From the NCBI GenBank assembly GCA_049322915.1, contig JBMOPW010000029.1:1-64000 (forward strand): a DNA stretch of 64,000 nucleotides, written 5' to 3'. Below, one piece after another: positions 1-64,000 of this stretch. Both the position numbers and the translations under genes were made by a program. This stretch comes from Candidatus Zhuqueibacterota bacterium (GTDB lineage Bacteria; Zhuqueibacterota; Zhuqueibacteria; Thermofontimicrobiales; Thermofontimicrobiaceae). Within the stretch, counting starts at the first letter, position 1, and each line of letters begins with the position of its first letter. The notes beneath the pieces were generated by a model. The model was not told the origin of the DNA. It ran no database searches and saw only the letters and a list, made by a program, of their open reading frames with translations.

Positions 1-159
1 CATAAGGTAGAAGTAAAAAGAAAGGTGAGGATATTACCGGATAGAGAATAATCCGGTAAATCATTATCATCCTGTTATCCTGTCCAAAGTAAACAAATAC
101 AACTTTTGATCCCCTGTGATCAATTACAAAATCAAAATTCAGTATCCAACGAGGTTCGA

Positions 160-1953
160 ATGGTCAAACGATACGTTGCTTTTTTTACATTGATAGTCGC
201 ACTCAGTTTTTATGCGCCGCTATCGGCCCAGCGTGCAGCGCTGGACTGGAAGCTTCACAATGTGGGTCGGGTGCGCCAACTCATCACCAATATGGGAACA
301 TTGTGGGCTGCCAGCACGGATTATCCCGGCCTGATCTATTGCGAATTCCCGCCCAACAGCAATGAAGAGCACGTAGGCGAAGCTGGTATTTTCATCGGCG
401 CCATCACGCAGGACAGGGACACGCTCGTCTCGGTCACGACGCTGTGGGCAGACCCGCATTTTGAGTTCTATCCCTCCGCTTCAGAGGACGATACCGTCTG
501 GGTCGTGATGCGCGGCGATACCGTGGATATTCCCTACATGCCCAATTACACCGCCATGTCGGACCAGGATTTTATCTGCAAATACAGCGATTATAATATC
601 ACCAACAACGGCGACCACGTTCCACTATTTCTCGATGTCATTCAGGTGAGTTATGCCTGGAGTTCTGCCCCGCTGGATGAATTCATCGTGTTTGACTATT
701 ACATCATCCCCACAAAAATGTCATTGGGCAATGTGCACATCGGTTATTGGATGGATGGCAATGTGGGCTATCGCGGCACCGGCTGGGGATTTGCGCTGGA
801 CGATCTATCGCAATACTACCCGGAATACAATCTCGCAGCGTCCATTGACCCGGTCGGAGGCGAGGACGAATTGGCCATCAGCCCCATCGGCGTGAAAATA
901 TTTCCGTCGGATGAAATGCTTGCGCGACAGTTGCAATGGACATTCAACTGGTACCCCGGCGGCGGCGCCGGTTCTCCGGCCAATCGGGACAACCTGTTTT
1001 ACCAGGAAATCAGTTCCGGAGAAATCATGCAAAACCAGCAGGCCGGCGATGGGTCGCAGTACATCCTTTCCTTCGGACCGATTTCATTGAACCTGGGCGA
1101 TACAGCGCGGGTTCGCGTGGGCATTGTGCTGGGCGAAGGCGAGGAGAAAATGCTGGAAAACGCCGCTCGTCTGGAGTGGCTGGTGAATCAGGACTTTCGC
1201 GTTCCTTCTCCCCCGCCAACGCCGCCGTTACGCGTCGAGACGCGCAATCATCAGGTGACGCTGAGATGGGACCCGCTCGCCGGAGATGTCAATCCGGAAT
1301 TGTATCAGGACCCCAATCGCGCCGATGACATTGCCCAACCTTTTGAAGGCTACCGCGTTTATAAAAGCACCCAAAGCGCCACCGGCCCGTGGACGCTGTT
1401 GGCTGAATTCGACATCCCGGATAATTCCTATTTTCAGAATACCGGTTTGGATTACTCGTACACCGATGTCGGACTCCTCAACAACCTGGAATATTATTAC
1501 GCCGTCACTGCCTTTTCCAAGCCGGATGCAGAGATCAATTTCCCATCGCTGGAATCGAGCAAAAATGCAACGAGCAAAACTGTCGTTCCCGGCACCGAGC
1601 CGCCGGAGACTGTGGGACAGGTGGCAGTGGTTCCCAATCCCTATCGCGGCGATATCGCGTATCAGACCTTTGACCCACCCTGGGAAAAAGCCGGCGGCAC
1701 GCGCGATATCTGGATGGAGCAGGATCGGCGGGTGCAATTCATCAACCTGCCGGCGCAATGCGAGATCAGAATTTTCACGCTGGCCGGCGATTTCATCAGC
1801 ACAATTTCGCACGACAATCCGTACCAGGGATACGAGGACTGGAACCTGACTTCGGATATTGGCCAGGCTATTTCGAGCGGAATTTACCTGTTCACCGTGG
1901 AGGACAGCCGCACCGGCCAGGTTCAAATCGGAAAATTTGTTGTGATAAAGTGA
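160..1953 (+). CDS. Secreted protein with fibronectin-III-like domain and C-terminal FlgD-Ig/T9SS-like sorting region
   Basis: ATG at 160 after GAGG; signal peptide; 'VTLRWD..FEGYRVYKS..YYYAVTAF' FN3 pattern; 'VVPNPY..IRIFTLAGD..SSGIYLF..GKFVVIK' C-terminus. Confidence 0.75.
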   Translation: MVKRYVAFFTLIVALSFYAPLSAQRAALDWKLHNVGRVRQLITNMGTLWAASTDYPGLIYCEFPPNSNEEHVGEAGIFIGAITQDRDTLVSVTTLWADPHFEFYPSASEDDTVWVVMRGDTVDIPYMPNYTAMSDQDFICKYSDYNITNNGDHVPLFLDVIQVSYAWSSAPLDEFIVFDYYIIPTKMSLGNVHIGYWMDGNVGYRGTGWGFALDDLSQYYPEYNLAASIDPVGGEDELAISPIGVKIFPSDEMLARQLQWTFNWYPGGGAGSPANRDNLFYQEISSGEIMQNQQAGDGSQYILSFGPISLNLGDTARVRVGIVLGEGEEKMLENAARLEWLVNQDFRVPSPPPTPPLRVETRNHQVTLRWDPLAGDVNPELYQDPNRADDIAQPFEGYRVYKSTQSATGPWTLLAEFDIPDNSYFQNTGLDYSYTDVGLLNNLEYYYAVTAFSKPDAEINFPSLESSKNATSKTVVPGTEPPETVGQVAVVPNPYRGDIAYQTFDPPWEKAGGTRDIWMEQDRRVQFINLPAQCEIRIFTLAGDFISTISHDNPYQGYEDWNLTSDIGQAISSGIYLFTVEDSRTGQVQIGKFVVIK

Positions 1954-2091
1954 GATAGCTTTTTTGAAATGGAAATCAAAAGTCAATGGGTAGTTCACAT
2001 TGACGCGCCGTAACCGATAGCAAGTGTACCCTGTGTAATTCAATAAATCAATACCCTCATGTATTCGTGTTCGAAACTAAAGGTACCCGAC

Positions 2092-3012
2092 ATGTTCAAA
2101 AAGATATTTCTACTCATTGCTATTCTGCCCAGCTTCGTATTTGCCCAGTATGAGCGCCCCGGGAGCACCGACGCCCAATTCCTAAAAATCGGTGTGAGCG
2201 CCCGCGCGGCAGGACTTGGCAACGCTTACATCGCTGTTGTCGACGGAGCCGACGCCACCTATTACAACGCAGCGGCGCTAGCTCGAATTCCCGGCACGGC
2301 CATGTCGTTCAACCATACCAACTGGTTCGCCGGCATCAATCACGATTTCGTTGCAGCAGCAAGGACATTTGGCAGATTGGGAACGTTTGGACTTTCAATC
2401 ACAGCGCTGTACACCGATGAAATGAAAGTGCGCACCCCGCTGCAGCCGGACGGGACCGGCGAAACTTTTTACGCCACAAATCTCCGGGCGGGCTTGAGCT
2501 ACGCGCGCTACCTCACCGATCGCGTCACTTTTGGCGGTTCCATTAATTTTATCGAGATGTCGCTTTATTCGGATTTCAAGGCATCGGCGATTTCCATCGA
2601 TATTGCCATTCTCTACGTGACCAATTTCCGCAATTTCAGATTCGGCATGCAAATAGCGAATTTTGGGTCCGAAATCAAATATGTCAATGAATCTTATCCG
2701 TTGCCCACCAATTTTACTTTTGGAATGGCCATCAATGCCATCGAAGCTGCAAACCAGACCGTGCTTTTCACTTTCTCCGCGCTCAAGCCCAATGACGGCC
2801 AGCCGTTGGGTCAGGTCGGCGCTGAGTGGAATTATCAAAATCTGCTTTTTCTGCGCAGCGGCTATTGGATGAATCACGAGGTCGCTACTTATTCATTCGG
2901 CGGTGGGCTTCAATTGAAATTGAACAATTATCAGGGTCGCCTGGATTATGCCTTCAGCGATTTTGATTTGCTGGGACAAACGCATCGATTCGGCATTGGA
3001 TTTTTCTTCTGA
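2092..3012 (+). CDS. PorV/PorQ (UPF0164) family outer-membrane beta-barrel
   Basis: 'AQFLKIGVSARAAGLGNAY..ATYYNAAAL' N-terminal motif; terminal 'THRFGIGFFF'; signal peptide from ATG 2092. Confidence 0.85.
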   Translation: MFKKIFLLIAILPSFVFAQYERPGSTDAQFLKIGVSARAAGLGNAYIAVVDGADATYYNAAALARIPGTAMSFNHTNWFAGINHDFVAAARTFGRLGTFGLSITALYTDEMKVRTPLQPDGTGETFYATNLRAGLSYARYLTDRVTFGGSINFIEMSLYSDFKASAISIDIAILYVTNFRNFRFGMQIANFGSEIKYVNESYPLPTNFTFGMAINAIEAANQTVLFTFSALKPNDGQPLGQVGAEWNYQNLLFLRSGYWMNHEVATYSFGGGLQLKLNNYQGRLDYAFSDFDLLGQTHRFGIGFFF

Positions 3013-3174
3013 TGAAAAATTCCGTAACCATAATGGCTCTTTTCACGTAGAGAGTTTAAAATTAATTCATGGTTATTCACCCTGTTGGGCTGATCTCAGT
3101 GAACTGGGATCAGGGGATCAAGTCATTCATTGATGTGAATTATTTAATCACATTACCCGAAGAAAGGAACCGAT

Positions 3175-4113
3175 ATGACAATTCGATACATCGAGCCGCT
3201 GCAGCAAGCATGGGAGAAAATGAGGACCGCGCTTTTCAGGCCGTTCGATATTAGCAAATGGTTCACTGTGGGGTTTACTGCATTTCTGGCCGGCCTCACA
3301 GACTGGTATGGCGGTAAAAATCCGGATATTCACGAACGCATGCATGTCGACGCTGAGGAATTTTTCGATTTCCCACGAAACGTCATGGAATGGTTGCATG
3401 ATCATCCGATTTGGTTCATGGTCATCGTCATCGCCGTCATTTTTTTTATTGCCTTGTACATCGTTATGCTGTGGCTCAGCTCACGCGGCAAATTCATGTT
3501 CCTGGATAATGTCATCACCAATCGTTCGCAGGTTACAAATCCCTGGAATCAATATCGCACTCTGGCAAATTCCCTGTTTCTCTGGCGATTTGTCTTCAGC
3601 ATCATTGCCTTCTTCACATTCATTCTGTTCTTCATTCAGGTCTATTACATCGCGTTAAATATTTATGAGGAACACTTCACCACGCCGGCCATCATTGTGC
3701 TCATTGCCGGTATGGCGCTTTTGTTTTTATTGCTGATAATTATCATATCCTATATCTCTCTTTTTCTCAATGAGTTCATTGTGCCGATCATGTACAAGAA
3801 CCGGATGCTGACGATTCAGGCGTGGTATAAATTTCTACCACTGTTCATGAAACACTGGTTTTATTTCATCGCTTACGGGCTGCTGATTTTTCTGCTGTAC
3901 ATTATTCTTGTCATCGCCATTGTCACTTTCGGTTTATTCACGTGCTGCATTGGCTTTTTGTTGCTCATCATTCCCTATGTCGGGTCCGTGATTCTGTTGC
4001 CAGTGTCTTTCACGTTTCGCGCCTTCAGCGTGCTGTTTCTGGAGCAATTCGGGGAGCAATTTACTCTGTTTCCCAGAGCAGAGGAGCCCACAGTCACAGG
4101 GACTTCGGCCTAA
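3175..4113 (+). CDS. Multi-pass membrane protein, function unknown
   Basis: 312-aa ORF with about 6 hydrophobic segments; AGGA RBS. Confidence 0.7.
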   Translation: MTIRYIEPLQQAWEKMRTALFRPFDISKWFTVGFTAFLAGLTDWYGGKNPDIHERMHVDAEEFFDFPRNVMEWLHDHPIWFMVIVIAVIFFIALYIVMLWLSSRGKFMFLDNVITNRSQVTNPWNQYRTLANSLFLWRFVFSIIAFFTFILFFIQVYYIALNIYEEHFTTPAIIVLIAGMALLFLLLIIIISYISLFLNEFIVPIMYKNRMLTIQAWYKFLPLFMKHWFYFIAYGLLIFLLYIILVIAIVTFGLFTCCIGFLLLIIPYVGSVILLPVSFTFRAFSVLFLEQFGEQFTLFPRAEEPTVTGTSA

Positions 4114-4192
4114 TTGGCAACATTAGCCAGATTGCGGCAGATGGAATTTTCGTATTTCGAACATAGAATTTAGACTAAAGAGGTACACATCA

Positions 4193-5596
4193 TTGAAGAA
4201 TCATTCAACATCATTTTCAAAATCTGCCTTGATCATCCTCGTGAGCTTCGCCTTTCTCATCGGATTTCAGACTGAAGCGCGATGTCAGGAAAGCTCCGAA
4301 GATACATCAGCCATTAACTTCGGGAAATTGCGTCTGCCCATCATTCCATGGGGTAATACACAACCACCGACGCTGAATGATGAAATTGCATTGCTTTTGC
4401 AAAACACATTGGAAGAACTGATACTCTACGATATCCTGGTTGCGTTGCCGGTGGACTCGGTTTTCATTCACGGCAGCAATTATGTCCGGCACAATTTTGC
4501 CCTGAAACCATTTCACGCCAGGAAATATCTTGAGGCCATCATCATCACGTCAGCGCAGATGTACCAGGAAGGTGTTTATCCCGGGACAAAAGAACAGTAC
4601 TTTTCGCTGGCTCAGCCCAAACAAACGACGATGGATTCGCTGGATAATCCGGACAATGTTTACACGTACCTCAGCATGGAATCTTATTTCATCGATATCC
4701 AGTCCGGCGATTATACCGGTGATTTTAATTTTGTCGTTGTGCACACCGGCGGCGATCGCGGGAAGTCCAAACGCACAGCGATGAATCTGCTTCACGCGAA
4801 AATGGTTAATGAGTTGAAACGCATTTACTGGATTTCAGCGGATATCGATAGCGCCGCAGGCGGAACGATCTCCATTCCGCTTGGGTCTCGCCACGGCATC
4901 AAGCCGGGCTGGATATTTGAACTGGTTGAGCCGGATCGCGTATGGAATGCCGAGGGCGAGGAGTACGTCACCCCGGGTGGGTCTGTCGGTTTCGCCTGTG
5001 TGACGGATACGGTGCAGGAGAGCAGTCAGCTTTCTATCATCCGTCAATGGGATGATTATTACGCCGGCAGTTGGGCTGTCGAGCATCTGAATCCGGTTTA
5101 TTCCATCATGCTGAATTACACAGTCCCTTCGGACAATTCGTATTTCAATACAGGAGTGGTCGTCCAGGGCCGAGCAATACACAATCTAGATTGGGGCTTT
5201 GGCGTCCACTTCATGCATATTGTTGATTCCTACGATGAAAAAGATTACGGCTTCGGCGTTTCAGGGTTCGGGCTGTGGCGTTTCTTGAACCACAAACGGC
5301 TGGATCTCGGAGCGCGCCTGGGGCTGTTGTTGGATATTCCCTTTAAAAACGATGACGACGATCGTGCCGTGAATACCGTGCTCTTTGCCACAGCGCTCAC
5401 CGGCACCTGCGAATTCATGCTTTCGGCTCACACCGATATTGTCGTCGATGCCGGGTATCGCTGGGGCATAAAAAATGATGACTGGTCCTATTCTGAGGAA
5501 GAAGAATCCATGCCGGCTTACTGGTTCGCTGATCCACCTTCAGTCCAAAATTCCGGATTGGTGCTTTCGGTCGGAATCAAGTACCACCTGTTTTAA
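4193..5596 (+). CDS. Exported protein with probable C-terminal beta-barrel
   Basis: TTG start after GAGG; signal-like N-terminus; alternating beta strands ending 'SVGIKYHLF'. Confidence 0.6.
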   Translation: MKNHSTSFSKSALIILVSFAFLIGFQTEARCQESSEDTSAINFGKLRLPIIPWGNTQPPTLNDEIALLLQNTLEELILYDILVALPVDSVFIHGSNYVRHNFALKPFHARKYLEAIIITSAQMYQEGVYPGTKEQYFSLAQPKQTTMDSLDNPDNVYTYLSMESYFIDIQSGDYTGDFNFVVVHTGGDRGKSKRTAMNLLHAKMVNELKRIYWISADIDSAAGGTISIPLGSRHGIKPGWIFELVEPDRVWNAEGEEYVTPGGSVGFACVTDTVQESSQLSIIRQWDDYYAGSWAVEHLNPVYSIMLNYTVPSDNSYFNTGVVVQGRAIHNLDWGFGVHFMHIVDSYDEKDYGFGVSGFGLWRFLNHKRLDLGARLGLLLDIPFKNDDDDRAVNTVLFATALTGTCEFMLSAHTDIVVDAGYRWGIKNDDWSYSEEEESMPAYWFADPPSVQNSGLVLSVGIKYHLF

Positions 5597-5657
5597 AAAA
5601 GCCAATACGCTTCACCCTTGCTTTCTGAATGTAGATATTCACTAAAATTTTCTGACA

Positions 5658-6065
5658 ATGGTTACTTCTCTCAGCAACGAGACTTTGTCCCCACGCTCCC
5701 GACGGAACAGAATTTTCTTCGCATGGGTCATTTCTGTCGGGATGTTCTTTTTTTTCTTCATTCATCCACAGCATTCATTCCTACCCTCATGTTACTTTAA
5801 ATCGCTCACCGGACTCGATTGCCCGAGTTGCGGTTTAAGCCGATCATTCTATGCAGTCTCTCATTTTCACATCCACGATGCCTTCCGCTATCATCTCATG
5901 GGGCCCATCCTTTTTCTCATTTTTGCACTGGTACTGGTAAAGCTTAGTTTTGAAATTGCTCTCAGAAAAGCGATTCGCGTGAGCATTCCCCGGTCGGCTA
6001 TGACGATAGCACTGATAGTTTTTTTCGGTACCTGGCTCATTTACTGGCTCACCCGGTTAGGATAG
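5658..6065 (+). CDS. DUF2752 family membrane protein
   Basis: 'CYFKSLTGLDCPSCGLSRS' motif and 3 TM segments. Confidence 0.85.
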   Translation: MVTSLSNETLSPRSRRNRIFFAWVISVGMFFFFFIHPQHSFLPSCYFKSLTGLDCPSCGLSRSFYAVSHFHIHDAFRYHLMGPILFLIFALVLVKLSFEIALRKAIRVSIPRSAMTIALIVFFGTWLIYWLTRLG

Positions 6066-6163
6066 CCTCGTTATTTCTGCCGGATTTTTCTATTGATTAT
6101 TTAGCTATTTGTGAGTAGATTAGCACACATCATTAGCGACTAATTTTGGAGGAGATGGAAAAA

Positions 6164-8227
6164 ATGTTGATTCAAAAATTCATTATCATAGCTGTTTTGT
6201 GTATTCTCCTTGCATTCAACATAGCCCCGCTGTCCGGGCAGATTTCTCAGATGAAGCCAATCGACATCGCTGCCGGATTGGCCGATAGTTCAATTACGGC
6301 GATTGTCTACCCTGAATTCAATTTCAACACCATCGAAAATGTCTTTGACGGCAATCAGCTCACCGAAGCCGTTGTGCAAAATAGCGATTCATTGACAATC
6401 ACATTGGATTTCACAAAACCTATTCTCATCGGGAAGAGTAAAATCTTTTTCTGGAACGACGGCGTATGGAGCCTCGACGCTGCTGATTCCCTGGACGATT
6501 TGTCATCCATGTCAGGGTCTTACCGTTCTATTTTCAACAATAATGCATGTTCATTTTTTACCTGGGATTCCCTTGAGTTCGATGCAGTCAGGTATCGCTT
6601 TATCAGGCTAAAAGCAAAGAATTTATCTAACAACAGCGTCTACCTGGGCGAGTGGAAATTATACAATCCTTTTTCACTTGTCTCGTTACAAATATCGCCG
6701 GAACCAGCCCGGCTTTTGAGCGGTACCTCCCTGCAATTGAATGTCAAAGCCATTGGCAATGATAGCGAATTATATTCCCTGCCGGCAGATGGTCCAATTT
6801 TCTGGAACACGGCCGATCCGTCCATTGTCACAGTTGACGAATTTGGCATCGCCAGAGGTCACGCCCTAGGGACGACCAAAATTTTCGTCTCGTATGAATC
6901 TCTCACCGATACGGTGACTGCCATGGTTTTGCCGGATTTTGCTTCAACTAATGCCGAACCGCTCATCATTCATGTCGCGCTGGTCGTTCAGGACCAGATT
7001 ATTGATTTTACCAACAACCGAAAAATACATGAAGTGCGCGGCTGGGCCGATCCCTACACGCTGGTTGCCCAGATCATTCAGGAATTCGATGAGGTGAGCG
7101 GCGGCGTCATTCGGTTCAAAGTAATTGAAACCCATGAGGATCAGACAATTTTCACACGACTCAGCAATGAATTTATGACGCTGGATACACTCCAGTATTT
7201 CTACAGCTCTAACTCCCATCTGTACGGACGGAATACAGTCGGGACGCTCCAGAATCTCGCCGAGATTCAGGGACTTGTTAAATTCGACTACAACGCGCTG
7301 ATTGATTATTATAATTTCGATCAGAAACGAAATGCCGGCGTGATCCATGAAGTCTGGGTCTACGGGCCTCCCTTCGGCGGCATGTACGAATCTCAGTTGG
7401 TCGGGCCGAACGCGTTCTGGTACAATTCGCCTCCGTTAGATCACCCTGGCCTGGAAAAATTGATTTCCATCATGGGGTGGAATTATGAGCGAGGCGTTGC
7501 TGAGGCCATTCACAGTTTTGGCCATCGCACGGAGAGCGCGATGGTTCAAGCGTATGGGGGAAAATGGGACGTCCATTCAGAAAATCCAACCTCGTGGGAT
7601 ATCTTCACGCGAATCGAGAAAGATTTGCCAGGGCTCTCCCATATCGGAAATATCCACTTCCCGCCCAATGGCGCATCCGATTATGACTATAGCAACACGC
7701 GCTACGTCATCACCTACGCCGATAACTGGAAGCGTTATCCCATTCTGCTGGATCAGACGCGGCGAATCAATTGCCAGGAATGGGGCTGCACGGGGTTAGG
7801 CTACCTGCGCTGGTGGTACAGTCACCTACCCCGTTTTACCGGAATCACCGATGGCGTCCTGAACAATTGGTGGCATTATGTGGTCGATTACGAAGGAGCT
7901 GTCGCTTTGGCGCTACAAACAAGCGTAGAAGAAACGCCTTTTCATGTTGCAGAACGCATCCCGATTGACTTTCAGTTAGAGCAGAATTACCCAAACCCGT
8001 TCAATCCGGTAACGACCATAACCTTCACCCTTGTTGAGCCGCTTCATGTTCGACTGGCTGTGTTCAATACACTGGGACAGGTGGTTGCCACGTTGCTTGA
8101 CGCGTCGAAAGAAGCGGGCGTTCACACGCTCAAATTCAACGCGGACAATTTACCCAGCGGCGTGTATTACTATCGGCTATCAACCGCATTGGGTACCGCT
8201 GTAAAAAAGTGCCTGCTGCTGAAATGA
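6164..8227 (+). CDS. Secreted protein: discoidin-like + Ig (Big_2) + putative zinc-peptidase-like domain + T9SS-type CTD
   Basis: Signal peptide; 'WNTADPSIVTVDEFG' Big_2 pattern; 'EAIHSFGHRTE'; 'LEQNYPNPFNP..SGVYYYRL..KKCLLLK'. Confidence 0.7.
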   Translation: MLIQKFIIIAVLCILLAFNIAPLSGQISQMKPIDIAAGLADSSITAIVYPEFNFNTIENVFDGNQLTEAVVQNSDSLTITLDFTKPILIGKSKIFFWNDGVWSLDAADSLDDLSSMSGSYRSIFNNNACSFFTWDSLEFDAVRYRFIRLKAKNLSNNSVYLGEWKLYNPFSLVSLQISPEPARLLSGTSLQLNVKAIGNDSELYSLPADGPIFWNTADPSIVTVDEFGIARGHALGTTKIFVSYESLTDTVTAMVLPDFASTNAEPLIIHVALVVQDQIIDFTNNRKIHEVRGWADPYTLVAQIIQEFDEVSGGVIRFKVIETHEDQTIFTRLSNEFMTLDTLQYFYSSNSHLYGRNTVGTLQNLAEIQGLVKFDYNALIDYYNFDQKRNAGVIHEVWVYGPPFGGMYESQLVGPNAFWYNSPPLDHPGLEKLISIMGWNYERGVAEAIHSFGHRTESAMVQAYGGKWDVHSENPTSWDIFTRIEKDLPGLSHIGNIHFPPNGASDYDYSNTRYVITYADNWKRYPILLDQTRRINCQEWGCTGLGYLRWWYSHLPRFTGITDGVLNNWWHYVVDYEGAVALALQTSVEETPFHVAERIPIDFQLEQNYPNPFNPVTTITFTLVEPLHVRLAVFNTLGQVVATLLDASKEAGVHTLKFNADNLPSGVYYYRLSTALGTAVKKCLLLK

Positions 8228-8420
8228 CAATTTCAGTATGATGGATATACAGTCCGGCGCTGTCCAAAGATGGAGTCTTCCCGGGTAACACTGCGTTCCG
8301 CCACAGGTTATTCGAGCGGTCTTCATTTGCGTTTTATCTGTTTTCGAAGAATTGAGATATGGCAGATTCCGGGCGCAAGCGAATAAAACGATCATTCAGA
8401 TTCACCCAAACCAATTACTT

Positions 8421-10229
8421 ATGTTTCTGATCAATCTACATGGACTAAAAAAAGCCATTTCAGGTATCGTCGTCGCGGGTATTTCTCCTGTCGTGTTTTT
8501 GATCGCAATGTTCATGGCCTCAATGTCCAGCGCGATTGAAGAACAGGCAACCGACCTCCTGCCGTCGATCAGAGCCGACAGGTTGCCGCTGCAGCTTCTC
8601 AGCCCGAAATTGAAGAGCAAGGTCACTACCACGACGCCGACGTTCACCTGGCGCGCTCAGCGCTCCGACAGCCTGGTGGAATATCGCCTGCTCGTAGCTG
8701 AACCGGATGGGAAAATCATCATCGATCGCTGGGTTGGTTCCGATACCGTTTTCGCCGTGCCTCCAGATGCGCCGATGGAAGACCTGAAGCTATATCACTG
8801 GCTGGTTCAGGCGCAGCGGGGAAAATCTTCCGTGAAAAGCCCGGTGTGGTCATTCTGGATTGATAAGGACCTTGTGACAGATTTGAAAATCGACAGCGCG
8901 CGAATCGTCAACAACAATGGGCAATTTCAGCCTGGCCACGTGTTGGAAATTCAGGTGCAGGTTCAAAACTGCGGCCCTGAAAAAATCGACCAGTGCTTCC
9001 TCACGCTTTTCAGCGGGAATACAAATCGTAACTATTTTGACTACAGCGCCTACAGGAAAACTGTCGCGCTGGATACGCTTGAAATCAATTCACTTGAATT
9101 GAACGAACCGCAGACATTCACGCTGCGCGGGAAAATCCCTCCCGGCCTGAATCCGATCACCATTCGCCTGGACCCTGGTTTTGGGTTCAGTGAAATTTAC
9201 TGGCCTGACAATTTTTATCCGGTCGGGAAGATACAGACCATCGGAGAGAATGTCCAATTGCGGGGACTTTTTCTTATCTATCAAAACTACGACGATGCCG
9301 AACACAGGCGACAGACTCTCGACGAAGATGATCTTGAAAAAGTCAGCCGGAACATCGCTCGTTTCCAGGAATACTTCTGGGACCACACCCGCATGGTGCG
9401 GCTGGAAGTCGATACCATCCAGGTGAACCGCCTTCTGACGACGGAAAATTTCATCTATCAAAACGACGCCTGGGGCTATGTATTTCCTCCGACCGAAGCG
9501 GCCAAAGACCTGAGACGCCGAGGCATCGACCCCGGCAGCTACGATTATGTGTTCGCCTATTATTCGTGGCGGAATTCCCGCAAGACATGGACTGGCTATG
9601 GCGGCTATACCTATGGTGGGTATAAGTTTTCCAGTGATCTGTTCTATTTCCTGGCCCAACCGACCATTCATGGTCAGGTTGAAGATGAATTAATCACCAT
9701 CCACGAATTCATCCACCTTCTTGACCATATTTTCGAACGACGCGGCGCGAAAGAATTTTACTCGCCTCATCACAAAAGTCTGTTCACCACTTTCACGCAG
9801 GAGATCGATTATTTCGAATGGATGCTGGAGACATGGCCTTCGGAGAAATGGCTTCTGCTCAACACTGGCAGGCGGAATTCAGGACAGCAGAATCAGTCGG
9901 CCGTGCAAGCTTATTCATTGGCCGGACATCCGGAAACGATTGCATTGATGCAGAATTATCCCAATCCCTTTAACCAATTCACGACGTTCACTTTCGTCAT
10001 TCCTGAACGAGGCTCTTATGTATCCGGTGCGGCTGTGACGCTGACAATTTATGATTTGCAGGGGATTCGCGTCCGTTCGTTCCGGGAGAAGTATCGAACG
10101 CCCGGGACTTTTCAGATTTCCTGGGATGGCCGTGATTCGACGAACAGGCACGTTGCTACCGGAATCTATTTTTATGAGCTCCGGGTCAACGACGAACGCC
10201 AGTTAAAGAAATTACTCATCATCCATTAA
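8421..10229 (+). CDS. Secreted HExxH metallopeptidase-like protein with CARDB-like domain and T9SS/FlgD-type CTD (start uncertain)
   Basis: 'IHEFIHLLDH'; 'EIQVQVQNCG'; 'MQNYPNPFN..WDGRD..ATGIYFYEL..KKLLIIH'. Confidence 0.65.
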   Translation: MFLINLHGLKKAISGIVVAGISPVVFLIAMFMASMSSAIEEQATDLLPSIRADRLPLQLLSPKLKSKVTTTTPTFTWRAQRSDSLVEYRLLVAEPDGKIIIDRWVGSDTVFAVPPDAPMEDLKLYHWLVQAQRGKSSVKSPVWSFWIDKDLVTDLKIDSARIVNNNGQFQPGHVLEIQVQVQNCGPEKIDQCFLTLFSGNTNRNYFDYSAYRKTVALDTLEINSLELNEPQTFTLRGKIPPGLNPITIRLDPGFGFSEIYWPDNFYPVGKIQTIGENVQLRGLFLIYQNYDDAEHRRQTLDEDDLEKVSRNIARFQEYFWDHTRMVRLEVDTIQVNRLLTTENFIYQNDAWGYVFPPTEAAKDLRRRGIDPGSYDYVFAYYSWRNSRKTWTGYGGYTYGGYKFSSDLFYFLAQPTIHGQVEDELITIHEFIHLLDHIFERRGAKEFYSPHHKSLFTTFTQEIDYFEWMLETWPSEKWLLLNTGRRNSGQQNQSAVQAYSLAGHPETIALMQNYPNPFNQFTTFTFVIPERGSYVSGAAVTLTIYDLQGIRVRSFREKYRTPGTFQISWDGRDSTNRHVATGIYFYELRVNDERQLKKLLIIH

Positions 10230-10282
10230 CTGAAACTTGAAATGATTCACTTCACCACGATGACTATTGACGGAAAGGAATT

Positions 10283-12730
10283 ATGAAGAACGACAGCAGA
10301 GGACAGAGTTTCAAACGCATTGCGTTTTGGATCGCACTCACGGTGACCAGTGTTGCTTTTTCTCAAACCAATGAACTGCCTGGTATTCACGCAATTGAGC
10401 ACAGCTATTTCAAGCAGCAATATGCCCGTTCCGAATCCGCTCCGTTGTATGAAAAAGCGATTCCATTGCAGGAGAGAGCGTTCATCCCGGTTCGGGAAGT
10501 GTTCGGGTATCATCCCTATTGGATGAATTCCGCCTACCCCAATTATAACTACAGCGTGCTGTCCACCATCGCCTATTTTGGCGTCGATGTCAGCGCGACC
10601 GGTTACATCGACGACTACCATAGCTGGCCGGTGACTGGTCTCATTAATCTGGCGCACAGCCACGGCGTCAAGGTTGTTCTCGTCGCCATCAATTTCGATT
10701 CCGGTTCGCTGGAGACATTGTTGAGCAGCTCCACCAACCGCACGCGGCTCGTCAGGAATCTGCTGACGGCGGTGGAGAGCGCCAACGCCGATGGCGTCAA
10801 TATTGATTTTGAGGATTTTCCTTCGTCTCAGAAAAGCAATTTGAATCTCTTCATGAAGGCCCTGGCCGACACGTTTCACTCGCATCTTCCCAATTCATCG
10901 GTCAGCATCGCCCTGCCAGCGGTCAACTGGAGCAATAAATTCGATTATTACTCGCTGGCCACAGTCTGCGATGCGCTTTTCATCATGGGTTACAATTATT
11001 ATTGGGATGGCAGCAGCAACGCCGGCCCGGTGGCCCCGCTGTCCGGCTGGGGCACTTACAATATCACCTGGACTGTCAATGATTACCTGACCCGAACCCA
11101 GGGACAGAACGAAAAGATCATTCTGGGACTGCCGTATTATGGCATCAAATGGCCGACCTACACCGATGCTCGTGGCTCCGCCACGCTGGGATACGGATCG
11201 AGCGTCCGTTATTCTACCGCTGAAAGTGAAGCAGCGACACGTGGCAAGCGCTGGGATGCGGAATCGCAAACACCCTGGTACGCCTACCAGAGCGGGAGTT
11301 GGTATCAGGCGTGGTACGATGATAGTCTCAGCCTGAGCAAGAAATATCAACTGGCAATCGATCACGATCTTCTGGGAGTTGGCATGTGGGCGTTAGGCTA
11401 TGATGGCAGTCGGCAGGAACTCTGGGGCGCGCTCAAAGATTTTTTTGGCGGAAGCACGCCGCCAGTGGCTGTGGAGGATTTTCGCGCTCAGAATATTGGA
11501 GGGGGTTTGATTCAAGTCAGCGCGTCCACAGCGCCGGACGCCTCGGAGTATCGCGTCTATTTGAGCACCGACGGAGTTGCCTTTCGATTGAAAAGCGTCG
11601 CCACCCAACCGCAGGTCATGCTATCCGGTCTCAGCGCTGATTCCACTTACTTTTTCAAAATGACTGCGGCCAATGCATTCGGCGAAAGCCCGGCGACTGA
11701 AGTCCTCGGCGCAGCCCGGGCAGCGCGGTTGGCAGGGGTGCTCGTCGTGAACGGATTCGATCGTCTGACTGTGAGCGGCAATACCCGTGATTTCGTTATA
11801 GAGCACGGTTCGGCTATCAAAGCGGCCGGTCATGCCTTCGATTCGGCCTCCAACGAAGCGGTTCAGAAGGGGCTCGTTGACTTGAATGACTTTCAGGTTG
11901 TGGACTGGATTCTGGGATTGGAGTCCACCGACGATAAGACCTTCGACGCCCTGGAGCAGGAACTGGTGCGCGTTTTCATGAACCAGGGAGGACGGTTATT
12001 CGTCTCCGGCTCGGAGATCGGCTGGCATCTGGATTATTACGGAACCGCCAGCGACAAGGAATTTTACCACACCTATCTGAAAGCATCGTATGTGGTTGAC
12101 AAGGTTAGCGATTATTCTGTGGCCGGAACCGCTGATGGCATTTTTCAGGGTCTGGATTTTTCCTTTGATGATGGATCTCACGGCATCTATCGCGTGGGCT
12201 ACCCGGATGGAATCAGCGCCATTTCCGGGGGCGAAGTCTGTTTGATTTACAACAGTTCATACAATGCCGGCGTTCAATTCAGCGGAACCTTTGGCGCACA
12301 GGAGACAAAGCTCGTTCATTTCGGGTTTCCCTTCGAGACCATTTACCCGGAATCTGCACGCAACGATGTGATGGCGCGAGTACTGACCTTTCTCACTTCA
12401 TGGACCGGCGCCGAATTTCCGAATGATCCCGGCAAGGAAACGCTGCCATCGCAGCCCATGCTTTTCGAGAATTTTCCGAACCCGTTCAATGCCTCCACGA
12501 CATTTAAATTCTATCTTCCGGAAGCCGGGCATGTTCGTTTGGCCGTTTACAACGTTCGCGGCGAATTGACAGCGATCCTGCTCGACGAAGACGGTATTGA
12601 TTCCGGTTTTCACTCTCTTGCATGGAACGGAGCGACGCAATCCGCCGATCGAGCAGCATCCGGGATGTATTTTGTCAGGCTGGAGGTCGGGCGATTCAGC
12701 CAAACTCGTCGTGTGGTTTTGTTGAAGTAA
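10283..12730 (+). CDS. GH18 glycoside hydrolase with FN3 domain and T9SS-type CTD
   Basis: Catalytic 'DGVNIDFE'; 'IMGYNY'; 'GVGMWALGYD'; FN3 'YFFKMTAAN..GES'; 'ENFPNPFN'. Confidence 0.9.
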   Translation: MKNDSRGQSFKRIAFWIALTVTSVAFSQTNELPGIHAIEHSYFKQQYARSESAPLYEKAIPLQERAFIPVREVFGYHPYWMNSAYPNYNYSVLSTIAYFGVDVSATGYIDDYHSWPVTGLINLAHSHGVKVVLVAINFDSGSLETLLSSSTNRTRLVRNLLTAVESANADGVNIDFEDFPSSQKSNLNLFMKALADTFHSHLPNSSVSIALPAVNWSNKFDYYSLATVCDALFIMGYNYYWDGSSNAGPVAPLSGWGTYNITWTVNDYLTRTQGQNEKIILGLPYYGIKWPTYTDARGSATLGYGSSVRYSTAESEAATRGKRWDAESQTPWYAYQSGSWYQAWYDDSLSLSKKYQLAIDHDLLGVGMWALGYDGSRQELWGALKDFFGGSTPPVAVEDFRAQNIGGGLIQVSASTAPDASEYRVYLSTDGVAFRLKSVATQPQVMLSGLSADSTYFFKMTAANAFGESPATEVLGAARAARLAGVLVVNGFDRLTVSGNTRDFVIEHGSAIKAAGHAFDSASNEAVQKGLVDLNDFQVVDWILGLESTDDKTFDALEQELVRVFMNQGGRLFVSGSEIGWHLDYYGTASDKEFYHTYLKASYVVDKVSDYSVAGTADGIFQGLDFSFDDGSHGIYRVGYPDGISAISGGEVCLIYNSSYNAGVQFSGTFGAQETKLVHFGFPFETIYPESARNDVMARVLTFLTSWTGAEFPNDPGKETLPSQPMLFENFPNPFNASTTFKFYLPEAGHVRLAVYNVRGELTAILLDEDGIDSGFHSLAWNGATQSADRAASGMYFVRLEVGRFSQTRRVVLLK

Positions 12731-12852
12731 AAAATTCAGTGGCGGAGCATTGATATTCAAAACATTTGAATAAATTGGAGAGGCTGCATTTTCTTCAAAT
12801 GAGTCCGATGCAGTTGTTAAGAAATTTACTTCTTATGAGAAAGAGGAGCACT

Positions 12853-13212
12853 ATGGAGAAACAGCTTTATGTGTATAAGGCCAACGTCACCGACATCTAC
12901 GACGGCGACACCATTACTGTGAATATTGATTTAGGTCTATCCACCTGGATTCACGGCGAAAAAATCCGCCTCCATCGAATTGACACGCCTGAAATCCGCG
13001 GCGAGGAACGGCCTCTGGGTCTTGCAGCCCGCGACTATCTGTGCAGTCTCATCATGGACAAAGAAATCATTCTGCAGACCATCAAAGATCGGCGAGAGAA
13101 ATATGGTCGCTATCTGGGAGAAATCTGGGCGCTGAATTCTCAGGGTGAGTATTTTAATGTGAATGATAAAATGATCGCCGAAGGCTACGCCAAGCTTTAT
13201 ATCTATCCGTGA
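12853..13212 (+). CDS. Thermonuclease (SNase) family protein
   Basis: 'YDGDT..IRLHRIDTPE..EKYGRYLG..VNDKMIAEGYA'; GAGGAG RBS before ATG 12853. Confidence 0.9.
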   Translation: MEKQLYVYKANVTDIYDGDTITVNIDLGLSTWIHGEKIRLHRIDTPEIRGEERPLGLAARDYLCSLIMDKEIILQTIKDRREKYGRYLGEIWALNSQGEYFNVNDKMIAEGYAKLYIYP

Positions 13213-13313
13213 TACCGGCAGTTTCAGGCTCCTGGAGCACACATCCCCCCTGCATTGCACCACGAAGATGCTGCTGAAAGAGGCAGTTAAAATCCATGCC
13301 CCGGCGCTACAGC

Positions 13314-14960
13314 TTACGGCGACTGTACTTTCACGCCCGTCGGGGTTTCCGGAGCAGAGTGATCCGTCCCATCGAATTCAAAAGCCCCCATATCAGGGGA
13401 ACGCCCCGAGTACTTCAGGCTGACCGGGTCGCCGACCTGCCAGGAGATGAGCGCGTTCACTGCAATACGGCTGTTCTCATAATCGATGTGCAGAATGGCG
13501 ACCGGCGGATTGAATCCGACATTCACTTCATCGCCGCGCATCACTCCCCATCCATCGGTGAAATAGCCAGCATCTTCAACGTGCAGTTCGTAGCCAACGC
13601 CCGAATCGACGCACTCAGTCAGGAATGCGCCGGCATCGATACAGGGGGATTCCGGCGTCAGCGCGAAATTGTACTCGCTCTCATTCCTGAATTGTGGATT
13701 TGCATCGAAATTAGATTCGGTGAAAATCGGCGGATAGGCTTGAATCGCCTCCTGAAGGCTGAGCGCCAATTGGCTGAATTCAAAAAAATAGACTACGTCT
13801 GCTCCGACTGAACCGCTGCTGACCAAATTTCCGGAAAACTGATCAACGGGCATCGTTTGAACCTGACGGGTGTAGGCAATTTGGTAACCGCCTCCGGGCC
13901 CTGCGCCATTTCTGAAAATGATGTTATTTTTGAACACATTGGGACCGAATTGGACTGCCTGATTGTACACGGCCAGTTTCACGCCATACCATGAATTCGC
14001 TCCCTGGCTGAAATTATAAAAGACGTTATGGTAAATTTTATTGCTCCGAACATAGGGTCGATCAACGGTGGATTGCAATTCCAACGCAGCCGCATCGTTT
14101 GAAATGGTGACATCGATATTTCGAGTCAGTATGTTTCTCCGCACAATGCCATGTTCCGAACGGAGTTGAATGCCGCAGGCGCCATCGGCGTCGGCTCCGG
14201 GATTGTGAATTCGGTTGCCTTCAATGAGCACCCATTGGGTCAATGCCCCGGTGGCGATGGCATTGTCGCCAATATCGTGAATGTAATTTTCCTGAATGAT
14301 ATTGAAACGCGACTTGTCGCCGGCGCAGCAAATTCCGCCGTGCAAGGCGCCGGAGCATTCGTTGCCCGCCACAATGTTATACCAGGCGCCTGTCGTCTCG
14401 CCCACTTCGTCCAGGCCAATGTGGATACAGTCGCCTTCAATGCCTTCGCTGTGGATTCTGTTGCGGAGCACCTGGTTGAAGGAACTGCGGTCGCCGATTT
14501 CAATCCCGCACCAGCCTGTCTGCTGATTCATGGTGTTATCCCTGATAATACAATGATTACAACCCCCGGGATAGGATCGAACGAAATAATCGCACGCTTC
14601 AAAATACAATCCCTGAATGACGATATAATCCAGGCCGCTCAAATTCACTCCCTGAGGGCGCGAGTGAATCACTGCTATTTCGCTCTCAAATCCCCTGAAA
14701 ATAATCGGCTGATTTTCCGCTCCGCTGCGACCAGGCTGAATCGTCTCGCGATACCGCCCCTCACGAAGGTAAACGATATCCCCGGGCTGGACTGTTTCAT
14801 TGGCCTTGCCAACCGTCTGCCAGGGCAGAGCCTGAGCGCCAGGGTTTTGATCGTTTCCGTCCGGAGCCACAAAATAGATTTCAGCAAAGCTATTCTGACT
14901 GACAACCATCAGAAACAAAAGGATCATCGTTGAAATTCGTTTTTCAGTGAAAGATGTCAT
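13314..14960 (-). CDS. Secreted right-handed parallel beta-helix protein (pectate-lyase-like fold)
   Basis: 'YFVAPDGNDQNPG..PWQT..PGDIVYLREGRYRE'; Asn-ladder repeats; 'SPCIDAG..PDMGAFE'. Confidence 0.8.
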   Translation of the reverse strand: MTSFTEKRISTMILLFLMVVSQNSFAEIYFVAPDGNDQNPGAQALPWQTVGKANETVQPGDIVYLREGRYRETIQPGRSGAENQPIIFRGFESEIAVIHSRPQGVNLSGLDYIVIQGLYFEACDYFVRSYPGGCNHCIIRDNTMNQQTGWCGIEIGDRSSFNQVLRNRIHSEGIEGDCIHIGLDEVGETTGAWYNIVAGNECSGALHGGICCAGDKSRFNIIQENYIHDIGDNAIATGALTQWVLIEGNRIHNPGADADGACGIQLRSEHGIVRRNILTRNIDVTISNDAAALELQSTVDRPYVRSNKIYHNVFYNFSQGANSWYGVKLAVYNQAVQFGPNVFKNNIIFRNGAGPGGGYQIAYTRQVQTMPVDQFSGNLVSSGSVGADVVYFFEFSQLALSLQEAIQAYPPIFTESNFDANPQFRNESEYNFALTPESPCIDAGAFLTECVDSGVGYELHVEDAGYFTDGWGVMRGDEVNVGFNPPVAILHIDYENSRIAVNALISWQVGDPVSLKYSGRSPDMGAFEFDGTDHSAPETPTGVKVQSP

Positions 14961-15302
14961 GAGTCATACTTCGGATGAAGGTGAATCGCCCGGGCGCGTG
15001 CTGTATTTTGATTGAAAAATGTGACAGGAATTAATACAAAAAGCATACCAGCGAGAAAGCATTCCGGCATAAAAATGCCTGTGATGCCTACATTTTGGAA
15101 GTGAAATTGAGTACGAGTTGTATAAACTATGGCAGACGCTGCGTGAACCATCCACAGTGAACATGCTGGTGGTTGCCAATTATTTCCAAGTAAATCGGCG
15201 GCAAACCAACAGTGTCAATGGGTGAGGGTTGGCACTTCGAAGAATCTTGAAAATAGCTTAGAGCAATCGTTGAAGTGAGGGACGAAACCAATGCGGGCGT
15301 GG

Positions 15303-16430
15303 CTATCGCGGCGGTGGTTCATCCAGCATTGCCTCATAGATGAAGCGATACTGGTCGACCATTCTCTGGCGGGTGAATTTCCCGGTCGCAAACAATTTTC
15401 CATTGTGCCCGTGTTCACTGACAATATGCGGATGCTCGGTATAAAATTGAATGGCGCTGGCTAACGCGGCCACATCCCGCACCGGGACGATGAACCCTGT
15501 TTTCTGGTGCTCAATGAATTCATAGGCAAATAATAAACCAAATGCAATGGATGGTATTCCCGTCAAATAGCCTTCGATGAGGACGCGTGAGCCTCCTTCC
15601 TGAATGGATGGAATGACCAGAAACCGGCAGCGCGCGAGGACCCGATGGATATCACGACAATGGCCCAGAAATACAACGCTGTCGCTCAGTTGATAGCGCC
15701 GCACCAGGAGATCCAATTCCTTCGCCAGATATCCTTCTCCGGCGACCAGAACAACGATCTGCTTTTTCAGGCGTTCCGGCAGCGTTGACAGCGCTTGAAA
15801 TAAAAAAGTGTGGCCCTTCGATTCCACCAATCCGCCAATGATGCCAAAAACTATTTTGCTGTCGACATCGATCTGCGCCAGCTTCTCGTTGTCCGGCAGG
15901 GATGCGCCATTCTTGCTCAGCTCGATTCCGTTGTAAATGACATCAATTTTTTCGGCCGGGAAGGCAAACTGCTCGACCATGTTTCTTTTCACGCTCTCGC
16001 TGATGGCAACGACCCGGTCGCCCACGTCCCGGACAAACATTTTGTCATGAAAGACAGAGCGGGCAGTGTGCAGCGTTTGAAATTTACCGCGAATCAGCTT
16101 TCGGGCGAATTGAACCAAAATCGAGGTGAAGCGATGGTTGGAATGCACCAGATCCGGCTTCTCTTTTATCAGAACAGCGGCCAATAACAGAAAGGAAATT
16201 GGAAACAGCATCACCCGATGAAAGGGCAATTCGTAACACGTCACATTGGCCTGCCGCGACCGCTGCAACAACAGTCCCTTGTTTCCGACAAAAACAGTCG
16301 CACCAAATTCCTTTTTGAAATTCTCGATCAGGTCAATGACCCCCTGCTGAGCGCCGCCCCAGCCCTGACCGTCCCGATGTATGTACAGGATTTTTTTTCC
16401 CTTCAGAATCTCATGCGTTGCTGATGGCAT
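15303..16430 (-). CDS. Glycosyltransferase family 4
   Basis: 'GGAQQ', 'VIYNGI', 'KGH', 'PSIQEGGSRVLIEG'; likely start ATG 16430 overlaps the upstream gene end. Confidence 0.88.
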   Translation of the reverse strand: MPSATHEILKGKKILYIHRDGQGWGGAQQGVIDLIENFKKEFGATVFVGNKGLLLQRSRQANVTCYELPFHRVMLFPISFLLLAAVLIKEKPDLVHSNHRFTSILVQFARKLIRGKFQTLHTARSVFHDKMFVRDVGDRVVAISESVKRNMVEQFAFPAEKIDVIYNGIELSKNGASLPDNEKLAQIDVDSKIVFGIIGGLVESKGHTFLFQALSTLPERLKKQIVVLVAGEGYLAKELDLLVRRYQLSDSVVFLGHCRDIHRVLARCRFLVIPSIQEGGSRVLIEGYLTGIPSIAFGLLFAYEFIEHQKTGFIVPVRDVAALASAIQFYTEHPHIVSEHGHNGKLFATGKFTRQRMVDQYRFIYEAMLDEPPPR

Positions 16431-17643
16431 GATCCTTCCCCCTGACTTTTTTGATCGCATCCAACAATTGCGCCATGCCAAAAAGCATCCATGCCTGCAT
16501 GCTGATGAACGGCCCCTTGAGCTTGTAAACCGGTAACTGCTGATAATAAAAATACCCCTGTCTCGATTTAAAGTGATGCGCGGTCCATGTGAAAATATTT
16601 CTAGCGAAATCAACAGCAGCATCCGATTCATCGAGCAAATAACTCGACACGACCAGACTCTGGGCGCAGTCCCGGGTATCGATTCGCGTGAGCAGCGCGT
16701 CAGCATTGTTGGGCCTGCCTTCCAGGATGCGATGGATGGGTTTCCCGTTCCGGGCAAATAGCCGGGAACGCCAATAATCAATACCGAATTGCAGGGACTT
16801 TTGGTACCGCGTGTCTCCTGTAAAATGTCGGAATTTCAACAAGGCTTCCAGTATGAATCCTGTGTGAAAATTGTCCACATAGGGCGCGTTTTTATCATAG
16901 AGCCAGGACCCATCGGCGCGTTGCCAGCGCACCACATAATTGAAATTTTTGATGACAGCGTCCATGATGCCCGGGTCGGATTTGAAACTGAGAAATCGGG
17001 CGAACGTGCCGCACAGGACAGCGGGCAGGTTGGGAATGAACTTTGGATTGTTGGGGTGATAATTGAAAAAGCTCTCTGTATCGGACACCCGTTGCTGCGG
17101 CAGATCATTGAGAAAATAATCCACACCGGAACGCGCGAGTTCCAGATAGCGCGGTTCACCCAGAATTTCGTAGGCGGACATGAAGGCTTCCACTGCCATG
17201 CAGGTGATCAATGGCGAAGGCGTTTCACCGGTTGCGGCGTAGCCTTTCATGGCAATATTGTAATGCGTGCCCATGCTGAAAAGCGTTGTGGCCGACGAAC
17301 GATTTTTCATTAGCCAGTCCAAAAATATAATTGCCTGTCCCCGATATTTCGCGTCTTCGGTAATTTTGAACAGCAGCAAATAGGTATGCGCCAATAGCGC
17401 CATCGCCTTTGAGTATAATTTCGGTTCTTTGAAAAACCTGAAAATCGGTATCGGTGAGATTCGATTCAATTGCACCCAAAGCATTCTGACGGCACCGGGC
17501 ATTCGCTTCATGCCGGGAAAGAGCGCTGGTGAATCATACGGCTCCCAGCCCATGAATTTCGTCGACTCAAGATACCCGGCGAGCTGATTGATTTCCTCGT
17601 AGAGTTGTGTTTCGAGGGTTCTATTGCTTTGTAAGTTTTTCAT
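16411..17643 (-). CDS. (alpha/alpha)6-barrel protein of polysaccharide loci (epimerase/hydrolase-like, function unknown)
   Basis: 'GWEPYD', 'QRADGSWLY', 'DNFHTGF', 'GYFYYQ' motifs; embedded in the EPS operon. Confidence 0.6.
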   Translation of the reverse strand: MKNLQSNRTLETQLYEEINQLAGYLESTKFMGWEPYDSPALFPGMKRMPGAVRMLWVQLNRISPIPIFRFFKEPKLYSKAMALLAHTYLLLFKITEDAKYRGQAIIFLDWLMKNRSSATTLFSMGTHYNIAMKGYAATGETPSPLITCMAVEAFMSAYEILGEPRYLELARSGVDYFLNDLPQQRVSDTESFFNYHPNNPKFIPNLPAVLCGTFARFLSFKSDPGIMDAVIKNFNYVVRWQRADGSWLYDKNAPYVDNFHTGFILEALLKFRHFTGDTRYQKSLQFGIDYWRSRLFARNGKPIHRILEGRPNNADALLTRIDTRDCAQSLVVSSYLLDESDAAVDFARNIFTWTAHHFKSRQGYFYYQQLPVYKLKGPFISMQAWMLFGMAQLLDAIKKVRGKDHAISNA

Positions 17644-18706
17644 AAAGAGTTTTGAATTGTTCACAGACCACCGTGATATTGTACTTTGTCTCGGCGTCGC
17701 GCCGGTTTTGCGCTCTCATCTTTTTGCGCAAGGGGGCATCATCTAACAGGCGAATGATGCTTGCGGCCAGCATGTCAGGCGATTCGACCGGGACGATCAA
17801 TCCATTTTTTTCGTGCGAAATGATTTCCCGAAGCGCGCCAACGGGCGTCGCAATGATCGGCAGGCCAAACGCCATGGCCTCCAGCAGTGCATAAGGCATG
17901 CCCTCGGGATGGTGGCTCGGAAACAGGAATAGGTCGCCGCGACTCAGGAATTGCACCTTCTCCGCTTCGAGAATGTGGCCCAGAAATTTCACGCGACCGC
18001 ACAGTCCGTTGCTCTGGCAGATTGTTTCCAGTTTGGCCCGGTCATTCCCTTCTCCAGCAAATTGAAAACACGCCTGGGGGAACCTGTCCAGGACGGTCGG
18101 GATCGCCTCGAAGATGTCGTACACGCCTTTCATCTTTTCAACCCGGGAAAGAAACAGCACATTGTATTTTTCGGAATGCACTTTTCTCTCCGGCAGATTG
18201 AAGGAACAATCCACCATGTTAGGCAGAACGGAAATTTTTTCGTCAGGGACGAATCGGCTCACCGACTCCTTTTGTATATCCGTCAGCAAAACAATATGCT
18301 GCGCCAGGCGCAACATCAGTCGGAGATAGGCTGGCGGACGATTTCCGCGGATCAGATTGTCCATTGTGCCGCCGTGGAATTGCAGCAGTCCGACGCATCG
18401 CATCAGCCGGCACAACAGCAGCATCGGCAATTCCCGCAGCAGGGATTTTTTATCAAATGAAGGATTGAAATGCACAAGCGCAGGCCGGACAGTGATCAAC
18501 CGCAGCAGGAACCGTAACGGTGTCGCCAGAAATTTCATGGCAACTGAGATGGGACCATCGGAGTATTCCGGCCCAATGCGGAAGAGGGACACTGAAAAAT
18601 CATTTTTCAGCGGCGAATCCAGTAGCGTCCGCACATGTTGGGTGACGCCTCCCCGTCTCTTCAGAGAAGGTCCGACGATGATAATTTTCATGCGCGCGTC
18701 TTGCAT
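17621..18706 (-). CDS. Glycosyltransferase family 4
   Basis: 'PSHHPEGMPYALLEAMAFGLPIIATPVG'. Confidence 0.92.
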   Translation of the reverse strand: MQDARMKIIIVGPSLKRRGGVTQHVRTLLDSPLKNDFSVSLFRIGPEYSDGPISVAMKFLATPLRFLLRLITVRPALVHFNPSFDKKSLLRELPMLLLCRLMRCVGLLQFHGGTMDNLIRGNRPPAYLRLMLRLAQHIVLLTDIQKESVSRFVPDEKISVLPNMVDCSFNLPERKVHSEKYNVLFLSRVEKMKGVYDIFEAIPTVLDRFPQACFQFAGEGNDRAKLETICQSNGLCGRVKFLGHILEAEKVQFLSRGDLFLFPSHHPEGMPYALLEAMAFGLPIIATPVGALREIISHEKNGLIVPVESPDMLAASIIRLLDDAPLRKKMRAQNRRDAETKYNITVVCEQFKTLYEKLTKQ

Positions 18707-20175
18707 CAGTGATTGCCCGCAGCCAATTCGATCTTCTTCTTCGTTCCGTCAGCAATATCGATTTTGGCTGTCTCATCCAGAATCACCAGCGCGGCGCTGA
18801 TGAACCAGAACGGAAACGCCAGCACATCGTAAAACCAGACAGGGTTATAAATGATACCAACCACATAGGAAAACAACATGCCAACATATCCAACGGCAAC
18901 GGCCCGCCAGAATGGATCGTTCACCCGGCGATACACGCGCCGGCTCATTCGCCATAATTTGTAAAACAGGATGCCGTACAAAAGCAGACCCACATAGCCA
19001 AATTCCAGAATGATGGCTGTGAACTGAATGCCACCGATTTTACGGCCCATGTGCTGTTGATCCAATTTTCCACTGTACTTTTTGAAAAAACTCTCCGACG
19101 CATTGCCGGGTCCATAGCCAATGAGTAAATTCAACCCATTTCTGGCCAATAAATCATTGGCAACTTTGACGACCTGAAATCGGCCAAAGGCGCCTTCCTT
19201 TCGTAATTCCATGTTCAACTGGTAGAGCTTCTCCGGCGAGCGCAGGAATTTTTCGAAATTGCCCTCGTAGCGAATATCATGATATTTTATGGCGAACCAG
19301 CCGATCAATCCCATCATCATGAAAATGAGCGGCAGTTTCAAAATGTTTTTCCATGTCCATCGGTGCCCGGCCAGCCAGCAGAGGACAACAGCCGGAGGCG
19401 CGATGTAAAAACCGAATTGGCCGGAACCTAAAATCATCGGTAGTAAAAAGCCAATGGTCAATAGCAGGAAAATCCGCTTCCGCGTTTGACTGTAAAAACC
19501 AATCATCATGCTAATGGCGAAGCTCATCAACATCGCCATCGCACCGGTGGCCTTCCAGCCGAGAGTGCCGGACACGTTATCGGCGACATCCTCACCAATG
19601 ATGCCAAATTTTATGGTCTGCGCAATAGTGACAGGAATCTGAATCAGGGCCAGAGCAAACATAGCCATCACGATGGGTTTGTAAAACTTGCTATCCAATT
19701 CCACGTTGCGGAGAATATAAAACAACAGCACGTACTTGAAAAAATTTCTAAAGCCAAAAATAAACGTGGGCGCCGGGACATGATTATACAATGCGCTCAG
19801 CAGTCCCAGAGTCACAATGGCCAGAATAATGGTATCCAGAGTGGTTCGTTTAAACCGACTTTTACGCGCTTGCAGGTAAAGCATTTTTGCCGTCAACGCA
19901 ATGATGATGATATCCGGCAGCCAAGTTATCTCTTTGGGAATTATCCGAATCACCCCAAAGAGCCAGTTGAATAAAAAGACCGTGGCCAGAATAATGAGCA
20001 TGCCGATTTTGTTATTGATAAAAACCGTGAACAACAGCGCTCCGCCAAGGAAAATCAGCCAGAAGGTGGGCGATAATGTCAAGAACACCAATCCGGTGAG
20101 TCCCCCCAGACAGAACATTATGAAAATTTGGACTGGCGTCGGGCTGTATCTAAGTTTCAGGGATGGAGTGATCAT
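18706..20175 (-). CDS. Wzy/O-antigen-ligase-like polysaccharide polymerase
   Basis: 10+ TM helices; 'LIGYGPGN', 'ILEFGYVGL'; EPS context. Confidence 0.7.
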   Translation of the reverse strand: MITPSLKLRYSPTPVQIFIMFCLGGLTGLVFLTLSPTFWLIFLGGALLFTVFINNKIGMLIILATVFLFNWLFGVIRIIPKEITWLPDIIIIALTAKMLYLQARKSRFKRTTLDTIILAIVTLGLLSALYNHVPAPTFIFGFRNFFKYVLLFYILRNVELDSKFYKPIVMAMFALALIQIPVTIAQTIKFGIIGEDVADNVSGTLGWKATGAMAMLMSFAISMMIGFYSQTRKRIFLLLTIGFLLPMILGSGQFGFYIAPPAVVLCWLAGHRWTWKNILKLPLIFMMMGLIGWFAIKYHDIRYEGNFEKFLRSPEKLYQLNMELRKEGAFGRFQVVKVANDLLARNGLNLLIGYGPGNASESFFKKYSGKLDQQHMGRKIGGIQFTAIILEFGYVGLLLYGILFYKLWRMSRRVYRRVNDPFWRAVAVGYVGMLFSYVVGIIYNPVWFYDVLAFPFWFISAALVILDETAKIDIADGTKKKIELAAGNH

Positions 20176-20188
20176 GGTGCGTTTCTCA

Positions 20189-21343
20189 TCAATTTAATTT
20201 TTTCAAATAAGTTGACAGCTTTTCTGTCTGGTGATGCCAGGTGAACTTATCAAGAACCAATCGCCTGCCGGCTTCTCCCCACTCGTGCAGTTGGCCACGG
20301 TGTGAATAGGCAGTGAGAATGGTTTCCGCAATACGTTCCGGGGTGACGTCCGGCAGGTAAATGCCGGCGGAATTATCCTGCAACACTGATACATGCGCTT
20401 CGATACGGGAAACGATGACTGGCCGGGACATCGCCAGATATTCGAACAATTTCAAGGGAGAGCTTATCCTCCAGAATTCATAGTCCGGCAGTGGCAGAAT
20501 GCCGCAATCAGCAGCCTGGATATAATTGGGAATTTCATCCTGTGGGACTGGCGGCACGAGCTTCACGCAGTCCTGCAAATTCTTCTCCCGAATGAGGTGT
20601 TCAATTTTATCGCGGCTCGGCCCGGCGCCTACCAGGATGAGCGTTATCGGTTCAGCTTCTTTCGCGACGATCTCCATGGCGCAAATGGTTTCAATGATTC
20701 CCCTGTTCTCCGCCATGACGCCGTGATACAAGACAGTGAATTCACCGTTTTCAAATTGCTTTCGCCTGCTCTCGGAATTAAAAAGTGTGGTATTCACCCC
20801 GGAACTCCAGATGCCAATTTTATCCGGCGAAATGTTGTATCGCCCGACCAGCTTCGTCTTGAGAGCTGGCGTGATCACCGTGATGCCGTCGAAGAAAAGC
20901 TTGCCGGCAAGAATGGAGAGATAGATGATCTGCGTTTTGATTTTGCCGCTCAGCCCAAATGAGCCGACAGGCAAGGTGCGGATATCCAGCACAAATTTCG
21001 TCTTGATTCTGGCCAGGCGACTCAGCAGAATGGCCGGCAATAAAAATAATGCCGTGATGGGATGCGTCAACACAATGACCGGTTTCTCCGAAAACACCCA
21101 GTATAAAATCCGAAACAGCACCTGGAAATGGAATGAAATCGACATCAGCGGGAATCGGTTGATGACGCGAATTTTTCGGGCGTTCAGGGCCGGCGAATCG
21201 TTTCTTATGGTCGCGCCGTTCTGGTTGGCGTGAATGAGAAGCACCTGAAAGCCTTGCTCCGTCAAAATTCTGGACGGCTCAATCCAGGTGGCGCTATCCA
21301 GGTCCTGAAGCAGATCTTTTTGTACAATCCAGAATAGTTTCAT
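20189..21343 (-). CDS. Glycosyltransferase family 4
   Basis: 'SSPLKLFEYLAMSRPVIVS'. Confidence 0.9.
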   Translation of the reverse strand: MKLFWIVQKDLLQDLDSATWIEPSRILTEQGFQVLLIHANQNGATIRNDSPALNARKIRVINRFPLMSISFHFQVLFRILYWVFSEKPVIVLTHPITALFLLPAILLSRLARIKTKFVLDIRTLPVGSFGLSGKIKTQIIYLSILAGKLFFDGITVITPALKTKLVGRYNISPDKIGIWSSGVNTTLFNSESRRKQFENGEFTVLYHGVMAENRGIIETICAMEIVAKEAEPITLILVGAGPSRDKIEHLIREKNLQDCVKLVPPVPQDEIPNYIQAADCGILPLPDYEFWRISSPLKLFEYLAMSRPVIVSRIEAHVSVLQDNSAGIYLPDVTPERIAETILTAYSHRGQLHEWGEAGRRLVLDKFTWHHQTEKLSTYLKKLN

Positions 21344-21344
21344 A

Positions 21345-22841
21345 TTAAAAGAGAAATATAGGTCGAGGCAGCATGTTGTTTATTTTTTCCCTTTCTTCCG
21401 GGAAGAAACTTTTATTGATTATTGAAAAGAACAGATATACTACGCCGCCGCCAATCAGAATCAGAATTAAAAGCGTGGCGTTCGTGATCCAATTCCTCAG
21501 CAGGAACAGGACCAACATCGTCGCCAATGAATTGATGAATATTTTGAACAGCGGTGAAAATTCAATTTTGAGCAGGGCGATTTTTTTTATCCTGAAAAAG
21601 ACAAACAGATTTTGAAACAGCCGGGCCGAACAAGTCACCAGGCCCACACCCATAATTCCGAACGGCCGCACAACAAGAATGTCGCCCACAAGGTTGTATA
21701 TGGAAAAAATCTTGCTGATGAAAGAAATCTCCACTTTCTCTTTCGCCTGAACGACCAGTTGTAATGGAAATTGAAAACTGTTGATCATCATGAATCCAGC
21801 CATCACCCAGAGGATTTTCAACGCTGAGAGGTATTTTTCATCGAACAGAAACACGATGATTTTATCGCCAAGCACGATAATTCCTAAAAATACCGGGAAT
21901 GCAAAAAAGGCAATGAACTTGACCAAAAAGTTGAAATGGGTATTGAGCGTCTCCCGGCCATCGGTTTCAGCGAATTTGGAAAAGAACACTGGACGAATCA
22001 GGCTTTTTAACAACTTGAACGGGAGAATCTTGGACACCATTTCCATGATTTTGTCGGCAAACGCATACAAGCCCACCATAGTCGGTCCCAGGAAAGTGGA
22101 GATGACGAAGAAGTCCGTTTTCACGTCGAGAATCGTCTCCCCCACTTCGTCGAAATAACTGAATCCGCCGTACCGCAAAAGCCGTTTGAACGGCAGATCG
22201 GAATGAACCGAACTTTTCTTTCGGGCAAAGCCGAGATAGTAGCTCGCAAAAAGCAAGACAGCCAATAGACTGTAAAACACCGTTTCTGCAATCAGTAGCC
22301 CCATGATACCGTAATTCTGATCGAGGAGGAGATAGACCAGAGCGCCGCGAATGAGCGTTGTTATAAAGTAGCTGATTAAAATATATTTATTGAGCAATAG
22401 CGAACCGAGACTGACTTCCAGCACCTGTATCAGCAAAAACAGGATAATCCCGAGGCTGAAAAATCTGATATAATAATCGATGGTGTCGACCTTCAGCAGA
22501 TGATTGATATTCGGCCCAAGCAGAACAATGATAAGAATGAACACGATCGATAGCAGAAGCCGGATGAACAGGCTCGAACGCACCAACCGTTTCACAACGG
22601 AGTACTCACTTTTCTTGTTGTATTCCGGGACAAATCGCTGAAGAATATTCAGGATGCCCATGGAGGTCAGCAGCGTGAGGTAGCCGATGATCGCGTACAA
22701 TAAATTATAAATGCCATATTCCTGGACCGAAAGCTTTTTCACCACATAAATCGTGATGAGGAAGTTGAATATCGGAACGCTCAGTCGCTGGTAGATAACG
22801 TGCCTGATATTATTTTTTATTGTCAGCTCAAATTCATTCAT
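21345..22841 (-). CDS. Wzx-type oligosaccharide flippase
   Basis: 12-14 TM segments; 'LSVQEYGIY', 'LGPTMVGLY'. Confidence 0.85.
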   Translation of the reverse strand: MNEFELTIKNNIRHVIYQRLSVPIFNFLITIYVVKKLSVQEYGIYNLLYAIIGYLTLLTSMGILNILQRFVPEYNKKSEYSVVKRLVRSSLFIRLLLSIVFILIIVLLGPNINHLLKVDTIDYYIRFFSLGIILFLLIQVLEVSLGSLLLNKYILISYFITTLIRGALVYLLLDQNYGIMGLLIAETVFYSLLAVLLFASYYLGFARKKSSVHSDLPFKRLLRYGGFSYFDEVGETILDVKTDFFVISTFLGPTMVGLYAFADKIMEMVSKILPFKLLKSLIRPVFFSKFAETDGRETLNTHFNFLVKFIAFFAFPVFLGIIVLGDKIIVFLFDEKYLSALKILWVMAGFMMINSFQFPLQLVVQAKEKVEISFISKIFSIYNLVGDILVVRPFGIMGVGLVTCSARLFQNLFVFFRIKKIALLKIEFSPLFKIFINSLATMLVLFLLRNWITNATLLILILIGGGVVYLFFSIINKSFFPEEREKINNMLPRPIFLF

Positions 22842-23993
22842 TCAGGCGACCTGATTTTTGGGTGAAAAATGACGAGACATTTTTTTCACAACTGTATCCC
22901 AGGAAAAATTGGCTCTGGCATGTTCGTATCCCGCCATGGCGATAGTCTCCGCCCTATCGGGATTCTGGCGGAGTTCGATTATTTTTTCCGCCAGCGCGTG
23001 GGCATCGTTCAACGGCACCGTGACGCCGGTCGATCCATTTTTAATGATGTCATAAAGAAGAAAGTTGCTCTCGCTGACGACACAGACGCACTTTTTGCCC
23101 ATAGCTTCCAGCACCGATTGGACTCCGCCGAGATGGCCAGGCGATAAATAAACTCTGGCGCGGTTGAACATGGCCTCTATTTCAGAATTGGACGGATTTT
23201 TATGGACTTCAATATGTTCGGAGGATTTCACCGGACTGCTGCCGCCAATGATCAATTTTACATGTGGTATGTTCCGCCTGACAATCTCGAACGCCTTCAG
23301 GATGGACGGTCCACCCTGTCGCTCGAATTCTGTACATAAAAAAAATAGCGCGAACTCGCGGTCGCGCTTGTTGGCGATATCGACGTCCGCCCAATGCACG
23401 CTATTCATCCCGGAACCAACAACCACAATTTTATTTTTATCTAATCCATAATCCTGTATGAACGAAGCTTTGACATGGTCATTGAACGTAAAAATTTTGG
23501 TCGCCCGATGGAATGCTTCTGTTTCCAGCCTAAGCCATCGGGCCCGTTCTTTTTTGGTGCTTCTGACACTCCAATTGGGCCAGACCTGTTCAGTGAGTTG
23601 TTGGGTTAAATCTGTGAATATGAAATATGGGCGATGATGCGGATTGGCGGTGATGGAAAATTTACACTGTGTTTGAAAGATAATATCATAATCGTCTCTC
23701 GCTTTCACAAAGCGATTGCAAAATTCTGTCATTCGATTGAATGCAAAACTGTTCTTGCTATGCGTCTGACGCCAATACTGCCTGGAAAAAACAAATGTTC
23801 CAACCAGATTGAACCATGAGGTCGGGCACAACGATCTGCGCCTGATCACTCTACCGGCATCGACATTATCGACAACGGAATGATATCGCTGTAACGCACG
23901 AAGTAAATTATGATTTACGTTGGAAAAAATTCCCGCCCGCAGGAACAAGATATTCATCTGACTCTTCAACCCGAGGTGAAATGTCTGCGTCAA
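22842..23993 (-). CDS. Glycosyltransferase family 4
   Basis: GT-B C-terminal lobe 'SVLEAMG..NGSTGVTVP..FSWD'. Confidence 0.8.
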   Translation of the reverse strand: MTQTFHLGLKSQMNILFLRAGIFSNVNHNLLRALQRYHSVVDNVDAGRVIRRRSLCPTSWFNLVGTFVFSRQYWRQTHSKNSFAFNRMTEFCNRFVKARDDYDIIFQTQCKFSITANPHHRPYFIFTDLTQQLTEQVWPNWSVRSTKKERARWLRLETEAFHRATKIFTFNDHVKASFIQDYGLDKNKIVVVGSGMNSVHWADVDIANKRDREFALFFLCTEFERQGGPSILKAFEIVRRNIPHVKLIIGGSSPVKSSEHIEVHKNPSNSEIEAMFNRARVYLSPGHLGGVQSVLEAMGKKCVCVVSESNFLLYDIIKNGSTGVTVPLNDAHALAEKIIELRQNPDRAETIAMAGYEHARANFSWDTVVKKMSRHFSPKNQVA

Positions 23994-25066
23994 TTCAATG
24001 GATGATTGACTCCCTTTGATTTTCTATTCATTCCCCCGGTTTCCAAGATTTTGTCGCTGATGAAGGAGATGAGCGCATCGTTTCGCTGAAACAGCAACGA
24101 CTCATCCCGATTTCTTTGTTGTATCTTTATGGACTTCAATTCATTCATATTATGGATTATTTTCAATCGGCCGTCCTGAACCAGATATCTATCCACAGCG
24201 CCCAATTTGCCCTGAAAAATGGAGTAGGCAGGAACTCCCATTACGGCTGCTTCCCGGTTCATAGTTCCACCGCCCCCAATGACCAGATCCGAATTCCAGA
24301 TGAGCGACACCCCATTGTAGACTTTGTGCGGAATGGAAATATTGCCATTCAGCCCTTCCCGCTCGGCAAAAGCGAGAATCTCTTCCCGCTGGCTTTTATT
24401 TCGGGCAGTCACGACGATCGACATATTATCCATGTTGGAAAAAAATTTCAACGCCTCATAAAATAATTCGGTGCTGCTTTCTTTGTGATAATGAGCGTCG
24501 GCTGCCGGAGGCCGCATGGTCACGATGATATTGTCTGAATTTTCAGGACGTTGGTAAGAATTATGGTTCGCCTGCAACAGGTCGCCCACATAGATGTGCT
24601 CCTTCAATCCCGGGTAATGAATGATTTTCGCCGGATCAACCTTGCCTTTGATTTCTTTGGAAGTGACCATTTCCGGCGTGACAAGCCGATGGATGTAGCG
24701 ATTGATGATGGACAAATTCACGTGCTCGTAGTCCAGCATGACAAACGTCGGAATGCCCAAAATTGCCGACGCCAAAATCTGGCTGCGGGAGCTGTGCGAA
24801 ACAGCAACATCCACATGCTGGTTCCGAATGAATCGGACAAGATAATAGATTCGGCTGATGTGGCCCAATATTTTCTTGATAATATTTTTACCGTGATGAT
24901 GGCTGATTCGTGTGACTCGTAGATGAAAGAACTCTGCCAACTCGAGTGTCTGGGAACAATCTCGCGCTGTTAAAATGACTTGATGCCCACGGTTTTCTAA
25001 ATTCTCTATGATTGGCTTCAGAATTAGCACGTGCGGAGTATTCTCAAAATCGATCCAGATGCGCAT
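23990..25066 (-). CDS. DUF354 family GT-B-fold protein
   Basis: 'MRIWIDFENTPHV', 'GGGGTMNREAAVMGVPAYS', 'GAVDRYL'. Confidence 0.85.
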   Translation of the reverse strand: MRIWIDFENTPHVLILKPIIENLENRGHQVILTARDCSQTLELAEFFHLRVTRISHHHGKNIIKKILGHISRIYYLVRFIRNQHVDVAVSHSSRSQILASAILGIPTFVMLDYEHVNLSIINRYIHRLVTPEMVTSKEIKGKVDPAKIIHYPGLKEHIYVGDLLQANHNSYQRPENSDNIIVTMRPPAADAHYHKESSTELFYEALKFFSNMDNMSIVVTARNKSQREEILAFAEREGLNGNISIPHKVYNGVSLIWNSDLVIGGGGTMNREAAVMGVPAYSIFQGKLGAVDRYLVQDGRLKIIHNMNELKSIKIQQRNRDESLLFQRNDALISFISDKILETGGMNRKSKGVNHPLN

Positions 25067-25218
25067 TCAGTGTTGCTTCCCTTCTGAATAAATATCCTCT
25101 TCCGCGACTATTTTGCAAAATAATCAATAGGTTTTCAGCGATGTAACTTTCTTTTAAATTTGGAATTATTACAATTCCGGCAGCAAAGAAGACGAGCATG
25201 ACCGGAACATAAGGCATT

Positions 25219-26586
25219 TTAATAGGCGCCCTTCATGAAACAGACAATTTTAACCGTCTTGAAAAGAATTTTTAAATCCAGCCAGATAGACCAATTATTG
25301 GCGTAGGCCAAATCCAGCCGCACCATTTCGTTGAATGAAATTGAACTGCGGCCGAGGACCTGCCACAGGCCGGTGATTCCCGGTTTTGCTTCAAGGAAAC
25401 GACGCCGGTGCCAAATATCGTAAAATTCAACTTCATAAGGGATGGGCGGTCGTGGCCCCACGAGACTCATTTCACCTTTTAATACGTTTAACAACTGCGG
25501 CAATTCATCAATACTGGTCCGACGCAAAATACGCCCGATCCAGGTTATCCGTGGATCCTCAGTGATCTTGAATATCTTCTGGCTGGAGGCTGAATCGGTC
25601 GTATACGCGTGGTTGCTACCAATAAAATCCTTAATATAATTCTGGTGAATCTGTTCGTTCTGATCGACAAACATGGTGCGGAATTTATAGAACTTAAAAT
25701 TTTGTCCTTTGAATCCCGTGCGTGTCTGCTGAAAAATGACTGACCCCGGAGACGTCAGTTTTATCAACGCAGCAACGGTGATCATAACTGGAGAAAGGAA
25801 CACTAGTCCCAGGCCAGCGCCGACGAAGTCCATTGTCCGTTTTAGCCACCATTGCCATCGTTCGGAAATATACCAGGCAATTTCGTTGAAAAGCATCACC
25901 GGACTTTCCAGCGCCAGGGCGCCATTCTCATTTCTCAGAAATTGAAATCCATCGAATGTTCGCTGGCGGGAAACGCTGCCGGTGGAGAACATAGCTGAAT
26001 GGTTGCCATTGCCATTCTTTTTTCCGCTCGCCGTACTGGCGCTCAGGATTTTCTGGGTGACCATCAAGGTCATTTCAATCTCCTGGGAAGGATAGGAGAA
26101 TAAAAAAGTTGAAACGCCATTGATGATCGGCAAAATCTCCGGCCAGGCAATTTCACGCGTCGCTTCGTCCATCCGCTGCAATACCTGCTCGCCGCCTTCC
26201 TGGCCGGTATCCGGCAACAAAATAGCGATCTTGAAATCCTGATACAGCGTTATCACATCGGTGTCGCGAATCGCTGATTTGGCGCTGGAGAATAGAGCTT
26301 TCTCGGCCCGCTTCATTTGCTTCTGCTCTATCCCGGCGATAGCTTTTCCATGCTCAGGAATAATATCTATGATAATCAGTGAGAACTCATATCCATTTCG
26401 CTCAGCTCGTCTCAACTCAATGAAATAACGATGATAAAAATAAGCAGGAGTTGAGAATATCTGGGCCGGATTCATCATGACATTTTCTCCCTGAAAGTCG
26501 ACGTCATCGATATTGTTCAATTCCAATTTTTTATACCTGAGCCCCGCATTTTTTAACGCCGGAATTTTTGAGTTTTTCTTACCCAC
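25219..26586 (-). CDS. Priming undecaprenyl-phosphate sugar-1-P transferase with N-terminal degenerate GGDEF domain
   Basis: C-half '[38 protein letters not shown]'; N-half '[32 protein letters not shown]'. Confidence 0.85.
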
Positions 26587-26874
26587 CAGATTTTCCCCCG
26601 GTATTACTGGATCGTCTATCCATTTAACATTTCGTATACAGTAGCAGTGACAATGGGCAATCAGATTTTCATCAAGTCGATGAAAAATATCGTCACTCGC
26701 CGAAAGGATTTTTCATCCTGTCGCTTCTTCACAAATATGGGCAGTTGGTTTACCAGCGAAAACGGTATTTCATAGCAATTCTACAGAACAGACAATTTAG
26801 CAAAAGGCATCTGCTTTCAAAACGGGCGCCCTTTTCATTTCAGGTAGCGCCGCGTTCAAATCAACAATCCCCGA

Positions 26875-29232
26875 TCAAGCGTGCGACTGATAATATTTTC
26901 GGTACGATCGCGGCACTCTCTCTTCGGCAGATTGATTCATAACAACACCCCAGATTTTTGCATTGCCTTTTTGCAGCAATTCCATTGAGCGGGACAGACT
27001 GCGCAGATGGATCTGCCCGACCAGGCAAACCATAATCACGCCGTCACACAGCTTACCTAATAACGCTGTGTCCGTGACAACCATGACCGGTGGGGTATCA
27101 AAAATGACCAGATCGTATTTCTTTTTGACCAGCGAAACGAAATGTGTCATCATTTTCGACCCTAAAATCTCCGATGCATTGGAGACGGCTGTGCCGGCTG
27201 GCAAAATAGACAGATTATCGATGCCTTCAAAGGTCACGACCCTCTGATCCACTTCCGCGTAGAGCTTTGATAAATTTGAGAAATCCATCCGCTGATCTTG
27301 CACAATCAGGTCGTACGGTTCTTTCCCCGATTGTGGACCATTGCTGCGCGCATCACCGCTGATAAAGTCATCCCACATGGCGCTTTTCTTACTCGCCAGA
27401 TGGTCTTCGATAATCTGACTGAACACCGGTGAACGCAGGATATCCGACAGACCTGCTTCCCGCTTGATATGGAAAATAGAGTGCAAAATAGGCCGTCTCA
27501 GATCGGCATCAACCAGCAGCGTATTGTAACCCAATTGAGCCGTTGTGATTGCCAGATTTATTGCCGTTGTCGATTTGCCTTCGCCCGGCTGTGGGCTGGT
27601 TACGACGACAGCATTGGATCGGAAGTCCGCCGAAGCAAATTGCAAATTCGTTCGCAAGACACGAAACGCTTCTGCTGCATAAGATTGAGAATCATAGAAA
27701 GTCACCAGCCGATTGACCTCTTCCCGTGTCGGTCGTTTATCCGGTGGGAATCGCTCCAGATTGCCGTTGGTATTGGCTTTGATTTTCGGAATATTTGCCA
27801 GCACTGAGAGTTGTGTGAACTGTTCAACATCTTCCGATGTCCTGAGATTTGTATCCAGCGCCTCGAAGACGAAAACAAGAATGCTGCCGACTATCAGTCC
27901 GACCAATAGTCCCACCAGAATATTCATCGACTTATTGGGTCGAATGGGCGAAGTCGGCAACTCCGGCGGATCGATGACCCGGATATTCCCGCTGTTCTGA
28001 GCCTCGGCAATGCGAACGCGCTCTTTTTCTTCAACCAGTATGGTGAATATTTTTTCATTGGTGTTCACCGTCCGCACCAATCGCGCCAGTTCCATTTCCA
28101 GTTCCGGTAATTCCCGGATTTTATCATTGTACCCATTGAGGATTTTCTGCAATGTCGCAACCTGGGCATCGTACATTTTCAAATCTGCCTGAAGCGTGAT
28201 GCTCTCCTGAAAATATTCCTTCATCTGTGACAGAGGATCAAGAAAACTCCCATCACGAATGAGCGTTTCAGTTTCGGCTGCAAGACTCTCCCGAGTGTGA
28301 TTTATTTCTTCAGTCAATTTTTCCAATTTTGGATGCTGGTTTTCGTAACCCTTCATCAGCAAATCGGTCCGTTGAATTTCCAGATCCACCAGGCGATCTT
28401 TGAATTTTTCCAATTTAGGACTGGTGGTTTCAATGGATTGCGGCACAAGCTTTTCCTGCTGGGAGTTGATTTTCTCCTGAATGAAATTGAGCCGTTCGCT
28501 GGCTGCCTGTTGTCGTGATCGGGCCGCAGTCAGTAACACCTCCGCTTCGGTCATTTGCTTGAGCCGTTGATCTGTCTCTTCATCCAATACGCTGATTTCG
28601 TTCCTCTCTTTGAATGAGCGCAGCTTTAATTCCGCCGAGTCGAGTTGAGTCTTTGAAACCAGAAGTTGCTCCTGAATCATCTGTCGCGCATTGCTGATAT
28701 TTTTTTTACGCTGGTCAATAGCATGATGCGCTACCTTTTCGCTCAGTATCTGAGCTACTTCCAATGCCAGTTCAGGATTTTCATTGTAGAACGAAAATCG
28801 TATCACATTGGAAGTATTGGAATAGGATATTTCAGTATTGGATTTAATTTGAAATGCCAGCGCTTTTTCAACTTCAGTTAGCTCGGTGATTGTGGCTGGA
28901 AGAGTGAACTTTTCCCTCACATCTACCGGCAACGCCCGGGCAACTTCACTGAAAAAAGGCCGACTTTGAATTTCTTCAACAAGGTTGGAAATTAAAATTT
29001 CTCTTCTTTGGTTTGAACTGTATAACTCAATATCAGGAATCGGTTGTATTAGGTCTTCATAAATGATTGAGAATTCAGTGCGATATAGAGGTGCAACAAG
29101 TGAATTGTATGCCAGTATCACCACCACTACACCAAAGAGGAAAAAAACCATTAGCCAGATTCTCCTCCGAAATATTGCCAATATTTCGTAGAAATCACTG
29201 GATCGTTTTTCTACTCGTGACATAGCATCCAT
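26875..29232 (-). CDS. Wzc-like polysaccharide co-polymerase / BY-kinase
   Basis: Two TM helices around a coiled coil; 'AEAFRVLRTNL', Walker A 'PGEGKST', 'DADLRRP', 'FDTPP'; Tyr tail 'SYRKYY'. Confidence 0.92.
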   Translation of the reverse strand: MDAMSRVEKRSSDFYEILAIFRRRIWLMVFFLFGVVVVILAYNSLVAPLYRTEFSIIYEDLIQPIPDIELYSSNQRREILISNLVEEIQSRPFFSEVARALPVDVREKFTLPATITELTEVEKALAFQIKSNTEISYSNTSNVIRFSFYNENPELALEVAQILSEKVAHHAIDQRKKNISNARQMIQEQLLVSKTQLDSAELKLRSFKERNEISVLDEETDQRLKQMTEAEVLLTAARSRQQAASERLNFIQEKINSQQEKLVPQSIETTSPKLEKFKDRLVDLEIQRTDLLMKGYENQHPKLEKLTEEINHTRESLAAETETLIRDGSFLDPLSQMKEYFQESITLQADLKMYDAQVATLQKILNGYNDKIRELPELEMELARLVRTVNTNEKIFTILVEEKERVRIAEAQNSGNIRVIDPPELPTSPIRPNKSMNILVGLLVGLIVGSILVFVFEALDTNLRTSEDVEQFTQLSVLANIPKIKANTNGNLERFPPDKRPTREEVNRLVTFYDSQSYAAEAFRVLRTNLQFASADFRSNAVVVTSPQPGEGKSTTAINLAITTAQLGYNTLLVDADLRRPILHSIFHIKREAGLSDILRSPVFSQIIEDHLASKKSAMWDDFISGDARSNGPQSGKEPYDLIVQDQRMDFSNLSKLYAEVDQRVVTFEGIDNLSILPAGTAVSNASEILGSKMMTHFVSLVKKKYDLVIFDTPPVMVVTDTALLGKLCDGVIMVCLVGQIHLRSLSRSMELLQKGNAKIWGVVMNQSAEERVPRSYRKYYQSHA

Positions 29233-29308
29233 CCGTTTAAGTTAGGGGGTTGATTTATTGTTAGTTAAATCCAATAGTACAAATGGGAATTTGACACAGT
29301 TACGAAAG

Positions 29309-29881
29309 TTATTCGATGCGGCTGTACCAATACCAGACCTGGGCGATTATAGCAATCTGGGAAGCCACCCGAATGAAGGTCTGCCATTTGAACCACACGT
29401 TTCGTTTAACGTGAATGACATCTCCAGGAATAAGACGCGGCAAATACTCTGACGTGCCGTTATTCAAATACTTCTTAATATTGATCTCGACCTTTCCTGT
29501 CTGCGCAAGATTCTGCCGATCATTCAGGATGTACTTCTGCGGCAGCTTTTCAAGCTCAGATTGTTCGCGCTGAGTGAACTTATTCCCGGTATCCCGAAAC
29601 AGCATCACTTGAGATAAATCGGAGTACTCGGTCGGTCCACCTGCTTTGGAGATGAGTTCCAGGATGTTCGTTCCATCCGGCACCCGTTTTTCACCAGTGA
29701 TACGAACCTCGCCCCAGATATGGACGAGAATTTCCAGGGTCTTTTCTTCACCGATTAAATACGTATCTTTGGGGAACTGCAAGGATTGGTTGTTTTCCTC
29801 CTGTGCTCGCCCCTGTGTCATAAAAAAAATAATTGCCATTCCCCCTATTAAGAAATAGTGAATTATTTTTTTCATAGCCAT
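29309..29881 (-). CDS. SLBB-domain protein (short Wza-like export-associated protein)
   Basis: 'VHIWGEVRITG..ELISKAGGPTEY..LIPGDVIHV'; C-terminal amphipathic helix. Confidence 0.75.
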   Translation of the reverse strand: MAMKKIIHYFLIGGMAIIFFMTQGRAQEENNQSLQFPKDTYLIGEEKTLEILVHIWGEVRITGEKRVPDGTNILELISKAGGPTEYSDLSQVMLFRDTGNKFTQREQSELEKLPQKYILNDRQNLAQTGKVEINIKKYLNNGTSEYLPRLIPGDVIHVKRNVWFKWQTFIRVASQIAIIAQVWYWYSRIE

Positions 29882-30173
29882 CCTAATTATTTATAAATTA
29901 AAAAACACACGACACTGAACATGTCCCATTGATGAAAATACTATAATGCAGCATTATGCCTTCTTCTGGAATTGCCATTGTCCTGTGACTGCTTATTTCA
30001 ACATTTTTAGTGCACCAGGGCGACCGTCGAATAACCTGAATCCGTGAAAATGGTCGGACAGCCCTGAATTAGTTTATATTTTTTGTTTAATAAATAGAGA
30101 CAACTGAGTGTTAATGCGGAAATTTCTGAAGTTATTTTTCTGGCAAAATGTAATGGGGAAAATCTATTGGGGT

Positions 30174-30205
30174 AAAAAAATCCACAGGTCTATTGCCTGT
30201 GGATT
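30174..30205 (-). terminator. Intrinsic terminator separating the FGE/PKD gene from the EPS operon
   Basis: Stem AATCCACAGG/CCTGTGGATT with 7-nt loop, followed by a U-run on the minus strand. Confidence 0.7.
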
Positions 30206-30318
30206 CAAATGGCAACAATAAATGATTGTAGCTTTTTATCTCTGACAGACACTGTAAACTGAAATGAGTGAGTCTTTGGCTGTGTATGTTCGTTTTGCAA
30301 CCATCACTGTTTTCAAAA

Positions 30319-32181
30319 TCATTTTGATTTCACACAACGGAACCCGACAAAATTGGTTGCTTTGTCAGGGGGTAAGGAGTAGCGGTAAGTTGTTCTTAAA
30401 TCATCAGGAAGGAAAAGATAGCCCCCTCCTCGCGCTACCTTTTTGGTCCCGGACGCTGGACCCGCTGGATTCTGCTGCGGAGACGTCGAATAAAAATCGC
30501 GCTGATACCAGTCACCCACCCATTCGCGAACATTTCCCGCCATGTCATACGTCCCGTAGAAGCCAACGCTATTTTCAGTTTTAAACCCATTCCGTGTTTC
30601 GCCATTGTAGAAGCCAACGGGAGTGGTTCCGTTATCGAATGGGTCTCCGCTATCCCAGAAATTTGCGGACTCCCCGCTCATGACGTTGCCCCAGGGATAG
30701 GTTCGCCCATCGGTGCCGCGCGCTGATTTCTCCCACTCCGCTTCGGTGGGCAACCGTTTATTGTAAAATCGGGCATAGGCGTCAGCGCCGTACCAGCTGA
30801 CGTGCACTACCGGATGATCTTTGAAATCCTTGTTCGCGACGTACTGATTATCGAACAGTTCAATCGCTGATTCCCCGACTACCAGCTTGATGAATCGGTC
30901 AGTTTTTGTCCATTCCTCCGGATATTTCATGAGATAGTCATTCAGGAAACGAGCATATTGCGCGTTGGTCACCGGATAAATATCTATCCAGAATTCGTCT
31001 ACAAAGATGTCGTGCACCGGTCGTTCATCAATATCGAAACCATCAACACCCATGCTGAATGAACCTTCAGGAACATAGACCATGTTGAGGAATTGATTTA
31101 TCACCATCATTTCAGTTCGACCGACCAGCCCCTGAGTATCTTTCACTTCAAGCGTGACAGGAAACCGATTGAAGAGTTCATATTCCTGCTCGAACTTCTT
31201 GTCCCGGTTCCAGCCAGAGTCCCAGGTGGAGTCGCTGTTCAAATCCCAGCGATAGAGCAAATAATTGCTTTCTTCAAAATCTTCAGAGATCGAGCCATCG
31301 AGCGTCACTTTCAGCGGTTGCCTGAAATCCTGTACATAGGTGCAAGCTGCTTTAGGCCGGGAGTAAACCGTAATGGTCTTCGTTGCACTCGCCACCCATC
31401 CGCCGCTATCTTTCACCTCAAGAATAGCCTTTTTCTTTCCGCCGCCCACAGGATAGGTATAGCCCGCCTGTTTCGACACGGTCCAATCCGTGTCGTAATT
31501 GCCATCGCCATCCCAATCCCAGCGTAAAAACAATTCGAAATTGTGCGTGCTCATGGTCGCGTCAAATGTGAACAGCGTCTCTCCGGCTGTGCCAGAATCA
31601 GGGAAAACAGTGAAGCTCGCCCGAGGAGGCGTGCTGTCCAGTATAATTTCATCGTACACGATGCGGGAAAGCGAGCTATCCGGATAACGCACCTGCGCAT
31701 AGACCATTTGATAACCGTCCCCGGCAGCCAAGTCCCAGTTCAAACTTTGCTGGAACGGCCGCCACGCAGCGTTGTCCAATTCGGCAACATTCCCAATCTT
31801 CATCTCCAGAGCTTTCGGCGCTATAATTTCCAATGCAACAGCGCGCTTTTTGGTATATTGCTCGCCATGTTCGATGATAATCTGAAGATCGAGTTTGGAA
31901 TAATCTTCCGGCACAGCTTCGATAAAAAGATTGGACGAATCAGTAAGCACATTTTTTTTCAACATGAGAATGGAATCCACCCCCGTGGAATCGGAGAGGA
32001 CCGAATCGGGCAGGGATTTCATCCGTTTCAATTTTACCTGGGAAGTATCCTGTTCAAGCGACAGGATGTGCGCTGTAGCCGGCGCGCTCAGTATGAATGA
32101 TAGAAATATAACAATGCAGATGATGAAGTTCAATGTCCGTACAACCTGTTTAATGGCTGTCATCTTCCCCACACTCCTCAC
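30319..32181 (-). CDS. PKD-domain + FGE/SUMF1-like domain protein
   Basis: 'RWDWDGDG..DT', 'EVKDSGG' PKD repeats; 'RLPTEAEWEKSARG', 'DMAGNVREW', 'GFRCVK'. Confidence 0.88.
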   Translation of the reverse strand: MRSVGKMTAIKQVVRTLNFIICIVIFLSFILSAPATAHILSLEQDTSQVKLKRMKSLPDSVLSDSTGVDSILMLKKNVLTDSSNLFIEAVPEDYSKLDLQIIIEHGEQYTKKRAVALEIIAPKALEMKIGNVAELDNAAWRPFQQSLNWDLAAGDGYQMVYAQVRYPDSSLSRIVYDEIILDSTPPRASFTVFPDSGTAGETLFTFDATMSTHNFELFLRWDWDGDGNYDTDWTVSKQAGYTYPVGGGKKKAILEVKDSGGWVASATKTITVYSRPKAACTYVQDFRQPLKVTLDGSISEDFEESNYLLYRWDLNSDSTWDSGWNRDKKFEQEYELFNRFPVTLEVKDTQGLVGRTEMMVINQFLNMVYVPEGSFSMGVDGFDIDERPVHDIFVDEFWIDIYPVTNAQYARFLNDYLMKYPEEWTKTDRFIKLVVGESAIELFDNQYVANKDFKDHPVVHVSWYGADAYARFYNKRLPTEAEWEKSARGTDGRTYPWGNVMSGESANFWDSGDPFDNGTTPVGFYNGETRNGFKTENSVGFYGTYDMAGNVREWVGDWYQRDFYSTSPQQNPAGPASGTKKVARGGGYLFLPDDLRTTYRYSLPPDKATNFVGFRCVKSK

Positions 32182-32732
32182 GCTAAATAGCTATTCAAGT
32201 CCTCAACACTCCACAGAAGATTCAAGATCGTTTACGGATCGATACTCATTTTAGTCTCAACCCGGAGAGGGCGTCAATTCTTTCGGAATTTAAATTCTGG
32301 AAAACAAATCATTGCCGCCCATTCCAACGTGCTAGAAGGCAGTGCCCTTTTGAATGAGCCAGAATTATCCTCTATCGTTATCGACAAATAAATTTTTTTC
32401 TTTAATCTTCAGATCGAATTATTATATATTTTTCACAATTACAATTCTGTCAGCCATGCTCACAGCAGACACAATTGGGCGAACAATTTGTGAATAAAAA
32501 ATCGGCATATTAGCCACATGTATCTGATTTTACTTTTTCAGTCCGAAGAAAAAGTATCAGAATATTCAAAGAATTTTTTTTATAGTCAAGTTAAGTTTAA
32601 TTAACATTCACTGATAATTTGGGAGTTCGCGCGGGACCAGAGCAGCGGAATGGCGACGCGTCCGATATTCATAACCATCTGATATGAATGACCAGTAAAA
32701 TTTTTGCGCCTATATTATTATTGGACATACTC

Positions 32733-32760
32733 GTTGGGGACGGTCGCGACCGTCCACTAC
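32733..32760. repeat. REP-like palindrome
   Basis: Perfect 18-bp palindrome GGACGGTCGCGACCGTCC (32738-32755) with CTAC (GTAG on minus) at the foot. Confidence 0.55.
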
Positions 32761-32858
32761 AGCTACAATAACGTATCGAATGTATTGCACATGCGTTCAA
32801 CTGGCCAGCAATACCTCGCTTTTATTTTGAGCAAATAGAGAATCCCAGGCATGATCTG

Positions 32859-33803
32859 CTACCAGCTTCCGGAAGCGCCGCCGCCGCCGGATGATCCGCC
32901 GCCACCGGAAAAACTGGAGCCGGAACTCCAGGATCGGCTCGAACCGCCGGATGATAAAGTGAAACCACCGATGGTGGCTTGACCTTTCGTGCGTAAACTC
33001 TTGCCGGCTTTTTTATACCAACCAGTCCTGTTAACTATCAATTTGGCTATCGGGAAAGTAATGACGTAGGTGATTAGACATATAAACGCACCGTGTGTGC
33101 CCAGGACTATGATTGGAAACATTGCCCAAAAGGGAATGAGGAAAAAGTAAAGAAACCAACCTATTCCTGGTGTAAGAACTCCAATCACGGTGAAGAGTCC
33201 AATGATGCCAAAAATAAAGGCGCCAAAAAGAATACGTTCTTTGATTCCAAAATCAGGCCCCTGGATTTGCAGGCCGGAAGATTTTTCAGTAGAACTGGTC
33301 TCGCTTGCCATATTTGGCATTTCTCCGCCTTCCAGGACATTCATTACAGATTGGACGCCATCGCTAATTCCGCCATCATAATCACCAGCTTTAAATTTGG
33401 GAGTCATAACCGACCGAATGATCTGGCCGGCCATCCCATCTGTAAGAACGCCCTCCAGCCCGTAGCCCACTTCGATGCGCATTCGCCTGTCATTGGGAAC
33501 TACAACAATCAGAATGCCATTATCTTTACCTTTTTGGCCGGGTTTCCAGGCCTCGAAGACCTCAGCGGCGTAATCTTCAATACTCTCACCGTTAATTGTG
33601 GAAACAGTAAGAACAACAATCTGGTTACTGGTGCGGTCTTCGTGCGCTTTCAAACTTTCATTGAGCGATTGTCGCGTTGCTTCGGTGAGAATTTGCGCAT
33701 CATCGGTCACCCGACCGGTCAGATATGGAACATCCGTTGCAGCAAGCCGGGAGATCATCAACAATAGGAATGGCAGCAATAAAACAACTGATCGTGTCTT
33801 CAT
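32859..33803 (-). CDS. TPM domain protein (YgcG type)
   Basis: 'GRVTDDAQIL', 'GKDNGILIVV..DRRMRIEVGYGLEG'; Gly/Ser tail 'GGGGASGSW'. Confidence 0.92.
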   Translation of the reverse strand: MKTRSVVLLLPFLLLMISRLAATDVPYLTGRVTDDAQILTEATRQSLNESLKAHEDRTSNQIVVLTVSTINGESIEDYAAEVFEAWKPGQKGKDNGILIVVVPNDRRMRIEVGYGLEGVLTDGMAGQIIRSVMTPKFKAGDYDGGISDGVQSVMNVLEGGEMPNMASETSSTEKSSGLQIQGPDFGIKERILFGAFIFGIIGLFTVIGVLTPGIGWFLYFFLIPFWAMFPIIVLGTHGAFICLITYVITFPIAKLIVNRTGWYKKAGKSLRTKGQATIGGFTLSSGGSSRSWSSGSSFSGGGGSSGGGGASGSW

Positions 33804-34447
33804 ACGCCTTCCTCCTCGATAATTGCATCCGGTAATTCATTTTCACTAGTCATCGCTGCCGCCGGTCCCAAAAAGTGGGCAAGTTTATCCAGACCGGTTT
33901 CAAAAGCATGTCTCAGTTCATTTTGCTTGAGAGACATAGCCATTGCCGTAACGATGTTTTGCATGGCATCCCTGCTTAATTGGTCGGCTAATCCCTTGTC
34001 TGGAAGAATAAAAAACTTTCGCTCGAAGAGACTGACCAGAACCAAAACACCGCTTCGCTGCCGCGTGGCATACAGTTCCCGGGACAGAAATAGGGATTGT
34101 GCATATTGCTTTACCTCCACTTCTGCACGCACGTCAGACAGAAATAGCCTGGCAAAACCCGGAAATAGCACAGTCAACAACGCAAAAATCGCACCGCCGG
34201 ACAGCGTTCCTGCCACCGTGATAAGCGCTGTGAGCCGTGAATCCCAGCCATAAAAATAGAGTTCCAGAATTAAAACCACCAAACCGGCAAGTGATGCGCC
34301 CAACGCAAAGGCTTTCCAGGGTAATTCCGCATAGCTGTCGCTGCGTTGAACGACAGCCAAAACGACCTGTGCCTTCGTCTGTTTTTCCAGATCAGCGACC
34401 AGACCATCAAGCTTCTTGCGATCGTGATCGGATAAAAGTAGTTTCAT
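33800..34447 (-). CDS. TPM domain membrane protein
   Basis: 'TRQRSGVLVLVSLFERK..DKG', 'NELPD'. Confidence 0.85.
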   Translation of the reverse strand: MKLLLSDHDRKKLDGLVADLEKQTKAQVVLAVVQRSDSYAELPWKAFALGASLAGLVVLILELYFYGWDSRLTALITVAGTLSGGAIFALLTVLFPGFARLFLSDVRAEVEVKQYAQSLFLSRELYATRQRSGVLVLVSLFERKFFILPDKGLADQLSRDAMQNIVTAMAMSLKQNELRHAFETGLDKLAHFLGPAAAMTSENELPDAIIEEEGV

Positions 34448-34948
34448 CGTGTTTAATCCTTTTAAAATGTTATTCGCCAAATATTTGCTGCCATCATTTT
34501 GGCTTACTTGTCCATTGAACATGGAAACTGATTCATAAACCTTGCTTTCCGTTTTCATTTTTCGTAACGACTCCGGTGCTCAATATTTTGGAATGGAATG
34601 GAAACCGCTGAATCGGCCGAGTTCTTGAGCATGCATCTACTTTCACCATGCTGAAGCATGGCGTTGGTTCAAAATTGCACCAAAACCACGATTTGTCGTG
34701 GTGTTCAAAAATCGACCCGCCAGCTAATCAGCCGCTTCCGGAATACGCGAACCGAGTAGTTCGGCTTTGTCACATTTCCTGGCTTAGATCGGATTGAGGC
34801 GCGATGAAAAAATATTTAAAGCGATTCGGCTTTCTTTACGTCGCCGAGCCGGGTCACCTGCGCGGCCTTATGCCCGGTATAAAAATGGGTACAATTCTTT
34901 TACCATTTTATCCAGTTCTTTTCCACGCAGCCACACTCATTCAATTCT

Positions 34949-37372
34949 TCATTTTGGGACAAAATTAACAGCCCATTCCACTGTATCGGTTCCGGCGAAC
35001 TGGAGATCGATACGAAGCACATTATTTTCCACTCTACGGATTGCATAATTTTTGTTGTACTCATATATTTTTCCATTGCCGGGAAACCAATCGTACATCG
35101 CCGGCAGATAGACATAAACGCTATGCGATGATCCTTCCGGCGAAATGGATGTTCCGTGCAATACATGAGATAGACTATCGAAATGAGTCTCCGCAATCTC
35201 CACCGCGCCTTGTTTCACATGGCGATTTGTTGCAATGATCCGGGGATACGCTGTTTTTTCGCGAAGCGAGAACAAGGACACACTTCCGGGAGGAATGGTC
35301 ACTTCGATTGTTTTTGTCACCTCGCCGACGAATCTCTCGTTCCAGAAATCGAAACAGAGATAGGTCTTTGTATCGTCAAGCATCAGCCTGCCGAAATCGA
35401 ATTTTCTGGTAACACTTTTTTCCAGATCCGGATTAAAAAACGCAATGACATCCCATTGCCCAAAATCTCTCTTCACCCTGCACGCAAAGACTGTTTGCGG
35501 ATCGCTATCCAAAAGATCAACCGGCTTTCCCTGTTCGATGGTGGCCGGCAAAATCTTTTTGAGGACATCCAATTTGGCCGGACTCAAATTCATGAGCCGG
35601 TCACCGGACATGACATTGCCGCCGCTCAATCCGATGAGCGTTGCCACTGCCTGAGCCTTTGGCAAGGAAAGCAGATCCATACAGACATGGTCGATATCAT
35701 TGGTCCACACCTTATCGTGGTAAAAGTACCTTTTGCCAGCGGCGCCGGCGCTACATGAATTGCCGACGAAGTACTGCGTCCATGCCGCATCAGTACCGTA
35801 GTTTTGATCGTACTCAACGCGCATGCTGTTGATAAATCCGGCCGAGACATTGCCAGGGCCACAATCGAGAATGTGGCATCTGTCGCCGGCCACGGTTCGG
35901 ATGATCTGCATCGCTTTTTGGTACACCTGAGCCGGCGTTGCAGCAGGATTGGTGAAGCGTCTGGCCGAAAAATTGGTCCAGGCGACAAAATCAATTTTCA
36001 TCATTTCAAAGCCCCAATGATTCACGATGGTATCCACCAGATTGGTGAACCACTGCTCGGCATACGGGTGAGTCATGTCCAGACAATAGCGCCTGGGAGT
36101 TTCGTTTTTATACCAGTCTGTATTTTCAGATGGCCAGGGCCCGATGCGCACCGGATTTCCGTCTTCATCTTTCACCAGCCATTCGGGATGGTCCCGAAAG
36201 ACATGCGTATTTTCCGAAATGACAAACGGAGCAATCCAGATGCCCGGCTTCAAGCCAAATTCCTTGATGCGATCGCACAGCCATTTCAAGCCATGGGGGA
36301 ATTTTTTATTGCCCTGCCATTGGCCATGCGCCGTCTGAAAACCTTCGTCGATCTGAATGTATTCAAGGCCATACGGCTTCAACTCCCTCGCTGCAAATTC
36401 GGCGTTGCGCAAAATTTCGTCTTCATCGAAATCATCGAGGGTATAGAACCAGTTGCACCAACCATTCACTATGTGGGCCTCGGGCTTGTTCATTTCGCCG
36501 GCCATCATATCAGCGTACATTTCCAATGCGGCATAGGGATCGGCGCCCAACACCACGGCGCATTTATCGGAACTGATTTCATGTGACTTTTTCAAAATAA
36601 AGCCGGGATTGAAAACCGATTCGACGCTGAGCGACACGTGCTGATCGTTGTTTTTCAGCACCTGGATCCGGCCGAGACTGTTTACATTGTGCAGGTAGCC
36701 AATGGCGAGCGATTCCTGCTGGTAGCCGTTGAAGATGGAAATGTTCCACCAGCTTTGAATCGTCGTCCCATGGCCATCCAGACCATGATCGAGCCAGACG
36801 CCTCCTTTGGTTTCGCCGTACGGCTCCGGCTTAACGTACGGTTCATTAAAATCGTGAATCTTTCCTGCGTCGTAATACATGGCGCCATTGGTCAGACATT
36901 GATTCGCATTCCGGAAATGGAGCCTGCCTGATTGCGCGTCGATCAATCGGATGGGTACGGCGCTGCCAACGCTGATATCGTGCGATGAAACGTTCCGATA
37001 CACCACTTCAAACTGAATCGCTGGAATGTCATTTCGAAGAAGAATTCGATTTTTGAAATCGAGCCTTTTTCTCCTGTCCTTTCCCGAGATGAGCAGCTCC
37101 CGGTCTTGCCCGTCCCGCGTGAGCCGCTCGACGTGGTAGGTGTAATTCCGGCTGTCCGACGTATAAATTTCACACTCGCTGATGACGGCATTGACACATC
37201 CCGAGAAGAGGAGTTGCCCGTCTTTTTTTTCTGCCGATAGAAAACCCGTCCTCTTATCGAAAGTGACTTTGAAGTGATGATTCCCGATTGTCTGGCAGGT
37301 CGCACTGGTGAACGATACGACGAGACCGAGCAGTCCGAGAAATACAATTTTTTTGGATGATGAATTCATCAT
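34949..37372 (-). CDS. Secreted alpha-galactosidase-like glycoside hydrolase (GH36/GH27 clan)
   Basis: 'GWCNW', 'IQIDEG', 'KFPHGLK', 'GLKPGIWIAPF', 'MKIDF', 'WTNDID'. Confidence 0.85.
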   Translation of the reverse strand: MMNSSSKKIVFLGLLGLVVSFTSATCQTIGNHHFKVTFDKRTGFLSAEKKDGQLLFSGCVNAVISECEIYTSDSRNYTYHVERLTRDGQDRELLISGKDRRKRLDFKNRILLRNDIPAIQFEVVYRNVSSHDISVGSAVPIRLIDAQSGRLHFRNANQCLTNGAMYYDAGKIHDFNEPYVKPEPYGETKGGVWLDHGLDGHGTTIQSWWNISIFNGYQQESLAIGYLHNVNSLGRIQVLKNNDQHVSLSVESVFNPGFILKKSHEISSDKCAVVLGADPYAALEMYADMMAGEMNKPEAHIVNGWCNWFYTLDDFDEDEILRNAEFAARELKPYGLEYIQIDEGFQTAHGQWQGNKKFPHGLKWLCDRIKEFGLKPGIWIAPFVISENTHVFRDHPEWLVKDEDGNPVRIGPWPSENTDWYKNETPRRYCLDMTHPYAEQWFTNLVDTIVNHWGFEMMKIDFVAWTNFSARRFTNPAATPAQVYQKAMQIIRTVAGDRCHILDCGPGNVSAGFINSMRVEYDQNYGTDAAWTQYFVGNSCSAGAAGKRYFYHDKVWTNDIDHVCMDLLSLPKAQAVATLIGLSGGNVMSGDRLMNLSPAKLDVLKKILPATIEQGKPVDLLDSDPQTVFACRVKRDFGQWDVIAFFNPDLEKSVTRKFDFGRLMLDDTKTYLCFDFWNERFVGEVTKTIEVTIPPGSVSLFSLREKTAYPRIIATNRHVKQGAVEIAETHFDSLSHVLHGTSISPEGSSHSVYVYLPAMYDWFPGNGKIYEYNKNYAIRRVENNVLRIDLQFAGTDTVEWAVNFVPK

Positions 37373-37460
37373 GGCGTTCTCTTCAATATTTCAAAGAAAG
37401 TGAAATGAGAATATTGGGCTTCAACAAATTTACTGAGAATCAATCACCAGACCATTTTCA

Positions 37461-38663
37461 TTACAGGTAAAAACCGAGGCTCAGCTTGCCAATGTTTTGC
37501 TTACGCCATTCGCCGGACTTGAAGGCATCGGTGACGTATGCAACATCCAGATCAACATGCCAAATTCTCAAATTCAATCCGGCCAAAAACAGAGTCCCAT
37601 TAAGTTTACCATTCATAGAATATAGGTTATTCAGCTCATCATCGTATCGGCGATCCGAGGATAGAAGACCGAGCGATAGTGATACATGCCGGTTCAGTTC
37701 GCCGGTCACGCCAAGCGTGATATCATCATTATCCGTTGTATGCTCTGAAAGTTGACTCCAATAGACATGCGTCAGATCGAAGGTGAGATGGAACGATGCA
37801 TTCAATTTGTAGAGGAATCCGACATGCAATTTATCAGGAGGCCTGCCGATCATCGTATACTCTTCGGTAAAAGCTGGATTTATCTCCTGATTGTTGCCGC
37901 TCACAGAGGGATCTAGATCAATCTGCGGCAATAAATCAGTTCCTTCATAATGGGCTTGTCCCTGAAATGATGCTTTCGTTTCATAGAATGCGCCGAGTTG
38001 AAACCGATCTGACAACCTATACGCCAAACCATAGGTCCAGCCGGAATTTTCCATCTCAGTATCCAGGGAAGAAAAATACAATCTTTCCTCGACAGCCAGC
38101 AGATTATAATTATATTGGATTCCGATGCTAAACTGATCATTTGCCTTGATGACATTTTTAAATGCATACGACAACAAGCTGGAGTAGCTGATCACTGTAT
38201 TCAATTTTGTCAGCTTAAAAAATTCTCCGGTACCTTCAGGATGTTCCATCGTCGTTTTTTCAATGGCCCCCAAATCTAGCATGGAGTTGTACCGTTGACT
38301 GAAACCAAAACCAATTCTGATTCTTTTCAAAGGGATGACGAATCCCAGGGATTGCGGCAGATATCCGTTATCTCTTTCATGATTAATATCGGCAATCCAG
38401 GCAGGTTCAATGGCGGACTCCGCCTGATAGGACAGGCCAAATGAGATGGTCTCAAACTGATGCATGGTGGCCGGATTGCTGCTGCTGACATTTGAAATAT
38501 GACTGCCAGTGCTATTGGAAAATCCCTTTCCACTGATTGATTCAAAAATATAACCCTGCGTGAGAAACACGCATTCAATCGAATCATCGACCTTAGCCAG
38601 CCCCTGCGGGTGGACCGATTCAGCAACGATAGCAATAGCGATAATGAAGAAGATTTTTTTCAT
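37461..38663 (-). CDS. Outer-membrane beta-barrel, FadL/OmpP1-like
   Basis: Signal peptide from ATG 38663; 'SNPA' motif; beta strands ending 'LSLGFYL'. Confidence 0.6.
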   Translation of the reverse strand: MKKIFFIIAIAIVAESVHPQGLAKVDDSIECVFLTQGYIFESISGKGFSNSTGSHISNVSSSNPATMHQFETISFGLSYQAESAIEPAWIADINHERDNGYLPQSLGFVIPLKRIRIGFGFSQRYNSMLDLGAIEKTTMEHPEGTGEFFKLTKLNTVISYSSLLSYAFKNVIKANDQFSIGIQYNYNLLAVEERLYFSSLDTEMENSGWTYGLAYRLSDRFQLGAFYETKASFQGQAHYEGTDLLPQIDLDPSVSGNNQEINPAFTEEYTMIGRPPDKLHVGFLYKLNASFHLTFDLTHVYWSQLSEHTTDNDDITLGVTGELNRHVSLSLGLLSSDRRYDDELNNLYSMNGKLNGTLFLAGLNLRIWHVDLDVAYVTDAFKSGEWRKQNIGKLSLGFYL

Positions 38664-38770
38664 TTTGAATCTCCTGAATTTTATGATTCTATTGCATTTC
38701 CCTGCCGCAGCGTCACTTCCATTTTTTTGAAACGCTCCCACCTGCCCGAGCGGGTACTGGAATATCAGGC

Positions 38771-39757
38771 TCAAAAGAACAAATCAAGTTTCGGGAACAG
38801 GCCAAACAGCCCGCCTGTGTGCAGGAATAGAAATCGACTGTGTTTTTTGAAACGCTTGCCGGAGTGGATTTGCTCGCGCAGGCCAAACATGGCTTTGGCG
38901 GTGTACACCGGATCCAATATCAGGCCATCCGAGGCAGCCACATGTTTGATGAATTCAATTTCCGCCGGCCGGTTCAGCGAATAGCCCTCGCCCACGTAGC
39001 CATCGATGATGGTGACATCGGATGGTGTCAGCGAGACATTCAGATTGAACCGTTGAATTGCCTTCTGGGAGATCGCGGTAATTTTTTTGACGAAAAAGGA
39101 AGCGTCGTCGCAGACATTGAAGCCGATCACCTGGTAGGCCTGTTTGAAATATTTTTGTCCCAGCAACAGACCCGCATAGGTACCGCCGGAGCCCACAGCG
39201 CACACAAGATAATCGATCTCAAGCTGCATCTGTTTCAACTGGCTGGCAATTTCCTCTGTCGCGGCAAAGTAGCCAATGGCCCCCAATTCATCCGATGCGC
39301 CTTCCGGAATGATGTAGGGCGTGTAACCCTGCTGTTCCAAATCGCGGACCAAATCCTGCATAATATCCATGACCTCGTTTCGATACTGTTCCGGGGTGAT
39401 GTATTTAATTTTTGCGCCGACGAGTAGGTCCAGCGCCAGATTGCCATCGATGCTTCCTCCCACCTGCCCTCGCAACACCAGCCAGGAATCCATTCCCAGT
39501 TTCCTCGCGGCCACAGCCGTGGCGCGGGCGTGGTTGGATTGAATGCCGCCGCAGGTTATCAGCACGTTGGCGCCTTTTTGCCTGGCCTCAGCAATGACAA
39601 ATTCCAATTTTCGGATTTTATTGCCGGACATCAGCATGCCTGTCTTATCATCCCGCTTCACATAAATTTCAACATCGCCCCACTGTTGCGACACGCCGGT
39701 CAATTTCTCGATGGGCGTCGGCAAATTGGCCAGATGTATTCTTGGTGGATAGTTCAT
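38771..39757 (-). CDS. dcyD: D-cysteine desulfhydrase / ACC deaminase family PLP enzyme
   Basis: 'KRDD..SGNKIRKLEF', 'GGIQSNHAR', 'LDPVYTAKA', 'HTGG'. Confidence 0.85.
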   Translation of the reverse strand: MNYPPRIHLANLPTPIEKLTGVSQQWGDVEIYVKRDDKTGMLMSGNKIRKLEFVIAEARQKGANVLITCGGIQSNHARATAVAARKLGMDSWLVLRGQVGGSIDGNLALDLLVGAKIKYITPEQYRNEVMDIMQDLVRDLEQQGYTPYIIPEGASDELGAIGYFAATEEIASQLKQMQLEIDYLVCAVGSGGTYAGLLLGQKYFKQAYQVIGFNVCDDASFFVKKITAISQKAIQRFNLNVSLTPSDVTIIDGYVGEGYSLNRPAEIEFIKHVAASDGLILDPVYTAKAMFGLREQIHSGKRFKKHSRFLFLHTGGLFGLFPKLDLFF

Positions 39758-41271
39758 TCAATTGTCCTCCGATTCGGTGGTTCAATTTTGAGTTGCTGCA
39801 CAATTTTCCCAAACAGTTTCTCGTGTTTCGAATATATCTTTTGCGGCGCTGAAATGATGATCCAATACAGGCTGCCGTCGATGACGAGGTATGCGCGCAT
39901 CTCCTTTTGTTTCGCGCCCTGGCTCTCCGTTGTGGCAATCAAATGGCGCCAGGTTTTGCCATTGATATCATGGTTCTGTTTAGAAAGGACGTGGTAACGT
40001 TCGTCCGTCCGCTCCAATGTCTGGATTTCCAGGTCTACGGCCTGATCCACGGAAATCGTGCGCTGGTTCGCCGGCAAGTTTCGGCCAACCAGCGTGAGCG
40101 ATATGGTTTTGTCCTCATTCGTAAAATGCTCTTTCAAAAAATACAACCCCAGGTCTTCAACTTTATGCAGGAGCCAAATCCGGCCCAAATGCATCTCAAT
40201 CCCAAATTCAGGATTAATGTAGGTTTCCGTGAGAAACGCGCTGTTCTCCACATGGAGAAAGGCATTCACATTTGTGAATTTGGCGAAATTCAGAATGCCG
40301 ACCGGCGCGTACCAGATCCTGTTCGCAGAAACAAACGGCTCCGATGAATAGGGGCAGTTCGGTTGCAACGGCATCAGGCTTCCCTTGTAAAATACAAGAT
40401 GGTAATTATCCAGACTACCCATGTAATAAAACTGGTCGTTGCCATTGGAAAACTCGGCGATCATCTCTTTTGAATCGGCGAGAAAGACGTCGGACGGAAT
40501 CCAGCCATGCGCCGGCAGGTAAAATTCGGCCCAGGTATGCGGCGTTTCCCAACCCTCTTTGGCTAAAAATCCCACAACCGGTCGGGCAGGAATGTGAGCA
40601 GCCCGGCACAACGCCACAAACAGCCAGGTGTACTCGGCGCTGTCGCCGCCAAATACCGACTGCTGTTCATTCAGCGCATTGGCCAAAATAGTGCGAGTGC
40701 CCCGCTGCATCACCGGGAACTGATGTTCCATGTGCAGCAACACCCATCGGAAAATATTTCGGACTTTCAGAAATGGATCGCTCACATTGCGCGTGACTTC
40801 GTTGGAAATTTCCTGAATTTCAGGGGTGATGAAGGCGAGCGAATCATTGCTCAGATAGGCAACCAATTCCCGGTCATCAAAACGATGACCATCCGGCACA
40901 GCCTGCGGGTCAATGGCGTGCTCGTCGTGATACAGGTCCGCGGTGAACCTGATTTGAACGGTGAGGTTCGTCGCCTCTTTCCGTTTGGAGAAATCCCAAT
41001 ACGCCAGCGTTCCGTGTTCATCGCTCATCGCCGCCTTTTTGTTTGGCTTTGGGTGCATCTCCAGAATTTTAACATTCTTCTGGTTGCTCCATTCCTGCGG
41101 AAGAAACGCCCAATATTTCAAATCATTCTTTCGGTCCAGGGACTGATTCTCTGTCACAATTTGCAGCGAGAATGTGGCGGTAATTCTTCGCGGCTGATGG
41201 GTCGGCGCATTTGCGAATAGCGCCGAATTCAGCATGCAGCCCAGGACGACCAGCAGTAACTTTTGAATCAT
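39754..41271 (-). CDS. Exported transglutaminase-like protein with C-terminal PsbP-like domain
   Basis: 'GDSAEY..FVALCRAAHIPAR..HTWAEFY..GWIPSD'; GGAG RBS before ATG 41271. Confidence 0.75.
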   Translation of the reverse strand: MIQKLLLVVLGCMLNSALFANAPTHQPRRITATFSLQIVTENQSLDRKNDLKYWAFLPQEWSNQKNVKILEMHPKPNKKAAMSDEHGTLAYWDFSKRKEATNLTVQIRFTADLYHDEHAIDPQAVPDGHRFDDRELVAYLSNDSLAFITPEIQEISNEVTRNVSDPFLKVRNIFRWVLLHMEHQFPVMQRGTRTILANALNEQQSVFGGDSAEYTWLFVALCRAAHIPARPVVGFLAKEGWETPHTWAEFYLPAHGWIPSDVFLADSKEMIAEFSNGNDQFYYMGSLDNYHLVFYKGSLMPLQPNCPYSSEPFVSANRIWYAPVGILNFAKFTNVNAFLHVENSAFLTETYINPEFGIEMHLGRIWLLHKVEDLGLYFLKEHFTNEDKTISLTLVGRNLPANQRTISVDQAVDLEIQTLERTDERYHVLSKQNHDINGKTWRHLIATTESQGAKQKEMRAYLVIDGSLYWIIISAPQKIYSKHEKLFGKIVQQLKIEPPNRRTIE

Positions 41272-41472
41272 ACTAACTCCATGAGATAAATCGTTAACGG
41301 ACACAGCAGCGGTGAGAAATTGAAGTTGTTAAAACGTGTGCAGCGCGAAGCAATAGGAACAAACTGCCGGAAGCGCACGGCGTGTTTTTCTCGGTTGAGA
41401 CGAGTCCGTCAGATTCAGTGGTTGATCGGCCATTTCGCGCGCGCGACCTTGCGTTGAACAAACCCCGGAAAT

Positions 41473-42408
41473 TTACTGCCCGAAATTGACAATCCCCTTT
41501 TCCAGAAGGAATTGAATTCCGCGCTGCAACTCGACGGCAGCCACTTTGGGCTGGACTTCAATGATTCGAATGGCGCCTTTCGGGAGGTATTTCCTGATCA
41601 TGTCATAATCGATCAACCCGGAGCCAGGCGCAAAATGATCGTGGTAGCCGACCTGCTGGCAATCGTGCAAATGACACCCGACAAGCTGGTCCCCATACCG
41701 GGACAAGAATTCCTCGTGGGTCGCCATTCCATAGCTTTCGTGAGCCTGGGCATGGCCGACATCGTGCCAGTAGCCGAGATTGCCGCCCCGAAAGGAATCG
41801 AGAATCACGCCGACTTCATTAACGTCCGGGAACTCGTCCCAGTAAAAGCGATTTTCAATCCCAATGGCGACATCCCGTCGCACGGCCTCTTCGTTCAGCG
41901 CATCCAGGCTTTTCAGCACCGCGTCGAAATAGGGGCTTTTCAGCGATTCCCGCTCGTCCATGGTTTTGGAAAAGAAGTCCTGCCCCTCGCGATCTTTGAA
42001 ATTTCCATCGCTGAGCAACGAGAACCAGCGTTCTTCATCCCGCTCCATGGCTAATATTCTACCGATGTGAAAGACCACGGCGGTCGCTCCCAGATCAGCA
42101 GCATTCTGTATGGTTCGCTTCGAATATTTTACAGCCAGAGCCCGCTCTTCATCCTCCAGCGAAGTCAGCATCAGAGCATCGCCCGACCGTTGGTCCAACG
42201 GCAGAATTTCCGGATGGGGACAATAATTGTGCAGGCTGAGAATTTTCAACGACGTGGAGCGAATGGCCCGCTTGATTTCATCGAACATTCCGGCGGTGAT
42301 GCGGTATTCCAATTCGATTCCGGGGACGCCCATCTTCTCAATCTCGTTCAGCAGAGCATAACCATCTTTGACCCGATTAGATTTCCAGACTGTAGATAAT
42401 CCGAACAT
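41473..42408 (-). CDS. Sugar phosphate isomerase/epimerase (xylose-isomerase-like TIM barrel)
   Basis: 'IGIENR', 'WHDVGHA', 'HLHD', 'HFAPGSG'. Confidence 0.85.
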   Translation of the reverse strand: MFGLSTVWKSNRVKDGYALLNEIEKMGVPGIELEYRITAGMFDEIKRAIRSTSLKILSLHNYCPHPEILPLDQRSGDALMLTSLEDEERALAVKYSKRTIQNAADLGATAVVFHIGRILAMERDEERWFSLLSDGNFKDREGQDFFSKTMDERESLKSPYFDAVLKSLDALNEEAVRRDVAIGIENRFYWDEFPDVNEVGVILDSFRGGNLGYWHDVGHAQAHESYGMATHEEFLSRYGDQLVGCHLHDCQQVGYHDHFAPGSGLIDYDMIRKYLPKGAIRIIEVQPKVAAVELQRGIQFLLEKGIVNFGQ

Positions 42409-42484
42409 GTTGATCTTTCATCCTGAAAGTTACTGAGTTATCGTCTCTTCCTTGCGCCCGACCGCTGCCATTTCCCGGCGTTGC

Positions 42485-43384
42485 TCATTCGGCGGCGACC
42501 GTATTTTCCAGCTTGCCCAGGCCATCGATTTCGCCGACAACCACGTCCCCGGGCATTAACTCCGACACTCCTTCCGGCGTGCCGGTGGCGATGATGTCGC
42601 CGGGATTCAGCGTCATGTGGCGCGAGATGAAATGGATGATTTCAGGAATCTTATTGATCATCTCCGACGTGCTCGCCTGCTGTCGCACCTCACCATTGAC
42701 GCGCAACGTCAGTCCCAGCGTGTGAGGATTGTCGATGGCTTTGTGCGGAACCAGAAATGGCCCGGTGGGACAGAACGTATCGAAGCTTTTCGAGCGCAGC
42801 CAGGGCTGCTTTTTGGCCGTATCGGATTTTTGCAGCGCGCGCGCCGTGACGTCGTTCAAAATAGTGTAGCCGGCAACGTAATTGTACGCCTTGGATTCTG
42901 CGATATTTTTCCCCTGCTGACCAATGACAATCGCCAGTTCCAGTTCGTGGTCGACCCGTCCGACGTGTTTTGGCAACACAATTGTGCCCTGGTGGGGCAA
43001 CAGCGACGACGGCATTTTGGCGAAGATAATCGGTTCCTCCGGCACGGGATTATTCAACTCATCGGCATGTTTGCGGTAATTGCGCCCCATACAGACGATC
43101 TTCTGTGGCTGAGGAATTGGCACATCGTATTGAATCGGCCCGTTGATTTTCACTGTGTCCAGGCTGCGGAACTCTTTCACCGCCTCGATCACTTCGTTGA
43201 TATCGTCGACATTCATGATGCCGATGGCAATCATCACCTGGATGAAATTCAATTCCGGGTATTTATGCGTTCCCTGAATGTCTTTGTAAATCTCCCACAT
43301 GTACGTGAAATCGCATTTCATGCCATCGATGTCAATTCCGATGCGGACTATTTGGTCTTTGGTCAAATACGAGAACAGTTTCAA
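42485..43384 (-). CDS. Fumarylacetoacetate hydrolase family protein
   Basis: 'GRNYRKH', 'DHELELAIVIG', 'NDVTAR', 'KSFDTFCP', 'GDIIATGTPEGV'; TTG start after GGAGG. Confidence 0.92.
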   Translation of the reverse strand: MKLFSYLTKDQIVRIGIDIDGMKCDFTYMWEIYKDIQGTHKYPELNFIQVMIAIGIMNVDDINEVIEAVKEFRSLDTVKINGPIQYDVPIPQPQKIVCMGRNYRKHADELNNPVPEEPIIFAKMPSSLLPHQGTIVLPKHVGRVDHELELAIVIGQQGKNIAESKAYNYVAGYTILNDVTARALQKSDTAKKQPWLRSKSFDTFCPTGPFLVPHKAIDNPHTLGLTLRVNGEVRQQASTSEMINKIPEIIHFISRHMTLNPGDIIATGTPEGVSELMPGDVVVGEIDGLGKLENTVAAE

Positions 43385-43517
43385 TGGCGCCTCCCTGAAT
43401 CTCTAAGTGCATTGTATCGCCGACACATTGCGGCGTTTCCTTATTCGATTTTTTAGAATGACAGATTCGATGCAGTGTGTGAAGGGTCAGAACCCATTGC
43501 CGCGCTTATTTCCACCT

Positions 43518-43587
43518 GATCGCGCTGGACATTTATCCAGCGCGGGAATGGATTGCGCATCGTTCGGGATGAATATCCCGAACGATC
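43518..43587. repeat. Inverted doublet of related REP-like hairpins
   Basis: CGCGCTGGA-CATTTA-TCCAGCGCG and ATCGTTCGGGAT-GAAT-ATCCCGAACGAT. Confidence 0.6.
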
Positions 43588-43662
43588 GGTGTGCTTCCTC
43601 CCTGCCGGGGCATTGTGACTGACTCACCTCGGACCGAACTCGTGGTATTATGTAATGAACCT

Positions 43663-44958
43663 TTACGGTTTCAATCGTTGGATTGTCCGCGGAAATGGGA
43701 TAGTCTCTCGAATGTGTTTCAAGCCGCAAATCCAGGCGACGGCGCGTTCGATGCCCATGCCAAATCCAGCGTGCGGGACAGAGCCATATTTCCGCACGTC
43801 GAGGTACCAGTCGAACGCCTCGATGGGCAAGTTGTGGCGATTGATTTCTGCTAACAGCAATTCGAGATTATCTTCGCGCTGCCCGCCGCCGATGACTTCG
43901 CCGTACCCTTCCGGCGCAAGGACATCCACGCACAGAGCTTTGCCCGGATCCTGGGGATCTTTTTTCATATAAAACGCTTTCACCGCAGCCGGGTAGCGAT
44001 GCACCATCACCGGGCGATCAAATTTTTCAGAAATCACGGTCTCGTCAGTGCCGCCGAAATCGTTTCCATCCTCGAACGGCACATTCTCCTTTTTGAGAAT
44101 AGCCACGGCTTCATCGTAGCTGATGCGCGGGAATGGTCGTTTCACCGATTCCAGTTTGGAAATGTCCCGCTCCAGAAGCGCCAGTTCTTCGCGGCATTGG
44201 CTCAATGCGCGCGTCACGATGAACTCGATAAATTCCTCGGCAATGTCCATGTCGCCGTTGAGATCGCAGAAAGCCATTTCCGGCTCGATCATCCAGAATT
44301 CCGTGAGATGCCGGCGCGTCTTGGATTTTTCAGCGCGAAACGTGGGCCCGAAACAGTACACCTTTCCGAAAGCCATGGCCGCGGCTTCCATGTACAATTG
44401 ACCGCTCTGGGTGAGATACGCTTTGGAACCGAAATAGTCGGTCTCGAACAACGTCGATGTGCCTTCGCATGCGGCCGGGGTGAAAATGGGGGCGTCAACC
44501 AGGACGAATCCCTTGCCGTCGAAAAAGTCGCGGCAGGCGCGAATGATCGAATGGCGCATGCGCAAAATAGCGTGCTGCCTGGAGGAGCGCAGCCAGAGAT
44601 GCCGATGATCCATCAAAAACGTCGTGCCATGTTCCTTCGGCGTGATCGGGTATTCTTCTGCCTGCTGCACCAATTCCACGTGTTTCACATGAATTTCAAA
44701 CCCGATGGGCGAACGCTTGTCCTCGACCACTTTTCCCGTCACTTTGATGGATGATTCCTGAGTCAGATTTTCGCACATGGCAAAGGTCTTTTCATCCACA
44801 TCATTCTTGCCCACCACAGCCTGTATGGTGCCGGACCCATCGCGGACTTGCAAAAATTGCACTTTGCCGCTCCCCCGTTTATTATAAAGCCACCCGCTAA
44901 TGGTCGCTTCTTTGTCTTTGAATTCTTTGATGCCAGCCACGTATGTTTCGTTCTTCAT
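43663..44958 (-). CDS. asnS: Asparagine--tRNA ligase
   Basis: OB-fold N-terminus; 'YLTQSGQLY', '[21 protein letters not shown]', '[12 protein letters not shown]'. Confidence 0.97.
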
Positions 44959-45081
44959 TCCTGATACTCCTCATACAGATAGTTATTCAAGCTACCGGAT
45001 CGCTCCGGAGACAGTTCAGATTTCTTCAGATCGTTGTTATTCATTCTCTGACAGCATTACATTTTTCCCGTGAACCACGGA

Positions 45082-46107
45082 TCAACCGAATCGCTCCTCT
45101 TTCGGGCCTCGCGTCATCAACTCGTTCAGGGCGTCACGGGCATTTTTATTTTGAAAAAGCACCTGATACGTCTGGTTAGTAATGGGCATTTCCACGTTGT
45201 ATTTCTTGCTCAATTCATAGGCGGATCGGGTTGTCTTCACACCTTCGGCCACCATCACCATCTCCTTCAAAATATCGTCCAGCTTTCGGCCTTTGCCAAT
45301 CTGCTCGCCGACGTAGCGATTGCGGCTGTGCTTGCTCATGCAAGTGACGATGAGATCGCCCATGCCAGAGAGACCGGCAAATGTCTCCTGGTTCGCGCCC
45401 ATGGCAACGCCCAATCGAACGATCTCCACCAGTCCGCGAGGCTGTAGCGCCGCTTTGGTGTTATCGCCGAATCCGGCGCCGTCGCAAATACCGGCCGCAA
45501 TGGCGATGATGTTCTTCAATGCGCCGCCCAGCTCAACGCCGACAATGTCCTGATTGGTGTAAACGCGGAAATAGCGATTCATAAAAACTGATTGCACGAA
45601 TTCGGCTGTCTGAAGATTGGGACACGCCGACACAATCGCTGTCGGTATTTTTCGACTCACTTCTTCCGCATGGCTCGGGCCGGACAGCGTGACGACTTTT
45701 TCCTCTTCAGCCCAACTCACATTTTCCAGAATCACCCGGGACATGCGCAGCAATGACTCGTTTTCCACGCCTTTGGCCACATTGACCAGGACTGTATGGC
45801 CCAGGCCGGACAAGCGATCCAACCGTTTGCTGACTTCTCTGACAACGTGGGACGGCACTGCAACAACAATGATGTCTTTCCCGACGCAGGCAGCGTCAAA
45901 ATGATTGGTGACAGAAATTGCTTCGGGCAGAACAATACCCGGCAAGAACTCGCCGGCGTCCCGCGTCCGATGCAACTTCTCCGCGGCCTCGGGACGAAAT
46001 TCCCACAGATCAACCGTGTGGCCATTTCCCTCCAGCACCATCGCCAACGCCATACCCCAACTGCCGGCGCCAAGCACGGCGATCCTGTACGTTTTTTCGT
46101 TCATCAC
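45082..46107 (-). CDS. gpsA: NAD(P)H-dependent glycerol-3-phosphate dehydrogenase
   Basis: 'GAGSWG', 'SGPSHAEEV', 'GGALKNIIAIAAG', 'GDLIVTC..SRN'. Confidence 0.97.
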   Translation of the reverse strand: MMNEKTYRIAVLGAGSWGMALAMVLEGNGHTVDLWEFRPEAAEKLHRTRDAGEFLPGIVLPEAISVTNHFDAACVGKDIIVVAVPSHVVREVSKRLDRLSGLGHTVLVNVAKGVENESLLRMSRVILENVSWAEEEKVVTLSGPSHAEEVSRKIPTAIVSACPNLQTAEFVQSVFMNRYFRVYTNQDIVGVELGGALKNIIAIAAGICDGAGFGDNTKAALQPRGLVEIVRLGVAMGANQETFAGLSGMGDLIVTCMSKHSRNRYVGEQIGKGRKLDDILKEMVMVAEGVKTTRSAYELSKKYNVEMPITNQTYQVLFQNKNARDALNELMTRGPKEERFG

Positions 46108-47108
46108 GCGACCTCGCCGACGATAATGGGTTGCTGATTTTGTTGCTTTAAAATATCCACTGCTTTGTGGACGGCATAGCGATCGATGATGAAAATATAC
46201 CCAACGCCCATGTTAAAAACGCGTCGCATTTCTTCTTCATCGACCTTGCCCAATTGCTGGATCATCTGGAAAATTTCCGGCGCCTGCCAGCTCTCCCAAT
46301 CGATATTCACATGCAACGTTTTGGGCAGAACGCGCCGTGTGTTTCCCACGATGCCGCCGCCGGTAATGTGGGACATTCCGTGCAGATACGGCTCGTGCCG
46401 CATGGCCAGAATGGATTCACGGTAGCTGCGATGAACGCGCAACAATTCCGCGCCCAACGGTGTCCCGAATTCCTCGATATAATCATCCACTGTGTAGTGG
46501 TGCAGCTCAAAGAAAACCTTGCGGACGAGCGAGTAGCCATTGGTGTGCAAGCCGTTGGAAGGCAGTCCCACCAGAATATCGCCCTTTTGGACAGTCGTTC
46601 CATCGATGATTTTCTGTCCGTCAACTAACCCGACAATCGTCCCGGAAATATCGTACTCGCCAGCCTGGTAAAAATCGGGCATTTCAGCCGTCTCCCCGCC
46701 GACAAGCGCGCAGCCGTTATTTTTGCAGCCACGGGCCATGCCTTCGATGATTTGCGTGACAACGTCGCCTTTCAATTTGGAGACAGCCAGATAATCGAGG
46801 AAAAACAGGGGCTCTGCCCCGGAGGTCATGATATCATTCACGCAGTGGTTCACCAGGTCCTCGCCCACGGTGTTGTGAATGCCGGTCATGAACGCAATTT
46901 TCAGTTTGCTGCCAACACCGTCCACGCTCGAAACGAGAATGGGGTCTTGCAGCGTTTCCGTTTTGATGCGATAAAAGGATCCGAACAGACCGATGTCGCG
47001 CACGACATTTTCATTGAACGTCTGTTTGGCCAGCCGGGCAATGTCTTTCACACTTTCGTCGCCGGCGGAAATATCAACGCCGGCGTCTTTGTAGGTTATT
47101 CCTGCCAT
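46104..47108 (-). CDS. purM: Phosphoribosylformylglycinamidine cyclo-ligase (AIR synthetase)
   Basis: 'TYKDAGVD', 'DGVGSK', 'GGETAEMP', 'GLHTNGYSL', 'HITGGG', 'VFNMG'. Confidence 0.97.
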   Translation of the reverse strand: MAGITYKDAGVDISAGDESVKDIARLAKQTFNENVVRDIGLFGSFYRIKTETLQDPILVSSVDGVGSKLKIAFMTGIHNTVGEDLVNHCVNDIMTSGAEPLFFLDYLAVSKLKGDVVTQIIEGMARGCKNNGCALVGGETAEMPDFYQAGEYDISGTIVGLVDGQKIIDGTTVQKGDILVGLPSNGLHTNGYSLVRKVFFELHHYTVDDYIEEFGTPLGAELLRVHRSYRESILAMRHEPYLHGMSHITGGGIVGNTRRVLPKTLHVNIDWESWQAPEIFQMIQQLGKVDEEEMRRVFNMGVGYIFIIDRYAVHKAVDILKQQNQQPIIVGEVA

Positions 47109-47145
47109 TTATCTCAACTCACTCCATGTTCGTGTGTATTGGGAA

Positions 47146-47688
47146 TTATTCGTTGCCTTGAATCATGCATTCATATTCTTTCATGTAGATTTTTCTCAAT
47201 CGCGCTAAAAATTCAATGATCACCATTTCGCGGTAATCGGGATAGGTCCAATCGTTGACCAAAAATTTCCCATGCCGATAGCGCAGATGAATATCGCCGT
47301 AAATGCCCTTGCCCAAATACACCCGGTGATCGAAATTCTTGGTCGTCGCCAGCACCACTTTCGCGCCGGTCAAATAGCCGGGATCAATATTGACGGATCG
47401 TTTCCCGTCAACAGTAAAATCCGCTTCGATGGCGTTTGTCCTTAATTTAATGTCCGCCAGTGTATCTTTCGCGATCAGGATTTTGAAACCCAGTAATTGC
47501 TTCCTGAGATTGAAGCCCATTTCATGGGAGTAGTATTGCGTATAAATGAACTCGAATACCGCCGACTGGATTTCAATCGGCCCGAACTCCTGTTCCAGCA
47601 CCGGCTTGAGTTTCTCGTACGTCTCGTCATCGCGAAATGTGATTGCGGCGAACAGCTTTACATCGACCGCTAATTTTGGTTGTCCCAT
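47146..47688 (-). CDS. DUF4416 family protein
   Basis: 'TQYYSHEMG', 'RSVNIDPGY..VVLATTKNFDHRVYLGKGIY', 'WTYPDY'. Confidence 0.85.
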   Translation of the reverse strand: MGQPKLAVDVKLFAAITFRDDETYEKLKPVLEQEFGPIEIQSAVFEFIYTQYYSHEMGFNLRKQLLGFKILIAKDTLADIKLRTNAIEADFTVDGKRSVNIDPGYLTGAKVVLATTKNFDHRVYLGKGIYGDIHLRYRHGKFLVNDWTYPDYREMVIIEFLARLRKIYMKEYECMIQGNE

Positions 47689-47734
47689 GAAAAATAACCA
47701 GCTAAACCATAAAGGTATATTTGATAAACATCTT

Positions 47735-47762
47735 AAGATAGCAATAAATTTATAAATGTCAA
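47735..47762 (-). promoter_or_regulatory. Putative sigma70 promoter for the DUF4416-purM-gpsA-asnS run
   Basis: Minus strand TTGACA-N16-TATCTT. Confidence 0.5.
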
Positions 47763-47873
47763 GCAAAAAATCAGTACTCACCGCGTTCGATTTCCACGCG
47801 AAATACCCTGTGCGGCTGGCATCACCGGCGTAACTTCCCCGGCGAAAGGCTGTCAAAAATCAGAAGTTTTTTC

Positions 47874-47903
47874 TTGACTTTAACTGAAAATATCTTATAT
47901 TAT
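47874..47903 (+). promoter_or_regulatory. Putative sigma70 promoter of tRNA-Leu
   Basis: TTGACT (47874) with TATATT/TATTAT at 16/18-bp spacing, about 10 nt before the tRNA. Confidence 0.6.
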
Positions 47904-47912
47904 AGCGCAATT

Positions 47913-47996
47913 GCCGAGGTGGTGAAATTGGTAGACGCACTGGACTCAAAATCCAGCGTTCGTAAGAACATGCGGGTTCGATTCCCGCCCTCGGCA
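47913..47996 (+). tRNA. tRNA-Leu (CAA)
   Basis: Acceptor GCCGAGG/CCTCGGC-A; D-loop TTGGTAGAC; anticodon arm CTGGA-CTCAAAA-TCCAG; long variable arm; GGTTCGATTCCC; CCA not encoded. Confidence 0.97.
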
Positions 47997-48009
47997 CACA
48001 TTGATAATC

Positions 48010-48042
48010 AAGGACTTAGATATTTTTCTGAGTCCTTTTTTT
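48010..48042 (+). terminator. Intrinsic terminator after tRNA-Leu
   Basis: AAGGACTTAGA/TCTGAGTCCTT stem followed by a T-run. Confidence 0.7.
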
Positions 48043-48267
48043 ATCTTCATTTTCCAAAAATATTTACCCCAATTCAACTCATTTTAACAGATTTTCTCTC
48101 TTCTTTGTCACGTCTGCGTCACGTGCCAATGCTTGTTGGTCATCATTCATTTCAAATAAAAATTAAAAAAACTCTTGACAACCGGAACGGAAATTGCCTA
48201 TTAGTTCATTTGACCTGTACTCAAAAATTTAGTATATTACGGGTAGTAAACATAGGAGGACAGGTCA

Positions 48268-49083
48268 TTGAAAGCACGAAGCAATTTACTCAATCGCCTT
48301 CGGGCGAAAACATTTGAAGCACTGTTCATTGTCAAATTAACCAAAGACTATTGCCTATCCCCAGTTGAAGCATCCACGCTAACCAGGGATGTTCAGCAGT
48401 TTATCGACACCAATGCCGACGCCATTGTTCAGGAAGGCGAAATCTTTTTTACGGCTGTTCTCAATAACGAACTGGCCGGCAAGCCCCTGAAGCAATGTCG
48501 CACCCAACGGATAAAGCTCTGTGTCTATCCGCCCGAATTGGTTGAGTTATCGTATCAAGACTTGAAACAGTTCCATTTCATCATGGTCTCTCGTCTCGCT
48601 TGGCAGGCACTTGGTCAGGGCTGCTGCCTCAGTCAGGAAGACCTGGCCCGACTGGTTCATTGCAGCGTCAGCACCATCAGACGGATCGTCAAACAGTATC
48701 GCCACCTGGAACAATGCCTGCCGACGCGTGGCAATCATTGCGATATTGGCCCGGGGATTTCTCATAAGGCCGAAGCGATTCGGCGTTATCTAAAAGGCGC
48801 CACGGTCTCGGAAATTGCCATGACTATGGCGCATCATCCGCATTCCATCGAACGGTATTTGGATGATTTCTGCATGGTCGTCTCAGGGTATGCCACGGAT
48901 CACTTCTCGGTCACCAGGTTATGCCGCACTTTGAAATTGAGCGAAAAACTGGTCACCGAATATATCGAATTGTACCACCGTTTCCAAAAAGATCCAGACT
49001 GCCAATTCCGATTGGACCAGCTATTAACCCGAATTGATGCGCTATTTAATCGCACCCAAAAAAACAATCGGAGGCTGCCATGA
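48268..49083 (+). CDS. DUF1670-like multi-HTH protein A
   Basis: 'QALGQGCCLSQEDLARLVHCSVSTIRR..LPTRG..DIGPGISHK..EIA..H..SIERY'; AGGAGG RBS, TTG start. Confidence 0.8.
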   Translation: MKARSNLLNRLRAKTFEALFIVKLTKDYCLSPVEASTLTRDVQQFIDTNADAIVQEGEIFFTAVLNNELAGKPLKQCRTQRIKLCVYPPELVELSYQDLKQFHFIMVSRLAWQALGQGCCLSQEDLARLVHCSVSTIRRIVKQYRHLEQCLPTRGNHCDIGPGISHKAEAIRRYLKGATVSEIAMTMAHHPHSIERYLDDFCMVVSGYATDHFSVTRLCRTLKLSEKLVTEYIELYHRFQKDPDCQFRLDQLLTRIDALFNRTQKNNRRLP

Positions 49084-49865
49084 CAACGACACCAGCAACG
49101 CGAAGCATGGCCAAATCCCTGTATGGCCCCAGTCAGCAAAAGACGCTGCATAATCTGCTCAAACGAGAATTGGTGTTGAATTTCGGTTTTGAGAACAAGT
49201 TGAAAATTGCCGACGTATTGATCGATTCCCTGTTGGAAATAGTTGACACTTATGGCAAAGATAAGCAAAAGATTCAACCCTATCAAACGGTGTGGCCAGC
49301 GGTGGCCAAAGACGATTTCCCAGGTTATGGCAAGACCATGGCCGACACCCACTATATACCCGTGGTTTTAACCCTGTGGACGCCCGATGAATTGGAGCAA
49401 TTGGCCAATGGGCAAAATCCGAAATCTTTGACGCCGCAACGCATTGCCCGATTTTTCAAGCAGGCATTCGAACAGGGCGCGGTGCTGTCCAGTATCGATG
49501 TCGGATTGATTTTGAATTATTCTCCATCGCGAGTCAGTCAACTGCGCCAACATTGGGAGAAAGATCACCAGGAAACCTTGCCATCCAGGGGCAGCTACCA
49601 CGATTTGGGGCGGACGTTTACTCATAAACAGCAAATCGTTGCCTATCATCTTGAGGGCTTGATGCCATCAGAAATCGCCCGTAAAACAGATCATGATCCT
49701 GCCTGTGTGGATCGCTATATCAGAGATTTTGAAAGAACAGTCCCATTCTTCGAAGAAGGTCAACCCATTGCCAAGATTGCCTTCTACACGCGGCTGAGTG
49801 AATCGTTGATAAAAGAATACCGAAAAATTTATGAACAAACAATTGGCTGCTATAAAAAGACATAG
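49080..49865 (+). CDS. DUF1670-like multi-HTH protein B
   Basis: 'QAFEQGAVLSSIDVG..LPSRG..DLGRTFTHK..EIARKTDH..VDRY'; ATGA overlap with A. Confidence 0.8.
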   Translation: MTTTPATRSMAKSLYGPSQQKTLHNLLKRELVLNFGFENKLKIADVLIDSLLEIVDTYGKDKQKIQPYQTVWPAVAKDDFPGYGKTMADTHYIPVVLTLWTPDELEQLANGQNPKSLTPQRIARFFKQAFEQGAVLSSIDVGLILNYSPSRVSQLRQHWEKDHQETLPSRGSYHDLGRTFTHKQQIVAYHLEGLMPSEIARKTDHDPACVDRYIRDFERTVPFFEEGQPIAKIAFYTRLSESLIKEYRKIYEQTIGCYKKT

Positions 49866-49902
49866 TTTCTGATAATTCCTTTTGAGTAGGGGTCAATTGA
49901 TA

Positions 49903-50099
49903 CTATTCATACTTTGGTAAAAATGAGTTAAGTTGTGAAAAAAAGGTTTTACCTGATAGCATTGGTTACCTCCTCAATTGGTGTGAAGGTAATATAATGC
50001 TATAATTGGAAAATATATACAAAAATGTAGAAATAGCTTGTGATGCCCTATTTTAGCGGACATCCCGAGCGTCATTCAATAAACAACGGGACACTAGTG
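49903..50099 (-). mobile_element. 5' remnant of an IS4-family (DUF4372-type) insertion sequence
   Basis: Minus strand CACTAGTGTCCCGTT end-like sequence from 50099; GAGGAGG RBS; ATG 49962 encodes MLSGKTFFSQLNSFLPKYE then TAG, resembling the DUF4372 transposase N-terminus. Confidence 0.6.
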
Positions 50100-50117
50100 A
50101 ATTCTTAATTGTCGCTG

Positions 50118-51302
50118 TCAGGAGCTTTCATTCAAAATTTGTTCAAAATTCTCAAGAAAATCATCGATCTGCTTTTTCGATATGATTAGCGGTGGATCGA
50201 TTCGAAATACATTCAAGCCCGGACGGCGGGCAATGATGTAACCTCGCCGAATGCATTTTTGATATAAAGTATCCATGAATTCGTTCGAAGTCGTTTCCTG
50301 AAATTCAATCGCGATCATCAATCCTCGGCCGCGGATTTCTTTAATAAACTGGTAGCTATTTTTTAGCTGGAATAACCGCTCCAGAAAATAGGCGCCGATC
50401 TGGTTGCACTTTTCGATAAGATTTTGTTCCTTCAGGACGGTAATGACCTGCTTCGCCACCGCACTTCCCAGCGGATCGTTCTGATGCGATTGATGATAAT
50501 GAAACGAAATCTGATCCAAAATAGCGATGATCTCCCGGGACATGGCAATCGCACTTACGGGAAAGCCGTTGCCCAGTCCCTTACCGATGGAAACAATATC
50601 CGGATGCATGTCATAATGTTGAAATCCGAACCATTTCCCGGTTCGCCCCATCCCGGTGGTAATCTCATTAATCTGGATGAAACCAGAATGCTGTTTGATT
50701 AGTTTTGAAATATTTTGAATCAATGATTTTGGAGGAAATCTGACCAATCCCGATGAGCTGCCAGGCTCAAACACAAAGCCGCCTATTTTTTCGAACGGAA
50801 TTGTTGATAAATGCAGGCAGCCTGGATCACAATCATCTAAATTCGGACAGGTGGCACAATCCCGCCAATCAAACAGATGCCATTCGTCCTGGCTTCTATT
50901 TCCCGCCGAACCGTATGATCCCAGGAAAGAATCAGATAGGGTAAACAGCAAGGGTTTGTTGGAAACGTTCCTCAAAACCTACACGCCAAACTCAACCGCT
51001 TCACTTCCTGAACAGAGCAAGACGCACTTGCCATTCCAAAATCCCAAAACATCGAGAATTTCTGTGGCGGCTTCTTCTATGATTGGATTCGTATAGCAGT
51101 AACCGGTATGGATGATTTTATCGATTTGTGTTTTAATGGTATGATTTATTTGGGAGTGACAATGACCCAGTGAAGTACACCAGATCCCCGATTCCATATC
51201 AAGATACTGCTTTCCATTCGAATCAAAGAGATAACAACCTTCGGCTTTTTTAATATTGGGCAGGATTAGTTTGTGCCCAATACACCAGCGTACATGATCC
51301 AT
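50118..51302 (-). pseudogene. Class-III PLP aminotransferase interrupted by in-frame TAG
   Basis: 'YLDMESGIWCTSLGH..CSGSEAVEFGV*VLRN..NEITTGMGRTG..PDIVSIGKGLGNG..RGRGLM'; stop at 50979-50981, both halves in one frame. Confidence 0.8.
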
Positions 51303-51344
51303 TTCAGCTCCGAATCCCTGTTAAAAACTTTACCTTGTTATTTT

Positions 51345-51875
51345 TCAATTTTGAGTGGATGGGATATTTTGTTTCAGCACAACGGCGATCGACTTTGCCC
51401 AGGCTGTGATCGCCTCCCAATCCCGAAAATCCCCGATCGGGGCGTTGACCTTTTTGATCATCCATTTCTCGATCCAGCTCAATTTATCGATGTCCGTGGC
51501 GCCATGAAAAATAGTGATGTCTTTGGGCTGAATGCGGTCAGCGATTGGTTGCAGTGATTTGGGGAAGCGCCAGCCTTTCATCAATTCTTCAATATTTCCC
51601 TTTTCGGTGGGGCCACTGGAAAATAGCCACACCAGCTTATTTGCCAGATTTTTTTCGTTGGACTTTAAGAATTTTGCTGCTTCTTTGCGCCAGCGGCCAA
51701 TATAAGTTGCACTGCCCAGAACCACTGATGGGTAAGGACTTAAATCCTTAACCCGATCCGCTGGCAGAACCTCAATAAGCAGACCTGCCTGACCAAGCAC
51801 CTGTCCGATTTTCTCGGCAATCCCTAGCGTTGCACCGTATTTGGTGGCATAAGCTACCAGAACTCTATTATTCAT
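51345..51875 (-). CDS. Flavodoxin-domain protein (HemG-like)
   Basis: 'VAYATKYGATLGIAE', 'VWLFSSGP', 'GDFRDW'. Confidence 0.88.
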   Translation of the reverse strand: MNNRVLVAYATKYGATLGIAEKIGQVLGQAGLLIEVLPADRVKDLSPYPSVVLGSATYIGRWRKEAAKFLKSNEKNLANKLVWLFSSGPTEKGNIEELMKGWRFPKSLQPIADRIQPKDITIFHGATDIDKLSWIEKWMIKKVNAPIGDFRDWEAITAWAKSIAVVLKQNIPSTQN

Positions 51876-51905
51876 TCCTTCCTCCAATTTTAAACTGAAA
51901 CATAC

Positions 51906-53090
51906 TTATTTTATTTGTGATAAAATTTCCTGAATTTGCCGAATAATTTCAAACTTATCAAAAGAAGAAACATTGCCAATCAAAGCAATGGAATAATTTT
52001 TCGATGGTGAATAGAGTGCAATCGCTTCAAAACCAATGAATAATCCTTCGTGTCCCCAGTATTCATAATTATTGATGTTGAAACGTGTCACAGCCAGTCC
52101 ATAACCAGTCCAGTAAGGATGATCTTTGTTATCGACATTTACAAAATTGACCATACTTTTTAGCAATGTGTCAGACACCAATCCACCATCAAAAAGTGCA
52201 TTGATAAATGTTAATTGTTCGTTGGCAGTTGTTGCCATGGCGCCTGATGTAAAGGCAAGCGAAGCCCAGGCGGTATTGTCAGGCTTGTGCTGATACAGTC
52301 CTGGCCAGGGCAAAAGATCACTATCAAAGCCTGGGATGAGATTTTGAGGAATTTTGGCTTGAGGCAAAAGATATGTTGATTTCAGCTCAAGCGGCGTTAT
52401 AATCTCATCTTCGAGCAAACTTCCGATGGATTTTTTATAAACATGTTCCAGAATAAAGCCGAGGATAATATAGTTTGAATTGGAATAATGAAAATCAGTG
52501 CCTGGCTTGAAATAAGGTTTTTGTTTTGAAATTATTTTTAGTAATTCAGACGGCTTCCAATTTTTATGCGGGAATATGGATTTCATTTTGACTGAGAAAC
52601 TTTCAAGAATCTCCCTCAATCCACTCGTATGGTTTAATAACTCTATTAGTGTAATTTTTTCTGAGTTTGGTATTCCAGGAAACCACTTTGCAAGTGTATC
52701 AGGCAATGAAATTTTACCCTGTTCCACAGCTTTGAGTGTGAGCACCGCTGTATATAGTTTTGTAACGCTTCCGATCCGTAACATAGAATCATTGGTCAGT
52801 TGAATTTCTCGTTTTGGAGTCAACGTGCCACTCGTTCCTATCCAATGGGACTGATCGGGAAATTTGATAGCAAGCTGCAAACCAGGTATTTTCTGGTCAT
52901 TGACCGATTGATCGAGGATTTTTTGAATTCCAATAATTATTTCCTGATTTTTTTGACTAGTGTACTCATGTTGATTCCTAATTACAGGCGAATAATCTCG
53001 AATAGATCCGCTGCATCCAATACTCAAAATTAGAAAAAGCAAACTACCTGTGAGGAAAGTTGTTAGTTTTAATTTTTTATACTTACTCAT
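51906..53090 (-). CDS. Serine hydrolase, beta-lactamase/DD-peptidase family, probable lipoprotein
   Basis: SxxK 'GSVTK', 'LLNHTSG', 'YSNSNY', 'GHEG'; lipobox-like 'SIGC'. Confidence 0.88.
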   Translation of the reverse strand: MSKYKKLKLTTFLTGSLLFLILSIGCSGSIRDYSPVIRNQHEYTSQKNQEIIIGIQKILDQSVNDQKIPGLQLAIKFPDQSHWIGTSGTLTPKREIQLTNDSMLRIGSVTKLYTAVLTLKAVEQGKISLPDTLAKWFPGIPNSEKITLIELLNHTSGLREILESFSVKMKSIFPHKNWKPSELLKIISKQKPYFKPGTDFHYSNSNYIILGFILEHVYKKSIGSLLEDEIITPLELKSTYLLPQAKIPQNLIPGFDSDLLPWPGLYQHKPDNTAWASLAFTSGAMATTANEQLTFINALFDGGLVSDTLLKSMVNFVNVDNKDHPYWTGYGLAVTRFNINNYEYWGHEGLFIGFEAIALYSPSKNYSIALIGNVSSFDKFEIIRQIQEILSQIK

Positions 53091-53166
53091 AATTAGTTAT
53101 TAGTCGTTTAGTAATCGGAGAGTTACAGGTTTGGTAAACAAAACAGCTTTACTAAACCTCACAGGT

Positions 53167-53571
53167 TTAGGAAAGCTTACCTTTATAGCCTGACAATTTC
53201 ACCATAAAAAAAGCAGCCAGAAACGCTTCCAGCAAACTCAATGGGACAGCGACATACAACAATCCATTGGGTAACACCCCCAAATTTCCGATGACAACCC
53301 ACATCAATACAAAAACGACAAACCAGGAAAGCAGAGTTGTCTGAATTAAGGAGAATTATTTCGAAATGAAAAAGACGGCGACTGCAAATAATAAAGACCA
53401 TAGTCCCCACAGTGCACTGTTAAGCGGCTCTGACGGAAAAACCAGCCCGAGCGTTTTGTTATACTCCGTCCAGTATGATTTGACCAATCGCTCGTTCCTC
53501 ACAAATTCAGATACACTGATCCAGATCGTTGCCAGTAAAATTGGCAGGATGGTCTTTTTTATAAAATTCAT
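53167..53571 (-). pseudogene. Small membrane protein with in-frame TAA
   Basis: Frame continues past TAA (53356-53358) as FSLIQTTLLSWFVVFVLMWVVIGNLGVLP..KLS*. Confidence 0.7.
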
Positions 53572-53761
53572 TTAGCCTCCCTGACTTCAAAATTTATTTA
53601 TCTATTTATTCTTTCATCTTTCGAGCTCTTATTTAAAACCAAAAAATAAGCATCAGTTCTCCGACAAATGTAAACATGGCAATGCTTATATTGAAAAAAG
53701 AAAAATATGTTTCCCGAAACCGTCGATCAAATCGTCCGATGCCAACGACTAGAGCAACACC

Positions 53762-54142
53762 TTAACTGTTGCTGCCAGCCAGTTCGGCTGATACCTGCGG
53801 TGAAGCGTCCGCCTTATTGCAATTCATTACTAATGATTGATGCCAGAGTGTTGAATCCACCACAAGATGAATTCTGAACCAGCCCAGACCGTTCCAACCG
53901 CTGGTGGGTAATCTATGGACCTGTAAAATGGGATCCGCAAATTCCCAATCGCCATCATCGAAAGCAGATTGCGACCACTCGCTGTTATCGCCTGAATGAT
54001 ATTTCCAATGATCTCGCAGCCAGCAATGCTCATGCTGCTTAAAACTATCAGCGGATAAGTGAATTGACTCTAAAGATATGACCCGTGAAATAAAGAAGAA
54101 AGGGGATAATAGTGAAATCAATAGCAGGAAATAGGTTTTCAT
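53762..54142 (-). pseudogene. Truncated exported protein: N-terminal galactose-binding-like domain only
   Basis: Signal peptide; 'WKYHSGDNSEWS..FDDGDW..WNGLGWFRIHL' then abrupt end. Confidence 0.55.
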
Positions 54143-54210
54143 GATATCATCTCTGTCAACTTTAAACCCATCGAATTGAGTAACATTTTACATTGTACCA
54201 ATCTTGAAAG

Positions 54211-54765
54211 TCATTCCTGGTTTGAATCTTCAACCGCCTTCATTTTAAAAACTACCAGTGTAATATCATCTAATTGAGACCTGCCATTGCGCCACTGATC
54301 CCCTCGCTCGATGAGTTGTGCCACAATGGCATCAGGAGATTGCTTGCCTACATCCTGAAAATATTGCAAAACACGGGGATAATCGAGCATTTCATCCTGA
54401 TCATTAAATAACTCAATATAGCCGTCTGATAAAAGCAGCACGGTATCGCCAGTTTCCAATTTCAGTATTTTTACTTCGGATGAAAATGACGCTGTCGCTC
54501 CCAAAGGCAATGCCTTGATGATGAGCTCTTCCACAGCTTGCGTCCCGTGGCGGTAAATATTAATCAGCGGCATGCCAGCCGAGCTAATTGTCATTTTTTC
54601 GTCGTTAAGTTTTACCAGGATCATCCCCATATATAAATTGCCAAATTGTATCTGTCGAATAGTTTGCGAACATTTCTGAAAAAAGGATGGCGTATCCTGG
54701 GCAGCAGCGTGAGTAACGAACAGACTTTTAATGACCGCTACCATTGTCCCTGCCTTCGTGCCATG
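54211..54765 (-). pseudogene. C-terminal fragment of SpoIIE/PP2C phosphatase
   Basis: 'HGTKAGTMV..SSAGMP..GDTVLLLSDG..DDITLVV'; N-terminal part of the domain missing. Confidence 0.75.
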
Positions 54766-55075
54766 ACTGAGCAGTTACTTTATATTCGATGCTTTCGCCA
54801 TCTTGGAAAGACAATGTTGTTGACCACAAGGAATCGGATTCTTGGGTCATCGGAACCGCAACGGGATTCCAATCGCCAAGCTTTTTATTTTTGCCTGTGA
54901 GATAGACTTGCGGACCGATGGCTGATTTTTCTAACCGAGCAATAAACTTAACCGAGTAATTTGGAATCGGTGTACGGGCACATGAAATAAGGGTAATTGC
55001 CAACACAAACTGGCAAGTCAGTAAGAATCTACAGCACACTTTGCGTGCGAAACCTATCTGGATAGTGAGCCTCAT
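54728..55075 (-). pseudogene. N-terminal fragment with CBM20-like starch-binding domain
   Basis: 'VYLTG..LGDWNP..W..IEYKVT..SW'. Confidence 0.65.
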
Positions 55076-55151
55076 TGCTAATCCTTCGGATTAAAATTAA
55101 ATGTCAGTCTGGCTAAAAGAATCAGATGCATCTTGATATTTGTTTTTATTA

Positions 55152-56087
55152 TCATTTAAGAAACTGTTCCAATTCCTTGAAGTTGGGCATATCAAATCCA
55201 AGTTCCTTTGCTGTGGCAAGAATGTCCCTGAAATTAATTAACACATCTTCTTTCGGTGCGTTATCGGCATGTGCCGTATATCGTTTCATGCTTTCATTGT
55301 GTTTAAAATTAAACTTGAACATTGGAATCAATAACCACATCGGCATTTTAAACGCAGATATTTCAGGATAGCCTTTTGACGAAGCGCCTCTTTTCTCGCA
55401 TAAGGCAAGACATTCACGGGTGGCAAGAAATGATTTCTTTAATAATGCTTTGTCAGCCAAGTATTTTTTGATATTTCGATATTTTAAGGTTGCCGCCCAT
55501 ATCGCTGCCGAGCCTGCATTATGAACCCAGAGCCAATGGAGTATATTTTCCTGGACATCCAGTTTGATCGTGGCGCTGGCGAATGCTTTTTCGATAAGTT
55601 CAAACCCCTGTTGATTATGTTCATCAGGTGCGGCAATATGAATCTCTGGCCCGATGTTGGCCCAGTAGACATTATCCCGAATCGTTCCGCCGCCGTCAGG
55701 GTAGCCCAATAAGTACTGATGCTTCCTTAAAGTTCCATCGAATAATTGCGTTCCAGTCCAATTGGAGGTCAGTATATAGAAAAATGAATTGCAGCACAGC
55801 GGCACAACGGTCTTCAACGCTTCTTCAGTTTGATAATAGTTGGTGGGAACAATCACCAGATCAAAGCTACTGTTCTTATCCAACATTTCAATGACTTTGA
55901 TGGGATAGGTGGTTTTGTTGTATTTCTTGTATCCTTTTCGCTCATCCAGAACATCGATAGTAACTCCGTCCTGAAAATTGTTCCCTTTTCCTTTTCTGAC
56001 TAAATGGGTGATGTTTAATCCCGCCGCCTGAAGCGCCCAGCCGTAAATTGTTCCGATCACGCCAGTACCCACAATAAGAATATTCAT
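55152..56087 (-). CDS. Ketopantoate reductase (PanE/ApbA) family protein
   Basis: 'ILIVGTGVIGTIYG' Rossmann motif; 'WLWVHNA'. Confidence 0.75.
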   Translation of the reverse strand: MNILIVGTGVIGTIYGWALQAAGLNITHLVRKGKGNNFQDGVTIDVLDERKGYKKYNKTTYPIKVIEMLDKNSSFDLVIVPTNYYQTEEALKTVVPLCCNSFFYILTSNWTGTQLFDGTLRKHQYLLGYPDGGGTIRDNVYWANIGPEIHIAAPDEHNQQGFELIEKAFASATIKLDVQENILHWLWVHNAGSAAIWAATLKYRNIKKYLADKALLKKSFLATRECLALCEKRGASSKGYPEISAFKMPMWLLIPMFKFNFKHNESMKRYTAHADNAPKEDVLINFRDILATAKELGFDMPNFKELEQFLK

Positions 56088-56306
56088 CTTTAGCTTTCCT
56101 TCGTATTGGTTATAGTTCTAGCAGCACATTTCGATGTACGGCATGACTAATTCCATCATTTACTTTTGCAGAAACTTGCTGCGCAGTTTAAAAATTTATG
56201 CTACTCTTTTGTCCCCAATGTCCCAGCGCTGCAATCCGGCATTGATCGGTTCCCTGTGTTTTTTGAACACGCTGAATGAGTATTTCTATTGTCTCCATCA
56301 ATATAC

Positions 56307-56807
56307 TTAGAATTCTTGAATTAAAAAGTGTTGATAATTTTCCACAAAATATCTCTTCCCTTTTTGCGTCACTTTGAAGCCCTCTTTTTCTATTAGTGCT
56401 TTGTGCGATTCAGCGCCACCAGGGAATTTCTCATTAAGAAAGCCATCAGCCTTCAGCGTTCTCCAATAGGGTATGTCCAGATCGCGATGCGCTTTTTTTT
56501 CTTCTTCAACAGCGTTCGCTGCCGTCATAATAAAAATTCCCGTCGTGAGAGAACAGCACCCCTTAACTTTGTACTGCTTGGCAAGGCTGTTACAAATCTC
56601 AACAATCGTCACCAGTTCGCCATAAGGCACTTTTTTCATGAGTTCAATGACTTCGCTGGGATTGACAAGCACGATTTCATCGCCGACTTCGGCTCCCATT
56701 TTATGAACGGCATTGTAGCAGGGAAATTTTTTTTCCAACTTAAGCAACTTGGGTAAATTTTGTTTATCTGCAAGTTTCTCTCGCCATGTCTTTTTTCTGG
56801 ATGTCAT
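56307..56807 (-). CDS. MGMT/ATL-like DNA-binding protein
   Basis: 'VPYGELVT', 'IPYWRTLK..G', 'EKEGF'. Confidence 0.7.
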   Translation of the reverse strand: MTSRKKTWREKLADKQNLPKLLKLEKKFPCYNAVHKMGAEVGDEIVLVNPSEVIELMKKVPYGELVTIVEICNSLAKQYKVKGCCSLTTGIFIMTAANAVEEEKKAHRDLDIPYWRTLKADGFLNEKFPGGAESHKALIEKEGFKVTQKGKRYFVENYQHFLIQEF

Positions 56808-56853
56808 TCGATCACTCCTTTATCGAATGGTGTAAAATCTATTTTTTCGATGA

Positions 56854-57339
56854 TTATCGACGACTCATGGACCGTCTGAGAAATTTCACCCAGAACGACC
56901 ATTTACGTTTAACAGGGCGTCCGCCAATAAAATGCTCAGCCCGATCCAGGGCATCTTCAATTAACGCGTCGTGTAGCGGACGAATCACCCATTGCCAGCT
57001 CAGCCAGGCTATTCCTTGCACCTGCATCTCAATGGTGTGATGCAGCCTGACGATTTCACTTTCAAGCGGCTCAATCTCGAAACGATGGCTGCCAAGAAAC
57101 GCTTTCGGTTGCGTAAATCGAAACTGAATGGATTGACCTGGTTGGTAGCGCTCAACCACATATCGAATGGGTCCATGCCCTCCAACAGCCCCCACGCTGA
57201 GAGGACGGTCAAATTTCATCGCTGGCCACTGATCACGAGGCCATAGCTTATCATCCGATGAAGCTAGGTTGTCGATTAGTTTCCCAATTTCAGTCAGGGA
57301 AGCAGGCAGCACCCGCTCATGAACATTGATTACTTTCAT
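56854..57339 (-). CDS. SRPBCC family protein
   Basis: 'NVHER', 'GGHGPIRY', 'IRPLHDALIEDALD'. Confidence 0.7.
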   Translation of the reverse strand: MKVINVHERVLPASLTEIGKLIDNLASSDDKLWPRDQWPAMKFDRPLSVGAVGGHGPIRYVVERYQPGQSIQFRFTQPKAFLGSHRFEIEPLESEIVRLHHTIEMQVQGIAWLSWQWVIRPLHDALIEDALDRAEHFIGGRPVKRKWSFWVKFLRRSMSRR

Positions 57340-57373
57340 AAAGAGAAGTGGTCTCAAATTAGTATGGATCGCA

Positions 57374-57769
57374 CTATTTAACTTTGTCGGTGATTATACT
57401 TTTTTTTTGGTGCGGCAACAGCCACACCACCAGATAAATGGCTGCAATAACAATACAAATTGCAAAAATCGCCAGCGAGAACTCAGGCGAAATAATCGCC
57501 TCTTCGATGGCCCGTGAGGCATAGAGCAGAAAAACAAAGAGTGAAATTAGCTTGCCAAGTCTGGTAGTCAACATCTCCGTTGCGAAACCAAGGGATGCAG
57601 TCGCAAAGAGGATGATAAATAAGGTTCCACCTGCATTGAGCATGATCATGAGAGCACGATAGCCTTCAGCCATATCTTTGATTTGAAATATTTGATAACC
57701 CAGAAAAACATGGAAGACCGCCAGGAGTGAATTAAAAATTCCACCGATGATTAGAAGTATTTTTGACAT
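57374..57769 (-). CDS. Hypothetical 4-TM membrane protein
   Basis: Hydrophobic ORF with GGAG RBS. Confidence 0.65.
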   Translation of the reverse strand: MSKILLIIGGIFNSLLAVFHVFLGYQIFQIKDMAEGYRALMIMLNAGGTLFIILFATASLGFATEMLTTRLGKLISLFVFLLYASRAIEEAIISPEFSLAIFAICIVIAAIYLVVWLLPHQKKSIITDKVK

Positions 57770-57810
57770 ACAATTTCTCCGCTAAAATTTTAGTTATAAC
57801 ATTACATCTC

Positions 57811-58527
57811 TCAAATGAGACCAAAGGCAATGGCGATAAAACTTGGGCCATTGATAACCGCATGTATGATGACGCCTATCCAGCTATTTTTTCGTCGTTG
57901 GACAACATACGATTGAATGAACATCATCGGGATCAATGTCAATAAAAGCTGCCAGCCAAAAGCAATGTGAAATATGCCCCAAAAGATACCGTGGATCAGC
58001 CAGGTCGTTTTTCTAAATGCCAATTCTTGTTTCGGAAGAATCACACCGCGCCACAGGATCTCTTCTCCCATGATGTTCAGCAACCAATAGGGAAGCCACG
58101 CCAACAGAATCCAGTATCGCCCTGACGTCAATGGCTCAAAATACATGAACGATGGGGAGCTATCGACTTTGCCGATTATCGCTTCAATAATTTTGATGAT
58201 GCCCAGACTCAACGCGCCAATGATGAAAACCGCACCGAGACTCCAGAGCCAGTCGCCAACAACCATTTTTTTAAAACGAAGCCTTTCTTCCCAGGTACGT
58301 CTGTCGATTTTCAGCCCTTCATTTTTTAAAATGAAATAGGTCAAACTTAGCATGGGGAGAAACAGTCCCAATCCTGCAACAAGAAACCAGAAAATGATAG
58401 GCTCAATGCCAGTTGTTTTGCTCAAAAAGGGAATTAGAAATTGTGTTTCTAATGCCAATAAAATGGCGGCGATGCCGAAGATCAGCAAAGAATGCAGCAG
58501 ATTGATTCCTTTAATGTTGCTGTTCAA
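57811..58527 (-). CDS. CPBP (Abi/CAAX) family intramembrane protease
   Basis: 'GEEILWRG', 'WGIFH', 'IIHAVIN'. Confidence 0.88.
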   Translation of the reverse strand: MNSNIKGINLLHSLLIFGIAAILLALETQFLIPFLSKTTGIEPIIFWFLVAGLGLFLPMLSLTYFILKNEGLKIDRRTWEERLRFKKMVVGDWLWSLGAVFIIGALSLGIIKIIEAIIGKVDSSPSFMYFEPLTSGRYWILLAWLPYWLLNIMGEEILWRGVILPKQELAFRKTTWLIHGIFWGIFHIAFGWQLLLTLIPMMFIQSYVVQRRKNSWIGVIIHAVINGPSFIAIAFGLI

Positions 58528-58539
58528 ATTAATACTCTC

Positions 58540-59121
58540 CTATAAAGACAGTAAATATCTTGGAGTCTGATTATAATAGCGCTCATACTCTTCTCCAAGT
58601 TTCGCTCGCAGATGCTCCTCCTCGGTGATCACCATCCAATGCCCAATGATTCCATAAAGAGCAATCCAGCCCAGCCCGTACCATGAAGGCCATTGTACCG
58701 TAGTCCCGATGACTAACAGATACCCGCCAAGAATTTGAGGATTCCTGGTGATTCGATACGGTCCAGTGTGTATCAGACCTTGCGCTTCAAAGCCAAACGC
58801 CCGTCGCATACCAAACCAGGCCATCGTTCCAAACGCCATGACAAATCCAAATAGGATAATTACCAGTCCCAATATCCGCAATCGCCAGTCGGTTGATCCC
58901 GTTAACCTCCAGAACCAGGGCCACTCAGGTGGATTGAAAAGGTACGGGAAACTCAACACCCCAGCAAACATCAGAAGCTGCAGGAATGAAGACGACCACG
59001 TCAAATGGCCTCGATGGAGATAATCCTGCTGAATCAGTCGCCTGAATACAAGATATGCAGTGATCAGCAGCAAGAGTGCCAGAATAAGGTAGACCGCCAG
59101 ATGAGTTTTCAAACTAATCAT
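58540..59121 (-). CDS. Isoprenylcysteine carboxyl methyltransferase / PEMT family protein
   Basis: 'LIHTGPYRITRNPQ', 'EEEHL..GEEYERY..TPRY'. Confidence 0.88.
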   Translation of the reverse strand: MISLKTHLAVYLILALLLLITAYLVFRRLIQQDYLHRGHLTWSSSFLQLLMFAGVLSFPYLFNPPEWPWFWRLTGSTDWRLRILGLVIILFGFVMAFGTMAWFGMRRAFGFEAQGLIHTGPYRITRNPQILGGYLLVIGTTVQWPSWYGLGWIALYGIIGHWMVITEEEHLRAKLGEEYERYYNQTPRYLLSL

Positions 59122-59249
59122 TTTAGCACTTCACAAAAAAAGCTTATAAATCCCTTTTAAATTTTCACACTTACCACGTTACTCCGTCCGCCGAAACGGT
59201 TGAATACGTTTGGAAGCATTGATCCAGGTGAATCTCAACTTTCGTCCGA

Positions 59250-60167
59250 TCAATTTTGTTGTAATCGTTCCATTGCCATCAAAACATTCCGATGAAATAT
59301 CCCATAAGGAATACCTGTTTTCAGATCACCGAGAAATTTTTTATACTCCTGCTCGGTAAGCCTGGCGAGCCGATTCAGCACGAAGAAATCTTCCCACACT
59401 GCGATCTCTTTTTGAAACGACGTGGTCATCACCGTGGCTAAAGGGCGCTGAATATGTTTGGCATTCCAGGGGCATACCTGCTGGCAGATTTCACAGTCCA
59501 TCACTCGATTATCTTTCATGGTGCTGGCTTGTTCAGGAAAATTGTCCTGCTGCAAAAGAAATGACAGGCACTTTTGCTTATTCAACAGATATGCTTGCTC
59601 AAGCGCATTCATTGGGCAAGCTTGTTGACATTTGGTGCAGCTTTTACATAGATTTTTTTGTTGATCGGTGTTATGCTCGAGATCGGCATTGGTCAAGATC
59701 CCGCCAAGCGCCAGGAACGAGCCATACTTTTTGGTGACAAGCAGGGAATTTTTCCCCTGCCATCCAAAGCCAGCTCTGATGGCAGCCAGTTTTAGCGGGA
59801 GAATGGAACCGGTATTTTTAGCATCATCACAAATAAGTGCATTATATCTTTTTTTTCGCAATAAAGCGGCGATTGGCTCAAGCGGCTTGACGACGTCATT
59901 AAAAAAACCTGAAAGATACAGTCTGCTCGTTCGCCCCATCTCAGGATTTTCCCAGGATGGCAGCACGAGACCCCCAATGTAAATACCTGCCACAATAATA
60001 GTTTTCGCATCCGACGATGAGAGCTTTGGGTCTCGTCGTTTAGCGCGGCTTGAAATATAATTTTCAAATTCAGATACCCCGGCAAATCCCAGCATATCAA
60101 TCCCCAGGGAAGCTGCCAGCCTGTTAATGTTCTCTGAAAGGATATTTCTATCTTTTGATTCAATCAT
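59250..60167 (-). CDS. Epoxyqueuosine-reductase (QueG)-like 4Fe-4S protein
   Basis: 'AIRAGFGWQGKNSLL', 'CKSCTKCQQACP', 'CEICQQVCPWN'. Confidence 0.75.
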   Translation of the reverse strand: MIESKDRNILSENINRLAASLGIDMLGFAGVSEFENYISSRAKRRDPKLSSSDAKTIIVAGIYIGGLVLPSWENPEMGRTSRLYLSGFFNDVVKPLEPIAALLRKKRYNALICDDAKNTGSILPLKLAAIRAGFGWQGKNSLLVTKKYGSFLALGGILTNADLEHNTDQQKNLCKSCTKCQQACPMNALEQAYLLNKQKCLSFLLQQDNFPEQASTMKDNRVMDCEICQQVCPWNAKHIQRPLATVMTTSFQKEIAVWEDFFVLNRLARLTEQEYKKFLGDLKTGIPYGIFHRNVLMAMERLQQN

Positions 60168-60223
60168 GTAGCATTTCTTTAATTGAGGATAATTCTTAAG
60201 CTGTATTCGTTCAGCATACCTGG

Positions 60224-60349
60224 AGCTAACATAAAATCACCGGCTTGAACAGCATCGAGCTTGTCCGATGCTGCGACTTAACCTTCTAATCTCCCGAATG
60301 ACGCCTAAAAGAAGCGGCTGTTCAAATCCGATGCATTTATTTGTTATGA
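60224..60349 (-). other. Integron attC recombination site
   Basis: Minus strand TCATAAC..AAATgCATCGGaTTTGAACAGC..GCTGTTCAAGCCGGTGATTT..GTTAGCT; 126 bp, two extra-helical bases, starts 5 nt after the Kelch gene stop. Confidence 0.8.
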
Positions 60350-60354
60350 GACTT

Positions 60355-61596
60355 TTATTTTATGAATAACATTTTCTTTGTTTCAGATTCTTGATCGCCA
60401 GGACGCAATTTATAAAAAAATAAGCCACTTGATAAGCTACTGGTATTCAAAAGAAAATAATGATTGCCGTCATTTTTAAATTCGTTTACTGCAGTTATAA
60501 CTATTTCACCTCTTACGTTCATAATTTCCAGACAGACAAAATTTGGCTCACTCAATTGATATTGAATTGTTGTGGTAGAATTAGATGGATTTGGAAAATT
60601 TTGATACAGTGCAAACTGCCGAGGTTGGAATAATGCTCCAGTGTTAACTTCCGTAATAACTGGATTGTATTGCTCAAGTGAGGTCTGGATGACGATAGGA
60701 GGTCCCTGATGTCCTCCTGTCACATAAATATTATTCCCGATCACACAGCCTGCCAGCCCGGTTCTCATTTTTTCCATCGGACTCTTTTCGGCCCAGGTGT
60801 CTGTCAAGGGATTATAGACTTCGTTTTTGGAACTGCTATAACTCCCTGAACGACCTCCAACAGCGTAAATTTTCCCATCAATAACTCCTACAAACAAACC
60901 CCAACGCCCGGTTGGCATGTCCGCTTTACGTGTCCAGGCATCTGTCACCGGATCATAAACCTCAACATGCTGGTACGATACGGTCTCCCATTGCGCTGTT
61001 GTGCCGCCAATGGCATATATCTTTCCATTCACCACGCACGCGGCTAATCCGTTCCTCGCTGTGAGCATGTCCGTCTTTGACATCCAGGTTTCACTCAACG
61101 GATTATACGCCATGACGGTTGCAAAGGGCGGACTCGACGCGTTCAGCGCTCCTCCAATCAGATAAATCGTATCATTTAAAACAGCAACTCCACTGAAGCC
61201 AACCGCATAAGGCATATCATTTTTCTGACTCCAGGAATCTGTTTGAGGATCATAGACAAAGAGAGTGGCAAGTGCATTTGACCACATACCTGAACTTCCG
61301 CCAAAAACATAGATTTTCCCCTGAAATGCACAGACAATTGGATAGCACCTTGCTGCGGGTAAATTTGCTTTTTTCTCCCAGTAATCCGTTGCTGGATTAT
61401 AAGCCTCAACGGCGGCTGTCGCTGTGCTCGCTGGAGAGCCGCCGATCACATAAAACTTATTATCGAAAACGCACCCACTTGCAAAAGTACGAGCGGTTGG
61501 CATTGTTTTTTTGTAAATCCAGGTGTCTGGTTGTGCAACACTAATCGTGTACAAAAGAAATAATGAAACAATCAATAGCATACTTCTTTTTACCAT
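60355..61596 (-). CDS. Secreted Kelch-repeat beta-propeller with T9SS-type CTD
   Basis: Six 'KIYxxGG..YDP.TD.W...MP' repeats; 'YQNFPNP..SSGLFFY..KKMLFIK'; GGAGG RBS. Confidence 0.9.
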   Translation of the reverse strand: MVKRSMLLIVSLFLLYTISVAQPDTWIYKKTMPTARTFASGCVFDNKFYVIGGSPASTATAAVEAYNPATDYWEKKANLPAARCYPIVCAFQGKIYVFGGSSGMWSNALATLFVYDPQTDSWSQKNDMPYAVGFSGVAVLNDTIYLIGGALNASSPPFATVMAYNPLSETWMSKTDMLTARNGLAACVVNGKIYAIGGTTAQWETVSYQHVEVYDPVTDAWTRKADMPTGRWGLFVGVIDGKIYAVGGRSGSYSSSKNEVYNPLTDTWAEKSPMEKMRTGLAGCVIGNNIYVTGGHQGPPIVIQTSLEQYNPVITEVNTGALFQPRQFALYQNFPNPSNSTTTIQYQLSEPNFVCLEIMNVRGEIVITAVNEFKNDGNHYFLLNTSSLSSGLFFYKLRPGDQESETKKMLFIK

Positions 61597-61904
61597 GTTA
61601 TCCTCCGCTGCATAATTTTGATTTACTGACAATTTTTATTTGCACATTTTTTTACCTATAACAAAATTGCGTTCTATACCTCATGACAGAAAGATTCAGC
61701 GCATGTAAATTTCAAGTGAAAAGTGTACCATTGTATTAATTGAAAAGTATACCAGTGGATTAACAATGTGCCCAATACTCACTGTATTGGATACGGCCCC
61801 CCCGACAGAGCACAAGCGCTAGCGGAAGGAGGCCGTAGGCCGACTGGAGTTAGCGCTTGTGCTCGCCGATTTCATTCAGCCCAGCGGCAAATAATTTTTC
61901 TCTA

Positions 61905-62669
61905 TTACGGATTTTTATTCCAATTGACCGTTTCCTTGATTCGATACGAATTGCCGTTCATGTTCACCATGTACGCCTTATGGGTTAGCCTGTCTATCAT
62001 AGCCGCTGTGAGAACAGGATCAACAAATACTTCGTTCCACCTGTCAAAGGAAAGGTTGGTTGTGATAATTGTCGATTTTCTTCCAGCTCGCAATGATAAG
62101 TGCATGAATAATAACTCGGCTCCTTTTTTATCAAAAGAAATATAGCCTAATTCATCACAGATGACTACATCGTATTTTTCAAATTTGTTCTCAAAAGACC
62201 GTAACGTTTTTTCGGATTGGCATTCTTTCAATTGAACAATGAGCGAAGGAACGGTTGTAAATAACACTTTAAAGCCTTCCATGCACGCTTTGATGCCAAG
62301 CCCGATGGCGATATGAGTTTTACCAGTGCCAGGATTTCCAGCTAAGATTAAATTATGGCCGTCGCGAATAAAATCCAGTGTTTTTAATATCTTGATCTTT
62401 TTGATGGCATCTTTTGGTAAATCGTCAATGCTTAAATCTTCAAGATATTTTTTAAACGGGAAATTAGCCGTACGCACCCTGCTTTTTTCCCGATTGATCA
62501 GTCTTAACTCATATTCCTTTTCAAGCAAGTTAAATAAAAATTGTTCATAGGTAATTTCATGATGGCCAGCGTCAATCGCTTGATCTTTGAAACATTGTCT
62601 GATGCCTGGCAATTTCAATTCATGCGTGTATTCAACAATCGCTTCGGCGGTAGATTGATTCATTCTCAT
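61905..62669 (-). CDS. istB: IS21 helper AAA+ ATPase
   Basis: 'GNPGTGKTH', 'DELGY', 'IITTNL', 'AAMIDRLTH', 'GNSYR'. Confidence 0.95.
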   Translation of the reverse strand: MRMNQSTAEAIVEYTHELKLPGIRQCFKDQAIDAGHHEITYEQFLFNLLEKEYELRLINREKSRVRTANFPFKKYLEDLSIDDLPKDAIKKIKILKTLDFIRDGHNLILAGNPGTGKTHIAIGLGIKACMEGFKVLFTTVPSLIVQLKECQSEKTLRSFENKFEKYDVVICDELGYISFDKKGAELLFMHLSLRAGRKSTIITTNLSFDRWNEVFVDPVLTAAMIDRLTHKAYMVNMNGNSYRIKETVNWNKNP

Positions 62670-64000
62670 ATCACCTCCACGCGTTGGCGACTGAAGTTGC
62701 CATTATCAGGAATCAAACGACTCAGGGCTTTGAGTTGATCCTGACACATCCTGTTGATTTCGTCATGACCATGGCGCTCCACCAGTGGCTGTTCAACTTG
62801 ACGTTCGCAGAGTATTTTTATTTTATCAAGCGTAACATCTGTTGCTTTGACAGCCTGTAGATGCTGAATCGCTAATTCAATTTTGGTTATCGGAATCGAA
62901 CAGTCCCGAATATATTCGATTAACTCGATGAATTGCTTTTCACGATTACGGTAATACGCTTTATAAATCTTGTCAAGACGGGAATCTATTTGAGCCAGCG
63001 CCAGGCTTCCTGAAACAGCTCCTGGCTTCTTTTTCAAGGTGCGCGTGTAATGTTCAATCTTGACAGACCACTCATGCAATCCATTTAACCTTGCATGAAA
63101 GCTTATCGGCTCATTTTCATTTTCATCACGGCACACTATTCTGTCAGGATAAACTTTGCAGTTCACGAGCTTTCCCACATATGTGTCCGGGACAGAATAA
63201 CGACATGTTTTATAGCTGATCGTTGAGTATTTATCCACCTTGAGCCCATATTCGTCACCGCATTCGAACATGGGCTTTACAGGGTACAGGTAAGCATGTT
63301 CTTCCTGGAGAAGCAACTCGGCTGTCTTATTGCTATTTTCTTTTTGCGGCCGGGCGTTCAATGAATCGCAGACCGAATCTAAATATTCATTCGCTTCAGA
63401 AAGACTGGCAAAATGGTCTCGTTTGGCAAATGCTTTACGCCTGATATATTCAACGCTTCGTTCCACATGGCCTTTTTCATTGCCTTTTCGGACATTGCAG
63501 AATCGAAATGAAAATTGATAATACATCGATAGTTTTAACAACCCGTCAGTCGCCTCCTTCTCGGTAGGACCGACAAACTTTTTGACGGCGACTTTCATGT
63601 TATCATAAACCAATATTTGAAAGACGCCATTTATCTTGGCAAAAAAATAGACATGCGCTTGTTGAAACGAATTGGTATCCTGATGCTTGTAAAGCCGAGC
63701 AAAGCGATAATCGCTATAACCGCTTGTGAATACAGCAAGCTGATATGTTTCCAGGCCGTGGGATGTATCTATTTTTACTTCACCCCAATCAAATTCACAA
63801 ACAGCGCCCGCGGCATAGTTTTGACGGATAAATGCTTCCTGATGGCTTTGCTCAAGTTCGCTGATAAGATTACAGACGCTCGTGTAGCCAATATCAAAAC
63901 CTTTATCGTTGAGCAGTTCATAAATGTCTATCTTTTTTAATTGTTGCTTGCGTTGCCCGTGTTGACGTTTCTGCTTATTTTGTTCAAGCAACTGCTCTAC
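62666..64000 (-). CDS. istA: IS21 DDE transposase (5' end outside window)
   Basis: 'EFDWGE', 'YDNMKVAV', 'EKGHVERSV', 'YSVP'. Confidence 0.93.
   Translation of the reverse strand, partial: VEQLLEQNKQKRQHGQRKQQLKKIDIYELLNDKGFDIGYTSVCNLISELEQSHQEAFIRQNYAAGAVCEFDWGEVKIDTSHGLETYQLAVFTSGYSDYRFARLYKHQDTNSFQQAHVYFFAKINGVFQILVYDNMKVAVKKFVGPTEKEATDGLLKLSMYYQFSFRFCNVRKGNEKGHVERSVEYIRRKAFAKRDHFASLSEANEYLDSVCDSLNARPQKENSNKTAELLLQEEHAYLYPVKPMFECGDEYGLKVDKYSTISYKTCRYSVPDTYVGKLVNCKVYPDRIVCRDENENEPISFHARLNGLHEWSVKIEHYTRTLKKKPGAVSGSLALAQIDSRLDKIYKAYYRNREKQFIELIEYIRDCSIPITKIELAIQHLQAVKATDVTLDKIKILCERQVEQPLVERHGHDEINRMCQDQLKALSRLIPDNGNFSRQRVEVI

Follow-up and report, generated by a model that had tools for sequence, protein, structure and literature searches.

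Two DUF1670 paralogs within terminal inverted repeats: an apparent insertion sequence family with no recognizable transposase

The locus described here lies in a 64,000-nt stretch of contig JBMOPW010000029.1 from a Candidatus Zhuqueibacterota bacterium (the stretch is referred to here as the window and its genome as G000). Two adjacent genes are encoded on the forward strand: orfA (48268..49083), which has a TTG start and specifies 271 aa, and orfB (49080..49865), which has an ATG start and specifies 261 aa; the two overlap in the sequence ATGA. Both proteins exceed the gathering cutoff of Pfam family PF07900 (DUF1670; cutoff of 25 bits, model length of 220 positions), with orfA scoring 129.3 bits (E value of 1.8e-37; model positions 2-220) and orfB scoring 179.2 bits (E value of 1e-52; model positions 4-220). 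Additional Pfam matches of orfA are to HTH_28, HTH_23, and HTH_29, and its length of 271 aa is shared by 24 of the 32 matches listed after the window's own record. Judging from BLASTP (26% identity over 190 aa; E value of 3e-20) and a profile-profile comparison (probability of 100% over 240 columns), the two proteins are paralogs. An initial annotation, made from this DNA alone, had called DUF1670 functionally uncharacterized, in keeping with Pfam, which annotates the family only as being of "unknown function."

The same annotation had placed this coupled, paralogous pair inside inverted repeats, a description that held for both DUF1670 genes: 41 nt separate the left arm from the start codon, 14 nt separate the stop codon from the right arm, and the arms (48206-48226 and 49880-49900) are identical at 18 of 21 positions. 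When the 100-nt flanks were shuffled by mononucleotide 500 times, this match was never equaled (shuffle maximum of 17). A repeat search reports 32 inverted-repeat pairs within 2.5 kb around the element, so the inverted repeat is unconvincing on its own and gains its weight from the recurrence of the same ends in other genomes. The termini held in common with other copies delimit a unit of 1,710 bp (48197..49906, forward strand), which corrects the ends first proposed at 48202 and 49905. The left terminus and its arm (48197..48226) begin with CCTATTAG and include the core TCATTTGACC at 48206-48215, while the right arm and terminus (49880..49906) consist of GGTCAATTGA followed by TACTAT, the element ending in ACTAT at 49906. 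This left terminus recurs in nine copies of the element found in foreign genomes and metagenomes; the right terminus recurs in foreign copies and in a second copy within G000. The unitigs of X1, the sequencing run that covers the locus best, break at 48197 and 49907, and an X3 contig from a different study contains the right flank from 49905 onward with the element absent. The two ends are asymmetric, the left having 4 extra outer nucleotides and a 1-nt indel, and the same asymmetry is seen in one type of element (type 1) from the complete related genome G039. The motif GGTCAwwTGATACTAT is the right end not only here but also in G039 type 1 and at locus L007. Neither of the two direct repeats previously considered as the target duplication, CTATT and ATT, could be retained: the flanking repeat is 2 bp and is imperfect in the window copy, and the right-hand CTATT comprises element interior plus a flanking T and is kept in a different subfamily. 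The proposal of an IS-like mobile unit of ∼1.7 kb with no recognizable transposase therefore stood, with only two DUF1670 genes inside and ends that recur elsewhere, while both of its readings of the ends and duplication were abandoned.

A second copy with the same boundary was sought and was found on another contig of G000 (G000:C20:36876-37304), where a 5'-truncated copy, 99% identical to window positions 49479-49907, diverges directly after ...GATACTATT, the right terminus. Allowing up to 4 mismatches, G000 contains one left end and two right ends, all at DUF1670 copies. Elsewhere, full copies of 1,713 to 1,900 bp occur at loci L040, L039, L052, L056, L060, L062, L063, and L068, and an 82-nt miniature with both ends (L045) is present as a single copy in G014, with no amplification in that genome. 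The left end lies close to the contig edge at L046 and L051 and further inside at L049 and in the remnant L069, and L041 has the right end; L049 and L052 are not independent, because the left flank of L049 repeats the right flank of L052. In every full-length copy seen, the DUF1670 pair is present with no other gene, and across genomes the same ends are joined to different flanks. Homologous DUF1670 pairs thus have flanking inverted repeats, as the initial annotation had anticipated, and its question about synteny was answered by a patchy distribution, with the family in 12 of 41 relatives and, across the phylum, in 28 of 167 genomes. The element occurs in extra, truncated, and miniature copies, and for relatives of it a sister genome shows the empty sites. 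Shared ends with different flanks and a short target duplication, two general hallmarks of insertion sequences, are both found.

The duplication is evident from the flanks of complete copies. A perfect 2-bp direct repeat borders 9 of 10 (TA in eight, CA in one), and target DNA rather than fixed element sequence is duplicated, because the CA/CA case exists. The window copy is the exception, with TG on the left (48195..48196, preceded by the preferred AAT) and TC on the right (49907..49908) at the duplication positions. Across the subfamily, the left duplication positions are T and then A in 12 of 13 flanks, the right flanks begin with TA in 9 of 11, and the target logo at positions -4 to -1 gives A, T, T, and A, each in 12 of 13. 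These flanks show a preference of the subfamily for AAT|TA in AT-rich intergenic DNA. At L040, the element interrupts a heptad array, (TTCATTA)n, whose perfect register is restored by deleting the element and one TA. One idea for the TG/TC mismatch of the window copy is recombination between two copies, as the right flank of the truncated C20 copy is TG, like the left flank in the window. A tblastx comparison of both C20 flanks and the right window flank with the tRNA-Leu loci of seven relatives gave no matches, and a 15-nt motif found upstream of the right flank on the X3 contig is absent from G000, the single match with 1 mismatch being unrelated. The left flank is kept in relatives, with homology to the same-genus genome G001 stopping near 48135; the right flank has a lower G+C content and no match in 20 relatives. 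The search for empty sites had a divided outcome, succeeding for relatives of the element and yielding no clean site for the window's own copy among the 20 relatives. No excision product, joint, or circle junction was seen in the contigs, which were the only material available for that search.

The relatives with empty sites come from G039, and the sites themselves are in its congener G111. G039 contains 13 DUF1670 elements of two types: 6 copies of type 1 that are 99.7 to 100% identical and 7 copies of type 2, of which 5 of the 6 compared with the reference are 99.4 to 99.8% identical and one (L038) is 92.6% identical. All 7 type 2 copies and 4 of the 6 type 1 copies are inserted between the second and third bases of a gene's final Lys codon. 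The products of the target genes bear a type IX sorting domain (all 6 that were tested match PF18962), and the duplications are TT/AA, not TA. In G039, the type 1 end 16-mers and 17-mers each have exactly 6 occurrences, all at the six DUF1670 elements; with 2 mismatches allowed there are 4 matches, equal to the control (4). G111 has just one DUF1670 pair and provides empty sites for L028 (where the flanks overlap by 2 nt) and L034.

The left end also appears to hold regulatory signals. A predicted promoter (48210..48238, forward strand) has its -35 box, TTGACC, inside the repeat arm, followed by a 17-nt spacer and the -10 box TATATT, and it matches 10 of 12 consensus positions. TTGACC, the spacer of 17 nt, and TAnnnT are found in each of the 10 listed subfamily copies whose leader is intact, and the remnant L069, an 11th leader row, has no TAnnnT at the -10 position; the promoter presumably drives the element genes. 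In a predicted fold-back stem (48205..48272, forward strand), the inner left repeat pairs with the Shine-Dalgarno sequence AGGAGG (48254-48259) and the TTG start (minimum free energy of -21.8 kcal/mol, z of -3.4; 0 of 200 shuffles as stable). The Shine-Dalgarno sequence is paired with the repeat arm in single-sequence minimum free energy folds of 10 of 10 copies, with changes on both sides of the stem in L068. RNAalifold found no consensus structure on the MAFFT leader alignment, because the Shine-Dalgarno region is out of register there. According to the folding model, only transcripts begun outside the element would be able to fold into this stem. The hairpin at the right end is not significant (z of -0.6), and an Rfam search returned tRNA only.

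Homologs of the two proteins are widespread. Among 1.84 billion cluster representatives, 883 representatives were retrieved at E values of ≤1e-3, with clusters assigned to many bacterial and archaeal phyla; in their sources, members are annotated as "DUF1670 domain-containing protein" or "hypothetical protein" or are wrongly called regulators. In plasmid records, tblastn gave no match for orfB. As a side observation, the longest contig is <3 kb for 105 of the 120 listed orfA homologs, a hint that DUF1670 elements break metagenome assemblies, though a weak one because contigs in that collection are generally short. Natural A-B fusions of about 505 to 545 aa exist; in the fusion P0229, residues 2-276 are A type and residues 275-519 are B type, in the order of the genes. 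Together, the ATGA overlap and these fusions suggest that A and B act together. In another homolog, P0242, the fusion partner is a CHC2 zinc ribbon of the DnaG type. The invariant residues of orfA are E68, G71, K72, C77, L121, E124, D125, P152, R154, G155, D159, G161, H166, H189, and Y197; those of orfB are G177, H182, H205, and Y213, orfB being devoid of most invariant polar residues of orfA. Asp, His, His, and Tyr are unvarying in both paralog families down to ∼26% identity, and a Lys is present in at least 90% of B-type sequences and is the consensus in A.

Searches for a known transposase returned DNA-binding modules. With E values up to 0.1, Pfam gave only DUF1670 and helix-turn-helix (HTH) families, with no integrase, HUH, resolvase, or ATPase domain, and NCBIfam gave nothing above the cutoff for either protein: the best match, IS630 (NF033545), reached 16.4 bits against a cutoff of 100 (E value of 0.0047) over a 26-aa HTH at residues 122-147, and the IS21 model NF033546 reached 13.8 bits against a cutoff of 160, with no IstB-type ATPase domain in Pfam. 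PHROGs gave weak HTH matches only, and sequence and profile searches of the Protein Data Bank (PDB) found no relevant entry and no solved relative. The AlphaFold2 models (orfA, pLDDT of 86; orfB, pLDDT of 90.9 and pTM of 0.73) are arrays of HTH modules, mostly helical with one β-hairpin. In these models, the invariant residues lie mostly in loops and not in recognition helices; the H...H...Y set of orfA falls in and beside the HTH helices at 166-175 and 191-210. Foldseek against the PDB gave no match at E values of ≤1e-3 for the orfA model, and the best Z scores in the wide VIA fold search were 6.1 (A) and 6.3 (B), all to HTH or winged-helix proteins, the N-terminal ∼90 residues being hardly covered in either search. 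All of the fold matches are to DNA-binding domains of the winged-helix and TrpR-like kinds, with none to a known catalytic fold. The RNase H-like DDE/D fold is absent from the Foldseek and VIA matches, which hardly cover the N-terminal 90 residues; no integrase fold (R-K-H-R-H/W-Y being the tyrosine recombinase set) is among the VIA matches listed, and for Sin and Tn3 resolvase only the HTH domains align to the models (Z scores of 5.0 to 5.5). Structural neighbors in the ESM Atlas are all DUF1670 clusters, and its feature matches (≤0.82) are small HTH_23 proteins, which we regard as leads only.

In the best explanation for these observations, the unit at 48197-49906 is one intact member of an as yet undescribed insertion sequence family with two DUF1670 paralogs only. 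That the element is mobile is almost beyond doubt. With moderate confidence, we take the DUF1670 pair itself to be the catalyst, and we lean to a comparable degree toward an autonomous insertion sequence in which, we infer, the pair serves as a new kind of transposase. Points counted against this explanation include that neither protein has a recognizable catalytic domain, that the genome holds one intact copy, and that this copy has TG/TC flanks. Under the proposed mechanism, the promoter with its -35 box in the left repeat would drive orfA and the translationally coupled orfB, while in read-in transcripts the left repeat would pair with the ribosome-binding site and the start codon, which would keep outside transcription from switching the element on. 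As chains of HTH modules, A and B would form a hetero-oligomer that binds the two dissimilar ends, and they would repress their own promoter. A new active site would be formed by the Asp, Gly, His, His, and Tyr unvarying in both paralogs, plus Lys, lying within or close to the LPxRG...DxG...(S/T)HK linker and the next HTH, with Glu68, Lys72, Cys77, Glu124-Asp125, and Arg154 contributed by A only; it would cut the element ends and cleave the target with a stagger of 2 nt. Topoisomerases also have a catalytic Tyr within a winged-helix domain, and by analogy a covalent tyrosine intermediate is a possibility; the invariant His...Tyr in the HTH could instead serve DNA binding or folding. More tentatively, and with slightly more doubt than belief, we suggest a new transposase class: an all-helical, multi-HTH heteromer whose active site comprises Asp-His-His-Tyr and a consensus Lys, supplemented from subunit A by Glu, Lys, Cys, and Arg, and which lacks an RNase H, HUH, or tyrosine or serine recombinase fold. 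It would make 2-nt staggered target cuts, and different lineages would have retargeted it from loose AAT|TA sites to a single type IX-secretion codon.

The strongest competing explanation, which we hold to be unlikely but worth serious consideration, accepts mobility and assigns A and B only the recognition of ends and the choice of target, with the breaking and joining of DNA left to a recruited host enzyme (a nuclease, topoisomerase, recombinase, or replication or repair factor). Such a division of labor would suit two models made up of DNA-binding-type modules with no known catalytic fold; the precise last-codon targeting in type IX-secretion genes resembles the work of a targeting protein, and the CHC2 zinc ribbon of P0242 hints at contact with replication proteins. 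The family is found in many bacterial and archaeal phyla, however, and the recruited enzyme would therefore need to be universal. Moreover, because end sequences differ between subfamilies, the invariance of Asp, His, His, and Tyr exceeds what end recognition needs. It is considerably less probable that the DUF1670 genes are passenger regulators in a nonautonomous element moved in trans by an unlinked transposase (e.g., of the IS630/Tc1 type). The G000 ends occur only at DUF1670 copies, the type 1 ends of G039 number exactly 6, all at DUF1670 elements and with a 2-mismatch count no higher than the control, and every full-length copy seen carries the DUF1670 pair and nothing else, all of which weigh against passengers; the TA duplication and bipartite HTH matches (HTH_23, HTH_28, and HTH_29) do recall IS630/Tc1-mariner, and an 82-nt miniature with both ends exists, but that miniature is single copy. 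Finally, an immobile unit, either a regulator operon with operator repeats or an islet placed beside tRNA-Leu by a site-specific integrase, is very improbable: a tRNA-Leu gene (47913-47997) does lie 200 nt to the left, the right-hand DNA is lower in G+C and unmatched in 20 relatives, and the -35 box lies within the left repeat, as is common for operators, but a second copy has the same end at another locus, other genomes join the same ends to different flanks, 2-bp duplications border 9 of 10 complete copies and relatives show empty sites, ∼140 nt beyond the tRNA is common to G001 of the same genus and the element is therefore not joined to the tRNA, the other copies are not beside tRNA genes, and no integrase-type ORF was recognized by eye (without an integrase profile) among the 47 ORFs of at least 50 aa at 45000-53000.

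The preferred reading, an autonomous insertion sequence with DUF1670 as its transposase, implies that the element probably moves by an undescribed type of enzyme. In the full-text literature, we found no paper using DUF1670 or PF07900, nothing for IPR012871 (presumably the accession of the family), and no related work on insertion sequences at C-terminal or stop codons of type IX-secretion genes; for a DDE-lacking HTH insertion sequence at TA, the papers retrieved concerned only known families or unrelated subjects. If the pair is the enzyme, it would represent a new way of cutting and joining DNA, and with a total of ∼530 aa and very precise lineages it would be of interest as a tool; if not, the element reveals a host activity open to hijacking for transposition. 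In either case, DUF1670 elements are currently invisible to insertion sequence annotation.

To our knowledge, all described bacterial insertion sequence families are defined by DDE/DEDD, HUH, tyrosine recombinase, or serine recombinase transposases. HUH transposases (IS200/IS605 and IS91) combine an HUH motif and a Tyr in an RRM-like fold and leave no target duplication, whereas the DUF1670 element has no Pfam HUH match and does have a 2-bp duplication. In IS10 and IS50, a fold-back inhibits read-through transposase mRNA; the DUF1670 element resembles them in that its end is predicted to pair with the ribosome-binding site only in outside-started transcripts, as judged from folding and from conservation in 10 of 10 copies. 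Like IS21 and Tn7, the element encodes more than one protein and appears to need both. Tn7 inserts at attTn7, a harmless target site, with high precision, and the DUF1670 relatives that target type IX-secretion genes likewise pick a harmless site very precisely. Target duplications are 4 to 8 bp for IS21 and 5 bp for Tn7, in contrast to the 2 bp of the DUF1670 element, which has no recognized DDE transposase or AAA+ ATPase and whose two proteins are each other's paralogs. The closest resemblance in form is to IS630/Tc1-mariner-type insertion sequences such as ISY100, which are also small and have terminal inverted repeats and a 2-bp, mostly TA, duplication (PMC2170065). Like them, the DUF1670 element would be expected to bind its ends through paired HTH modules and lacks foreign genes, and it shares the TA duplication itself, which is found in 8 of 10 complete subfamily copies but in neither the window copy nor the G039 elements. 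It differs in having no recognized DDE/D domain (the NF033545 threshold is missed), in having two paralogous genes rather than one, in its asymmetric ends, and in its sister subfamilies, which duplicate TT/AA and insert specifically at the final codon of type IX-secretion genes.

The two DUF1670 (PF07900) genes lie between a tRNA-Leu(CAA) gene on their left (47913-47997) and a stretch of lower G+C. orfA (48268-49083, + strand, 271 aa, TTG start) and orfB (49080-49865, + strand, 261 aa, ATG start) overlap in an ATGA, and each gives a full-length match to DUF1670 (129 and 179 bits, respectively; cutoff, 25). Their products, A and B, are paralogous, with 26% identity by BLASTP (E value of 3e-20) and a profile-profile probability of 100% over 240 columns. 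The inverted repeat reported in the initial annotation is present (48206-48226 versus 49880-49900, 18/21 matches). When the 100-nt flanks were shuffled 500 times, the best match was 17, and none was as high as 18. Since a repeat tool found 32 inverted pairs in the same 2.5 kb, the repeat by itself is weak evidence; what makes it convincing is the comparison with copies elsewhere.

A second, 5'-truncated copy in the same genome (G000:C20:36876-37304) is 99% identical to window positions 49479-49907. Its identity with the window ends directly after ...GGTCAATTGATACTATT, and the following base is different. At ≤4 mismatches, this genome contains a single left end but two copies of the right end. 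Further members of the subfamily were collected via orfB, via DNA searches of the phylum, and via a scan of metagenome contigs with a left-end pattern (23 loci, of which 9 were judged to be real elements and 14 unrelated matches). Because CCTATTAGnTCATTTGACC is the left terminus of every subfamily copy and GGTCAnnTGAnnnTAT the right terminus of every complete one, the termini of the window element were placed at 48197 and 49906, giving a length of 1,710 bp. The contig graph of X1, a sequencing run that covers 94% of the stretch and probably represents the source sample (hence not independent evidence), breaks at the same positions. On the left, a unitig starts at 48197 and a flank unitig ends at 48226; on the right, 49907 is the last position of one unitig and 49878 the first of the right-flank unitig, so that the unitigs overlap by 30 nt at the element ends. 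A contig from a different study, which matches the window from 49905 on (4 differences in 195 nt) and carries unrelated sequence upstream, is the right flank without the element. Separately, a 1,116-nt contig of X1 matches only the 52 nt at 48434-48485 (4 differences) before continuing into unrelated sequence; the sample may thus contain another copy, truncated or divergent, that the assembled genome lacks.

A genome of the same genus (G001) has the tRNA and ∼140 nt 3' of it, to ∼48135, in common with the window; the tRNA gene and the element are therefore not fused. To the right of tRNA-Leu (48000-53200), G+C is 0.35 to 0.46, versus 0.47 to 0.55 on the left. For 49908-51300, none of 20 relatives gave a homologous match, the only marginal ones being in G006 (126 nt, 70% identity, E value of 2.5e-7) and G018 (29 nt, E value of 3.9e-4). 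The tRNA gene may mark the border of a variable region or island in which the element landed later. A class-III-aminotransferase-like gene (50118-51302, − strand) has one in-frame stop codon (50979-50981) and the same reading frame on either side of it; it may be a pseudogene or reflect a sequencing error.

Target sites were compared in the 10 copies with both ends and both flanks (window, L039, L040, L045, L052, L056, L060, L062, L063, and L068). In nine, the flanks form a perfect 2-bp direct repeat, TA/TA in eight and CA/CA in one, and the latter shows that the dinucleotide derives from the target. At L040, the flanks form a (TTCATTA)n array, and deleting the element together with one TA restores the heptad register exactly, an internal reconstruction of the empty site. 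Positions −4 to −1 of the left flanks are A, T, T, and A, each in 12/13 copies, and the right flanks (n = 11) show a weaker T-T-A at +7 to +9, counts that include nonindependent cases (L049 and L052 are neighbors; L039 and L056 are near-identical elements). The exception is the window copy, whose left flank is AAAT-TG and whose right flank is TC. Since TG also follows the right end of the truncated C20 copy, this mismatch could have arisen by exchange between two copies; a tblastx comparison of the C20 flanks and the window right flank with the tRNA-Leu loci of seven relatives gave no matches. The duplications originally proposed, CTATT and ATT, are not supported: the right CTATT consists of the last CTAT of the element plus a flanking T (49907), and the right-end sequence holding CTAT is conserved in a different subfamily, type 1 of the complete genome G039.

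PF07900 is patchily distributed (12/41 close relatives and 28/167 genomes of the phylum) and nearly always occurs as adjacent pairs. The 26 matches in G039 constitute 13 elements: six of type 1, which are 99.7 to 100% identical over ∼1.86 kb, and seven of type 2. Of the six type-2 copies compared with a reference copy, five show 99.4 to 99.8% identity and L038 shows 92.6%. G111, a congener with a single PF07900 pair, has uninterrupted sites for one type-1 copy (L028), whose flanks map to adjoining stretches overlapping by 2 nt, and for one type-2 copy (L034), whose flanks overlap by 5 nt, 3 of them ambiguous with the element end. The type-1 right end, GGTCATATGATACTAT, is nearly identical to that of the window. 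Compared with its right arm, the type-1 left end contains a 1-nt indel and extends several bases further outward, as in the window; type-2 repeats differ (AGGAAAwwTTTCCGGTAGG). In G039, exactly six matches were found for each of the type-1 terminal 16- and 17-mers, all of them at these elements, and two-mismatch matches (four) equal those of a reversed-pattern control (four). All seven type-2 copies and 4/6 type-1 copies interrupt the final Lys codon, between its second and third bases, of proteins with a C-terminal type IX sorting domain (PF18962 in all six tested). These proteins remain unchanged because the inserted element contributes "A TAG" or "A TAA." One remaining type-1 copy abuts a type-2 end and the other lies elsewhere. 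At both L029 and L030 (G039, ∼0.51 and ∼1.35 Mb), a type-1 element sits beside a type-2 element; those at L029 abut each other's end, recreating the AA↓ATAG/ATAA target.

Clear bracketing repeats were also found at three of four loci in further relatives (L007, 17/18; L008, 17/18; L009, 15/18), those at L010 (14/18) being unclear. The repeats of the L009 pair (G002:C2, ∼84 to 85 kb) are different, GTTGTGCCATATGGCAAC, and its flanks are mutually complementary (gaactccttcg ... cttcggagttc), a layout that would result from insertion into the loop of a small hairpin. L045 (G014:C84:13142-13223) is an 82-nt miniature with TA/TA flanks in which the common GGTCA links the left end, retained as far as the Shine-Dalgarno region, with the right end. 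It is single-copy in G014, and a DUF1670 gene was not found in this 85% complete genome. In all, mobility of the window element is close to certain.

A predicted promoter (48210-48238; TTGACC, 17 nt, TATATT; 10/12 consensus matches) has its −35 box within the repeat core. Among the 11 leaders compared, the 10 that are intact all keep TTGACC, the 17-nt spacer, and TAnnnT, and the L069 remnant does not. In the predicted fold of 48205-48272, AGGAGG and the TTG start are sequestered by the inner segment of the repeat (−21.8 kcal/mol; z, −3.4; 0/200 shuffles as stable). The Shine-Dalgarno sequence is paired with the repeat in the minimum-energy fold of 10/10 copies, and the divergent copy L068 retains the pairing with changes on both sides; RNAalifold on a MAFFT alignment of the leaders found nothing. 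Such a stem would silence read-through transcripts only, since transcription initiated at the predicted promoter would begin 3' of the 5' arm. This control would resemble the fold-back silencing of read-through transcripts described for IS10 and IS50. At the right end, a weak outward promoter-like site (49897-49924; TTGATA, 16 nt, AAAAAT; 9/12 consensus matches), whose −35 box lies in the end and is a perfect TTGACA in other copies, could drive neighboring genes.

Pfam assigned DUF1670 and overlapping helix-turn-helix (HTH) families to A and B, and no transposase was recognized by Pfam, NCBIfam, PHROGs, or PDB searches. NCBIfam gave nothing above cutoff (best, IS630 at 16.4 bits versus 100, over a 26-aa HTH only; IS21, 13.8 versus 160), PHROGs only weak HTH matches, and the PDB nothing relevant by sequence or profile. 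The AlphaFold2 models are confident (A, pLDDT 86 and pTM 0.47; B, 90.9 and 0.73) and have a common architecture: three N-terminal helices are followed by a beta-hairpin and a winged helix, and a conserved linker leads to two further helical HTH-like modules. Foldseek found no PDB match to the A model at an E value of ≤1e-3, and an exhaustive aligner retrieved only winged-helix and TrpR-like DNA-binding domains (best Z, 6.1 for A and 6.3 for B), with the first ∼90 residues barely covered. Invariant residues are E68, G71, K72, C77, L121, E124, D125, P152, R154, G155, D159, G161, H166, H189, and Y197 in 62 A-type sequences and G177, H182, H205, and Y213 in 76 B-type representatives, where P168, G171, D175, and K183 are ≥90% kept. 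The set common to both, LP.RG...D.G...(S/T)HK ... H.......Y, falls mostly within the linker and loops, and the ends that it would need to read vary between subfamilies; it therefore looks more like an active or assembly site than a DNA-reading surface. Given translational coupling and natural fusions (two DUF1670 units in ∼505 to 545 aa or three in ∼930 to 950 aa; P0229 keeps the operon order, A then B), A and B probably act jointly. Other DUF1670 architectures (P0189, P0191-P0193, P0242, P0268, and P0313) comprise triple-unit proteins of 930 to 952 aa, forms of ∼415 to 435 aa whose unassigned 190-aa N-terminal extension is also present within the triple-unit proteins, and P0242, which is fused to a DnaG-type CHC2 zinc ribbon.

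The mechanism we favor, with some reserve, is that the A/B pair is an enzyme with a new active site. A and B would bind the two unlike ends via several HTH modules, repress their own promoter, and form a synaptic complex; the invariant polar residues would constitute the active site, the ends would be cut along with a 2-nt staggered cut at AAT↓TA, and repair of the latter would leave the 2-bp duplication. The main rival, considerably less probable, is that the pair does no more than recognize ends and targets and recruit a host enzyme, which performs the chemistry. It is unlikely that an unlinked IS630-type transposase mobilizes the element in trans, as neither the window's genome (G000) nor the complete genome G039 has these ends at any other place. 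A nonmobile operon or tRNA-linked islet is highly improbable, being contradicted by the copies, duplications, and empty sites.

The window element is an insertion sequence with an unrecognized transposition protein. In the full-text literature, no paper was found on DUF1670/PF07900 or on such an element, and a description under another name is possible. The closest known elements in behavior are those of IS630/Tc1-mariner (PMC2170065), which likewise have inverted repeats and duplicate TA and whose ends are bound by paired HTH modules, as expected here. A and B, however, fall outside that family's model, and no DDE domain appeared in fold searches, which barely covered the first ∼90 residues. 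The window element carries two paralogous genes, and its sister lineages are strictly site-specific.
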